The notes under the pieces: generated by a model | Database searches by the model: none | Told to the model about the DNA's origin: nothing | What the model saw: only the letters and a program-made list of their open reading frames with translations | Program-made: the position numbers and the translations under genes | From: Promethearchaeota archaeon | Lineage (GTDB): Archaea > Asgardarchaeota > Lokiarchaeia > Sigyniarchaeales > SOKP01 | Direction of reading: 5' to 3' | NCBI GenBank assembly: GCA_048941265.1 | Contig: JBHLNT010000023.1 | Coordinates: 1 to 38,866, forward strand | Length of the DNA: 38,866 nt | Part shown: piece by piece, positions 1-38,866 of the stretch | Layout: each line of letters opens with the position of its first letter | Position numbering within the stretch: the stretch's first letter is position 1

Positions 1-19
1 TCAAATTAGAGATTAAACA

Positions 20-277
20 ATGACTGATTTGGATAAAATTAGAGAAATCATTGAGGCATATGATACAGAGCCTAAGAAATGCCCATATTGCTTTAAAAAA
101 TTAAAACCTAAATTCTTTAAAGCAGATAGTTCCGTAAAGTATTATTGTTCTTCCTGTGAGCAGTATGTGGATTTTGAGTTCGACTACTTACATGCCATCG
201 CAATTCGAGCTGAGAAATATTTAGTTATAGATGATCCCTCTGGACTTTATGATCTCAGAAGCAGTAAAAAAGCTTAA
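20..277 (+). CDS. Small zinc-ribbon-like hypothetical protein
   Basis: 85 aa with CPYC...CSSC pairs; ATG start, T-rich tract downstream. Confidence 0.6.
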   Translation: MTDLDKIREIIEAYDTEPKKCPYCFKKLKPKFFKADSSVKYYCSSCEQYVDFEFDYLHAIAIRAEKYLVIDDPSGLYDLRSSKKA

Positions 278-386
278 TTCAAATTTTACTGTTATTAAAC
301 TTATTTTTCTTCTAAAAGAAACTTATATATATAATTTAATTAGAATATGATTATTAAATTATAGAATTTTAATCAGAGGTAAAAAA

Positions 387-1106
387 ATGGCTTTACAACC
401 CATAGATATTGCGAATGGAGTGTTTAGTATTATTTTTGTTTCTATTTCAATACTGATTGGATTGATAATTATCTCAAAATACTTTGAACTTAAACGTCGG
501 ACTTATTTATTAATCGGATTTACGTGGATCGGGATGTCTGCTCCTTGGACTCCTAGTTCAATTTCACTGTTAACGTATTTATTATTTGGCATAGTTCTTA
601 GCATTGAAATTCTCTTATTCATTGCCATTTTCTTTCTGCCTATTGTACAGATTTTTTGGATTACCGTTGTTTGTATATTTAAAGAAATTAAAAAGCGTAA
701 GCTGATTGTGGGAATATTTATAATAGAAGGAATCTTGATTGAAATTTACTTTCTGCTAAATCTTTTTACAAATCCATCTGCCATCGGTGAATTTTCAGGT
801 ACTTTTGATATGAACTATAGATTGTGGGTAAATCTCTTCCTATTCTCGTTATTAATCATTTTTCTTATCACAGGTACTATGCTTGCGTGGGAATCTTTTA
901 AATCGGATGATCCTGAAGTGAAGTTAAGAGGGAAATTCCTTTTTCTAGCTTTTTACTCGTTTATTATTGGCTCAGTTTTGGATATTTTTAGCTCAACTTC
1001 AATACTATTATTAACAGTTGCCAGACTTATATTAATTTCCAGCGCTTTTGAGTTTTATTGTGGTTTTATTTTGCCGAACTGGATGAAAAAGCGCTTTATA
1101 TCATAA
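387..1106 (+). CDS. ~7-TM integral membrane protein (HisKA_7TM-like, Loki-type family)
   Basis: About seven hydrophobic segments; KSDDPEVKLRGKF loop before the last two helices; GAGGT RBS upstream. Confidence 0.7.
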   Translation: MALQPIDIANGVFSIIFVSISILIGLIIISKYFELKRRTYLLIGFTWIGMSAPWTPSSISLLTYLLFGIVLSIEILLFIAIFFLPIVQIFWITVVCIFKEIKKRKLIVGIFIIEGILIEIYFLLNLFTNPSAIGEFSGTFDMNYRLWVNLFLFSLLIIFLITGTMLAWESFKSDDPEVKLRGKFLFLAFYSFIIGSVLDIFSSTSILLLTVARLILISSAFEFYCGFILPNWMKKRFIS

Positions 1107-1169
1107 AAAAAGAAAAATCAATAAAAATAATTTTTTTTTATATTAATTAGTTCTTATTTAATCCTTTTT

Positions 1170-1670
1170 TTAATCGAGATATCTAACAAATTCCTTCAGA
1201 GATTTACGGGGTCGAGGATCTGGTATTTCTCCTTTTGGATACCCTAATGGAAGTACGGTTAATACGTGATCTTTTTCTTTCAATCCCAAAATTTCCTTTA
1301 CAATATCTCGATTTATTCTTCCGATCCAACATGTTCCAATACCAAAGGTCCATGCTGCTAATGCTAATTGCAGTGAAATGAAACTTAAATCTTGAATATA
1401 CCAATTTGGTTGAATTTCTTTATCTCCGACGAGAACAACTAGAATAGGAGCATTTGCTGCAAATGGTCCCGTAGTACACTCTTTAGCTATGCTTTTTATA
1501 AGTTCCTTATTTCGAATTACATAGAACTCCCAAGGTTGTCTATTTACAGCACTCATACAATAGCGACATGCTTCAAATATTTCAGTTAAAATTTCATCCT
1601 CAATAGGGCGATCCTCAAAACTTCGGATGCTTCTACGAGATTTTAAGAGTTTTAATCCTTCACTTTCCAT
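1170..1670 (-). CDS. Nitroreductase family protein
   Basis: RRSIRSF, SAVNRQPWEF, GIGTCWIG, LGYP and RPRK motifs. Confidence 0.93.
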   Translation of the reverse strand: MESEGLKLLKSRRSIRSFEDRPIEDEILTEIFEACRYCMSAVNRQPWEFYVIRNKELIKSIAKECTTGPFAANAPILVVLVGDKEIQPNWYIQDLSFISLQLALAAWTFGIGTCWIGRINRDIVKEILGLKEKDHVLTVLPLGYPKGEIPDPRPRKSLKEFVRYLD

Positions 1671-1763
1671 TAAATATCACGATTTTTATTTGCCTTGAGC
1701 ATTTGATTTACTATCTCATTTTATGATTGAAGCTTAATATTTATGGTTAACTATAAAAATTTA

Positions 1764-2216
1764 ATGAAAATTGAAAAAGCCTTAAAATATGATTTAAAGG
1801 AAATTCTTAAACTCCAGAAATTAGCTTATCTTAGTGAAGCTGAAATTTATAATGATTATTCAATTCCACCATTGACTCAGACTTTAGATGAGATTAAAGA
1901 AGATTTTTCTTTTCAACTTTTTCTAAAAAGTGTGATAAAGAGTAAAATTATTGGTTCAGTAAGAGCCTATAAGGGAGATGATACGTGTTATATAGGGAAA
2001 CTCATTGTTTATCCAAATTTTCAAAATAAGGGTATAGGAACAAAGCTTTTGAAAGAAATTGAAACCAAATTTGATAATGTTAAGCGTTATGAATTATTCA
2101 CAGGGTATAAAAGTGAAAGAAATCTTTATTTATATCAAAAACTCGGATATCATCAATTTAGATCAGAGAAAATTAATGAAAATCTACAGCTGATTTATTT
2201 AGAAAAAAATAAATAA
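1764..2216 (+). CDS. GNAT family N-acetyltransferase
   Basis: IGKLIVYPNFQNKGIGTKLL (acetyl-CoA motif A) and NLYLYQKLGY; start placed at second Met (MKIEKA), alternative start 1743. Confidence 0.9.
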   Translation: MKIEKALKYDLKEILKLQKLAYLSEAEIYNDYSIPPLTQTLDEIKEDFSFQLFLKSVIKSKIIGSVRAYKGDDTCYIGKLIVYPNFQNKGIGTKLLKEIETKFDNVKRYELFTGYKSERNLYLYQKLGYHQFRSEKINENLQLIYLEKNK

Positions 2217-2233
2217 GAAAAAGGTTAAAAATT

Positions 2234-5047
2234 TTAGAGTTTTTTAGGCTTGATCTTCTTTAATTTCTTTAAGATTATTGCAGAGGTCACTACCGTTATA
2301 CAAATGAGAATGGTTATACTATATCCTAGAATAAAAGTCTCAGATTTACTCTTTTTCCCATTACCTCCACCGTTTTCCAGAACAATCGAAGGGCTTTGAA
2401 CTTTTTGTAATTTTAATAAACTAATACTACATCTCGGGAGTGAAATCCTACCACCAGAAGATTGAAATGGAATTATTTTCTCTGAAATTAATGTTTGTTG
2501 ATCAATCTCACTATCTTCTATGGAATTATCGAAATGAAAAAGAATTGTCGTATTTCCATCGACAGTTAATGGTATTCCACCTAAACCATCATTATAATCG
2601 TTGATAATCTGAGCTTCAGATCTTGCAATTCTTGACATTCGGAATTCGTCCAAACTTGCATTTACGTTAGATCCACGGTTAAAAGTAGATGAACCAATAC
2701 GTATAGGTTCCCGATGTTCGAAATAAAAATGAAATCCCTTGAGGGTTTCTGGTGTCTGTTTGACTCCATCTAGGTATAATACCAATTCCTTATCGAATTC
2801 CCAAGCTAGAGCAATATGATGCCACTCTCCTGCATTCCATGATGCGCAAGGACCAAAAACAACTTTAAATTCCGTCCAGTTGTCATTAATTAACGCAACT
2901 GCGATTGCAGAGCCACTATGTTTTATAAGTTGAAATGTTTGCCCTATTGACAAAATTGGATATTCCTTCCCATCATCTCCATCCCATTCAGGTTTTATCC
3001 AAAATTCCAATGTCCCTTCCAATGGTAAGGCATTATCATAGGAGGGATATGAGATAATATGAGTATTGTTGATTTTTAACGCTTGCCCTACCTTACCAAT
3101 TGTATAATTATAATAATTGCTTGGTAAATTAAAATCCATGGCACTAATGGAACTCGCATTAACAATTTTTAGCGAGGCTGTTTCTTTGCTTGTAAAACCT
3201 TCTACATCTATACACACATTGAGCGATTGAGTAGGATGCTTATTTATAAGGATTATAGAGAGTTCATCGTCATTTAATGTAGGCAGAACATCCAAAAAGG
3301 GCATATCCTTACGAGGAGGAATCCAACCAATTTGGGTTTCTAAATCGAATGATGGACACATTACACTAGAGTTTATTAAATATTGTCCCCATCCCTCAAT
3401 AAGCACGTCTAAAGTGTGAAACAAGCTAGAATCTCCTAAGGTTCGCGCTTCATGCATTAGATCTAAGTAGAAATCATTTATGGATGACCATTGTTGTATG
3501 ATATGTGCGCCATTTTTAGCAAATTGAAGTGCCATATCTGCCATCGCTACTGCGGATTGAAATTTTTGAGGTTGATCGATACCAAAACCAATAGTGTTAT
3601 AAAGTGTATTAAATTCCGTAACCCATATTTCAATATCATCTCGTCCAGTCTCAGTTTCTAGAATCTTACTGATATTATAGACGGCTTCACCTCGATAGTT
3701 TGCTGTGGCCATTACTGCATTGTAAATAACTGTCTGATTTATGTATTCAACTAAGATTTCTGATGTTCTGTTCTTAAGATACACTTCATTCAACATCATG
3801 ATATCTTTACCAAGTCCATCATTATAAAATTCTATTCCTAATTGATAATCTCCAGCACTTGGAAAATGTAAAGTATGGTTATATAACCTAGGATTTCCTA
3901 TAACTACGGAAAAATTAACCTGAGATATCCCATTAATATTTATACTCAAATTCGCATAATTATTAAGGCTACTTGGATACGGCCCGTATACGCCATTCAT
4001 ACCTTCTGCCGTGATCCATACTTCATAATCACCTGCTTGTGGAATATTTACGGTCTGAGTTACCTCACTATTCCCCCAAAAAAATATCGTTTTTCCATCC
4101 TCAGAGACGGGCCCATACGTATGGATATGAAGAGCATCCATTTTTGCTCCGGCTACTCTTGCTACCTCTTGATTCCAAGCTCTAGTATCTCGCTTAGAAT
4201 TGTTCCATATCCCCTTAGGCTCCTCATAACCCACAGCAGCAATCTTTATAGTCGGATCTACAGCTTTCATTGCATCATAATAGACTATAAATCTGGTGGC
4301 ATATTCTGTAGCGTTATAATTATCTGTCCAATCATTATACACTTCATTGCCTACTTCCCAATTTTGGATATTATATGGTTCTGGATGACCATATTGTCCA
4401 CGAAGCCATGCAAAATATCCAGGATCTGCCGTTTCATTGCCTTTAAAAGAATCAGTTGTCCAAGGTTGAGTGACCGGATCAGGAATCTCACCATTACAAT
4501 ACTCCACCCAATTTGCCGCTTCTAATGATGTTCCGTTCCCAAAATTTACAGTTATAGTCGGGATTGCTCCAATTGCACTACAAAAATCATAATGTTCATC
4601 TATACCATAATTATTAGTTGTAGGGCCTCCTGTATAAGCATTAATTCCTATAGGTCTTGACGACTTAGGGCCAATACCCTCCCACCATTTATATTTTTCA
4701 GAAAGGCTTCCACCAGGAAATCGGATTGTAGCTAAGTTCATGGTCTTAAATCGTTCAATTACCCCATCATAGATCTCTAAACTGTTTGGATTTAAAATTC
4801 CAGAACCATTATTAATAAAATTGATATTAGTTCCATAAATATTAGCAGGAAGCTGACGTATAATATCTGATGCATTAATATGAACTTTTGCATCAATAAG
4901 GGAAACAGAAGGGGATTTAATTGCTAAATCATCGTTTTCAGAAACTATTGGACTTTCCGTATATGAAATTTGTTGATAATTTATATTTATTGTAGAAACA
5001 AGGAATAAATATATAATATAAAGTACAATTAGTTTGTTTTTTTTCAA
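2234..5047 (-). CDS. Membrane-anchored GH51-like glycoside hydrolase (alpha-L-arabinofuranosidase-like) with inserted CBM-like and LamG/ConA domains
   Basis: N-terminal signal/TM; RFPGG, WVEYCN, WEVGNE (acid/base), WVTEFN (nucleophile); LamG motifs GTLEFWIKP, WHHIAL, LYLDG, LDEFRMS; C-terminal GYS-TM-Lys-rich tail. Confidence 0.8.
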   Translation of the reverse strand: MKKNKLIVLYIIYLFLVSTININYQQISYTESPIVSENDDLAIKSPSVSLIDAKVHINASDIIRQLPANIYGTNINFINNGSGILNPNSLEIYDGVIERFKTMNLATIRFPGGSLSEKYKWWEGIGPKSSRPIGINAYTGGPTTNNYGIDEHYDFCSAIGAIPTITVNFGNGTSLEAANWVEYCNGEIPDPVTQPWTTDSFKGNETADPGYFAWLRGQYGHPEPYNIQNWEVGNEVYNDWTDNYNATEYATRFIVYYDAMKAVDPTIKIAAVGYEEPKGIWNNSKRDTRAWNQEVARVAGAKMDALHIHTYGPVSEDGKTIFFWGNSEVTQTVNIPQAGDYEVWITAEGMNGVYGPYPSSLNNYANLSININGISQVNFSVVIGNPRLYNHTLHFPSAGDYQLGIEFYNDGLGKDIMMLNEVYLKNRTSEILVEYINQTVIYNAVMATANYRGEAVYNISKILETETGRDDIEIWVTEFNTLYNTIGFGIDQPQKFQSAVAMADMALQFAKNGAHIIQQWSSINDFYLDLMHEARTLGDSSLFHTLDVLIEGWGQYLINSSVMCPSFDLETQIGWIPPRKDMPFLDVLPTLNDDELSIILINKHPTQSLNVCIDVEGFTSKETASLKIVNASSISAMDFNLPSNYYNYTIGKVGQALKINNTHIISYPSYDNALPLEGTLEFWIKPEWDGDDGKEYPILSIGQTFQLIKHSGSAIAVALINDNWTEFKVVFGPCASWNAGEWHHIALAWEFDKELVLYLDGVKQTPETLKGFHFYFEHREPIRIGSSTFNRGSNVNASLDEFRMSRIARSEAQIINDYNDGLGGIPLTVDGNTTILFHFDNSIEDSEIDQQTLISEKIIPFQSSGGRISLPRCSISLLKLQKVQSPSIVLENGGGNGKKSKSETFILGYSITILICITVVTSAIILKKLKKIKPKKL

Positions 5048-5226
5048 AATTTAACCCCTGATGTTTACTTTAATAAAAATTAATAATTTCAAGGATACTT
5101 TTTTTTTAAAATGAAGTAATATGATTATAAAATATTAATATATTATTTTTTACTTTTGGATAGACTAAATGAAGAAAATTGGAATGTCTACATGATAATG
5201 TAGCAGTATTTGCTTACTTTTCAAAA

Positions 5227-5829
5227 TCATGAATTTTTTTGATCAGGGCTTAAACAAGGATGAGAACGAATATTTATTGAATATGGATTTTTTTTTTCTT
5301 CTAAATCTGAATTGCTTGTTAAATTTTTTAATTCTTCCATTAATGAATACATCCAATCTGCTAATTTAATATTGAGGGGGGAATCATAAAAGGGTATGTG
5401 TGGTTTTATGTCAAGCACAGGTGTATTGTCTATGGCATCTAAACCTTCGACGATCAATGTATCTCCTTTTCTTTCTATTAGTTTAACTGTTGTTTTACAA
5501 ATAGGATTGGGTCTTACTGGTGAGCGTGTAGCAAAAATTCCCTTAATTGGCATTTTTTTCAATCCAGCAGGATGAACTTTCTTAATTTGACGTGCTTGAT
5601 CTGGTACCTTATGAGTCCAAAATAATATGACAAGATGTGAAAAATCTTCAATTCCGTCTAAACAGTCAATATATTCTTTCTTTACTATAATCTTGGAATT
5701 TATTAAATCACTACCTTGAGTTAATGCTACATTAAGATCTAACTTTATATCTTTATTCGAATATCTTAACACTTCTTTATTTGCCTTATTTTGAACTATT
5801 CCAATTGGTTTTAGAATTAACTCCGTCAT
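5227..5829 (-). CDS. tsaA: tRNA (N6-threonylcarbamoyladenosine(37)-N6)-methyltransferase TrmO/TsaA family
   Basis: LKPIG, DGIEDFSH, GIFATRSPVRPNPI, GLDAIDNTPVLDIKP. Confidence 0.92.
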   Translation of the reverse strand: MTELILKPIGIVQNKANKEVLRYSNKDIKLDLNVALTQGSDLINSKIIVKKEYIDCLDGIEDFSHLVILFWTHKVPDQARQIKKVHPAGLKKMPIKGIFATRSPVRPNPICKTTVKLIERKGDTLIVEGLDAIDNTPVLDIKPHIPFYDSPLNIKLADWMYSLMEELKNLTSNSDLEEKKNPYSINIRSHPCLSPDQKNS

Positions 5830-6096
5830 AATAATACTCTAGTATGAAAATTATCCATCATTTAAAAGGAGTATGAAAAAATTAGAAGTTAGTATTACTC
5901 ATAGATATTTGTTAAATTATAGTATGTTATTAATTTTAGAATTGTTTAGAAAATTATTTCATAGGAATGATGCAGTGATGTTATATATTAATAAAAGAAT
6001 AATAAAAATCAATAATTTAGAGGGATGGTTTTTTTTAATAGAAAAACAAATTGTATTTATTTATAAATAACGATTTTTTTACCCTAAATTGATTAA

Positions 6097-7233
6097 ATGA
6101 AGAAAGTTGGAGTGGCGACACTTCCTCTTCATGGAGGTAAAGCCCCATCATGGTTATTTAAGCGAATGGTGTTATTAGGAAAGCCAATTTTCAAAATACT
6201 ATATGATATGGAAGGTTCAGAGGGAATTTTAAAAAGATTATCTGATACTTATTGGTTTCAAGGTTTAGCTTGCATTTTAGGATATGATTGGCATTCCAGT
6301 GGTGTTACAACAGTATTAGGTGGAGTATTAAGCGAAGTACTAAATCCTAGAGATCATGGGATTATTGTTGCTGGAGGGAAAGGAAAAAAATCCCTTCAGG
6401 TAAAAGAGCATTTACAAAAAAGTGCTAAAAATTTGGATTATAATATGGATGATATCGAAAAACTTAATGAGATTAGTAGATTAGTTGCCAAAATAGACAA
6501 TGCTGCTGTACAAGATGGATTCTCATTATACCATCATAATATGTTTGTATCAGAAGAAAAATGGGCAATTATTCAGCAGGGTATGGATGGAAATATAAAG
6601 AAAGCAAGAAGATATCACTGGCATTCTGAGGGACTTACAAACTTTCTTAATAGTCCACACTCCGATATTAGCTCAGAAATTTTAAAAGATATTGTATTAG
6701 ATATGGCATCTAAAGATAGTCAAAACTGTAGAAAAGTTTCACTAGATTTAGTAGCAGAAGGTTCTCTTCGAATTAAGAGATATATAAGTAAATTAAAAGA
6801 CTCTAATCAGACTAACTTAGATGATTTTCTAACTCCTAATAAATCTATTGAACTAATAAAGATCCCCCATCTTGACATGCCTATCCCTTTCACCCTAAAA
6901 TGGGAATGTGTAGATATGGCTAAGGAACTCGCGGTGAATGATTATACTGAATTATTAAAAATTAGGGGCTTAGGGCCAGGAATGATAAGAGCTTTAGCTT
7001 TGATTTCAGAATTTATATGGGGGGAACCTCCAAGTTGGAAAGATCCGGCCAAATTTTCCTTTGCAGTAGGAGGTAAAGATGGGATACCATATTTTACGAA
7101 TGTTAAAAGGATGGAAAAATGTGCTCAAGTTTTAGAAGATGCAATTAGTTTAGCTCGGTTAAACAAAAATGAAAAACTGAAATCCATTAAGAGATTGCAT
7201 AAGTTTAAAAATCTGGAAAATCAGTCATATTGA
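6097..7233 (+). CDS. DUF763 family protein
   Basis: LPLHGGKAPSWL, DWHSSGVTT, AVQDGFSLYHH, QQGM, ARRYHW, HhH-like IRGLGP, FSFAVGGKDG. Confidence 0.9.
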   Translation: MKKVGVATLPLHGGKAPSWLFKRMVLLGKPIFKILYDMEGSEGILKRLSDTYWFQGLACILGYDWHSSGVTTVLGGVLSEVLNPRDHGIIVAGGKGKKSLQVKEHLQKSAKNLDYNMDDIEKLNEISRLVAKIDNAAVQDGFSLYHHNMFVSEEKWAIIQQGMDGNIKKARRYHWHSEGLTNFLNSPHSDISSEILKDIVLDMASKDSQNCRKVSLDLVAEGSLRIKRYISKLKDSNQTNLDDFLTPNKSIELIKIPHLDMPIPFTLKWECVDMAKELAVNDYTELLKIRGLGPGMIRALALISEFIWGEPPSWKDPAKFSFAVGGKDGIPYFTNVKRMEKCAQVLEDAISLARLNKNEKLKSIKRLHKFKNLENQSY

Positions 7234-7348
7234 AAAAGTTCATGTTTAAATTATTTTTGAATGGGTTGTATGGTCTAAAAAAAAACAAGAATAGTAAAAA
7301 ATTAATCTAATAATTTCATTAGCTTAGATATTCTTATGTCTTATCATT

Positions 7349-7912
7349 TTACTCTTTTACTTGTGCTAATTGTTCTCCTATTTCTTTTGCTTTTTGCATC
7401 AATTCTTCTTTTTCATAAATAGCACCGGGTCTACGAACTCCAGCGGCAAGCAATAAGTCTTGCATATTATAACCCATAAAACCAAATAATCTTGAAGTAG
7501 AATCAATATATTGTTTAAACATATCACTCTTAGGGTTACCATGAGTAAAAATTAACACCAAATCCTTTTTTCCAATCTTGCTTTTAAAATCTCTTCCTAT
7601 TTGGGAAAAATGACGATCAACGAATATTTTTAATTGAGCAGACATTTGTCCAAAATATATAGGCGACCCAACTATCACCGCATCTGATTTTATAATTTCT
7701 TCAAATAATTGTGGCATATCATCCTTTATTGCACATCCCTCATCTGTTATTTTACAATGATAACAGCTTTGACATGGTTTTATATCCATTTCGTGTATAT
7801 TGAATATCTTAGTCTCTGCCCCATTCTCCATAGCACTTGCTAAAATTGACTGCACTAATATTTGGGTATTCCCATCTACTCTAGGACTACCCACAATACC
7901 TATAATTTTCAT
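7349..7912 (-). CDS. Iron-sulfur flavoprotein / NADPH-dependent FMN reductase (flavodoxin-like)
   Basis: GSPRVDGNT, CQSCYHC...C, GSPIYFG; GAGGTG RBS favours ATG at 7912 over the 7930 start. Confidence 0.9.
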   Translation of the reverse strand: MKIIGIVGSPRVDGNTQILVQSILASAMENGAETKIFNIHEMDIKPCQSCYHCKITDEGCAIKDDMPQLFEEIIKSDAVIVGSPIYFGQMSAQLKIFVDRHFSQIGRDFKSKIGKKDLVLIFTHGNPKSDMFKQYIDSTSRLFGFMGYNMQDLLLAAGVRRPGAIYEKEELMQKAKEIGEQLAQVKE

Positions 7913-8070
7913 ATGACTTGAACACCTCAAATTTCAGGTTGAATTTTTCTAAACTAAAATTCTAAAATTTACTTTATATGAGGGTATTGATTAATTCTTT
8001 TTAGAAATTATTTTTGCAAGTCGATGATAAAATAAAAATATTTGTTTAATTAATTAAGTCTCTCAATAAT

Positions 8071-8766
8071 TTATTCAACTGCTTTTTTACCGAAAAAAGA
8101 TCCTGCCACAAAAGTTACTCCACATGATAAAATTCCAAATAATAGTGTATCAAATAAGATTTCATTCTCAATTATATTACCTAAAACATCTACTATTAGC
8201 GCACTAATGATAAGGATTAAACCTATAAAAAAGAATTGCATACGCTTTCTTGAATTACCTGTACTTTTTCTGATACCGAAGTAATGGAGAGAAAAGGCGG
8301 AATAGATTAACATGGAAGCAACGAAAATAGCAAATAAAGCAAATGGGATCGGTTGGAAATGCGTTTCTGCCGTTGCAGCATCTTTAACTTCAATGAAATC
8401 GGTAATAATTAGCACAAGCGAAATTACCAGCGATATGAGTAATGGAACCCAGAATCTAAATTTATGGATTTTAATCCATTTGCTGGAATATATAAGTGTT
8501 TGCATAGTGAAGAATAAAAACAATACAGCTATTGTTACTGCAACCATGCCAAGTTTGAGAAAAGCTATTACTGCCCATTCTTGACCTATAAATGAATATA
8601 TAATTGTAGATAATGCATAAATTCCTACGCAGCTGTTAGCAAGAGCAAGAAAGTTATTTCCAAGAGGTACTTGAGAATATTTTTTCTGGTTAATAAGCAT
8701 TAATGTCGCAGAAAAGGAGATTACCATTGTTATAAATTCAAAAATATATGTTATAATCTCAGTCAT
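8071..8766 (-). CDS. ~7-TM integral membrane protein (similar layout to 387..1106)
   Basis: About seven hydrophobic segments; KSTGNSRKRMQFF loop before the last two helices. Confidence 0.65.
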   Translation of the reverse strand: MTEIITYIFEFITMVISFSATLMLINQKKYSQVPLGNNFLALANSCVGIYALSTIIYSFIGQEWAVIAFLKLGMVAVTIAVLFLFFTMQTLIYSSKWIKIHKFRFWVPLLISLVISLVLIITDFIEVKDAATAETHFQPIPFALFAIFVASMLIYSAFSLHYFGIRKSTGNSRKRMQFFFIGLILIISALIVDVLGNIIENEILFDTLLFGILSCGVTFVAGSFFGKKAVE

Positions 8767-8960
8767 AAGTTTAATTCACTTTTAAATAGTTCAATAGTCT
8801 TCATTTTTAATTTTAATAAAAATAAATTTATATAAATAATACTAAAAGCAAATAAGATAAATTTAAAGTTTTTAAAAAAATAATTAAAATTTTTTTTTGT
8901 TGAAAATAAAAACTTAGATTAGATTATAATCAAAATTTTTTTTAAATTAATATTATTAAA

Positions 8961-10316
8961 TTAATCCTGAAATTCATTATCAGTATCATCTTTAAGTAAG
9001 TTTTCAATTGATTCGCGCCATTTATTTCTCCAACTTTTTACATTCTCACCAATTTTTTTACCCACCATTTTTACTCCTATTTCAAATGGGGATTCTCCAC
9101 CCTCTGGTTTCATGAAAAAGCCTCCTATATATCTAAATACTTGCTTTACCGTGAATTTGTCCACCATAAATTCTTTAAAACGAGAAGATGATTTAAATGT
9201 TAACCAGGAAATTAAAATGATAAGAAACGAAAAGATTAAATAAATACGGTGGTATAAATCACTAATTTTTAAACCAGGATTTATATATGTAGCTAATATC
9301 GGAAAATGGCCAATATATGCGTCACTTACGAAAAAAGAATCTAGATATACCATATGATATCCGAGAGCGATACCTAAAACCATCAAAACTACACCTCGTT
9401 CTCCAAAAGTTTTTTTCATATGATGTGTAAAATAGAGCCTTGATTGAAATTGCACTGGATTTTCAAACGGTATGGGTCGATCTGGTGATTCTGAAATTCT
9501 TCTAGTGAGAACTTGAACTAAATATAACACACTAATTAAAAGCATGATAATTTCAATAACTAATGAAAAAGCATTCTCATTGGTATAGCGAAAACTCATA
9601 ATCAAATGATAAAATAGAGCCATATTAAAGACCCCAATGGCAGTTGCAAAGTTCACGATACCAGGTTTAGAGTCAACTTTTTTGGGAGCTCTTTGCATTA
9701 AACCTAACACAATTAAAGCATTTAGTACTCCAAAACAACCAAATAGAATAGATGAGGGGTCACCTTGAAAAAACATATAAATATAAAGGGGTATTGTAAT
9801 GAGCGCGACAGCTTTAAGTGCCGACCCAAAGAATATATGGTCTTTTGGCATACCTAATGTAATTACTTTTTTCGGAAATGAAGTAAAAAAGTATAACGTC
9901 AAGAAAAATAACGAAATTCCTGAAATTAAAATCCACGCAAAAAAGAAAAATAACTTCGCAAATGTGAAGAGTGGTGATTCGTAAGTCCAGTCGAGAGAGA
10001 TGAAAGCCCATATGGCGCCAAATATTATAATGCTAGCAATCAAATAATAAACTGCTAAGTTCTTAATCCTCCCTATAATTATACCTGAAATTATAATAGC
10101 AAACGAGATAAATAACTCAAATATAAGCATCGTTCTAATAAGATCTAGAGATCCTATTTTCCATAGATGAAATAACACGGCAAATATGGTATTAACCAAC
10201 ATAACCACGAAGATAATAAGAGCAAATAGGATATACTCCCTTTGTTTAAGCTTTTGAATTCCTCCAAAAATTCTATTTTTTAAGAACCAATAGATAGTGC
10301 GTTCGAGATACGACAA
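8961..10316 (-). CDS. Multi-pass membrane protein of unknown function
   Basis: 451 aa with roughly 10-11 hydrophobic segments; no recognised motif. Confidence 0.65.
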   Translation of the reverse strand: MSYLERTIYWFLKNRIFGGIQKLKQREYILFALIIFVVMLVNTIFAVLFHLWKIGSLDLIRTMLIFELFISFAIIISGIIIGRIKNLAVYYLIASIIIFGAIWAFISLDWTYESPLFTFAKLFFFFAWILISGISLFFLTLYFFTSFPKKVITLGMPKDHIFFGSALKAVALITIPLYIYMFFQGDPSSILFGCFGVLNALIVLGLMQRAPKKVDSKPGIVNFATAIGVFNMALFYHLIMSFRYTNENAFSLVIEIIMLLISVLYLVQVLTRRISESPDRPIPFENPVQFQSRLYFTHHMKKTFGERGVVLMVLGIALGYHMVYLDSFFVSDAYIGHFPILATYINPGLKISDLYHRIYLIFSFLIILISWLTFKSSSRFKEFMVDKFTVKQVFRYIGGFFMKPEGGESPFEIGVKMVGKKIGENVKSWRNKWRESIENLLKDDTDNEFQD

Positions 10317-10634
10317 ACCTATTCAAATCCTATTTTTTTTAATTTAAAATTAAGTAGTCTACTATATAATAAAAACTTATAAAAAAATTCTATTTTTCAA
10401 GTGTTATAGAACACTAAAATTTAAAAAAATAGATTAAAAATGAAAAGTTATCTTGAACTATCATCTTCTAAAGGTATTTTCTTAAGCAAATATACTAATA
10501 CAAAAAATAATTATTCTTACAATTAATGATTTCTAAACAGGGAATATCTCTTTTTGGATTTACTAAATTTTTTAAATCAATATTTTTCTAGAATTTTAGA
10601 AGAATTTTTTATCAAACGTTAAGAAGTGTGAAAA

Positions 10635-12053
10635 TTGCTTAGACAAGTTATTGTTATTAAAAAGGATGATATTATATATGAAAGATTATACGCTAATGCA
10701 TTGAAAAGAGGAGAGATAGAGGATCTTCGTTTCAAGATCAAAAAAGATGCAATTAAAGAAAAAGAAAATGCAGTAGGATTTTTTGATTATTATAAATACA
10801 GAGTTTCATATGTTGTTGATCTTGAATTAGATATTATATATATATTTATAACAGGCTTAATGGATGATTATTTCAGTTTAATTAAACCTGAGATGGATGG
10901 ATTTAAGAATGAATTTTTAGAGATATTTGAAGCAGATCTTAGTAAAAATACATTGGATCCAGAGAAAATTAAAATTCTTAACAAGTATATCGATTCGATG
11001 CATAAAAATATTAAACCGAAGATTGCCGTTGTTGGATACTCTGGAGTAGGAAAAACAACAACAAAAAACTTGATTAGGATGGATGAAATTCCTTCTCATC
11101 ATATTCCAACTATTTCGGGAGATGTAGCCACGGCAAAAATCGGCGATTTAGAATTTCAAATTTTCGATTTTGCAGGCCAAGAACAATTTAGTTATTTATG
11201 GAAAGGATTTATAAAAGGAAGCAATGCTGTATTAGTAGTCACGGATTCTTCTCCCTTAAATGTGGAAAAAAGCAGGTTTTTCATTGATTTAAGAAATGAT
11301 GAGGCTCCCTATGCCCGTATTGCTATTTTAGGAAATAAACAAGATCTTGACAATGCAATGGATATCGATAATATTGAAAATATATTAGGGATTAAAACAT
11401 ATCCGATGGTAGCAAATCAACCGGAAAATCGAGAAAAAATGATTCAGATTATTGCGAATATTTTGGACATGAATATCGAATCATCTCCTCTAATCGAAGG
11501 TCTGATAGAGGGAAATAAATTCGCATCTGAACCAATGAAAGAAGCTATTAAAGAGATAAGCTTGGATGAAAGGCAAGAATATCTCAGACAGATAAATATT
11601 GATCAAAAGTTATCTAATGAAGTATCTGATGATATAAAAGGTGTAAAAGTTGAGAATATTTTGAGAAATCATCTTAAAATGATAAATTATACAGTAAAGT
11701 CGCTCAATAATGGACAGGAATTGACATTTGAAGAATTTTACAACTACTATCAAGGTTATACAAAAAACGCATTAGGATGTAGAAATATCGCTCTTAAACA
11801 ATTTTTAGAAACACAATTTTCCCGTCTGCGAAAAGAAATTGAAGAAGACGAATTTATAGCTACAAAATTGAAAGAAGACGTAGATGCTATAATTAATGCT
11901 CTCTTGTGTGCTTATCTTACAAAATCCAATCCTCAGAAATATCCAATTTTTGAGAATATTTTAAATGATTTTACTTTTAAAGGATTTGACTCCCAGACAA
12001 TTAAAGACATACATGCCTATTACTTAAGAGTTATAAATAAATTTGGAGTCTAA
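10635..12053 (+). CDS. Small GTPase (Ras superfamily, Arf/Rab-like) with N-terminal longin-like and C-terminal helical domains
   Basis: G1 GYSGVGKTT, G2 PTI, G3 DFAGQ, G4 NKQD, variant G5 MVA; ~125-aa N-terminal and ~190-aa C-terminal extensions. Confidence 0.88.
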   Translation: MLRQVIVIKKDDIIYERLYANALKRGEIEDLRFKIKKDAIKEKENAVGFFDYYKYRVSYVVDLELDIIYIFITGLMDDYFSLIKPEMDGFKNEFLEIFEADLSKNTLDPEKIKILNKYIDSMHKNIKPKIAVVGYSGVGKTTTKNLIRMDEIPSHHIPTISGDVATAKIGDLEFQIFDFAGQEQFSYLWKGFIKGSNAVLVVTDSSPLNVEKSRFFIDLRNDEAPYARIAILGNKQDLDNAMDIDNIENILGIKTYPMVANQPENREKMIQIIANILDMNIESSPLIEGLIEGNKFASEPMKEAIKEISLDERQEYLRQINIDQKLSNEVSDDIKGVKVENILRNHLKMINYTVKSLNNGQELTFEEFYNYYQGYTKNALGCRNIALKQFLETQFSRLRKEIEEDEFIATKLKEDVDAIINALLCAYLTKSNPQKYPIFENILNDFTFKGFDSQTIKDIHAYYLRVINKFGV

Positions 12054-12145
12054 TTTACTTTTTTTTAAAATGCGAATTTTTTCTATGAATTGATATCTTT
12101 AGTAAATTATTTCTTTACGAGTTCAATTATCTGATCTTTATTGTA

Positions 12146-13540
12146 TTATTTCTCTCTATTTGATAAAGAGTGGTGGTATTCGTACATCATTTTTAATGCC
12201 ATAACGGCATGTTTTATCCTATCAACCACAGGAATCTTGAATTTTGATGAGGCATTCATAATAAATTCAAAAACCCAACGTGAACCAAAGCTAACGACTA
12301 TGAAAGGTTTATTTGTCTCTTTTGATAATTTATTTAATATCCGAAATGACATCTTTATCCCTGCGCCAAATCCCTCGAACTCTTCTAATGGGCCTCTTGG
12401 GACCGTAAATATAAACAAAATGGCATCAACGTTTTTATCTTTAAATAATACCTTAAGTGAAGGTATTAAAGTTGTTCCCTGGGAAGGTCCCAAATCAATG
12501 GTTCCACCGATGGATACCCAATCTGGTATAATATCTCTAATTTCTTTAATAGATTCTTCACTTAATGATGCTAGTGATAATCCTTGTTTTTTTATTTCAT
12601 CGCAAGCTAAAATACCCAAGCTTCCTGAACCTGTTACGACAGCTATATTTTTACCCTTAGGTAAAGTTTGTGTAGAAAAGATATGAGCAATATTGAATAA
12701 CTCATAAAAGTTTTCAACTCGAAAGACTCCAGGGTGTTGTTTGAACATCGCATCATAAATCCTGTCATTTCCTGCAATTGAACCAGTATGACTTTTAACA
12801 GCCCTAGAACCGATATCACTACGACCGTTTTTTAGAATTAAGACGGGTTTTGTCATATTTTTTAAAACTTTCATCAAATCTTTACCCCGTTTCGTGCCTT
12901 CTAAATACAATGTAATTACTTTAGTTTCAGAATCATTATTTAAATATTCAAGCATATCTACTTCATCTATATCGATCTTATTCCCGAGAGTAATGGATTT
13001 TGAAAATCCAATATTTTGACTTGCCCCCCAATCAATAAAAACATTACCAAGCACTCCAGACTGTGCAATAATTGAGATATTACCTTTGACCACCCGGTGG
13101 AATTGTACTTCAGTACTCGTGAACTCGTTATTAAAATTAGAAATACCTACGCAATTTGGACCGACTACCCTTGTCTTAGATTTTTTAATAATTTCGATAA
13201 TTTCATCTTGTAGCTTAATATTTTTATCGAGCTCTGTCTCGGCAAAGCCAGCCGATTCTAATATTATTCCCTTTACACCCTTATCAATGCTATCTCTTAT
13301 TGCTTGTGGTACATGTTTATTTCCAACTAAGATAATTGCTAATTCAATATCATCTGGTATATCTTTAATATTTTTATAAGCCTTATGCCCCAATATTTCC
13401 GATTTAGTCAAATGGACAGGATATGTTTTAAATTTTGAATTTAAAAGATATTTGGTTGTAGTATATCCGAATCTCATGGTATCTGAAGCTCCAATAATAG
13501 CTATTGTCTGAGGATTAAAAAAAAAGTCTAAATCTGTCAT
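12146..13540 (-). CDS. ADP-forming acyl-CoA synthetase alpha subunit (CoA-binding protein)
   Basis: IAIIGAS, SAGFAE, GPNCVG, QSG, GNKID, phospho-His motif SHTGSIAG. Confidence 0.9.
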   Translation of the reverse strand: MTDLDFFFNPQTIAIIGASDTMRFGYTTTKYLLNSKFKTYPVHLTKSEILGHKAYKNIKDIPDDIELAIILVGNKHVPQAIRDSIDKGVKGIILESAGFAETELDKNIKLQDEIIEIIKKSKTRVVGPNCVGISNFNNEFTSTEVQFHRVVKGNISIIAQSGVLGNVFIDWGASQNIGFSKSITLGNKIDIDEVDMLEYLNNDSETKVITLYLEGTKRGKDLMKVLKNMTKPVLILKNGRSDIGSRAVKSHTGSIAGNDRIYDAMFKQHPGVFRVENFYELFNIAHIFSTQTLPKGKNIAVVTGSGSLGILACDEIKKQGLSLASLSEESIKEIRDIIPDWVSIGGTIDLGPSQGTTLIPSLKVLFKDKNVDAILFIFTVPRGPLEEFEGFGAGIKMSFRILNKLSKETNKPFIVVSFGSRWVFEFIMNASSKFKIPVVDRIKHAVMALKMMYEYHHSLSNREK

Positions 13541-13597
13541 TTATATCAAAAAATCATAAATTTATCCTTAAAAGATAATAAGTCTAATATTCCATGA

Positions 13598-13623
13598 ACC
13601 TTAAATATTAGGATATTTAAGGT
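13598..13623. promoter_or_regulatory. Perfect inverted repeat between divergent genes (possible operator)
   Basis: ACCTTAAATAT-tagg-ATATTTAAGGT, 11-bp arms. Confidence 0.45.
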
Positions 13624-13712
13624 AATTAGTCTTTAAAATTCCAGATGTTTTTATAGGTTTGTATAGAATTTTAGGATATACGAGAGACATATTAGTGAAT
13701 TTAAATAGTATT

Positions 13713-14246
13713 ATGACAACCGTTAGCAAAATAAGAGAAGTCCAAATTATTTGTCCAATTTGCAAGTCTGAAAAACTATTAGATATACCTGAATCTATTA
13801 TTAATCAAGCGAAACAACTAACAACAGTTTCAATTCAAAAAGGGATGTTATGTAATCACCATTTCCAAGCATTTATAGACAAAAACTTTAAAGTTCGAGG
13901 TTATCAGAAGATAGATTTTGAGGTTACTCCTAAAAGAATGGAAGTTAAAAGCACTTTTAAGAACAAAAAAGAAAGCTCAAAAAATAATGATGAGGAGTTA
14001 TTTGAGAATCTTATAATGGAAGGGAATTTTCTTGAATATAATCCAAAAAACCTTAGTGGCACTGATTTAAATGCAATTCCTGAAAGAAGAGGAGAATCTG
14101 GTAAAAGAAAAGACTTGTCACTTAAGGAAATATATGATCTCTTTTGGGAATTTATCGATGAAGATAACAGAGAATTCAGGGAATTAATAATTAAAGATAA
14201 AAGAAGAAAATCCTTAAAAAAGGCTCTTAAACCTATAGAGCATTAA
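13713..14246 (+). CDS. Zn-binding hypothetical protein
   Basis: CPICK...CNHHFQAFIDKNFKVRGYQKID; ATG at 13713 preferred to TTG at 13659. Confidence 0.65.
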   Translation: MTTVSKIREVQIICPICKSEKLLDIPESIINQAKQLTTVSIQKGMLCNHHFQAFIDKNFKVRGYQKIDFEVTPKRMEVKSTFKNKKESSKNNDEELFENLIMEGNFLEYNPKNLSGTDLNAIPERRGESGKRKDLSLKEIYDLFWEFIDEDNREFRELIIKDKRRKSLKKALKPIEH

Positions 14247-14406
14247 GTTTTTTTCCTTATTTTTTAATTTTAGGACCAACTAAACCTTTATTAATCTTAA
14301 AGCTTTTGTCAGAAAAGATTTTTAATGTTAAAAATCAAAATGAATTATATAACTAAAAAAGAGAGATCTTTATTTACTAAAATTTGTCCAACTTTAGGAG
14401 CTAGAT

Positions 14407-15555
14407 ATGTATTTAAGAGGTTTAGTAAAGAAAGAATTCGGTCGTATACAGTCGGATAAGCGAACATTAGTATTAATTTTTGTTATTCCTATCATTTTAA
14501 TTATAATCTTCGGATTAACAAGCGGGGGTGGTCCGACAGCCTATTTTAATGCCGCAATTATAACTCGAGATAAAGAACCATGCTATTGCTATAACTCTAC
14601 AGATGGTTATGATGATATATTTATAGATATAGTTGCAGATGAATGCGAAGCATGGGGTCTCTTTGAGGATTTTGAAAGTGAAAATGATGATGATTATGAT
14701 AAAATTTTTGATAAGTGCGTTGAGCTGTTAAGAGATGAGATCATTGATGTTTTTATAATATTACCTGATGATTTTTCAGAAACCATTACAAATGATACTG
14801 ATACAAAAATCATTTACTATATTGATGGTTCTGATCAACAAGCTAAGGATGCGGTTGAAGTCGCCCTGCAAGAACCAATTGGTAAATTTAGATTAGAAAT
14901 AGGTAAAACGGTGAATTTTACCACAATGGCCCCTTATTTAGAATACGAAGTGCCATTTTGGGAATCCCAAGTTCTAAACTATGCCTTTGCCTTGATTGCC
15001 TCAATGCTTATATTAGGATTATTAATGAATCTCACATCCTTGTCAATTGTCTCAGAAAAGCCACTTCCGCGTATGTTGTTAACACCTACCGCTAAAGATG
15101 AGATTATTTTGAGTAAATTAATAGCCAATACAATTATCATGATTCTACAAGTAACAGAAATTTTTGTTATGTCGGCAATTTTCGGATTATATTGTCTTGG
15201 TTCTCTTTTTGAGCTTTATGTAGTATTATTGATGACTGGTTTTTGTGGAATATGTATGGGTCTATTTATTTCAGCAATTTCTAAAACTGAACAAGTTGCT
15301 AATCAGTTATATATGATGCTCTTTATTACAGTAATTATGTTCTCGGGCGCATTTATAAATATTGAATCTTTACCGCTCGCAATGCAAATTATAATTAATT
15401 CATTGCCATTAAGCCATTCCATTCCACTTATTATCAATATTACAATGAAAGGACTCTCAATTGATTATACTCACTTAGGAAGTTTAGCCCTAATATCAGC
15501 TAGTTTTGCCGTTATGGCATACATAGCATTTAGGTTTAAGAAGATGGAGGTGTAA
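14407..15555 (+). CDS. ABC-2 type exporter permease with extracellular domain (YhhJ/YbhR-like)
   Basis: KKEF...D.RTL N-terminus, one TM + exodomain + five TM, LTP...EIILSK, FSG, PLSH. Confidence 0.9.
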   Translation: MYLRGLVKKEFGRIQSDKRTLVLIFVIPIILIIIFGLTSGGGPTAYFNAAIITRDKEPCYCYNSTDGYDDIFIDIVADECEAWGLFEDFESENDDDYDKIFDKCVELLRDEIIDVFIILPDDFSETITNDTDTKIIYYIDGSDQQAKDAVEVALQEPIGKFRLEIGKTVNFTTMAPYLEYEVPFWESQVLNYAFALIASMLILGLLMNLTSLSIVSEKPLPRMLLTPTAKDEIILSKLIANTIIMILQVTEIFVMSAIFGLYCLGSLFELYVVLLMTGFCGICMGLFISAISKTEQVANQLYMMLFITVIMFSGAFINIESLPLAMQIIINSLPLSHSIPLIINITMKGLSIDYTHLGSLALISASFAVMAYIAFRFKKMEV

Positions 15556-15562
15556 TTCTAGA

Positions 15563-16783
15563 TTGGCAAAATCCAAAATAAATGAAAAATGGAATAGCGG
15601 AACAATGATAAAATATAGTTTATGGAGAATCGTTCGACAAATCAAAAAAGAGTTTAAGCTCCTTAAAATAGATAAAATGAATCTATTAATCGCACTTGCT
15701 ATGCCTCCTGCAATAATTATGCTCTTTGCTTTTATGTCAACAAGTGCTTCAGTCACTATCCCTATAAAAGTCAGCGTCGTTAGTTATGACTCTAATACTT
15801 TCGTTAATCAAAATAATTATACAGAAACAACAACCTGGGATAACTATAGTAGTGCTTATTTAGACGCAGTAAAAGAGTCAGAATTATTAGAATTAATTGA
15901 ATTTTATGATGCAAGCGAATCTGAGGATGAATATGCCATGGAAACGGCGAGAAATGAAATGCGTGATGGAAATATAGAATGTATAATCGTCATACCTGTT
16001 GAATTTTCAGAATTGTTGTTAACAGGTTATCCGGGGATTATAGAACTTATACCGGATGCGTCAGACGCGGTTAGTATTCAAGATAAGCTTAATGCTGTCC
16101 AAGATTCCATTAAAATATTTGTGAAGGAAAATGATTTAGAACCTGAATATGTTTTACAAGAATATGAGGAATTTTCAGTTCCTTCAAATTATAATTTTAG
16201 GTACAACTATAATATGACGATCCTATTACCATTTATGACTTTTGGGATTTCCTTTGTTCTTACCATTTTAGTGGTCGTCCAAGAGAAACCTATAGCAAGA
16301 CTTTTACTTACTCCGGTACAAAAAGCGGAAATTCTGCTCTCTAAATTTATTGTTTATTCCATTGTATTAGCACTTCAAGTCTTTCTGGTCCTCACAGTTG
16401 CGATTGCTAATGGTCTTTATATTGCAGGAAATGTTGTTGATTTATATCTTGCTCTATATATGTTAGGTTTTGCAGGTGTGAGTTTAGGAATGTTTATCAG
16501 TACCGTGAGTAATACAAAAACCGAGGCAAATCAGCTATACTTTGCATTTTTCATCGTTATTATTTTATTAAGTGGTATGTTTGTCCCGATAGATTCAATG
16601 CCCGAATATTTACAAACTATCGCTTATATGCTCCCGTTATCTCATGGTGCTCCGATAATAAAAGGAATTCTCTCTAAAGGTAAATCTTTTATTGGATTGG
16701 ATTTTTTTTGGTTACTTGGAATAAGCACAGTACTCATTATTATCTCATTTTTAGTAATGAATAGAAAACGATATGAGGTGTAA
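15563..16783 (+). CDS. ABC-2 type exporter permease, paralog 2
   Basis: KKEF..L..DK, EKPIARLLLTP, LSGMFVPI, PLSHG; GGAGGTG RBS. Confidence 0.9.
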   Translation: MAKSKINEKWNSGTMIKYSLWRIVRQIKKEFKLLKIDKMNLLIALAMPPAIIMLFAFMSTSASVTIPIKVSVVSYDSNTFVNQNNYTETTTWDNYSSAYLDAVKESELLELIEFYDASESEDEYAMETARNEMRDGNIECIIVIPVEFSELLLTGYPGIIELIPDASDAVSIQDKLNAVQDSIKIFVKENDLEPEYVLQEYEEFSVPSNYNFRYNYNMTILLPFMTFGISFVLTILVVVQEKPIARLLLTPVQKAEILLSKFIVYSIVLALQVFLVLTVAIANGLYIAGNVVDLYLALYMLGFAGVSLGMFISTVSNTKTEANQLYFAFFIVIILLSGMFVPIDSMPEYLQTIAYMLPLSHGAPIIKGILSKGKSFIGLDFFWLLGISTVLIIISFLVMNRKRYEV

Positions 16784-16784
16784 T

Positions 16785-17825
16785 TTGGTGAGTACTACAG
16801 ATTTAAAAGAGGTTGTTGTGAATGTAGAGAATTTAGAAGTAAGTTTTGGAGAAAAAAAGATTATTCACAATGTTTCTTTTAATGTGAAGCAAGGAGAGAT
16901 AATCGGTTTTTTTGGAATCTCAGGAGCAGGAAAAACAACTATAATTCGTGTTTTAACTTGTCAAATTAGCCAAAAAAATTGGACTGGTAATGTAATTGTA
17001 ACAAATTTAAGTCCTGGACGTAAAAAAAATCACTCTGAAATATTGAGTAATATTGGGTATGTTCCTCAACTGGAAGAACTCAATCTATATTATGACTTAA
17101 CACCTCTTGAGAATGTAGAGGTTTTTGCTTCATGCTACGCTATGAAAAAAAAAGAAGCAGATAGTATCGCAAAAGAATTATTTTCAATTTTAGATATCCC
17201 AGAAGATACTTGGATTAAACCATTAAAAAAAATGAGCGGGGGTGAAAAAAAAAGAGTATCTATGGCTATTGGTTTAATCCATAAGCCCGAAATTCTTTTC
17301 TTAGACGAGCCTACTACAGGTGTAGATGCGGCGAAGCGGTATGATATCCTTTCATACTTAAAAAAACTTAACCGTAGATTGGGTACTACTATGTTTTTAA
17401 TAACCCATGATATGGAAGCGGCATTAATTGTTGATCGCGCGGCTATTTTAAGAGATGGAAAACTTTTAGAATTTGACTCTAATTCGAATCTAATTACATC
17501 CTTACCTAGTAATGGTATGGTAGCGCGTTTTTCGATAGAGAATTTAAATGAGGAAAAAATAAATATTGTAAAAAGTTTTCCGGATGCCACTAACATTAAA
17601 ACGATTCGTGTTGGAAATGAGATATTGGAAGTGCTCATGGATGATTTTGGTAAGAATCTTTCAAAATTGATTAAGTTCATGATGAAAAATGATATAAAAA
17701 TAAATGCTATGAGCAGAGATGTCGCATCATTTAGAAGATACTTCCAACTGAGAATTCAAGAAGAGGAGGAGAAAGAGCGCTTAATAAGACTACAGCAAGA
17801 TTCTATGGAGGAGGTGGAAAGTTAA
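16785..17825 (+). CDS. ABC transporter ATP-binding protein
   Basis: Walker A GISGAGKT, signature MSGGE, Walker B LFLDE, H-loop ITHD; GAGGTG RBS favours TTG 16785 or GTG 16788. Confidence 0.93.
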   Translation: MVSTTDLKEVVVNVENLEVSFGEKKIIHNVSFNVKQGEIIGFFGISGAGKTTIIRVLTCQISQKNWTGNVIVTNLSPGRKKNHSEILSNIGYVPQLEELNLYYDLTPLENVEVFASCYAMKKKEADSIAKELFSILDIPEDTWIKPLKKMSGGEKKRVSMAIGLIHKPEILFLDEPTTGVDAAKRYDILSYLKKLNRRLGTTMFLITHDMEAALIVDRAAILRDGKLLEFDSNSNLITSLPSNGMVARFSIENLNEEKINIVKSFPDATNIKTIRVGNEILEVLMDDFGKNLSKLIKFMMKNDIKINAMSRDVASFRRYFQLRIQEEEEKERLIRLQQDSMEEVES

Positions 17826-17854
17826 CGGATTCCAAGACCAAACGCAAATTTAGA

Positions 17855-20800
17855 ATGTTATTAATAATAATCGCTTTTTTTGGTGCCCAATTACTTATAA
17901 TTGGTCTCATTAATTATCCATGGATAACGTATTATGATGAAAATGAAGTAAGAGATCGAAAAGATGAGATGCTGAATTTTGTAAATAGTCATCAAAATCC
18001 CGATTCTAATCTTTTTATAGAGCCAACAATAGAGTCCACCTATAGGGCTATAGACTCAATAAATTTTTCTAATCCTATATTCTCTTCTACAGATTTAATA
18101 AATCCAAGATATAATGAACATTTGGATAGGGATCTGGAGGATTTTTTTTTTTATTACCTATTTGAGAAACAGAATGATAATGGCGCCTTTTCAGATATAT
18201 ATGGATTGGGAAATATGATTTCTACTTATCAAGTTATTGATACTATTGATAAATTAGATAGTTCATTCATGTTTTTACATTATCAAGAATATGAAGTCAA
18301 TAAAATTAGTATGATTATTCAATATTTAAGAAATTCATTAGCTAAAAATGGTTATGGTTTTAAGCTTAATGAACTTTCTCCCATATCTGATATAATCTCA
18401 ACCTATTGTGCAATTAGAATTTGTAATATTTTGGGAGCGAATGACCTACTTAGTAATGAAAATATCTCTCGATTTGTTAATACAACCTTAGTTGATTTGA
18501 CCCCTGAACTTACTTATTATAGAATACAATCCTATTTAGATTTAGGTCTACAATTAAATTCAACTCAAAAAGCCGCAATCTATGCATACTTTTTTGCTTA
18601 TTATAATCTTGATGGAGGATATTCTATGGTAGTAGGTACTGAATCAGATGTCCAATCAACTAACTTTGCAGTTTCCACTTTAAGTAATTTAAATTTAACA
18701 ATACCTAATTTAAACAAGACTTTATATTATATTTTAAATTGTTCAAAACTGGACGGGGGTTTTGGGTATCGTCCAGACAACGCAACTCAGAATTATAACT
18801 CAGATTTTAAATCGGGCTGGGCAGCAATGAAATCTATTGACATTCTTGAAAAAAATACCACTTTAAACAGGGTAAATAATAATTTTTACCGCCGAAGTTA
18901 TTATAATTGGTTATATGATCATCAAGCTAAAAATGGTTTATTCGGTGAAATTTCAATCCAAGCAAATTATTGGGGTGTATTATCAAATTTTGAAGCTGAT
19001 TCTGAAAACTTGCCAGAAAATGTAGATATTGATGATATTTGGGATTATGTAGAAGATTGCTATGATAATAGTGAGGGTGGTTTTGGATATAAAATTAATG
19101 AGGATGCGAGTATATTTTCTACCTTCTGTGCTCTAAATATATATGGTATGTTCTATAATTATGAAGAATATAATTTTGAACTACCTAATATCAATAAAAC
19201 TATAGATTACTTAGTTGACCTTCAAAATTCAGATGGCGGATTTAATTTAGGTCTTGATCTATATCAAATTACCGCTTTCTTTGGACCATTAAGAGATATG
19301 TTTTTTACATTATTAAAAACTAATATTTCTACGGTTGAAAGTACTTATTGGGCTCTTTCTTCATTAGACAGTTTAGGAGCAATAGACAAAGTAGATGAAG
19401 AAGATTTAATGCATTGGATATTCTCGTGTCAGAATGCTGATGGAGGATTTTCTGTAATTCTAGGTTTTCATAGCGATACTATTTCAACATATTTTGGGTT
19501 AGCTGTTTTTAAATTATTAAATACCGATCCACTATCAAAAATTGGGCCTATCGAGTTTTTAAAAAATGCACAAAATGATGAGGGTAGTTTTGATCCTATG
19601 CCTGCTCTTTCTTTGATATTCGATCTTCCTACATCATTCCTTTTAACATATTTCGCTGCAATGGGACTTTATGATTCTGAGTATCAGCCCGAAGATGTAG
19701 AAAAATTAATCGATTGGTATGAGGATTGTTTCAGTTCGAATACAGGTGGAATGGGAGATAATCCGGGATTCGGTGGAGACTTACGAAATACGCCTTATGG
19801 TATAATTTTAATAGAAGAACTTAGATATGATCAAGCTTTTAACCCTAGACCATGGACTGAATTAATCACAATTATAATCTTGACTGAAATAATGCTACTT
19901 CTATTATATGGAATTGTAAATGCCATCATCACTTTAAACGCAACAATTTCAAAAAAAATAAAAGTGAGATTTGGAATTGGAGAAAAATTTAATATCTCAT
20001 ATTTAAGAAAGTCTCCTGCAGTTTATTGTGAAAATTTAAATGTATTTGCTGGTGGAAAACTAATTGTAGATTCCGTTTCAATGAGATTAGAACATGGTGA
20101 AATTTTAGGGGTATTAGGTGAGAGCGGAGCAGGAAAGTCTACATTTGTAAAAGCTTTGCTGGGAATGCGGAAATTTACTGGGATTAATCAAGTTTATGGA
20201 ATGGACGTGAAAAAATACTCAAAAAAAATGAGACCTATCTATGGATACGTCCCTCAGCAATTGATGTTATATAATAATTTTACTGTGTTACAAAATATTT
20301 TCTATTTTGGAAAAAGATATGATTTATCAGAAAAAGAAATCATAAGTAGAACCAAGAGAATCTTACGATCATTAGAAATTGAGGATAAGATTAATGAAAA
20401 AGTCCAGAATCTTTCAGGCGGTCAAAAAAGGCGTGTAAGTATAGCATTAGCACTTATTCATAATCCTGTTATTCTTTGGATGGATGAGCCGACATCGGGA
20501 TTAGATCCCGTAGTGCGAGAAAATCTCTGGATAGCATTAACCAAAATTAATGAGCAATTCAATACAACTTTGATTGTTATAACACATTATCCAGAAGAAT
20601 CACGTTTTTGTCATCGAGTCGCGATTTTTGGAAGGCAAAGAGGAATGATAGATTATGGTCGTCCAAGGGAATTACTTACCCAATTACCTGGACGTGGACG
20701 AAAAATCGAATTATACTTTAATGAGATAAAAGAAGATGCTATTAAGAGATTAGAATCCATTGATGGTATAGAAATTGTATTAGAAAGAAAAGCCGGTACT

Positions 20801-20953
20801 GATTTTTTATTATTTACTGATCTTGATCTGAATTCTTTGTTTGATATAATAAAACAAGAATTTCCAAAATCAATACCCCAAATGATTCAATCAGATTGTC
20901 AGATGGAAGATTTATTCCGAATTTTAGCTTTAAAGGTGCCTGAGATTGAATAG
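17855..20953 (+). CDS. Fusion protein: TM - prenyltransferase/squalene-oxidase-repeat alpha/alpha barrel exodomain - TM - ABC ATPase
   Basis: Repeated Q-N-x-D-G-G-F-type motifs (QNDNGAF, QNSDGGF, QNADGGF, QNDEGSF and others); TM near aa 670-695; GESGAGKS, LSGGQ, LWMDE, ITHY. Confidence 0.85.
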   Translation: MLLIIIAFFGAQLLIIGLINYPWITYYDENEVRDRKDEMLNFVNSHQNPDSNLFIEPTIESTYRAIDSINFSNPIFSSTDLINPRYNEHLDRDLEDFFFYYLFEKQNDNGAFSDIYGLGNMISTYQVIDTIDKLDSSFMFLHYQEYEVNKISMIIQYLRNSLAKNGYGFKLNELSPISDIISTYCAIRICNILGANDLLSNENISRFVNTTLVDLTPELTYYRIQSYLDLGLQLNSTQKAAIYAYFFAYYNLDGGYSMVVGTESDVQSTNFAVSTLSNLNLTIPNLNKTLYYILNCSKLDGGFGYRPDNATQNYNSDFKSGWAAMKSIDILEKNTTLNRVNNNFYRRSYYNWLYDHQAKNGLFGEISIQANYWGVLSNFEADSENLPENVDIDDIWDYVEDCYDNSEGGFGYKINEDASIFSTFCALNIYGMFYNYEEYNFELPNINKTIDYLVDLQNSDGGFNLGLDLYQITAFFGPLRDMFFTLLKTNISTVESTYWALSSLDSLGAIDKVDEEDLMHWIFSCQNADGGFSVILGFHSDTISTYFGLAVFKLLNTDPLSKIGPIEFLKNAQNDEGSFDPMPALSLIFDLPTSFLLTYFAAMGLYDSEYQPEDVEKLIDWYEDCFSSNTGGMGDNPGFGGDLRNTPYGIILIEELRYDQAFNPRPWTELITIIILTEIMLLLLYGIVNAIITLNATISKKIKVRFGIGEKFNISYLRKSPAVYCENLNVFAGGKLIVDSVSMRLEHGEILGVLGESGAGKSTFVKALLGMRKFTGINQVYGMDVKKYSKKMRPIYGYVPQQLMLYNNFTVLQNIFYFGKRYDLSEKEIISRTKRILRSLEIEDKINEKVQNLSGGQKRRVSIALALIHNPVILWMDEPTSGLDPVVRENLWIALTKINEQFNTTLIVITHYPEESRFCHRVAIFGRQRGMIDYGRPRELLTQLPGRGRKIELYFNEIKEDAIKRLESIDGIEIVLERKAGTDFLLFTDLDLNSLFDIIKQEFPKSIPQMIQSDCQMEDLFRILALKVPEIE

Positions 20954-22811
20954 TTCAAATGCGATGATAAAAAAAAATAGTATGGAATCAAGAGAGCTTG
21001 AATTATCACAGCTTAAGTCTAAAATTATTAATGCTATAAGATTCTCTGAACGATATTGGATGATCTATAAAGAACAAACATTCGGAATAGCCACCATTAT
21101 TGATTTAACTTATAAAAAATCATACATAGAGGTTTTACTCTCCCCTAATATTGATGTGTTACAAAAAGGAATTCCGTTAGTTAAAGTATTTACACCTGGT
21201 AAGACTATATTTAACTTTAATGAGATTCTTATTGATCCAGATTTTGACGATGATGGCCTGGTAAGCCCTATAAAAATTATAGAAAGACTAAATAGATTGA
21301 TTAAAAAAGAGATCAATTACCATCTAACCATATTGAAATATGAAATAGAATTAATTAATGAACAATTTGAAAATTATCCAATAGAAAGTAACCCTTATTT
21401 TAGAAAAGTTATTAGTTATTTTCCGAATTATGTTGTCGAAGTAAGGATTAATTTAGAAAACTATCCCGAAGTACCTAGTTTATCTGAGAAAAATCAATTA
21501 ATCATTCGAAGATTTATGGAGCCAATAGGTGAAAAATTGAAGGGAAAATTAGCCGAACTATATGGAATATCCGCATTTGAAAGATATGGAGAGGAAATTA
21601 AAATTTATGATGACGAACTAGATGTGTTCATAGAAAAATCTAAGATTCCTTTTCTTATGAGATTCAAAAGAAGATTTTGGGAAAAGGTTAGAGAATTCTT
21701 TAGATTAAAGCCTAGAGATTACATTGAAGAATATAAAGACCTAGAGAGGATATTTCTCATAAAAGAAAAGGATTTCAGTAATATAGAAATCATCAAAAGT
21801 TGGTCTAGTGAGAATGCGCCTCATATAGTTGAAGTAATTGAATCAATATTAGAAATAAAGAAAGATTCTCAACATCTTGTCCTAAAAAACGTATTTTTAG
21901 AAGGTATAATTCATAATATCTCATTTAAAGTTCATAGAGGACAATCAATTGGGATTTATTACGAATTAGAGGGAAATAATGACTCATTTATTAAAAATCC
22001 AATAATTGATTTATATAATACGATTACAGGAATAAATCCAGATTATTCCGGAGAAATTTCTGTGTTTGGAACTAGAATAATTCCAAATTTAAAAAATAAA
22101 ATTGATGGTACTTACATCATAAATAGCAAAACCGATTCAAAAATAGTAAACATGAAAATCAAAAAAGCAATTCTTCATGATTTATATCTCATAGGAAAGA
22201 GAAAAAGTAAAAAATCCTTAGTTCATAGAGCATTAGAGATAACCGGATTATTACATAGAAAAAATGAAATTATCTCAAAATTAACTCTATTAGAACAAAT
22301 TTTATTCTCAATCTCCAGAGCACTTCTCAGAAGGCAGAGTATAATAATGGTTTCAATCCCTTTTCTTGAGATTGGATCATTAGAAAGCGAACAATTTAAT
22401 CGGTACATAGAAAATATTAAACAAGAATTTCATGTCATTTTGATAATCCATGGTCCAAAAAATATTATTTCAAATTGCGACAAGATTGTTACAATTAAAA
22501 ATAAGGAAGTTGAAATTGGAACAATAAAACATTTTATTTCAAAAATACCTCAAGCAGGAGAAATTATTACAATTGAACTAGATAAGCCTGATAAAATTGC
22601 GCTTGATAATATGCTTAAAATAGACACTGTTATCTTTATAGAGGAAAGAAAAAATGAAAGATATAAAATATACTGTATAGATGAGAATTCCAATAAAGTA
22701 CTTATTAAATTATTCGAATCAATTGGAGATTATATTTACAATTTTAAAATTCATAAAGCATCACTAGAAGAATATTTAGAATTTATGGAAATTAAAGAAA
22801 GAGTCAAATAA
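20946..22811 (+). CDS. UBC/RWD-like (UEV-type) N-terminal region fused to a degenerate ABC ATPase domain
   Basis: NLENYPEVP and WSSENAPHIVEVIESI resemble UBC/RWD elements; C-terminal half keeps ISFKVHRGQSIGI and CDKIV but lacks Walker A/B and has LTLLEQ in place of LSGGQ. Confidence 0.6.
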   Translation: MNSSNAMIKKNSMESRELELSQLKSKIINAIRFSERYWMIYKEQTFGIATIIDLTYKKSYIEVLLSPNIDVLQKGIPLVKVFTPGKTIFNFNEILIDPDFDDDGLVSPIKIIERLNRLIKKEINYHLTILKYEIELINEQFENYPIESNPYFRKVISYFPNYVVEVRINLENYPEVPSLSEKNQLIIRRFMEPIGEKLKGKLAELYGISAFERYGEEIKIYDDELDVFIEKSKIPFLMRFKRRFWEKVREFFRLKPRDYIEEYKDLERIFLIKEKDFSNIEIIKSWSSENAPHIVEVIESILEIKKDSQHLVLKNVFLEGIIHNISFKVHRGQSIGIYYELEGNNDSFIKNPIIDLYNTITGINPDYSGEISVFGTRIIPNLKNKIDGTYIINSKTDSKIVNMKIKKAILHDLYLIGKRKSKKSLVHRALEITGLLHRKNEIISKLTLLEQILFSISRALLRRQSIIMVSIPFLEIGSLESEQFNRYIENIKQEFHVILIIHGPKNIISNCDKIVTIKNKEVEIGTIKHFISKIPQAGEIITIELDKPDKIALDNMLKIDTVIFIEERKNERYKIYCIDENSNKVLIKLFESIGDYIYNFKIHKASLEEYLEFMEIKERVK

Positions 22812-22840
22812 ACAATATTTTAATTAGGTGTTGTAAAGGT

Positions 22841-23653
22841 ATGATAAAAAGACTGTATATTATGAGATTTAATGGAACTCTATTATATTCTAAACATCTA
22901 ACTAAGGGAGAAAAATTTGATGATAATGTTTTAATTGGATTTTTCGCCTCATTAGCTAATTTCAGCAGAGAGGCACTAGAAAGTGAAATAGAATATATAG
23001 ATCTTGGCCATGATAATAAATTAATATTATTTCCTTACTCCAGTGAAAAATTAATTACCACGGCAATTGTAAGTTCTATAGACGATAATGAACTTATCTT
23101 GAAAATATTGAAAAATATATTAGAAGATTTTATTGGCGCATTTGCACCTGACTATAAACCAGATAAAATTAGAGAAGAAGAAATGGAATTTATCATAGAA
23201 GAAAATGTAACTGGAAAGACTAGCTATCCATTAATCAAACGTCTTATTTTTTCATGGCTCTTGTTAATTCCACTATGTATTTTTTTAAATTTTGTAAATA
23301 TCACTTCAAGACAAAATATCTTTCAGAATTTGTACCTCGATAAAGATGTTTATACCCAAGAAGAGATATACACAGAGGTTATGCCATTAATGGTTTGGAC
23401 ATCTCTATTTATTCTGCTTATTGTGTTTATATTGCCAAATTTAATCTCTGGATATCTAGTATTGAATGAAAAATTTGCGTACTTAAATTCAGTAATATAT
23501 CTTGTCCTAATCGTATCTATTTACTTTTTTACTATAGAATCCGTGTTTGCCTATGTGATCATCGCATATATGCCGTTGGTTTTCTTAATCTCAATTGGTT
23601 TTTCCTATATCGGCTATAGATTAGCAAAAAAACGAAAAATTATAAGAAATTAA
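22841..23653 (+). CDS. Longin-like domain fused to ~4 TM helices
   Basis: MIKRLYIMRFNGTLLYS...LIGFFASLANFSREAL..EIEYIDLG longin pattern; hydrophobic C-terminal half. Confidence 0.7.
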   Translation: MIKRLYIMRFNGTLLYSKHLTKGEKFDDNVLIGFFASLANFSREALESEIEYIDLGHDNKLILFPYSSEKLITTAIVSSIDDNELILKILKNILEDFIGAFAPDYKPDKIREEEMEFIIEENVTGKTSYPLIKRLIFSWLLLIPLCIFLNFVNITSRQNIFQNLYLDKDVYTQEEIYTEVMPLMVWTSLFILLIVFILPNLISGYLVLNEKFAYLNSVIYLVLIVSIYFFTIESVFAYVIIAYMPLVFLISIGFSYIGYRLAKKRKIIRN

Positions 23654-23729
23654 ATAATAATTTTTAAATCTGTTTAATTTGTAAAAATGAATATTATTAT
23701 AACCCCTTATTATTAGAAGTGTATAAAGA

Positions 23730-23864
23730 ATGGTTTTGCTAAAACCACCTATCATTGATGGTCATATTGATACGGCACTTGAAATTTTAAGACAACCTTT
23801 AAAATTTTCAGAGTGCTCTACAATTAGTCATCGTGATTTTCTTTTTATATTTACAATTCTGTAA
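23730..23864 (+). pseudogene. Membrane dipeptidase (peptidase M19) N-terminal remnant
   Basis: Hand translation MVLLKPPIIDGHIDTALEILRQPLKFSECSTISHRDF..., carrying the DGHxD metal motif; ends after 44 codons. Confidence 0.75.
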
Positions 23865-23926
23865 AAAGTTTTATAAATTCAGTCTTCTTAATAATTAATT
23901 AATTTGAAATCTATGGTAGAAATGTT

Positions 23927-25432
23927 ATGAAAAAATCGAAATTAAATTTAGTCATCTCTATTTTAGTTTTAGCAATAATCCTAATTTCTCCTTACTCAAG
24001 GAATCCGATTAAACTTTCGAAAGAATCTAGTTCAAATAATCTTACAGAATCTCTAAAATCAGCAGATAAGAGCGGAGGAGGATATATTATGGATACGGAT
24101 GCGGATTTTTCATGGATAGAGATAAATATAACTGGAACGAATATGACTGCTATTTCTGATGAAGATGATGCACATGACAGTATATCATTTACAGTTTGGG
24201 ATTTTGAGTATTACGGAATTACATATAACGAGATATTTGTCAGCACAAATGGATGGATGAGTTTTACTGATGAAGGAAGTACTAGTTTTTGGCTTTCAGA
24301 AATACCAAGCCGAGATATAGAGAATAAAGATTGTGTAGCTTTGTTGTCAGAAGATTTAAATTTAGATAATTCTGATTTTGGAAATGGGGATGTGTTTTAT
24401 CAATTTCTTGGAAGTTCTCCTAATAGATACTTAGTGATTGAATATTACCAGGCTTATGATTTTCATAACGAAGAACTTGTAGGAGATTTCGAAGTAATTT
24501 TCTATGAAAACGGAACTATTAAATTTCAATATAAACTGGTAAATAATTTGGGCGGATTTGAACCGATCATTGGTCTTGACCACGGAGATTTGACAAATTA
24601 TAATTCATACGATGCAATTTTACCACTTTATGAAAAAGCAATTTCATTCGAATTCAATCAAATGATAAATGCATATACCCCTACATTTAATGAAAACGAC
24701 CAATTTTGCTGGAAAGTCAATAAAGTTAATCATACAGCGATGGAAACGGATTTTGGCCCCGACTGGGAACAACAATTTGGATTGATACCAGATATGGAGA
24801 TCAGCGAGAAAACAAAGATAAATGTAACTGTAATTACTGAAAATGCTACTCATTGGGAAATAAAATATGATATGTGGAACTGGACTAGTACCAGTAAGAA
24901 TTTCGGAGCATTACCCGAGGTTGATTCCATCTTAACTTTCCGAAAAGAGCCCCTAACCTATACCCAGAAGCATAATTTAACCAATTTCTTTCCACTACTT
25001 CTACCAAAATATCCTGATTTATACTTAGAGAAAGTAAACCTATCAGATTCATATTTAGATCCCGTATATTTGTCAAGTACCAAAGAAACACTATTAATTG
25101 CTACATTTCTTGGTTCATTATTAATTAGTTGCGCCGGAACATATAATGAAAATGGATTACTAATTAAACTCGTTATCACTGCTTATGATGGTTCTAACTT
25201 TTATGATGCTCTTGAAATGAATTTGTGTAGCTGTGTAGTGAGTGCGCCAGTCGGTGGCGATGGCGGTGGTGGCGGTGGCGGCGGTGGCGGTGGTGTAAAA
25301 GAGGAAGCATTGCCTCTGGCCTTGATTATTGTTGTTTCCAGCATTGGAGTAGCAGCAGTTATCATCTTCGTGTTAATTAAAAAAGGAATAATCAATACTT
25401 CCAAGCTTCGAGTAAGAAGAACAACCGAATAA
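23927..25432 (+). CDS. Membrane-anchored surface protein with NIDO-like domain and poly-Gly linker
   Basis: Signal peptide; FEYYGITYNEIFVSTNGWMSF...FEVIFYENGTIKFQY; G11 linker followed by TM and basic tail. Confidence 0.7.
   Translation: MKKSKLNLVISILVLAIILISPYSRNPIKLSKESSSNNLTESLKSADKSGGGYIMDTDADFSWIEINITGTNMTAISDEDDAHDSISFTVWDFEYYGITYNEIFVSTNGWMSFTDEGSTSFWLSEIPSRDIENKDCVALLSEDLNLDNSDFGNGDVFYQFLGSSPNRYLVIEYYQAYDFHNEELVGDFEVIFYENGTIKFQYKLVNNLGGFEPIIGLDHGDLTNYNSYDAILPLYEKAISFEFNQMINAYTPTFNENDQFCWKVNKVNHTAMETDFGPDWEQQFGLIPDMEISEKTKINVTVITENATHWEIKYDMWNWTSTSKNFGALPEVDSILTFRKEPLTYTQKHNLTNFFPLLLPKYPDLYLEKVNLSDSYLDPVYLSSTKETLLIATFLGSLLISCAGTYNENGLLIKLVITAYDGSNFYDALEMNLCSCVVSAPVGGDGGGGGGGGGGGVKEEALPLALIIVVSSIGVAAVIIFVLIKKGIINTSKLRVRRTTE
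25253..25294 (+). repeat. GGY trinucleotide repeat encoding GGD+G11
   Basis: ggt ggc gat followed by 11 ggc/ggt codons. Confidence 0.9.
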
Positions 25433-25547
25433 AAATTTTTTTTTTTTAAGATTATTGTAAAGGTTAAGCATTTTTTTTAGATTTATGTAATAATCTTGGT
25501 TTTTTTATTACTTCTACAAGTTTAAAAGTGTAAAAATTCGAAATTTA

Positions 25548-25874
25548 GAAATATAAGCCATCCATGATACACATGGAACTATAGGAATCAATTTTGGCAT
25601 GAAATTTTTAGATCTTGAACATCCAGGTGAAGAATATACTAATTTAGGGGTCGATATTGTTAAAAAACATATGGATCATATTGTCAAATTGGCAGATATT
25701 AATACTCTCGCTATAGACTCTGATTATGATGGAACATCCATCCCAAATTGTTTAAGAGCTTGTGCTAAGTTACCTTTCTTTTGGGAATATCTTCTCGAAA
25801 ACGATTATAGTGAACAAGATATTAATAAAATCTCGCATAAGAATTTAATAAGAGTTTTTAAGACCACGTGGTAA
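25548..25874 (+). pseudogene. Membrane dipeptidase (peptidase M19) C-terminal remnant
   Basis: EI*AIHDTHGTIGINFGMKFL...HMDHIV...AIDSDYDG...YSEQDINKISHKNLIRVF; in-frame TAA at 25554; GSDYDG motif decayed to DSDYDG. Confidence 0.8.
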
Positions 25875-26066
25875 AAATCTGACCTGCCTATCTTGACTTT
25901 TAAAATATGATCAAATCCATTATAAGAAAAAACAAACTTGTTATGAAATTTCTTTAAAGAAAATTTAAAATTCAGTACTTAATTTTCAAAATTATAAAAA
26001 TCTAAATTTAATAATTTTATAACAAAAAGTAAAAAAATAAAAAACTTACATTGGAGAATGAAATAA

Positions 26067-27582
26067 ATGAGTTATAAATTACCAGATGAAAAAGATTTAG
26101 AAGCGATGATTGGTATAGTTGGTAAAAACTATGCCACTAATAATAAAGCGATTACTGCATCATATCTGGCCAAATCAGTGATGGGTTTGGAAATCAACAA
26201 TCCATTTCGGAAGTTGACTAATTAGCCAAATCCCTGATATTGTAGTACGGCCAAAATTCGTTGAAGAAATAAGGAAAATTTTAATTTATTGCACTGCTGA
26301 AAAAATTGCGGTAAGTCCAGTTTCTGCGGGATTATCTGGTGGATTTGCTTGTCCAACTATCAAACCTGGTGGTGTTTTACTCGATTTAAGCAGAATGGAT
26401 AGAATCATTGAAGTTGACGAAGAGAATCGTTTTTGCATCATAGAGCCAGGAGTTACAAATGGTAGATTATGGGCGTATATGCACAAAAATCACCCTGATT
26501 GGGCTCCTCCTATTGCTGACGGTGCACCTCCAGCAGCTACAGTTATGGGAGACGCGATTGACAGAGGCTTTGCACTTTACACTTCAAGTGTAGGACCTCA
26601 AGGAGATAATTTTATGTGTGGAGAGATTGTTTTTCCAAACGGCGATGTAGTACGAACAGGTTCGTGGGCTCTTCCCTTTGCTAAGCCATTCTATAAGTAT
26701 GGGATTGGTCCAGATATGTGGTCATTTTTGATGGGCTCACAAGGAACTATGGGTGTTATTACAAAAGCAGCAGTTAAGATTTATCCTCATCCAAAACATA
26801 AGACCGTTGTAGCTTGGGGTATGTCTAATCCTCAGGATATGCAAGATTTAACCCTTGAAGTTGCCAAGCAAGAATTTGGAATCAGTCATAACACTGTTAT
26901 GGTCCAAGGTGGTAATTATCCACTTGTAATGACACGTTGGCCTAAAGATAAAGTACCTCATGATTATGAATTCTATAAAGAAATCGGTGTTTCACAATGG
27001 TGGATGAATTGGGAATGCTGGGCACAAACTCAGGAAGAATTGGATTATGTTGTTAAAAGAATTAATTCAATGGCAGAGGATTACAAAAAGAATAGAGCTA
27101 AAGATCCAGAAGAAATGAAACCATGGGAATTGCATCCAAAACAAATCGCAAGCAGAATGAAAAAACCAAATAAAATCGCTATTCCTTACTCTTTCTGGGA
27201 AGCAGGCTTTTTGTTCATAACTTGGTATACTCCCTGGAATGAATGTGCGGAATTCGCAGATGTGTTTGTTAAAGCATCCGAAAAATGGGGATTTCCACCA
27301 ACATTATGGATTGCCAGTATAGAACGTTGCAGACAAGCGATCTGTATGCCAATTGTGTGTTTTGACAGTACAAAACAAGAAGATTTCGAGAGGGTTCAAG
27401 ATCTTAATCGAGAGATTACGGAATATGGTTTACCAAGAGGTTGGCTTAATTATAGACCAGACCCTTATGTCCATATCGAAGCTTATTATCAAGCAGGGAT
27501 GTACTGGAAGTACCTTAGGGCCTTTAAAAAGCTGGTAGATCCTAATATGATAATGCATCCTGGAAGACTTGCTCTTCCATAA
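26067..27582 (+). CDS. FAD-binding oxidoreductase (VAO/PCMH/GlcD superfamily); exon 1 26067-26192 and exon 2 26224-27582, predicted 494 aa
   Basis: Exon 1 is 42 codons (MSYKLPDEKDLEAMIGIVGKNY...VMGLE); exon 2 starts SQIPDIVVRPKFVEEIRKIL...GGVLLDLSRMDRI, in frame with ORF 26395..27582; GSQGTMGVIT and DPNMIMHPG. Confidence 0.85.
26193..26223 (+). other. Putative 31-nt bulge-helix-bulge (tRNA-endonuclease-type) intron in a protein-coding gene
   Basis: GGT-[TTGG]-AAA-TCAAC...GTTGA-[CTAA]-TTA-GCC; cleavage after the second nt of each bulge restores the frame exactly. Confidence 0.85.
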
Positions 27583-27603
27583 ATCAAGGAGGTGTAAAAA
27601 AAA

Positions 27604-28986
27604 ATGGCTAAAACTGGAATGGATAGATTAAAAGAATTAGAAAAAGATATATTTAAATGTATTCACTGTAAAGCTTGTAGATTTGCGTATTCTGGTGAAC
27701 CTGATAAAGAAGGAATTGGTGAATTCACAGGAAAACAAGGAACTGTACTTTATGAAGGGATGGTTGACGCGTGTCCTGCCGGAATAGAGTATGGTTGGGA
27801 AGCTTTTTGGAATGCGGGAAAAATTTGGATCGCACGATCCATCTTAAATGGCGACTTAGAATTTACCGAAGAAGTCAGAGATGTATTGATGCCCTGCATT
27901 ACTTGCGGACAATGTTCTGCCCAGTGCGAGAATAAAGTACCCACTGTTGATGTTATTGAATCATTGCGCGCTGCCTGTCAAGAAGCGGGAATTCCTATGA
28001 TCGATAAACATCAATTAGTAGATCGATTGGTAAAGGAATTAAACAATCCTTATGGTGGGAAGAAAGACGAACGATTTAAATGGGCTAAAGATGCAGGTTT
28101 AGGAAAATACATTGACAATAAAGATGCTAAAATTGCCTATTATGTCGGATGTACTGCGAGTTATCGTCAAGTTGAAGTTGCTATCGCAACAGCAAAAGTT
28201 TTTGAGGCATTAGGAATGAATTTTAGCTTAGTAGGAGATGAGGTATGTTGCGGCAGCCCCTTCTTCAGAATAGGAGCCGTAGATACTGCACAAGAATTAA
28301 TGAATAAGAATCTAGAATCGTTTAAAAGATTCAAAAAAGTGTATTTTTCTTGTGCTGGTTGCTATCGTACCATCACAATTGATTACCCAAAATGGATGGC
28401 TGAAGGCCAGAAATTAGGTTTTAAGACCCAACATGCTTTTGAATTAATTTCTAAACTGATTACAGAGGGAAAAATAAGTTTCAAACCAAACAAAGAACTA
28501 AAAGGCAAAGTTGTCACCTATCATGATCCTTGTCATACTGGGAGACACTTTGCTATTGATATGGAACAGGAAATGATTAAGGAATCGAAAAATCTTATGT
28601 TCGATATGAGGAAAATCAATCAAAGAATCGAAGAATGGTTTGAAATTCCAAGAGTGATCTTAAGGAAATTAGAGGAAGATGTCGGAATAAAGTTTATAGA
28701 AATGTACCGTATTAAGCTCAATAGCATGTGCTGTGGAGCAGGTGGTGGTGTTAGGGCTGGTTATCCTGACTTTAGTTTGAGAACCGCAAGTTTACGATGT
28801 GATGAGGCGAATGCCGTAGGAGCAGATATTTTGACCACAGAATGCCCATTCTGCTGGAGAAATCTAACAGATGCTAATGAACTTTATAATCACGGCTTAC
28901 AAGTAATGGGTGTTCTTGAAATGATAAGTAAGTACAATCTCTTAGACCTAAAGGAAAAACCAACTGAAAAAGAACTTTTAGAATAA
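27604..28986 (+). CDS. (Fe-S)-binding oxidoreductase subunit with CCG domains (GlcF/HdrD-like)
   Basis: CIHCKAC...CP, CITCGQCSAQC, YYVGC, EVCCG, YHDPCH, MCCGAGGG, ECPFC; GGAGGTG RBS. Confidence 0.9.
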   Translation: MAKTGMDRLKELEKDIFKCIHCKACRFAYSGEPDKEGIGEFTGKQGTVLYEGMVDACPAGIEYGWEAFWNAGKIWIARSILNGDLEFTEEVRDVLMPCITCGQCSAQCENKVPTVDVIESLRAACQEAGIPMIDKHQLVDRLVKELNNPYGGKKDERFKWAKDAGLGKYIDNKDAKIAYYVGCTASYRQVEVAIATAKVFEALGMNFSLVGDEVCCGSPFFRIGAVDTAQELMNKNLESFKRFKKVYFSCAGCYRTITIDYPKWMAEGQKLGFKTQHAFELISKLITEGKISFKPNKELKGKVVTYHDPCHTGRHFAIDMEQEMIKESKNLMFDMRKINQRIEEWFEIPRVILRKLEEDVGIKFIEMYRIKLNSMCCGAGGGVRAGYPDFSLRTASLRCDEANAVGADILTTECPFCWRNLTDANELYNHGLQVMGVLEMISKYNLLDLKEKPTEKELLE

Positions 28987-28992
28987 AGTAAA

Positions 28993-29030
28993 GAGCATTA
29001 AATTGCTCAATTATTTTTTTAACTTTTTTT
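28993..29030 (+). terminator. Short hairpin plus T tracts after the oxidoreductase operon
   Basis: GAGCA-ttaaat-TGCTC followed by two T7 runs. Confidence 0.5.
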
Positions 29031-29262
29031 ATTTAAAGTTTTTTAAATTTTGAGAGCTACTAATTTTTAACATTATCTATCTAATTAATGAAATCTTAAA
29101 ACTTTCCTTTATATAGCTTAGTGTATTGAATATAAGAGGTTATAAACTCCTTACAATAATGTCATATTTACAAAAAAGTTAAATATGAATTTTTAATCAT
29201 ATATCATAATCCAAACTAATTTTGGATAAATCCATAAAATATTAATTTTTGGTGAAATTTAA

Positions 29263-31755
29263 ATGAAAAAAGTACAGATACAAATATTTGCAACATTTTT
29301 ATGTGTAGCTATTATATTTGGAACTTTAGCTATTAATCAATATTTTTATAATATTGATGGAAATGTTACAGATGATGAAAAGAACTCTATTGACTTGGCA
29401 GAGACTAATCCTAATGTTGGAGTTATTGATTATAAAAATGGTACTACAAAAACAGTTATTGATTATGGTAATGGAACTAAGCTCGTCTTTATAGAAAACA
29501 AAATTATTAAAGAAATAAAAAGTGGGATAGATCCAGAACAAGCTGTTAAAATTTCAAGTTCTTTGGATGAAGCAACAGGGATGATTACGGAAGTTTATAA
29601 AGCAACATTAGAACAAGAAATTCTTATGGGTTACAGTTGGCAATTAATCGAATGGGATACCACACTCGCAGATTTAGTTGTTGTAAAAGCTGGAATAGAA
29701 ATTGATATTGGATTCGGAGTAAGACTTCCCGTGGAGGTCAAACTTGAATATCCCTCACAAATGGCCGTTGAGCATGATTACATATGTTATGCAACTCTAA
29801 TTCCGATTAATAAACCTTCTTATGAGGAATTTAAATGTTCAATTGAGGCAAATGGTTGGATTTGGGTAGGGATTCCAGGTGTTATAGGAGATGAAGCGAC
29901 TTTTGGTCCAGATTATGATTTCTCAAAAAGTTTTACTACACCGTTAGGTTCCGGAGCGGCATTTCCTATTGATCCAATTGAAGTAGAATTATACAGTATT
30001 TATTTGATAGGATTAGATCTAGTTTTTAATCCACAGCTTGGTTCTGATAAAATTACGGCTAGAGCGAGTGCTACTGGTGATGGTAGAGTAATTGGTCAAG
30101 ATGTCATTACATGGACAGCTCCAAATCAAAAAAAATCGTTTACAGTCCGTGCGAGAGACTATGAAGCTACTGACTATGCTACCATCATACTTTCAGACTT
30201 TAGGTATTATTTCTCTAAATTTGATATAGATATTGGTTTGAAGGTCGATTTTTGTGATGCAATAAATTTGTTTATCCCTGATCCACCTACTATTTATTTT
30301 TTTACAGTAGATATGGGCTGGCTTACAGGAGGAGCATACCTTGGTGTTCATCCAGGAACAGATGGAACTGTAGATAAAAGTGTATTCGTTGAAGATTATG
30401 GTGTAGAGTTATATATATCACCATCGATAAGTGATGCAGTACCTGGTTTCCCAACGACCTTTAATATCAAAGTCACTAACAAGGGAAATGTACAAGACAC
30501 ATTTAAACTCACTTTAGCGGGATTGCCTAGCGATTGGGAGTACGTTTTTTCAAAAAGCACAGTCACTTTAGGGGTTGGTAACTCAGAGTGGGTGCAACTC
30601 CATATTACACCTAAAAGACATTATTCGACGTCACCCGGTAATTATCCATTTAGTGTCACTGGTACTAGCCAGAAAGCTCAGCAACAGAATTTGATTAGAG
30701 AAGATACAGTAAGTGCAACTGTACGTGTTTTGCCTTTTTATGAGTTTTCTAGTGCAATTTCGGATGATATAACAGTTATTCCAGGAGAGCTAAATAAGTT
30801 TACCATTCAAATCCAGAATCTGGGAAATGTAGAGGATACCTACTCACTTAACTATATTTTTAAGGACTTTGCATCCCAATATGAAGCTTATCCTACTGTT
30901 TTACAAGAAATATGGTTTAGTAACCTCGTCGATTCAGTGACACTAGGACCTGGTGAAAAATCCACTATAGAAATCAGCGTTATAATTCCGCAAAACTGGG
31001 CTGGATTTGAAGATACCATCTATGAAATGGAGACAATTATATCCACAGTCCATGCATCATCACAAGCATTGGACTTTTCCATTGAAGCAATCAGTTTGCT
31101 GTATAATAAGCTATGCTACCTTGATTGGCAATTAGAAGAATTAAAAGATTATATTACTAGTAAAGTATGGATTTTCGGTTGGATTCTCAATTATAAATTA
31201 TCTCAAGTACAAAATATGCTACAAGAAGCTCACAATCTTGTTGAAAGTGGAGAAGTTACATGTAGCCTTTATCGAGACCTCATTGCACAAATACATTTGA
31301 AGATTACAGAATTCTGGGCTGAAATTCTTAATTGGTTTCATTTACTAAGCGACGAGGAATTGGAATATATATCAGATTCTATTAATGATATTAGCAACCA
31401 TATTGTACTTTTTATGGGTGCTTCGGTTGGAACTGAGCAGGCTTTTAACATAGCTTTAATTGAAGTTGACTTACTTAATCTCCTCGATTTTCTCGAAGAG
31501 GAAATGAGTTTCTGTAAACAATGGTTAATAAGTAGCTATGTTGGATCTGCTGCCGTAAAGCTCGAAGTAGCAATATTTATGCTTTCATTAGGGTTTGATG
31601 TTGAATGTATATTGACATGCGCTCAATCCGAATTAGAAAAAGCGGAATGTGTTATTAATCTGTTATTAGATAAGGGAAAAATTTCTCAAGAATTAGCTGA
31701 TACATTACTCTTTGAAATCGACCAAGCACAAGAGGACATAGAAGTTGTGAAATAA
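29263..31755 (+). CDS. Secreted/surface protein with two COG1470/NEW3-like Ig-fold repeats and a helical C-terminus
   Basis: Signal peptide; VTNKGNVQDTFKL and IQNLGNVEDTYSL repeats; VTLGPGE; PGNYPFSVTG. Confidence 0.65.
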   Translation: MKKVQIQIFATFLCVAIIFGTLAINQYFYNIDGNVTDDEKNSIDLAETNPNVGVIDYKNGTTKTVIDYGNGTKLVFIENKIIKEIKSGIDPEQAVKISSSLDEATGMITEVYKATLEQEILMGYSWQLIEWDTTLADLVVVKAGIEIDIGFGVRLPVEVKLEYPSQMAVEHDYICYATLIPINKPSYEEFKCSIEANGWIWVGIPGVIGDEATFGPDYDFSKSFTTPLGSGAAFPIDPIEVELYSIYLIGLDLVFNPQLGSDKITARASATGDGRVIGQDVITWTAPNQKKSFTVRARDYEATDYATIILSDFRYYFSKFDIDIGLKVDFCDAINLFIPDPPTIYFFTVDMGWLTGGAYLGVHPGTDGTVDKSVFVEDYGVELYISPSISDAVPGFPTTFNIKVTNKGNVQDTFKLTLAGLPSDWEYVFSKSTVTLGVGNSEWVQLHITPKRHYSTSPGNYPFSVTGTSQKAQQQNLIREDTVSATVRVLPFYEFSSAISDDITVIPGELNKFTIQIQNLGNVEDTYSLNYIFKDFASQYEAYPTVLQEIWFSNLVDSVTLGPGEKSTIEISVIIPQNWAGFEDTIYEMETIISTVHASSQALDFSIEAISLLYNKLCYLDWQLEELKDYITSKVWIFGWILNYKLSQVQNMLQEAHNLVESGEVTCSLYRDLIAQIHLKITEFWAEILNWFHLLSDEELEYISDSINDISNHIVLFMGASVGTEQAFNIALIEVDLLNLLDFLEEEMSFCKQWLISSYVGSAAVKLEVAIFMLSLGFDVECILTCAQSELEKAECVINLLLDKGKISQELADTLLFEIDQAQEDIEVVK

Positions 31756-31852
31756 TTAAATTAAATAATTTTTTTTTTTTATTTTAAATTTCATATTTTT
31801 TTTAATAGGCTTATATTTTTTATACAATAAATTACAAGTTAGTAATTTTTTT

Positions 31853-32080
31853 TTGCGATCTGAAATCTATACAATTATCGAAATTACTATGTTTAAAGGC
31901 AGAAGTCTTGAAGCAAAAAGAATATTATATTCTGAAATTGTGAAAAATTTAGAGGATTCTCCAGGAATAAATGGGATGGACATTTTAATTGTTATATATG
32001 AATCTAAATTGGAAAATTGGGGCATTCGAGGAGGAAAACTCCCTAATGAGGCAGAATTAGAATTCAAAATTGATGTTTAA
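31853..32080 (+). pseudogene. N-terminally truncated tautomerase-family protein
   Basis: IIEITMFKGRSLEAKRILYSEIVKNL...ENWGIRGG resembles the C-terminal half; catalytic Pro1 segment absent; upstream DNA is T-rich. Confidence 0.65.
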
Positions 32081-32200
32081 CCTTAATTTCTTAATATTGT
32101 TTTATTTTTTTTGTTATTTCAATTTTTAATCATCAGAGAAAAATATATTTTTTAATTAGATTTTTTTTATTGAAGATTAAAAAGTTGAGGATGAACTTAT

Positions 32201-32965
32201 TCAACCTAACTCTTGTTTTTCATTTTTTTCCCAAAAGTAAGAGATAATATATTTTCCAGCGAAATATGCGAGTAAAATGCCTGCGATTTCGTCTATAATA
32301 TAATGTTGTTTTATGAATAGGGTAGATAATATTACACCAGTGGCAATGATGAATGTCGTTATTGCTATAGTTTTTGTAATCACATGGGGTTTGATTTTAT
32401 AATATCGATACCAAGTATAAAAGATAATTGTAGATATTGAAGCGTGGAGACTGGGAAAACAATTAAAAGAGGTATCAATATGATAAATGTTATAGACCTG
32501 ATCAGCCCAAAAATTACCTCTTATTTTGTGAGCTAAAAGTTCTTGTCTATACCAATATGTTGATACAGGGAAAAAAATATAAATAATGATTGAAATCGCA
32601 TTTATAATCACTAATGCCCAGCTAAGCGCTACACCTTTTTCTGATTCCATAAATGCAAAAAAGATCATCGAGATTATAACCATAGGGTAGAATAAAAACA
32701 AATAAAAAATCACCATTTCTGGAACAAATGGAATTAAATCGTCAAGGCCAAAAAATATAAAATCTAAACGATAACCTGTCCCTTCTGGATATAGACTACC
32801 TGTCCAGTTATAGAGAATTGTATTTAAAATTAGATAAAACAAAACCACCATTAAAAATACATTTACTATAATATATGTGATTCTTTTACTCCAAAGAGTA
32901 GATTTTCCCTTAAAAAATATTTTTTCAATTCCTTTTTGTATATTGTCATGAATTTTTATAAGCAT
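32201..32965 (-). CDS. PAP2-superfamily membrane protein (Aur1/IPC-synthase-like subgroup)
   Basis: NCFPSLH and QHYIIDEIAG motifs; ~6 TM. Confidence 0.8.
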   Translation of the reverse strand: MLIKIHDNIQKGIEKIFFKGKSTLWSKRITYIIVNVFLMVVLFYLILNTILYNWTGSLYPEGTGYRLDFIFFGLDDLIPFVPEMVIFYLFLFYPMVIISMIFFAFMESEKGVALSWALVIINAISIIIYIFFPVSTYWYRQELLAHKIRGNFWADQVYNIYHIDTSFNCFPSLHASISTIIFYTWYRYYKIKPHVITKTIAITTFIIATGVILSTLFIKQHYIIDEIAGILLAYFAGKYIISYFWEKNEKQELG

Positions 32966-33270
32966 TCACCAAAAAAAAAATAATAAAATTCAAATCAAAA
33001 TTGAATAATTTTATATTTAAACTTAATTCAAATACTCTAAATATACAAAAAAAATATTTGAAATACAGCAATCTATATTTAGAGCTATTAAGTTATTTTT
33101 AAGCTAATTTTTATCAACATAAAAAGTTAAAATATCGACTAGTCGGAAAATTCAAAAGAGAAAGAGATTTTTTATATTAATAACGATTGAAAGCATCGTA
33201 GGAAAACAAAAAGTTTTTAATAGATGAGATTACTTTTTTATAATTAACAACTACATTGGGAATAAAAAAA

Positions 33271-33384
33271 ATGAAAACGCTTCGAAAAAATATTACTTTT
33301 GATATAAGAATAAGTTTGAGGCGGCTTTCTTCCTTAAGTGTGTTGTTAAGTTTATTAAATCTATTTTTATTATTATTACTTTAA
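33271..33384 (+). CDS. Putative Leu-rich leader peptide (37 aa)
   Basis: MKTLRKNITFDIRISLRRLSSLSVLLSLLNLFLLLLL*; 14 Leu, 11 of them in the last 16 codons; directly upstream of leuA. Confidence 0.65.
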   Translation: MKTLRKNITFDIRISLRRLSSLSVLLSLLNLFLLLLL

Positions 33385-33441
33385 GCCTCCTCTCGTTTTA
33401 TAAGATTTGAGGTTATCGCTTTCTTATAAACGTGGAGAGGC
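33318..33441 (+). promoter_or_regulatory. Attenuator-like alternative RNA structures
   Basis: Long imperfect stem 33385-33405 / 33422-33441; competing 9-of-10 pairing of GAGGCGGCTT (33318-33327) with AAGCCTCCTC (33383-33392). Confidence 0.6.
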
Positions 33442-33477
33442 GTTGCAATATAAATAAATCAAATTAGGTAAGTTAAA

Positions 33478-35097
33478 ATGACGGAAAAAGAGGACATATA
33501 TGTCTCACAGATGATGGATAAAATACGAGGGTCATTGATCCTTCCAGAAAGAGCGTATTTTTTTGATACGACTCTTCGTGATGGAGAACAAACACCTGGA
33601 ATTAGTTTTAATCATGAAGAAAAACTATCTATAGCTCAGGCGTTAAGCGAATTAGGTATTGATATTATTGAAGCCGGATTTCCAGTTATATCTGAGGGAG
33701 ATTTTAAAGCTTGCAAAGATATTGCGAAAATGGGTTTAGATTCAGAAGTTATGGGTTTGGCACGTATAAAAAGAATAGACATCGACAAGGTTATAGAAGC
33801 GGATATGGATAGCATACACGTCTTTATTGCGACTTCAGATCTTCACATGAAAGAAAAATTACAAATGTCTCGAGAAGAAGTAATAAATGACATAGCAGAA
33901 TTAACTGCATATGCAAAAGAGCACTATTCTACTGTATTGTTTTCTGCTGAAGATGCTACTCGGTCAGATTTAGATTTTTTAATCAAAGCAAATCGAACAG
34001 CCATCGAAAATGGAGCTACTCGGATAAATATACCAGATACTGTAGGAACTATAACACCTAATGCTTTTGGATATATCATCCGAAAAAACTATGAAGCTTT
34101 ACCAAAAAATATAAGAATTGCTGTCCACTGCCATAATGATTTTGGATTGGCAGTTGCTAATACAATCGCTGGATTTGAGAATGGAGCTTCAGAGGCACAA
34201 ACTACTATTATGGGATTAGGTGAGCGAGCAGGAAATGCATCTTTCGAAGAAACTGCCATGTCACTTTATGCTTTATATCGGATTCCAATGAATATAAATA
34301 CCAGAAAGATTTTTCCGACGGCAAAGTTAATCGAAAGCTATTGTGGTGGTAAAATAAAAATCGGGCGCCTCCAACCACTAATCGGCCAAAACGCATTTGC
34401 TCATGAATCAGGTATTCACGCTCATGGAATGATAAAACATGCCCGTGTTTATGAACCAATCACTCCAGAGTTAATAGGGATTCGACGCTCTGATGATGTT
34501 GAAGAAATTGTTAAGAAATCCATTAAATTAGGAAAACATACGGGGGGTCATGCTCTTAAAGCGAAATTGGAAGATTTAGGAATTAATCCTACAGATGAGC
34601 AATTTAAAAATATATTTAACCATGTTAAAAGTTTTGGAGATAAAGGGCACGAGGTAATGGAAGAAGATTTTCTAGCTATTGTAAAAGACGTAATGGGCGA
34701 ACTTCCCGAAGAAGAGCAATATGTTAAAATCGAAGAATTGACCGTATTAACCGGATCCGTTACACCTACAAGCACAGTTCGATTAAAAATTAGAAATAAC
34801 GGAGATTATTTAGAAAGAACCGCTTCTTCCATCGGTGTAGGGCCTGTTGATGCGTCTTGTAGAGCCATAGTAAAATGTTTCGAACCTATGAGTAAAGTGA
34901 AGCTTTTGGAATACAATATTGATGCAGTGACCGGAGGTACTGAAGCCTTAGGCCATGTTTCCATTGAATTAATGGACTTAGAAACTAACCAGATTGTGAA
35001 AGCATCCGCTGCCCATGAAGATATAGTAATGAGTTCTGTACTTGCATTAATAAAAGGACTTAATAAGATAATGAAAGAAAAGAATTCAAAAAATTAG
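33478..35097 (+). CDS. leuA: 2-isopropylmalate synthase (LeuA/CimA family) with C-terminal allosteric domain
   Basis: DTTLRDGEQTPG, HVFIATSDLH, PDTVG, HCHNDFG, GERAGN, HESGIH, GVGPVDA; CimA cannot be fully excluded. Confidence 0.85.
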   Translation: MTEKEDIYVSQMMDKIRGSLILPERAYFFDTTLRDGEQTPGISFNHEEKLSIAQALSELGIDIIEAGFPVISEGDFKACKDIAKMGLDSEVMGLARIKRIDIDKVIEADMDSIHVFIATSDLHMKEKLQMSREEVINDIAELTAYAKEHYSTVLFSAEDATRSDLDFLIKANRTAIENGATRINIPDTVGTITPNAFGYIIRKNYEALPKNIRIAVHCHNDFGLAVANTIAGFENGASEAQTTIMGLGERAGNASFEETAMSLYALYRIPMNINTRKIFPTAKLIESYCGGKIKIGRLQPLIGQNAFAHESGIHAHGMIKHARVYEPITPELIGIRRSDDVEEIVKKSIKLGKHTGGHALKAKLEDLGINPTDEQFKNIFNHVKSFGDKGHEVMEEDFLAIVKDVMGELPEEEQYVKIEELTVLTGSVTPTSTVRLKIRNNGDYLERTASSIGVGPVDASCRAIVKCFEPMSKVKLLEYNIDAVTGGTEALGHVSIELMDLETNQIVKASAAHEDIVMSSVLALIKGLNKIMKEKNSKN

Positions 35098-35144
35098 TTT
35101 TTATTTATTTTATTTTTTTATTTTAATCTAATCATTAATTTTGT

Positions 35145-36329
35145 TTATTTTAAGAAATCTTCAAGAAGATTATAGACTATTTCTAAAGTATTTAAATCTG
35201 GAAGAAAGGTAATTCTAAAATGATCCTTTCCATAAGTACCAAAACCAGAGCCAAAAACGGTACAAATTCCGGTATTTTTAAGAAGATCTATAACAAATTC
35301 TTTATCGTTTTTCCACTTTGAGAATTCTTTAAAATTTATCTTAGGAAATAAATAAAAAGCCCCATCTGCATTATTGCAGGTTAATCCTTCAATTTGTTTT
35401 AATCTCTTATATGAGTAATCCCTTCTCTCTCTTAATTTTTTAACCATCTCGTCCGTATGAGGTCCAGGGTTCTTAATTGCTTCAATTGCGGCATACTGAG
35501 CTATTGAGTTCGCACATAATCTCGCTCGGGCCATTTTTTCAACGGCTTCTTTTACTTCTACTAATTTATTCCTTAAGTCATGATAATAAATATAGCCCAT
35601 CCGCCAACCCGTTGCCAAATGTGCCTTGCTGAAGCCGTTCATTCCAATTATGGGTACATCATTGCTTAGAGACGCAGGGCAAGTATATTCCTTTTCATAA
35701 GTAATTTGGTCATATATTTCGTCAGATAATACCGGTAAAGCATATTCTCCTGCCAAATCTATGATCTGTTTAATCTTATTTTTATTATATACGATTCCTG
35801 TTGGATTATTAGGTGAACATATCAAAATTGCTTGTGTCTTATCTGATATTTTCTTTCTAATATCATCAATATTTGGCTCCCAAAGATTATCTTCGTCTAA
35901 TTCATATTCTACTGGAACTCCATCAAAAAATTTTGAGTAATTAATGTATACGGGATATGAAGGACCGGGTATAAGAAGCTCGTTTTTATTTTCTAATAGA
36001 CTTGCTAAAATAAAGAATATTCCCTCAGTCACGCCTGACGTGATCATGACATCGTCCGGTTTAAGATCAACATTGTTTTTATTTCTTTCATATCTACATA
36101 TTTCTTCTCTTAACTCCCTTACACCCAAACTATCCACATAAAAATTTTGGCCTGCAAACGTAGCATCGGCTAATGCCTGAGATATATAATCAGGTGTGTT
36201 GAAATCAAAAATTACAGGATCCCCGATATTTAATTGATACACTTGTTTGCCTGTTTTTTTTATTTCATTTGCAACAGCCGCAACATCGCGTATTGCATAG
36301 CTCATTCCCTTGACTCTTTGTGTCACCAT
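35145..36329 (-). CDS. PLP-dependent class I/II aminotransferase (alanine aminotransferase-like)
   Basis: LNIGDP, PNNPTG, DEIYD, FSKAHLATGWRMG, GSGFG. Confidence 0.9.
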   Translation of the reverse strand: MVTQRVKGMSYAIRDVAAVANEIKKTGKQVYQLNIGDPVIFDFNTPDYISQALADATFAGQNFYVDSLGVRELREEICRYERNKNNVDLKPDDVMITSGVTEGIFFILASLLENKNELLIPGPSYPVYINYSKFFDGVPVEYELDEDNLWEPNIDDIRKKISDKTQAILICSPNNPTGIVYNKNKIKQIIDLAGEYALPVLSDEIYDQITYEKEYTCPASLSNDVPIIGMNGFSKAHLATGWRMGYIYYHDLRNKLVEVKEAVEKMARARLCANSIAQYAAIEAIKNPGPHTDEMVKKLRERRDYSYKRLKQIEGLTCNNADGAFYLFPKINFKEFSKWKNDKEFVIDLLKNTGICTVFGSGFGTYGKDHFRITFLPDLNTLEIVYNLLEDFLK

Positions 36330-36484
36330 CGTAATTCACAGATTATAAGGAGTATATTATAGAATTATGAATATGTTTTTTTGTATTTAAATAATGTACA
36401 ATTTTAATATTTTTTTAATCCAAAAAATTAAATGATTGAATTTTCATTAATAACAAAATACTTTATTTAGAGGTTCATAATTTT

Positions 36485-38866
36485 TTGACAATCATTGAAG
36501 GCAAGACCGCATACCCTTATATCACCGAATTTAAGAAAGAGCAGTTCAAATCTTTCGTCCTTATTAAAAGGAGGGACATAGGAAACTTCTATTTGAGTTC
36601 ATATAATGAAGCAATTAACTTGTATCGATATTTTAATGAAAATCTTTTTAAGAATCCAGATTTGAATCTGGAAAATATTTATTGGTTTCTTTTATTAAGA
36701 AAATATTTGGGGGAAGATAGGGAAGAAAAAAAGAATGAAATATATGATTTTATTAAGAAATGTGCTATCAATATTGATTATAAATTAGGATTTAAATTTT
36801 CACCGAATTCTACAAACCAGCCAGATCTTTGGTCTACTTATTTTGCTTTGGCGAGTTTTAAGTTATTGGGCTTATTAAATGAATATCTTTGGTCAGAGGG
36901 AACAGATCAAAATATCCGAGAGATTATGAATTTTATTATGTCTCATAAAATAGGTAATTCATTTGTACATTGTTTAAATAAGAATTGTGAAATTGACAAA
37001 AAAACCTCTTCAGCAAGAACTCTTTATTTCGTATTAGAATCTTTTATATTATTAGGTATTGATATTCGTACAAGTAAAGATAAGTTTCTCACTTATATTG
37101 GCAGTATTAAGAGAGATCCTTCAATAGTATACAAATTATTATGCTTAAAATTTTTAGATTTAGAACATGATGTAAATGAAAAAAATATCCATTATCTCCT
37201 TGAAATTCAGAAAGAAAATGGGGGATTTAGCTTTAAAAAAATTAATGGGAGAATTAACACAACATTTTGGCTAGTTTATGCTCTTGACAATTATTATTGG
37301 CTAATGGATTACAATCCAGTAGGAATATATTCCTTTATAAGTTCTACTATAAAGGAAATTTTAAACATCGGAACAAATCCCTCTCTTATTAAAATGATGG
37401 AATTATCAAAATCGGTTATACTTCTCTCAATAATTTGGAAAAAATTCATAGATGAAATAGAAAGAGTGATATTTAAGCAGTTAGAGCAAAAAGAACATTA
37501 TGTTGATTTATATTTAATTACATCCAAATTTGGATTAATACACGGAATAGATGAAGTATTGTCATACATTAATTTAAATTATACATTTAGCCTTAGAATC
37601 TTGGATAATAAAATAGAATTCAATAACTTTATTCGGAACTTAAGCAATAGTGAAAATTCGATAGTTTCTGAAATTTATAACCAATTGAGGCAAAAAAATA
37701 TCATATCTCTTAGTGAAATTCATAAAAAATATAAGAAATCTCTTAAATTAAAGGAAGATGTTTTTCCCTTAATCAAAGAATTGATGAATAGAAATTTTTT
37801 TAAGGGTAAAATTGTTAAAAAAAGGTTCAGTAAATTTTACTTATATCTTGATTTTTTTATTGAAAAAGTAATAGTCTCTGATACGGAAATTAACTTAAGT
37901 CAAATTTTAAATGAAAAAGAGATGCTTAAAGATATTAAAAATGATATTTACAATATGACTTTAAAGCTTAAAAATGCATCTAGACGAATAAAAGAAGAAA
38001 TTGAATCATATCTAATAATTGATGAGTTAGATTATGCCAAAGAACGATTAAAATTTATTTTAAGAAATGCCTTGATGGACGCAGACTTTCTTAATGAAAA
38101 CATTGAAAATTCTTTTAACTTAGATTTGTATTATATCAATATTCAAAATGTTTTAAAATCTGAAATCTCTACGTGGAATAATTTATATTCAGTTTTAAGT
38201 AAAAGACTAAATGAAATTGACTCATATCTTAAAGAAAAAATTGCTGAAAAAGAAGAACTTCGAAATTTAAATAGAACATTAGACCAATTAGATGAAAAAA
38301 TCTTTAATTTTAGTGAATCAATTAGTAGAAAAATTGATGAATTTAAAAATATTTTAAGGGAATTTAATGAAAATGAATATCAGGATTCAGGATTTACCGA
38401 TTTAATTAAGGAATTTGATAAAATAAGAACAAATACTTTTGAGTTTGATAAGAAGATTTATGAAATATCTCAAAAAATAATTTCAAAAGATGAATTTATC
38501 ACTGAAAAAAGAAAAAAAGTAATAAATAATTGGGTTAGCATTAATGAGGAGCTAAAAGAGATATTTAATTATTATCAACGTGGTTTTAATTTTTTCAAAG
38601 AGAATTTAGATAAATTAAACTCTCTAAAAAGCAATATAAATGAAAAATTGGCGAGAATTAATAAGAAAGCACAAGAAAATGTAAATGAAAATCGATTTCA
38701 AGAAGCATTTGATTTGATTAAAAGAGAATCTGATGATCTTTTGAACACTATAAAGGAAAAAATTGATAATCTCCAAAAAATAATTAAAGGCGAGATAAAG
38801 AATAAACAAAAATTATATCTCCTTTATAGGATGTTGAGTGAAATGTCTGAGAATCTTGAGGAAAAA
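36485..38866 (+). CDS. Large protein, 3' truncated by the window: prenyltransferase-like repeats, winged-helix-like segment, long coiled coil
   Basis: Absent from the ORF track; hand translation from TTG 36485 (GAGGT at 36470) stays open for 794 codons; LGFKFSP..PDLWSTYFAL, QKENGGFS...INTTFW, LIKELMNRNFFKGKI, then an E/K/N/I/L-rich region. Confidence 0.8.
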   Translation, partial: MTIIEGKTAYPYITEFKKEQFKSFVLIKRRDIGNFYLSSYNEAINLYRYFNENLFKNPDLNLENIYWFLLLRKYLGEDREEKKNEIYDFIKKCAINIDYKLGFKFSPNSTNQPDLWSTYFALASFKLLGLLNEYLWSEGTDQNIREIMNFIMSHKIGNSFVHCLNKNCEIDKKTSSARTLYFVLESFILLGIDIRTSKDKFLTYIGSIKRDPSIVYKLLCLKFLDLEHDVNEKNIHYLLEIQKENGGFSFKKINGRINTTFWLVYALDNYYWLMDYNPVGIYSFISSTIKEILNIGTNPSLIKMMELSKSVILLSIIWKKFIDEIERVIFKQLEQKEHYVDLYLITSKFGLIHGIDEVLSYINLNYTFSLRILDNKIEFNNFIRNLSNSENSIVSEIYNQLRQKNIISLSEIHKKYKKSLKLKEDVFPLIKELMNRNFFKGKIVKKRFSKFYLYLDFFIEKVIVSDTEINLSQILNEKEMLKDIKNDIYNMTLKLKNASRRIKEEIESYLIIDELDYAKERLKFILRNALMDADFLNENIENSFNLDLYYINIQNVLKSEISTWNNLYSVLSKRLNEIDSYLKEKIAEKEELRNLNRTLDQLDEKIFNFSESISRKIDEFKNILREFNENEYQDSGFTDLIKEFDKIRTNTFEFDKKIYEISQKIISKDEFITEKRKKVINNWVSINEELKEIFNYYQRGFNFFKENLDKLNSLKSNINEKLARINKKAQENVNENRFQEAFDLIKRESDDLLNTIKEKIDNLQKIIKGEIKNKQKLYLLYRMLSEMSENLEEK

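Follow-up and report, generated by a model that had tools for sequence, protein, structure and literature searches.

BHB (bulge-helix-bulge) introns in the mRNAs of protein-coding genes are very rare in archaea. One such intron interrupts the crenarchaeal cbf5 pre-mRNA, which encodes a pseudouridine synthase (Watanabe 2002; Yoshinari 2006; Yokobori 2009, PMC2738675). The locus described here, a gene that encodes an FAD-binding oxidoreductase in an Asgard archaeon of the Lokiarchaeia type, resembles cbf5, as those reports portray it, in having a short BHB intron (here predicted) within its coding frame, in belonging to a lineage with a heteromeric EndA, and in the patchy gain and loss of the intron among relatives. 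It differs in its Asgard host and in the metabolic function of the gene, its splicing is a prediction from DNA sequence, and, in other species, two further positions of this gene are also occupied by BHB inserts. Another described case is HVO_1309 of Haloferax volcanii, where a BHB intron in the 5'UTR of the mRNA was demonstrated both in vivo and in vitro; by the account of that paper, the cbf5 intron was the only other one reported by 2020 (PMC7714728). There an mRNA is a substrate of the tRNA splicing endonuclease, as is predicted for the FAD gene, but the HVO_1309 intron, as described, lies in the untranslated leader and breaks no reading frame.

Within the Asgard archaea, multi-intron tRNA genes have been described that point to repeated gains at many positions (bioRxiv 10.64898/2026.10.13.758758). 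As far as that preprint goes, these introns share with the inserts reported below the kingdom, the motif, the presumed enzyme and the repeated gains at many positions; they lie, however, in tRNA genes, and the terms "mRNA" and "ribosomal protein" are absent from its available text. Full-text searches, confined to main texts and largely to journals outside subscription, turned up no account of BHB introns in Asgard genes that encode proteins. A parallel also exists in eukaryotes, where the HAC1 and XBP1 mRNAs are cleaved by Ire1 and ligated by a tRNA ligase or by RtcB in a stress-regulated manner. As there, a short frame-changing mRNA intron would be removed by proteins only, at paired stem-loops and with a tRNA-splicing ligase, whose involvement is predicted in the present case. 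HAC1 and XBP1 differ in the nuclease, Ire1, in the RNA motif and in their regulation by stress, there being no sign of regulation at the locus studied here.

This locus lies in a stretch of 38,866 nt (hereafter the window), and all of its features are on the forward strand. An upstream reading frame opens at ATG 26067 and runs to a TAG at 26223-26225, giving 52 aa, while a downstream frame, open from 26218 to 27582, overlaps it by 5 nt (26218-26222). A preliminary description of this DNA had proposed that the two frames encode one protein and are separated by a BHB intron, and all the BHB and frame coordinates that it gave were found to be correct when the sequence was read again. Exon 1 (26067-26192) comprises 42 codons (MSYK...SVMGLE), and 42 of its 42 residues coincide with the N-terminus of P0004, a homolog of 495 aa. 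Exon 2 (26224-27582) comprises 452 codons and a stop, with homologs of 494-495 aa, and encodes from its residue 4 to its residue 146 a FAD_binding_4 domain (Pfam PF01565, E 1.4e-20). Between the two lies the insert, a predicted intron of 31 nt (26193-26223), whose 3' splice site would be straddled by the stop codon of the upstream frame. Excision of 26193-26223 leaves 494 codons and a stop with no internal stop; since an A follows both segments, removal of 26194-26224 would yield the identical mRNA, so that the junction is placed to within one A.

The motif that defines EndA substrates, two 3-nt bulges on opposite strands flanking a 4-bp helix, is present at the borders of the insert. Its central helix (H) pairs TTGG at the end of exon 1 (26187-26190) with CTAA in the intron (26218-26221) and includes one G-U pair. 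On either side are the 5' bulge AAA (26191-26193), with a predicted cut at 26192/26193, and the 3' bulge TTA (26222-26224), with a predicted cut at 26223/26224. Both flanking helices are also present: the inner helix (h', 26194-26217) pairs TCAAC (26194-26198) with GTTGA (26213-26217) over 5 bp and closes a hairpin with a 3-bp apical stem, TCC/GGA, and the loop ATTTC, and the outer helix (h) pairs GGT (26184-26186) with GCC (26225-26227). The outer helix proper has just 3 bp, one of them G-U. It is prolonged by an exon-exon extension, ATCAG (26174-26178) with CTGAT (26234-26238), which belongs to the RNAalifold consensus and is paired in 11 of 11 sequences.

EndA cuts each bulge of a BHB between its second and third bases. 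This rule agrees with the intron boundary given by ARAGORN in two clean tRNA-Ala genes of the same genome, in which that program, a noisy caller there, reports an intron in 18 of its 27 tRNA calls. Applied to the FAD gene, the rule places the junction exactly where the protein places it, as had been claimed, and the resulting frame has 494 codons. The protein side of this comparison comes from a search with exon 2, in which 242 of 3,232 candidates scored as relatives at E ≤ 0.001. The nearest full-length homologs measure 494-495 aa and most homologs 494-497 aa, and the close ones are named in their sources as FAD-binding oxidoreductases of Promethearchaeati, Lokiarchaeota and Promethearchaeota, which bears out the earlier assignment of the host to the Asgard archaea. 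Promethearchaeati is the kingdom that contains the Asgard phyla. In all 14 homologs inspected, S or A follows MGLE immediately, with neither a gap nor any surplus residue in between. The gapless ...MGLE-SQIPD... expected of orthologs is thus what the alignment gives, and none of these 14 sequences carries the roughly ten additional residues that had been named as evidence against an intron. Within the genome itself, 15 paralogous ORFs span the junction in alignment, the best of them free of gaps within 8 residues of it.

The same alignment bears on the idea that the mRNA retains the insert and the ribosome copes with it, either through a frameshift within 26218-26222, which would add about ten residues, or through a hop of the kind known from T4 gene 60. 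The 5-nt overlap of the two frames makes a shift formally possible. As for a hop, the take-off site of gene 60 consists of a hairpin and a stop after the take-off codon, and a hairpin and a stop likewise lie downstream of the last codon of exon 1. Extra residues at this position are nevertheless seen in 0 of 14 homologs, and the insert is 31 nt long here and 32 nt in ten other species (see below), so that the direction of the required shift would have to differ between them, whereas excision is indifferent to length. Nor does the GAA that precedes the insert find a matching landing codon, the triplet being ATT here and AAG or AAT in the others. Decoding by the ribosome would, moreover, leave unexplained the BHB geometry found here and at the other sites in the FAD gene and in the gene for ribosomal protein L11, and we consider it very unlikely.

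BHB-shaped motifs as such are common, with 96,301 of them genome-wide at lengths of 12-100; the improbable part is that a BHB coincides with the protein junction, rather than the BHB shape alone. With helices of 3, 4 and 3 bp and a length of 31, a BHB occurs at 1,098 of 10,023,748 genome positions on both strands (1.1e-4), and at 190 of them (1.9e-5) if the inner helix has at least 5 bp. The window holds three such matches at length 31, only one of which falls at a broken gene. By folding energy alone, the segment does not stand out. The minimum free energy (MFE) fold of 26176-26235 (-14.8 kcal/mol, z -1.79, with 9 of 200 shuffles as good) is not the BHB, as in it GGGUUUGG pairs with CCAAAUCC of exon 2 to form an exon-exon helix. 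Over 76 nt, the fold constrained to the BHB reaches -17.8 kcal/mol vs -19.2 kcal/mol for the MFE, and the BHB lies above the MFE by 0.7-1.6 kcal/mol in 9 of 11 sequences, by 2.8 kcal/mol in G060 and by 6.1 kcal/mol in G104.

The insert is genuine DNA, as judged from a comparison of the insert region with contigs from four DNA runs. Run X1 contributes a contig of 259 nt (26087-26345), and run X3, which belongs to a different study, one of 516 nt (26087-26602); both span the insert without a mismatch or a gap. X1 or X3 may be the source sample of the assembly. X3 also holds a contig, diverged by about 15%, in which 26193 is joined straight to exon-2-like sequence and which therefore represents an intron-free relative. 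That the insert arose in assembly or sequencing might be thought of in view of the nature of the source genome, a metagenome assembly of 361 contigs with a completeness of 91% and a contamination of 4.8%. Such an artefact, whose detection was to have spoken against the intron according to the preliminary description, is extremely improbable: runs belonging to two studies yield independent contigs with the identical insert, even if one of these runs is possibly the source sample, and ten other genomes carry a diverged, homologous insert at the same site.

These ten genomes emerged from a wider survey. Among the first 40 relatives searched, the insert was present in none, their open frames measuring at least 496 aa vs 454 aa here. 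In the set covering the whole order (154 genomes, 123 of which have an ortholog at E ≤ 1e-150), ten species of another genus have open frames of 453-455 aa that start at the same residue, and their DNA, once read, has a homologous insert, 32 nt long, in exactly the same place. An eleventh candidate, G071, is located at a contig end and is kept outside this count. Each insert-bearing genome has one match only at E ≤ 1e-150.

The survey also allows the gene to be judged as a functional unit, a matter on which the absence of the insert from all 40 of the relatives first searched could be read differently, namely as a sign that the insert has inactivated the gene, leaving a pseudogene or a product made only from the first downstream Met (26395). 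Read with the standard code, the gene is indeed broken, and gene callers give truncated products in relatives: the public call P0012 begins with MVRPK, and P0016 and P0045 begin at the first downstream Met, just as a miscalled annotation had been predicted. However, removal of the insert leaves 11 of 11 frames intact, at 493-495 codons, and both exons are open in all eleven species with no decay of the frame. Synonymous sites are saturated (pS 0.62-0.74) at a pN of 0.07-0.12, dN/dS is 0.04-0.08 in 18 of the 19 pairs listed, which are those with a computable dS and which share that saturation, and the median pN/pS across 55 pairs is 0.12. With spliced frames intact and dN/dS low, the gene is in use and under purifying selection. 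There is, in addition, no second ortholog in those genomes, a start at 26395 would drop 57 residues of exon 2 and with them about 54 of the 143 residues matched by FAD_binding_4, and the exact BHB register would arise by chance at a rate of about 1e-4. Loss of function is thus highly improbable.

Returning to the BHB intron, its structure is retained across these species. The central helix of the ten others is TTAG/CTAA, with Watson-Crick pairs throughout, and the central and outer helices are paired in 100% of cells in 10 distinct sequences, one outer G-C having changed to G-U. Over the whole BHB alignment, 96.3% of cells are paired, vs 21-47% when the partners are slid against each other. 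Covariation in the FAD intron (no double changes, four pairs changed on one side, pairing matched by 124 of 500 shuffles) speaks neither for nor against the fold, because the sequences are 94% identical. Synonymous change was measured in the ten species as the proportion of codons with a shared residue but a differing nucleotide. It is down to 0.03 in codons 41-48, compared with 0.14 in codons 33-40, 0.17-0.45 in the remaining 8-codon bins and 0.29 over codons 1-300; the bin with the lowest value is the one that holds the junction. Differences between introns average 0.10. This collapse around the insert points to a constraint on the surrounding RNA, so that flanking exon codons appear to be held by the structure of the splice site. 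A recent lateral spread with co-conversion, rather than structural selection, could alternatively account for how well the intron and its flanks are conserved.

The enzymes that such a splicing reaction would call for are present. As the preliminary description had supposed for the host, the genome encodes tRNA-splicing proteins, namely two with a tRNA_int_endo domain (107 and 69 bits) and one RtcB (569 bits), all above the curated cut-offs. The EndA subunits map to C258:57304-57528 and C323:14914-15162, and RtcB to C70. The Asgard EndA has been described as an (alpha-beta)2 enzyme with an L1 loop that is tied to broad substrate specificity (PMC5829648), and the two EndA-type genes found here fit this arrangement. 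In the proposed mechanism, exon 1 would provide one strand of the central helix and the intron the other, with the outer helix formed by exon-exon pairing and the inner helix by the intron hairpin. A heteromeric (alpha-beta)2-type EndA would then cut within both 3-nt bulges, and RtcB would ligate the exons into the continuous frame of 494 codons, ...MGLE-SQIPD.... Taken with the junction and its conservation, the sequence makes it very probable that 26193-26223 is a BHB intron in the pre-mRNA of this single-copy gene. Its earlier reading as an mRNA intron for the tRNA machinery is thus upheld at the level of the sequence, and the splicing event itself, with its cleavage, its ligation and the enzymes that act in it, is what we infer from that.

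The attribution to EndA and RtcB being of this kind, the insert might be excised from RNA by another nuclease and ligase, or the BHB might be incidental to a small mobile hairpin element. The latter notion draws on a feature that recurs among the inserts of different genes, a short hairpin whose 5-nt loop ends in TC, which hints at a common element. No further copy of the 31-mer was found in the genome, the next-best blastn-short matches covering 13-15 nt, and, as far as its sequence goes, the insert is no repeated element. On the other hand, it is by cutting where the BHB rule prescribes that the protein is restored, all three intron alignments counted have their central helix 100% paired, and 31 nt are too few for a self-splicing intron. 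We regard these possibilities as unlikely, and removal by the tRNA-splicing enzymes as the better account.

The FAD gene has been entered elsewhere as well. In G112, a 30-nt insert with a stop lies between FLFI and TWYTPW, with the central helix GTTC/GAAT and an inner helix of 9 bp, and in G150 an in-frame, stop-free insert of 30 nt lies between FPPV and MWIASIE, with the central helix CCAG/CTGG. In both, BHB cuts yield the junction seen in orthologs. A second gene was found when, as the preliminary description had suggested, the genome was scanned for BHBs at apparent frameshifts, here by looking for BHB motifs that fuse ORFs. In the same genome, the sole gene for L11 (rpl11) is interrupted by a BHB insert of 30 nt that contains an in-frame stop (G000:C196:21625-21654, minus strand). 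Its MFE fold, at -24.2 kcal/mol, is the BHB itself, with an outer helix of 7 bp and an inner helix of 8 bp, or 9 bp in the register with a canonical 4-bp central helix.

L11 is present in 143 of the 154 genomes of the order and is interrupted in at least 38 of these 143, going by frames of at most 152 aa away from contig ends; none of the interrupted genes is in families f2-f4, where all L11 frames reach at least 162 aa. Among 29 interrupted N-termini inspected, four sites were recognized, after ..TGG(S), GGPPI, GPAV and GPTGIN. Some genes have two inserts, and G103 has three by eye. Altogether, the two genes alone account for at least seven insertion sites, with as many as three inserts in roughly the first 35 codons of rpl11. 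When motif and peptide pattern are at their strictest, BHB cuts restore the L11 peptide in 5 of the 29, and in 12 of the 29 with a looser pattern and no requirement for an inner helix. A relaxed motif restores 20 of the 29, but this figure was set aside as evidence, as cuts displaced by -3, -2, -1, +2 and +3 restore 6, 7, 7, 13 and 8, respectively (at +1 the product is unchanged). Given this poor specificity, weight is placed only on the strict-motif cases and on the covariation counts. Among the 8 sequences with an insert at the GPTGIN site, pairing stands at 94.6% of cells vs 24-41% with partners slid, three pairs show double changes, and 8 of 500 shuffles score as high. Among the 5 with an insert at the GPAV site, it stands at 96.9% vs 13-51%; double changes are seen in two pairs, and each of the four central pairs varies with pairing kept.

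The neighbouring L1 gene served as a neutral control and is uninterrupted in nearly all of 37 matched relatives, the exceptions being one match with an internal TAA and one that is split. By this comparison L11 looks like a hot spot for insertion. No homing-endonuclease ORF was found beside rpl11 in the 3.4-kb locus of this genome.

Genome-wide, the scan for ORF-fusing BHBs led to two confirmed cases, the FAD gene and L11. The true register gave 455 such BHBs vs 427-474 in six displaced registers, and 877 vs 826-925 under looser limits; there being no excess in the true register, the statistics do not point to a large number of such introns in the genome. When filters for coding score and lack of a start codon were added, the numbers were 49 vs 32-37, a weak excess over a background made up of adjacent genes. 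Fusions spanned by paralogs were not enriched either (41 vs 26-39 in controls; gap-free ones, 6 vs 7-12). A Pfam check of 18 further top candidates, leaving aside FAD and L11, found none with both halves in one family at contiguous profile positions. One candidate, C190:630-729, has both halves in one domain and was rejected as an intron, since the 33 profile positions skipped match the 100 nt and its appearance is frameshift-like. An excess of in-frame BHBs within long ORFs (1,755 vs 1,401 and 1,409) was not counted, as codon periodicity can produce it. Such introns are therefore not numerous in this genome, and FAD and L11 are the only top-ranked candidates that held, in a scan that is blind to in-frame stop-free inserts, to first exons of fewer than 30 codons and to relaxed motifs.

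Taken together, the sites in both genes incline us, by a small balance of probability, to the broader view that protein-coding genes in one family of Lokiarchaeia have repeatedly received BHB mini-introns of 28-37 nt and that the tRNA-splicing machinery routinely splices mRNA. If so, mRNA intron gain would be ongoing in these Asgard archaea, with a small mobile hairpin element, or else the shielding of conserved DNA sites from homing endonucleases, perhaps as its driving force. The predicted introns extend the archaeal mRNA-intron cases to the Asgard archaea, to a metabolic gene and the gene for an essential ribosomal protein, where they would have been kept for long under purifying selection. 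They also offer a testable system for how introns enter coding genes and persist there without a spliceosome.

For annotation, the consequence is that gene callers truncate or split such genes, including rpl11, which is a widely used phylogenomic marker. Inserts that are in frame and free of stops, such as that of G150, would pass as insertions of 10 residues. Downstream of the FAD gene, and outside the intron, an adjoining gene on the same strand (27604-28986) encodes a CCG/4Fe-4S protein (PF02754, E 7.5e-23; PF13183), the customary partner of flavoenzymes of this sort, which is likely to be the iron-sulfur partner subunit of the oxidoreductase.

The exon sequence flanking the 31-nt bulge-helix-bulge (BHB) insert of the FAD-binding oxidoreductase gene itself appears to be constrained. 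Among the ten intron-bearing relatives, synonymous change in the codons around the insert (window 26163-26247) amounts to 0.03-0.14, versus 0.29 gene-wide. A conserved exon-exon helix, formed by ATCAG (26174-78) and CTGAT (26234-38), lengthens the outer helix, and the complementarity of these flanks appears to be retained in intron-free orthologs through a paired A/T swap.

Other BHB inserts are found in protein-coding genes. The FAD oxidoreductase gene carries two further insert positions in other species, each occupied by 30 nt on the minus strand: in the related genome G112 the insert contains a stop (locus L077:453-482), while that of G150 (L078:399-428) is in frame and stop-free, so that annotation would show it as a 10-residue insertion. 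Outside the window, the gene for ribosomal protein L11, present as a sole copy in the genome to which the window belongs (G000), likewise harbors a BHB insert, 30 nt long and containing a stop codon in frame (L034:1026-1055, i.e., G000:C196:21625-21654, minus strand). Across related genomes, the L11 N-terminal domain has four insert sites, with up to three inserts in one gene, and compensatory base changes are present in these inserts.

The hairpins of these mini-introns were compared (window 26199-26212, L034:1026-1055, L077, and L078), together with that of a tRNA-Ala intron (G000:C107:2861-2963). Their size is similar across different genes and the tRNA-Ala intron, most stems measuring about 8-9 bp; in the protein-coding genes the hairpin loops are 5 nt long and in most cases have TC at the end (ATTTC, ATCTC, AAATC, AATTC, and ACCTC). 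This likeness between genes may mean that the hairpins descend from one source or that they have a recognition feature in common. Two tRNA-Ala(TGC) genes of G000 (C107:2861-2963 and C222:233-337) contain a clean BHB intron, of 29 and 30 nt, respectively, in both cases at the non-canonical position 32/33. ARAGORN detects only 27 tRNAs in this 5-Mb genome and calls an intron in 18 of them, many of these calls being doubtful; introns probably hide part of the tRNA set from detection.

Broken genes of other kinds were also encountered. A thiamine-pyrophosphate (TPP) enzyme gene of G000 is split into two frames (L102, C190:23-939), with the break at contig positions 630-729. The 100 nt separating its halves match in length the 33 TPP_enzyme_C profile positions missing between them; the break therefore resembles a frameshift, either real or due to an assembly error, rather than an intron. 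In the control search of relatives with the gene for ribosomal protein L1, which neighbors L11, one L1 gene has an internal TAA (G014:C334:6241-6879), and another appears as two abutting matches with about 30 residues missing (G020:C224:10096-10715).

Upstream of the FAD oxidoreductase gene, the window contains a 501-aa ORF (23927-25432) with hydrophobic segments at both its N- and C-terminus and a run of 13 glycines interrupted by one aspartate, GGDGGGGGGGGGGG; its product resembles proteins that are secreted or anchored at the cell surface.

Follow-up and report, generated by a model that had tools for sequence, protein, structure and literature searches.

Organization of the leuA Locus

The window (the whole 38,866-nt stretch of Promethearchaeota DNA that was analysed) carries on its forward strand a gene for 2-isopropylmalate synthase, leuA, preceded by a short leucine-rich leader ORF (uORF) and by a long hairpin, P3, that begins where the uORF ends. 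Two further helices, P1 and P2, involve the first part of the uORF and the RNA just upstream of it (Table 1). At this locus leuA is monocistronic, and the next gene, for an aminotransferase (35145-36329), is convergent with it. The genome as a whole (5.0 Mb in 361 contigs, 30.5% G+C) also contains four TBP genes and a full-length actin match (428 bits), and is thus archaeal and Asgard-like in character.

Table 1. Features of the leuA leader region, with positions in the window
Feature	Position	Strand	Remarks
A-rich/T-rich element AAAGTTTTTAAT	33210-33221	+	Likely BRE/TATA of the leader transcript, by promoter geometry
P1 5' strand	33243-33267	+	5' UTR, including the SD-like GGGA of the uORF (33258-33261)
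Leader ORF (uORF)	33271-33384	+	37 codons, 14 Leu in all, LLLLL then TAA
P2 5' strand	33272-33287	+	uORF codons 1-6; contains GCUUC
P2 3' strand	33314-33330	+	Contains GAGGCGGCTT; also the competitor of the P3 5' arm proposed earlier
P1 3' strand	33325-33350	+	uORF codons 19-27, including Leu codons 19, 22, 25 and 26
Leu-rich sensor segment	33334-33381	+	uORF codons 22-37
P3 hairpin	33385-33441	+	57 nt, imperfect; 19-bp outer helix plus 3-bp apical stem
A-rich unstructured spacer	33442-33477	+	Includes the leuA Shine-Dalgarno AGGT (33466-33469)
leuA, 2-isopropylmalate synthase	33478-35097	+	539 residues; NF002085, 587 bits against a cut-off of 517

The uORF translates as MKTLRKNITFDIRISLRRLSSLSVLLSLLNLFLLLLL followed by a stop codon. 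Eleven of its last 16 codons are Leu, and its 3' end reads TTA TTA TTA TTA CTT TAA, with the terminal Leu run at 33367-33381. An earlier note, made from the sequence of this region, had drawn attention to these features; the coordinates, the 37 codons, the count of leucines and the run of five against the stop were all verified. The uORF has an SD-like element of its own at -13, which fits the SD positions of the genome, and the AGGT of leuA stands at -12, within the genome-wide SD peak at -13 to -11. The hairpin described in the same note also proved to be as given, both in sequence and in fold: it opens at the first base after the uORF stop and closes 36 nt before the leuA ATG, with a folding energy of -20.4 kcal/mol (z -3.51; none of 200 dinucleotide shuffles as good). 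The whole genome was scanned for short ORFs that start with ATG, repeat one residue at 5 or more of the last 10 codons and are followed by a gene within 20-200 nt; of the 82 obtained, the leuA uORF has by far the strongest hairpin behind it.

Conservation of the Leucine-Rich Frame

Orthologs of LeuA were located at 27 loci in 41 related genomes, 26 of which, the window's own included, have a 5' flank that can be used. At 20 of the 25 relatives' loci (L002-L021), or 21/26 counting the window, leuA follows a Leu-terminal uORF, over a range of LeuA identity to the window that runs from 94% down to 65%. These uORFs finish in 3-6 Leu codons, sometimes with 1-2 other residues within or after the run, and their stops lie 82-122 nt from leuA, the one exception being L018, where the distance is 368 nt across an assembly gap. 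At the other five flanked loci, L022 and the G+C-rich L023-L026 (two other families), no uORF was found. In public genome contigs, a set that shares genomes with the first and in which, as there, relatives are non-independent samples, the uORF is present at 54/54 Promethearchaeota-type loci with LeuA at least 76% identical (L081-L134), and the hairpin after it reaches z <= -2 in 50 of the 54. Outside the Asgard archaea (24 leuA loci, LeuA 42-48% identical), 20 loci have no such uORF and the remaining four have a loose match with a hairpin that is not significant.

The composition of the leaders points the same way. Leucine makes up 63% of the last 16 codons in 54 distinct leaders, against 9.8% in the long ORFs of the genome, and occupies positions -1, -2, -3 and -4 in 47, 52, 52 and 51 of the 54. 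All six Leu codons are used (TTA 367, TTG 72, CTT 49, CTA 22, CTC 21 and CTG 3 over the 54 leaders), which argues for selection on leucine rather than for a TTA microsatellite; most are TTA (69%), the commonest Leu codon, with no preference for rare ones. The earlier note had cautioned that TTA runs arise easily in AT-rich DNA and had proposed a comparison of leuA upstream regions among relatives. A chance origin of the frame is countered by its conservation at 20/25 and 54/54 loci, and the comparison finds the Leu-rich uORF kept, its Leu codons varied synonymously, and covariation in the stem that follows it.

The P3 Hairpin

All 21 orthologous leaders fold a long hairpin just past the uORF stop, at -10.8 to -27.4 kcal/mol, with z <= -2.5 in 20/21. 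Its geometry is closely kept: among 55 distinct leaders P3 always starts 0-5 nt past the stop, has a median size of 55 nt (about 20 bp), and is invariably rich in pyrimidines on its 5' arm and in purines on its 3' arm, the latter frequently with GGAG or GAGG when read by eye. A median of 37 nt separates the end of P3 from the AUG (34-43 nt in 51/55 leaders). The covariance model of P3 described below found no second copy in the genome.

Run on a plain MAFFT alignment of the 21 hairpin regions, RNAalifold gave no structure, and on the 13 closer regions a partial structure only; a covariance model was therefore built from a structure given by hand, and pairs were counted on the alignment of its 15 sense-strand matches. 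In this alignment, which leans towards its model, 88.6% of cells are paired, compared with 51-66% when the partners are slid, and none of 500 shuffles reaches the observed value; double changes occur in 14/19 pairs of the same 15-sequence, model-fitted alignment.

One alternative is that the conserved object is DNA: a palindrome serving leuA as operator or within an internal promoter, with the uORF as a by-product of AT-rich DNA. The stem does include TTATAA-like words in the window and its near relatives, and its antisense strand also folds (-17.9 kcal/mol). The stems of distant orthologs, however, are wholly different yet still paired, and have no TATA-like words; G-U cells outnumber A-C cells by 36 to 16 (in the alignment fitted to the model), favouring a sense RNA; the SD of leuA at its usual distance requires a transcript starting further upstream; and synonymous changes leave the Leu run intact. 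We find a DNA-level role for the palindrome scarcely credible.

Helices P1 and P2, and the 5' End of the Transcript

Upstream of P3, the strands of P1, a helix that the earlier note had not described, form a duplex of -16.6 kcal/mol (33243-33267 with 33325-33350; z -3.08), and this pairing is kept despite widely differing sequences, with z < -2 in 17/21 orthologs. The domain that it closes, 33243-33352, folds at -27.7 kcal/mol (z -4.50), which none of 200 shuffles matches. P2 lies inside the P1 domain: its duplex has -14.2 kcal/mol and z -3.64 in the window, and across orthologs a mean z of -1.93, with z < -2 in 10/21. When nine segments of the leader were set against one another in an all-against-all pairing test, the clearly conserved pairings were P3 and P1 only (P1 with z < -2 in 16/20), and no other leader segment was complementary to either arm of P3.

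P1 also has a bearing on where the transcript begins. Its conserved pairing implies that 33243-33267 should be present in the RNA, so that an element of the AAAGTTTTTAAT type fits the role of promoter better than the TATA-like TTTATAA at 33237-33243 to which the earlier note pointed. That motif is indeed there; the near-leaderless uORF that it was thought to produce is unsupported, with 33243-33267 forming part of a helix conserved in 17/21 orthologs. A AAAGTTTTTAAT-like element recurs in orthologs at about 52-66 nt before the ATG of the uORF (by eye, in 21 ATG-anchored leaders), and from archaeal promoter geometry we take 33210-33221 to be the probable promoter. The start of the leader transcript is predicted near 33243-33246.

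The earlier note had further proposed mutually exclusive stems, in which the 5' arm of P3 is taken up by GAGGCGGCTT (33318-33327), a segment of the uORF. In a classical attenuation scheme built on this, GAGGC would act as antiterminator and P3 as terminator. The pairing is possible in the window (9/10 bp, RNAduplex -15.6 kcal/mol, z -2.77), and it also reaches z < -2 in L003 and L009; across orthologs, however, it does so in 3/21 only, with a mean z of -0.74, so that a classical 2:3 antiterminator is not a conserved part of the device. The GAGGC antiterminator was rejected on this count, and on the finding that GAGGC has a better-conserved partner upstream, the GCUUC near the start of the uORF with which it forms P2. 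The order of the elements is also awkward for such a scheme: since the Leu codons separate the two segments, the ribosome would stall inside the loop of the proposed stem. P3, besides, has no U-tract. The classical scheme is in our judgement distinctly unlikely for this leader.

Cognate Leaders Elsewhere in the Genome

Leaders of the same kind were sought before other genes, as the earlier note had suggested. Citramalate synthase (cimA; TIGR00977, 674 bits), whose reaction opens the route to isoleucine, is preceded by an Ile-rich uORF, MKIMKIIPICIIIISSIIIGIII, and the bacterial-type leucyl-tRNA synthetase gene leuS (TIGR00396, 951 bits) by a uORF with a Leu run, MISNNNMKNSLSLQILSKVLLLLLL. Only two short ORFs in the genome encode 3 or more Trp within the last 10 codons and are followed by a gene, and the genes in question are trpB2 (NF009057, 640 bits) and trpA (TIGR00262, 266 bits). 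With leuA, this makes five genes in one genome at which the residue that is enriched matches the gene that follows. A relaxed scan of the genome gave no convincing cognate case for His, Arg, Thr or Val; of the leaders suggested earlier, those for isoleucine and tryptophan were found, together with a second one for leucine, and none that convinces for histidine.

Across related loci, a uORF with Trp-rich C terminus precedes trpB2 at 22/30 (14 of the 22 with at least 3 Trp), and an Ile-rich uORF precedes cimA at 15/23. The leuS leader is found at 12/27 loci by a loose criterion. Four of the 27 (L184, L185, L189, L194) have a run of at least 4 terminal Leu at about 190-195 nt, and it is in these four that the leuS leader is convincing; the remaining loose matches look like chance. 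The Trp and Ile leaders tend to contain T-tracts: runs of at least 6 T occur in 9/14 Trp leaders, compared with 29% of shuffles, and in 8/14 sit 26-38 nt past the stop, while T5+ occurs in 13/15 Ile leaders, compared with 50% of shuffles. The leuA leaders are unlike them in this respect (see below), and the output may therefore differ from leader to leader.

These cognate pairs also bear on whether the product of the uORF might instead be a small hydrophobic membrane peptide that acts in its own right, the hairpin serving as intercistronic stabilizer and the link to leucine being incidental. In its C-terminal half the peptide is hydrophobic over a length that would suffice for a membrane helix, and some positions are kept (MK.LQ and S-L-G-L-L-L are examples). 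The conserved motifs of its N-terminal and middle parts fall, though, on the RNA strands of P1 and P2; residues outside the Leu positions vary freely among orthologs; no Pfam family matched the peptide; and an incidental link would leave aside the Ile-, Trp- and Leu-rich uORFs before matching genes in the same genome. A peptide with a role of its own seems to us very improbable.

Tests of the Output

If the leader regulates leuA, its state has to be passed on to the gene, and two classical outputs were examined. For intrinsic termination, no U-tract directly follows P3 in the window. Across the leaders, P3 is followed by a short RUU (T in 56% and 76% at +2 and +3) and then by A-rich sequence. 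Runs of at least 5 T between the stop and the AUG occur in 14/54 leuA leaders, compared with 19% of shuffles, and an oligo-T terminator in the leuA leader was rejected, T runs not being enriched over shuffles. The earlier view that the hairpin is no classic intrinsic terminator is supported on both grounds, the missing U-tract and the lack of T-run enrichment.

The gene ends of the genome offer a comparison. T5+ is present at 50% of them, against 32% of shuffles, and their mean MFE is -8.3 kcal/mol, against -7.9 kcal/mol in shuffles, so that hairpins as the usual terminators of the organism were also rejected, for want of enrichment at gene ends. Gene ends with T-tracts and no excess of hairpins make P3 unlike the usual terminator of this organism. 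Archaeal polymerases are not known to require hairpins for termination.

The second classical output is masking of the leuA ribosome-binding site (RBS). MFE folds of several orthologs hinted that the Leu run might sequester it; this candidate was rejected, the duplex having a mean z of +0.32 against composition shuffles, with 1/20 below -1. Set against all leader segments, the leuA RBS segment gave mean z values of -0.12 to +0.95, with no conserved complementarity. Predicted accessibility of the RBS rises from 0.48 to 0.58 when the footprint of a stalled ribosome is masked, and stays at 0.48 with a control mask; in this model the shift is weak, though above zero. Neither classical output, intrinsic termination or RBS masking, is supported for the leuA leader.

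A translational output of another kind could still be attached to the same leucine sensor: stalling, or the melting of P3, might raise initiation at leuA, with the purine-rich 3' arm as a standby site, or P3 might set the geometry for re-initiation. Such a role would suit the tightly kept distance between P3 and the AUG (34-43 nt in 51/55), which roughly matches how far a small-subunit footprint extends upstream, the purine-rich 3' arm found in 55/55 leaders, often with GGAG or GAGG, and the small gain in predicted accessibility under a stalled ribosome that the control mask does not give. It fits less well with an RBS that is not paired beyond chance and whose accessibility is near one half before any stalling. 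Coupling by re-initiation, moreover, would reduce leuA expression during leucine starvation, which is the wrong direction, and a P1 helix that hides the uORF SD is better suited to a single co-transcriptional reading than to continuous sensing. Taken together, these points make a translational output unlikely, in our estimation.

A Proposed Model for Leucine Sensing by the leuA Leader

It seems probable to us, with some reserve, that the leuA mRNA carries a leucine-sensing leader, in which folded P3 corresponds to low and blocked P3 to high expression. From the anatomy described above we infer that the uORF is translated, that ribosomes stall in it, in which direction control runs and how folded P3 acts. 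Transcription would start some 25-30 nt upstream of the leader ORF, which has its own Shine-Dalgarno sequence. Once transcribed, uORF codons 19-27 would pair with the 5' UTR to form P1 and hide that sequence, so that the leader would be read mainly by an early ribosome coupled to transcription. This ribosome would have to decode 11 Leu codons among the last 16, five of them adjoining the stop. With plentiful charged tRNA-Leu it would reach the stop and depart, and P3 would fold; with scarce tRNA-Leu it would stall in the terminal Leu run. A ribosome footprint extends about 12-15 nt downstream of the A site, and at the end of the run it would cover the G+C-rich foot of the P3 5' arm, so that P3 could not close. 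That the folded hairpin should be the low-expression state and the blocked hairpin the high-expression state is assigned on physiological grounds: stalling for lack of leucine has to raise leuA expression.

The sensor half of this device is well supported by its anatomy. As to what folded P3 does, our first conjecture is a loss in the yield or the integrity of leuA mRNA, an effect favoured by elimination, intrinsic termination and RBS masking having found no support. Possibilities for its action include:

Pausing or termination that depends on the hairpin and is brought about by the archaeal polymerase or by a factor. FttA/aCPSF1 would be one archaeal candidate.

Cleavage of the helix of about 20 bp by a structure-specific nuclease. 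The genome has one gene with an RNase III domain (contig C84, 245 residues, PF00636 at 71-73 bits), in whose product Pfam found no dsRBD. Such a gene occurs in 35/41 genomes of the order and in 0/4 archaeal control genomes; it also occurs in 3/4 genomes of a family without the leuA leader, and for this reason it is a lead for the cleavage route rather than evidence for it.

A more far-reaching reading, which we put forward tentatively and would not press, is that the Asgard archaea possess a regulon of gauges read by the ribosome (for Leu, Ile and Trp in this genome), and that the output device at leuA is one undescribed in bacteria: a helix of about 20 bp, fixed in size and polarity and set at the stop codon, which would work without a U-tract and without holding the RBS and would be read by the polymerase, a termination factor or a nuclease.

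Comparison with Known Leaders

The obvious counterpart is leuL, the leader of the enterobacterial leu operon (Rfam RF00512, Leu_leader), together with the other classical attenuators trpL, hisL, ilvL and pheL. The likenesses are considerable: the 5' leader of the first gene for biosynthesis includes a small ORF in which cognate codons form a run, structured RNA follows it directly, an early structure limits translation of the leader, and the same logic serves several amino acids in one genome. The differences concern the host, which here is an archaeon with a putative BRE/TATA-type promoter; the hairpin, which here has no U-tract and no conserved antiterminator; the place of the regulatory codons, which here are at the end of the ORF, abutting the hairpin, and there in segment 1; and their number, at least 11 Leu codons here and four in E. 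coli leuL. No Rfam family, RF00512 included, reached its gathering score anywhere in the window, and at E values up to 10 the interval 33150-33550 gave just two chance matches to miRNA precursors. We do not file the device as a leuL-type attenuator, since it has neither a hairpin-plus-U terminator nor a conserved antiterminator.

In geometry it may be closer to factor-dependent control of the tnaC type. In E. coli tnaC, the ribosome is arrested on the last codons of the leader ORF and there covers the RNA beside the stop codon. By analogy, the decisive ribosome would in both cases be the one at the last codons, the occluded element here beginning 0-5 nt from the stop in 55/55 leaders, and neither needs an intrinsic terminator. 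The two differ in what is sensed and what is covered: tnaC responds to free Trp via the nascent peptide and occludes a single-stranded Rho site, whereas the element occluded here would be the arm of a helix. Rho is not known from archaea. Translational attenuation of the ermC/cat type has in common with the model for leuA that stalling in a leader ORF keeps a helix further downstream from forming; there the helix holds the RBS of the regulated gene, whereas the leuA RBS lies 25-36 nt past P3 and pairs with no leader segment beyond chance.

Ribosome-mediated attenuation is a textbook bacterial mechanism that relies on coupled transcription and translation, and the Asgard archaea are the closest known relatives of eukaryotes. 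No description of leader-peptide attenuation in archaea was found in a full-text search of chiefly open-access papers; the excerpts of PMC6991167, PMC1262725, PMC7261190, PMC5314783, PMC13158618 and PMC4833913 do not address archaeal leaders. The presence in an archaeon of a leucine leader peptide upstream of leuA, with structured RNA directly behind it, which the earlier note had proposed, is borne out by sequence, fold and conservation, and attenuation-like control, the other part of that proposal, is supported for the sensor half.

If the model is correct, gene control in Asgard archaea would use the translating ribosome as a sensor of metabolites, coupling between transcription and translation would be physiologically exploited in these organisms, and the signal would be relayed without the bacterial hairpin-plus-U terminator. 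The leader RNA of about 235 nt (33243-33477) is a short and concrete object for work on coupling, pausing, termination factors and RNA processing in archaea.

Leaders at other amino acid genes

Upstream ORFs rich in the amino acid made or used by the gene downstream are also found at four other loci in the window's own genome, G000 (see table). The gene 117 nt downstream of the Ile-rich uORF encodes a citramalate synthase (674 bits on TIGR00977), and similar uORFs are present at 15 of the 23 citramalate synthase loci of relatives. Two hairpins follow the uORF in these leaders: a small one, built from the last Ile codons, and a long one whose loop is U-rich.

In both Trp-rich uORFs (L041, L042), the final Trp codons, together with the stop, form part of a small G+C-rich hairpin. 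A T-tract recurs in the trpB2 leaders 26-38 nt past the uORF stop; inspection by eye also picks out a recurring helix there, in which the uORF start region would pair with post-uORF sequence (GGTTTAG:CTAAACC). The Leu-run uORF precedes, by 195 nt, a leucyl-tRNA synthetase gene of bacterial type (951 bits on leuS_bact vs. only 283 on leuS_arch); among relatives, a leader of this kind is convincing at 4 of 27 loci.

Features located in the window, in the rest of G000 (contigs C41-C189) and at a euryarchaeal leuA locus
Feature	Position	Strand	Locus	Remarks
Large protein, function unclear	window 29263-31755	+		choice-of-anchor T and weak Ig-like matches
PAP2-superfamily phosphatase, 254 residues	window 32201-32965	-		PF14378, 44.6 bits
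Large protein, function unclear	window 36485-38866	+		prenyltransferase alpha-alpha toroid domain
Ile-rich uORF MKIMKIIPICIIIISSIIIGIII	C113:5062-5133	-	L039	upstream of citramalate synthase
Leu-run uORF MISNNNMKNSLSLQILSKVLLLLLL	C41:3320-3397	-	L040	upstream of leucyl-tRNA synthetase
Trp-rich uORF MVPVNNLAWRWQWTWRWR	C189:14563-14619	+	L041	upstream of trpB2
Trp-rich uORF ending KITWFWIWRWHA	C147	-	L042	upstream of trpA
RNase III-domain protein, 245 residues	C84:33812-34138	-	L214:1153-1890	
uORF MQPRFRNPFLLSLRLLLVG			L151	75 nt upstream of leuA; Euryarchaeota MAG, 65% G+C

Atypical leuA loci

At the leuA loci L018 (contig C95 of the related genome G039) and L128, a run of N marking an assembly gap and a duplicated stretch separate the Leu leader from its gene; the leader-to-leuA distance of 368 nt there is probably an artefact. 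The euryarchaeal uORF may be a Leu leader unrelated to that of the Promethearchaeota, in another phylum: its hairpin has a folding energy of -27 kcal/mol, yet its z score relative to shuffled sequences is only -0.9.

RNase III-domain protein and gene neighborhood

A lead for possible cleavage of the hairpin that follows the leuA uORF is the RNase III-domain protein, in which no dsRBD was found with Pfam. Of 41 genomes from the window's order, 35 encode a member of its family, closed genomes among them, whereas all four archaeal control genomes lack one.

Within the window, a 305-nt intergenic region is common to the predicted Leu leader promoter and the divergent phosphatase gene. The choice-of-anchor T match of the large protein encoded at 29263-31755 scores 61.1 bits, slightly under the family cut-off of 70 bits; the other large ORF runs off the window end. 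Elsewhere, G000 has four separate TBP genes (contigs C56, C76, C301, and C253), each with two TBP repeats, and six actin-family matches, with a top score of 428 bits.
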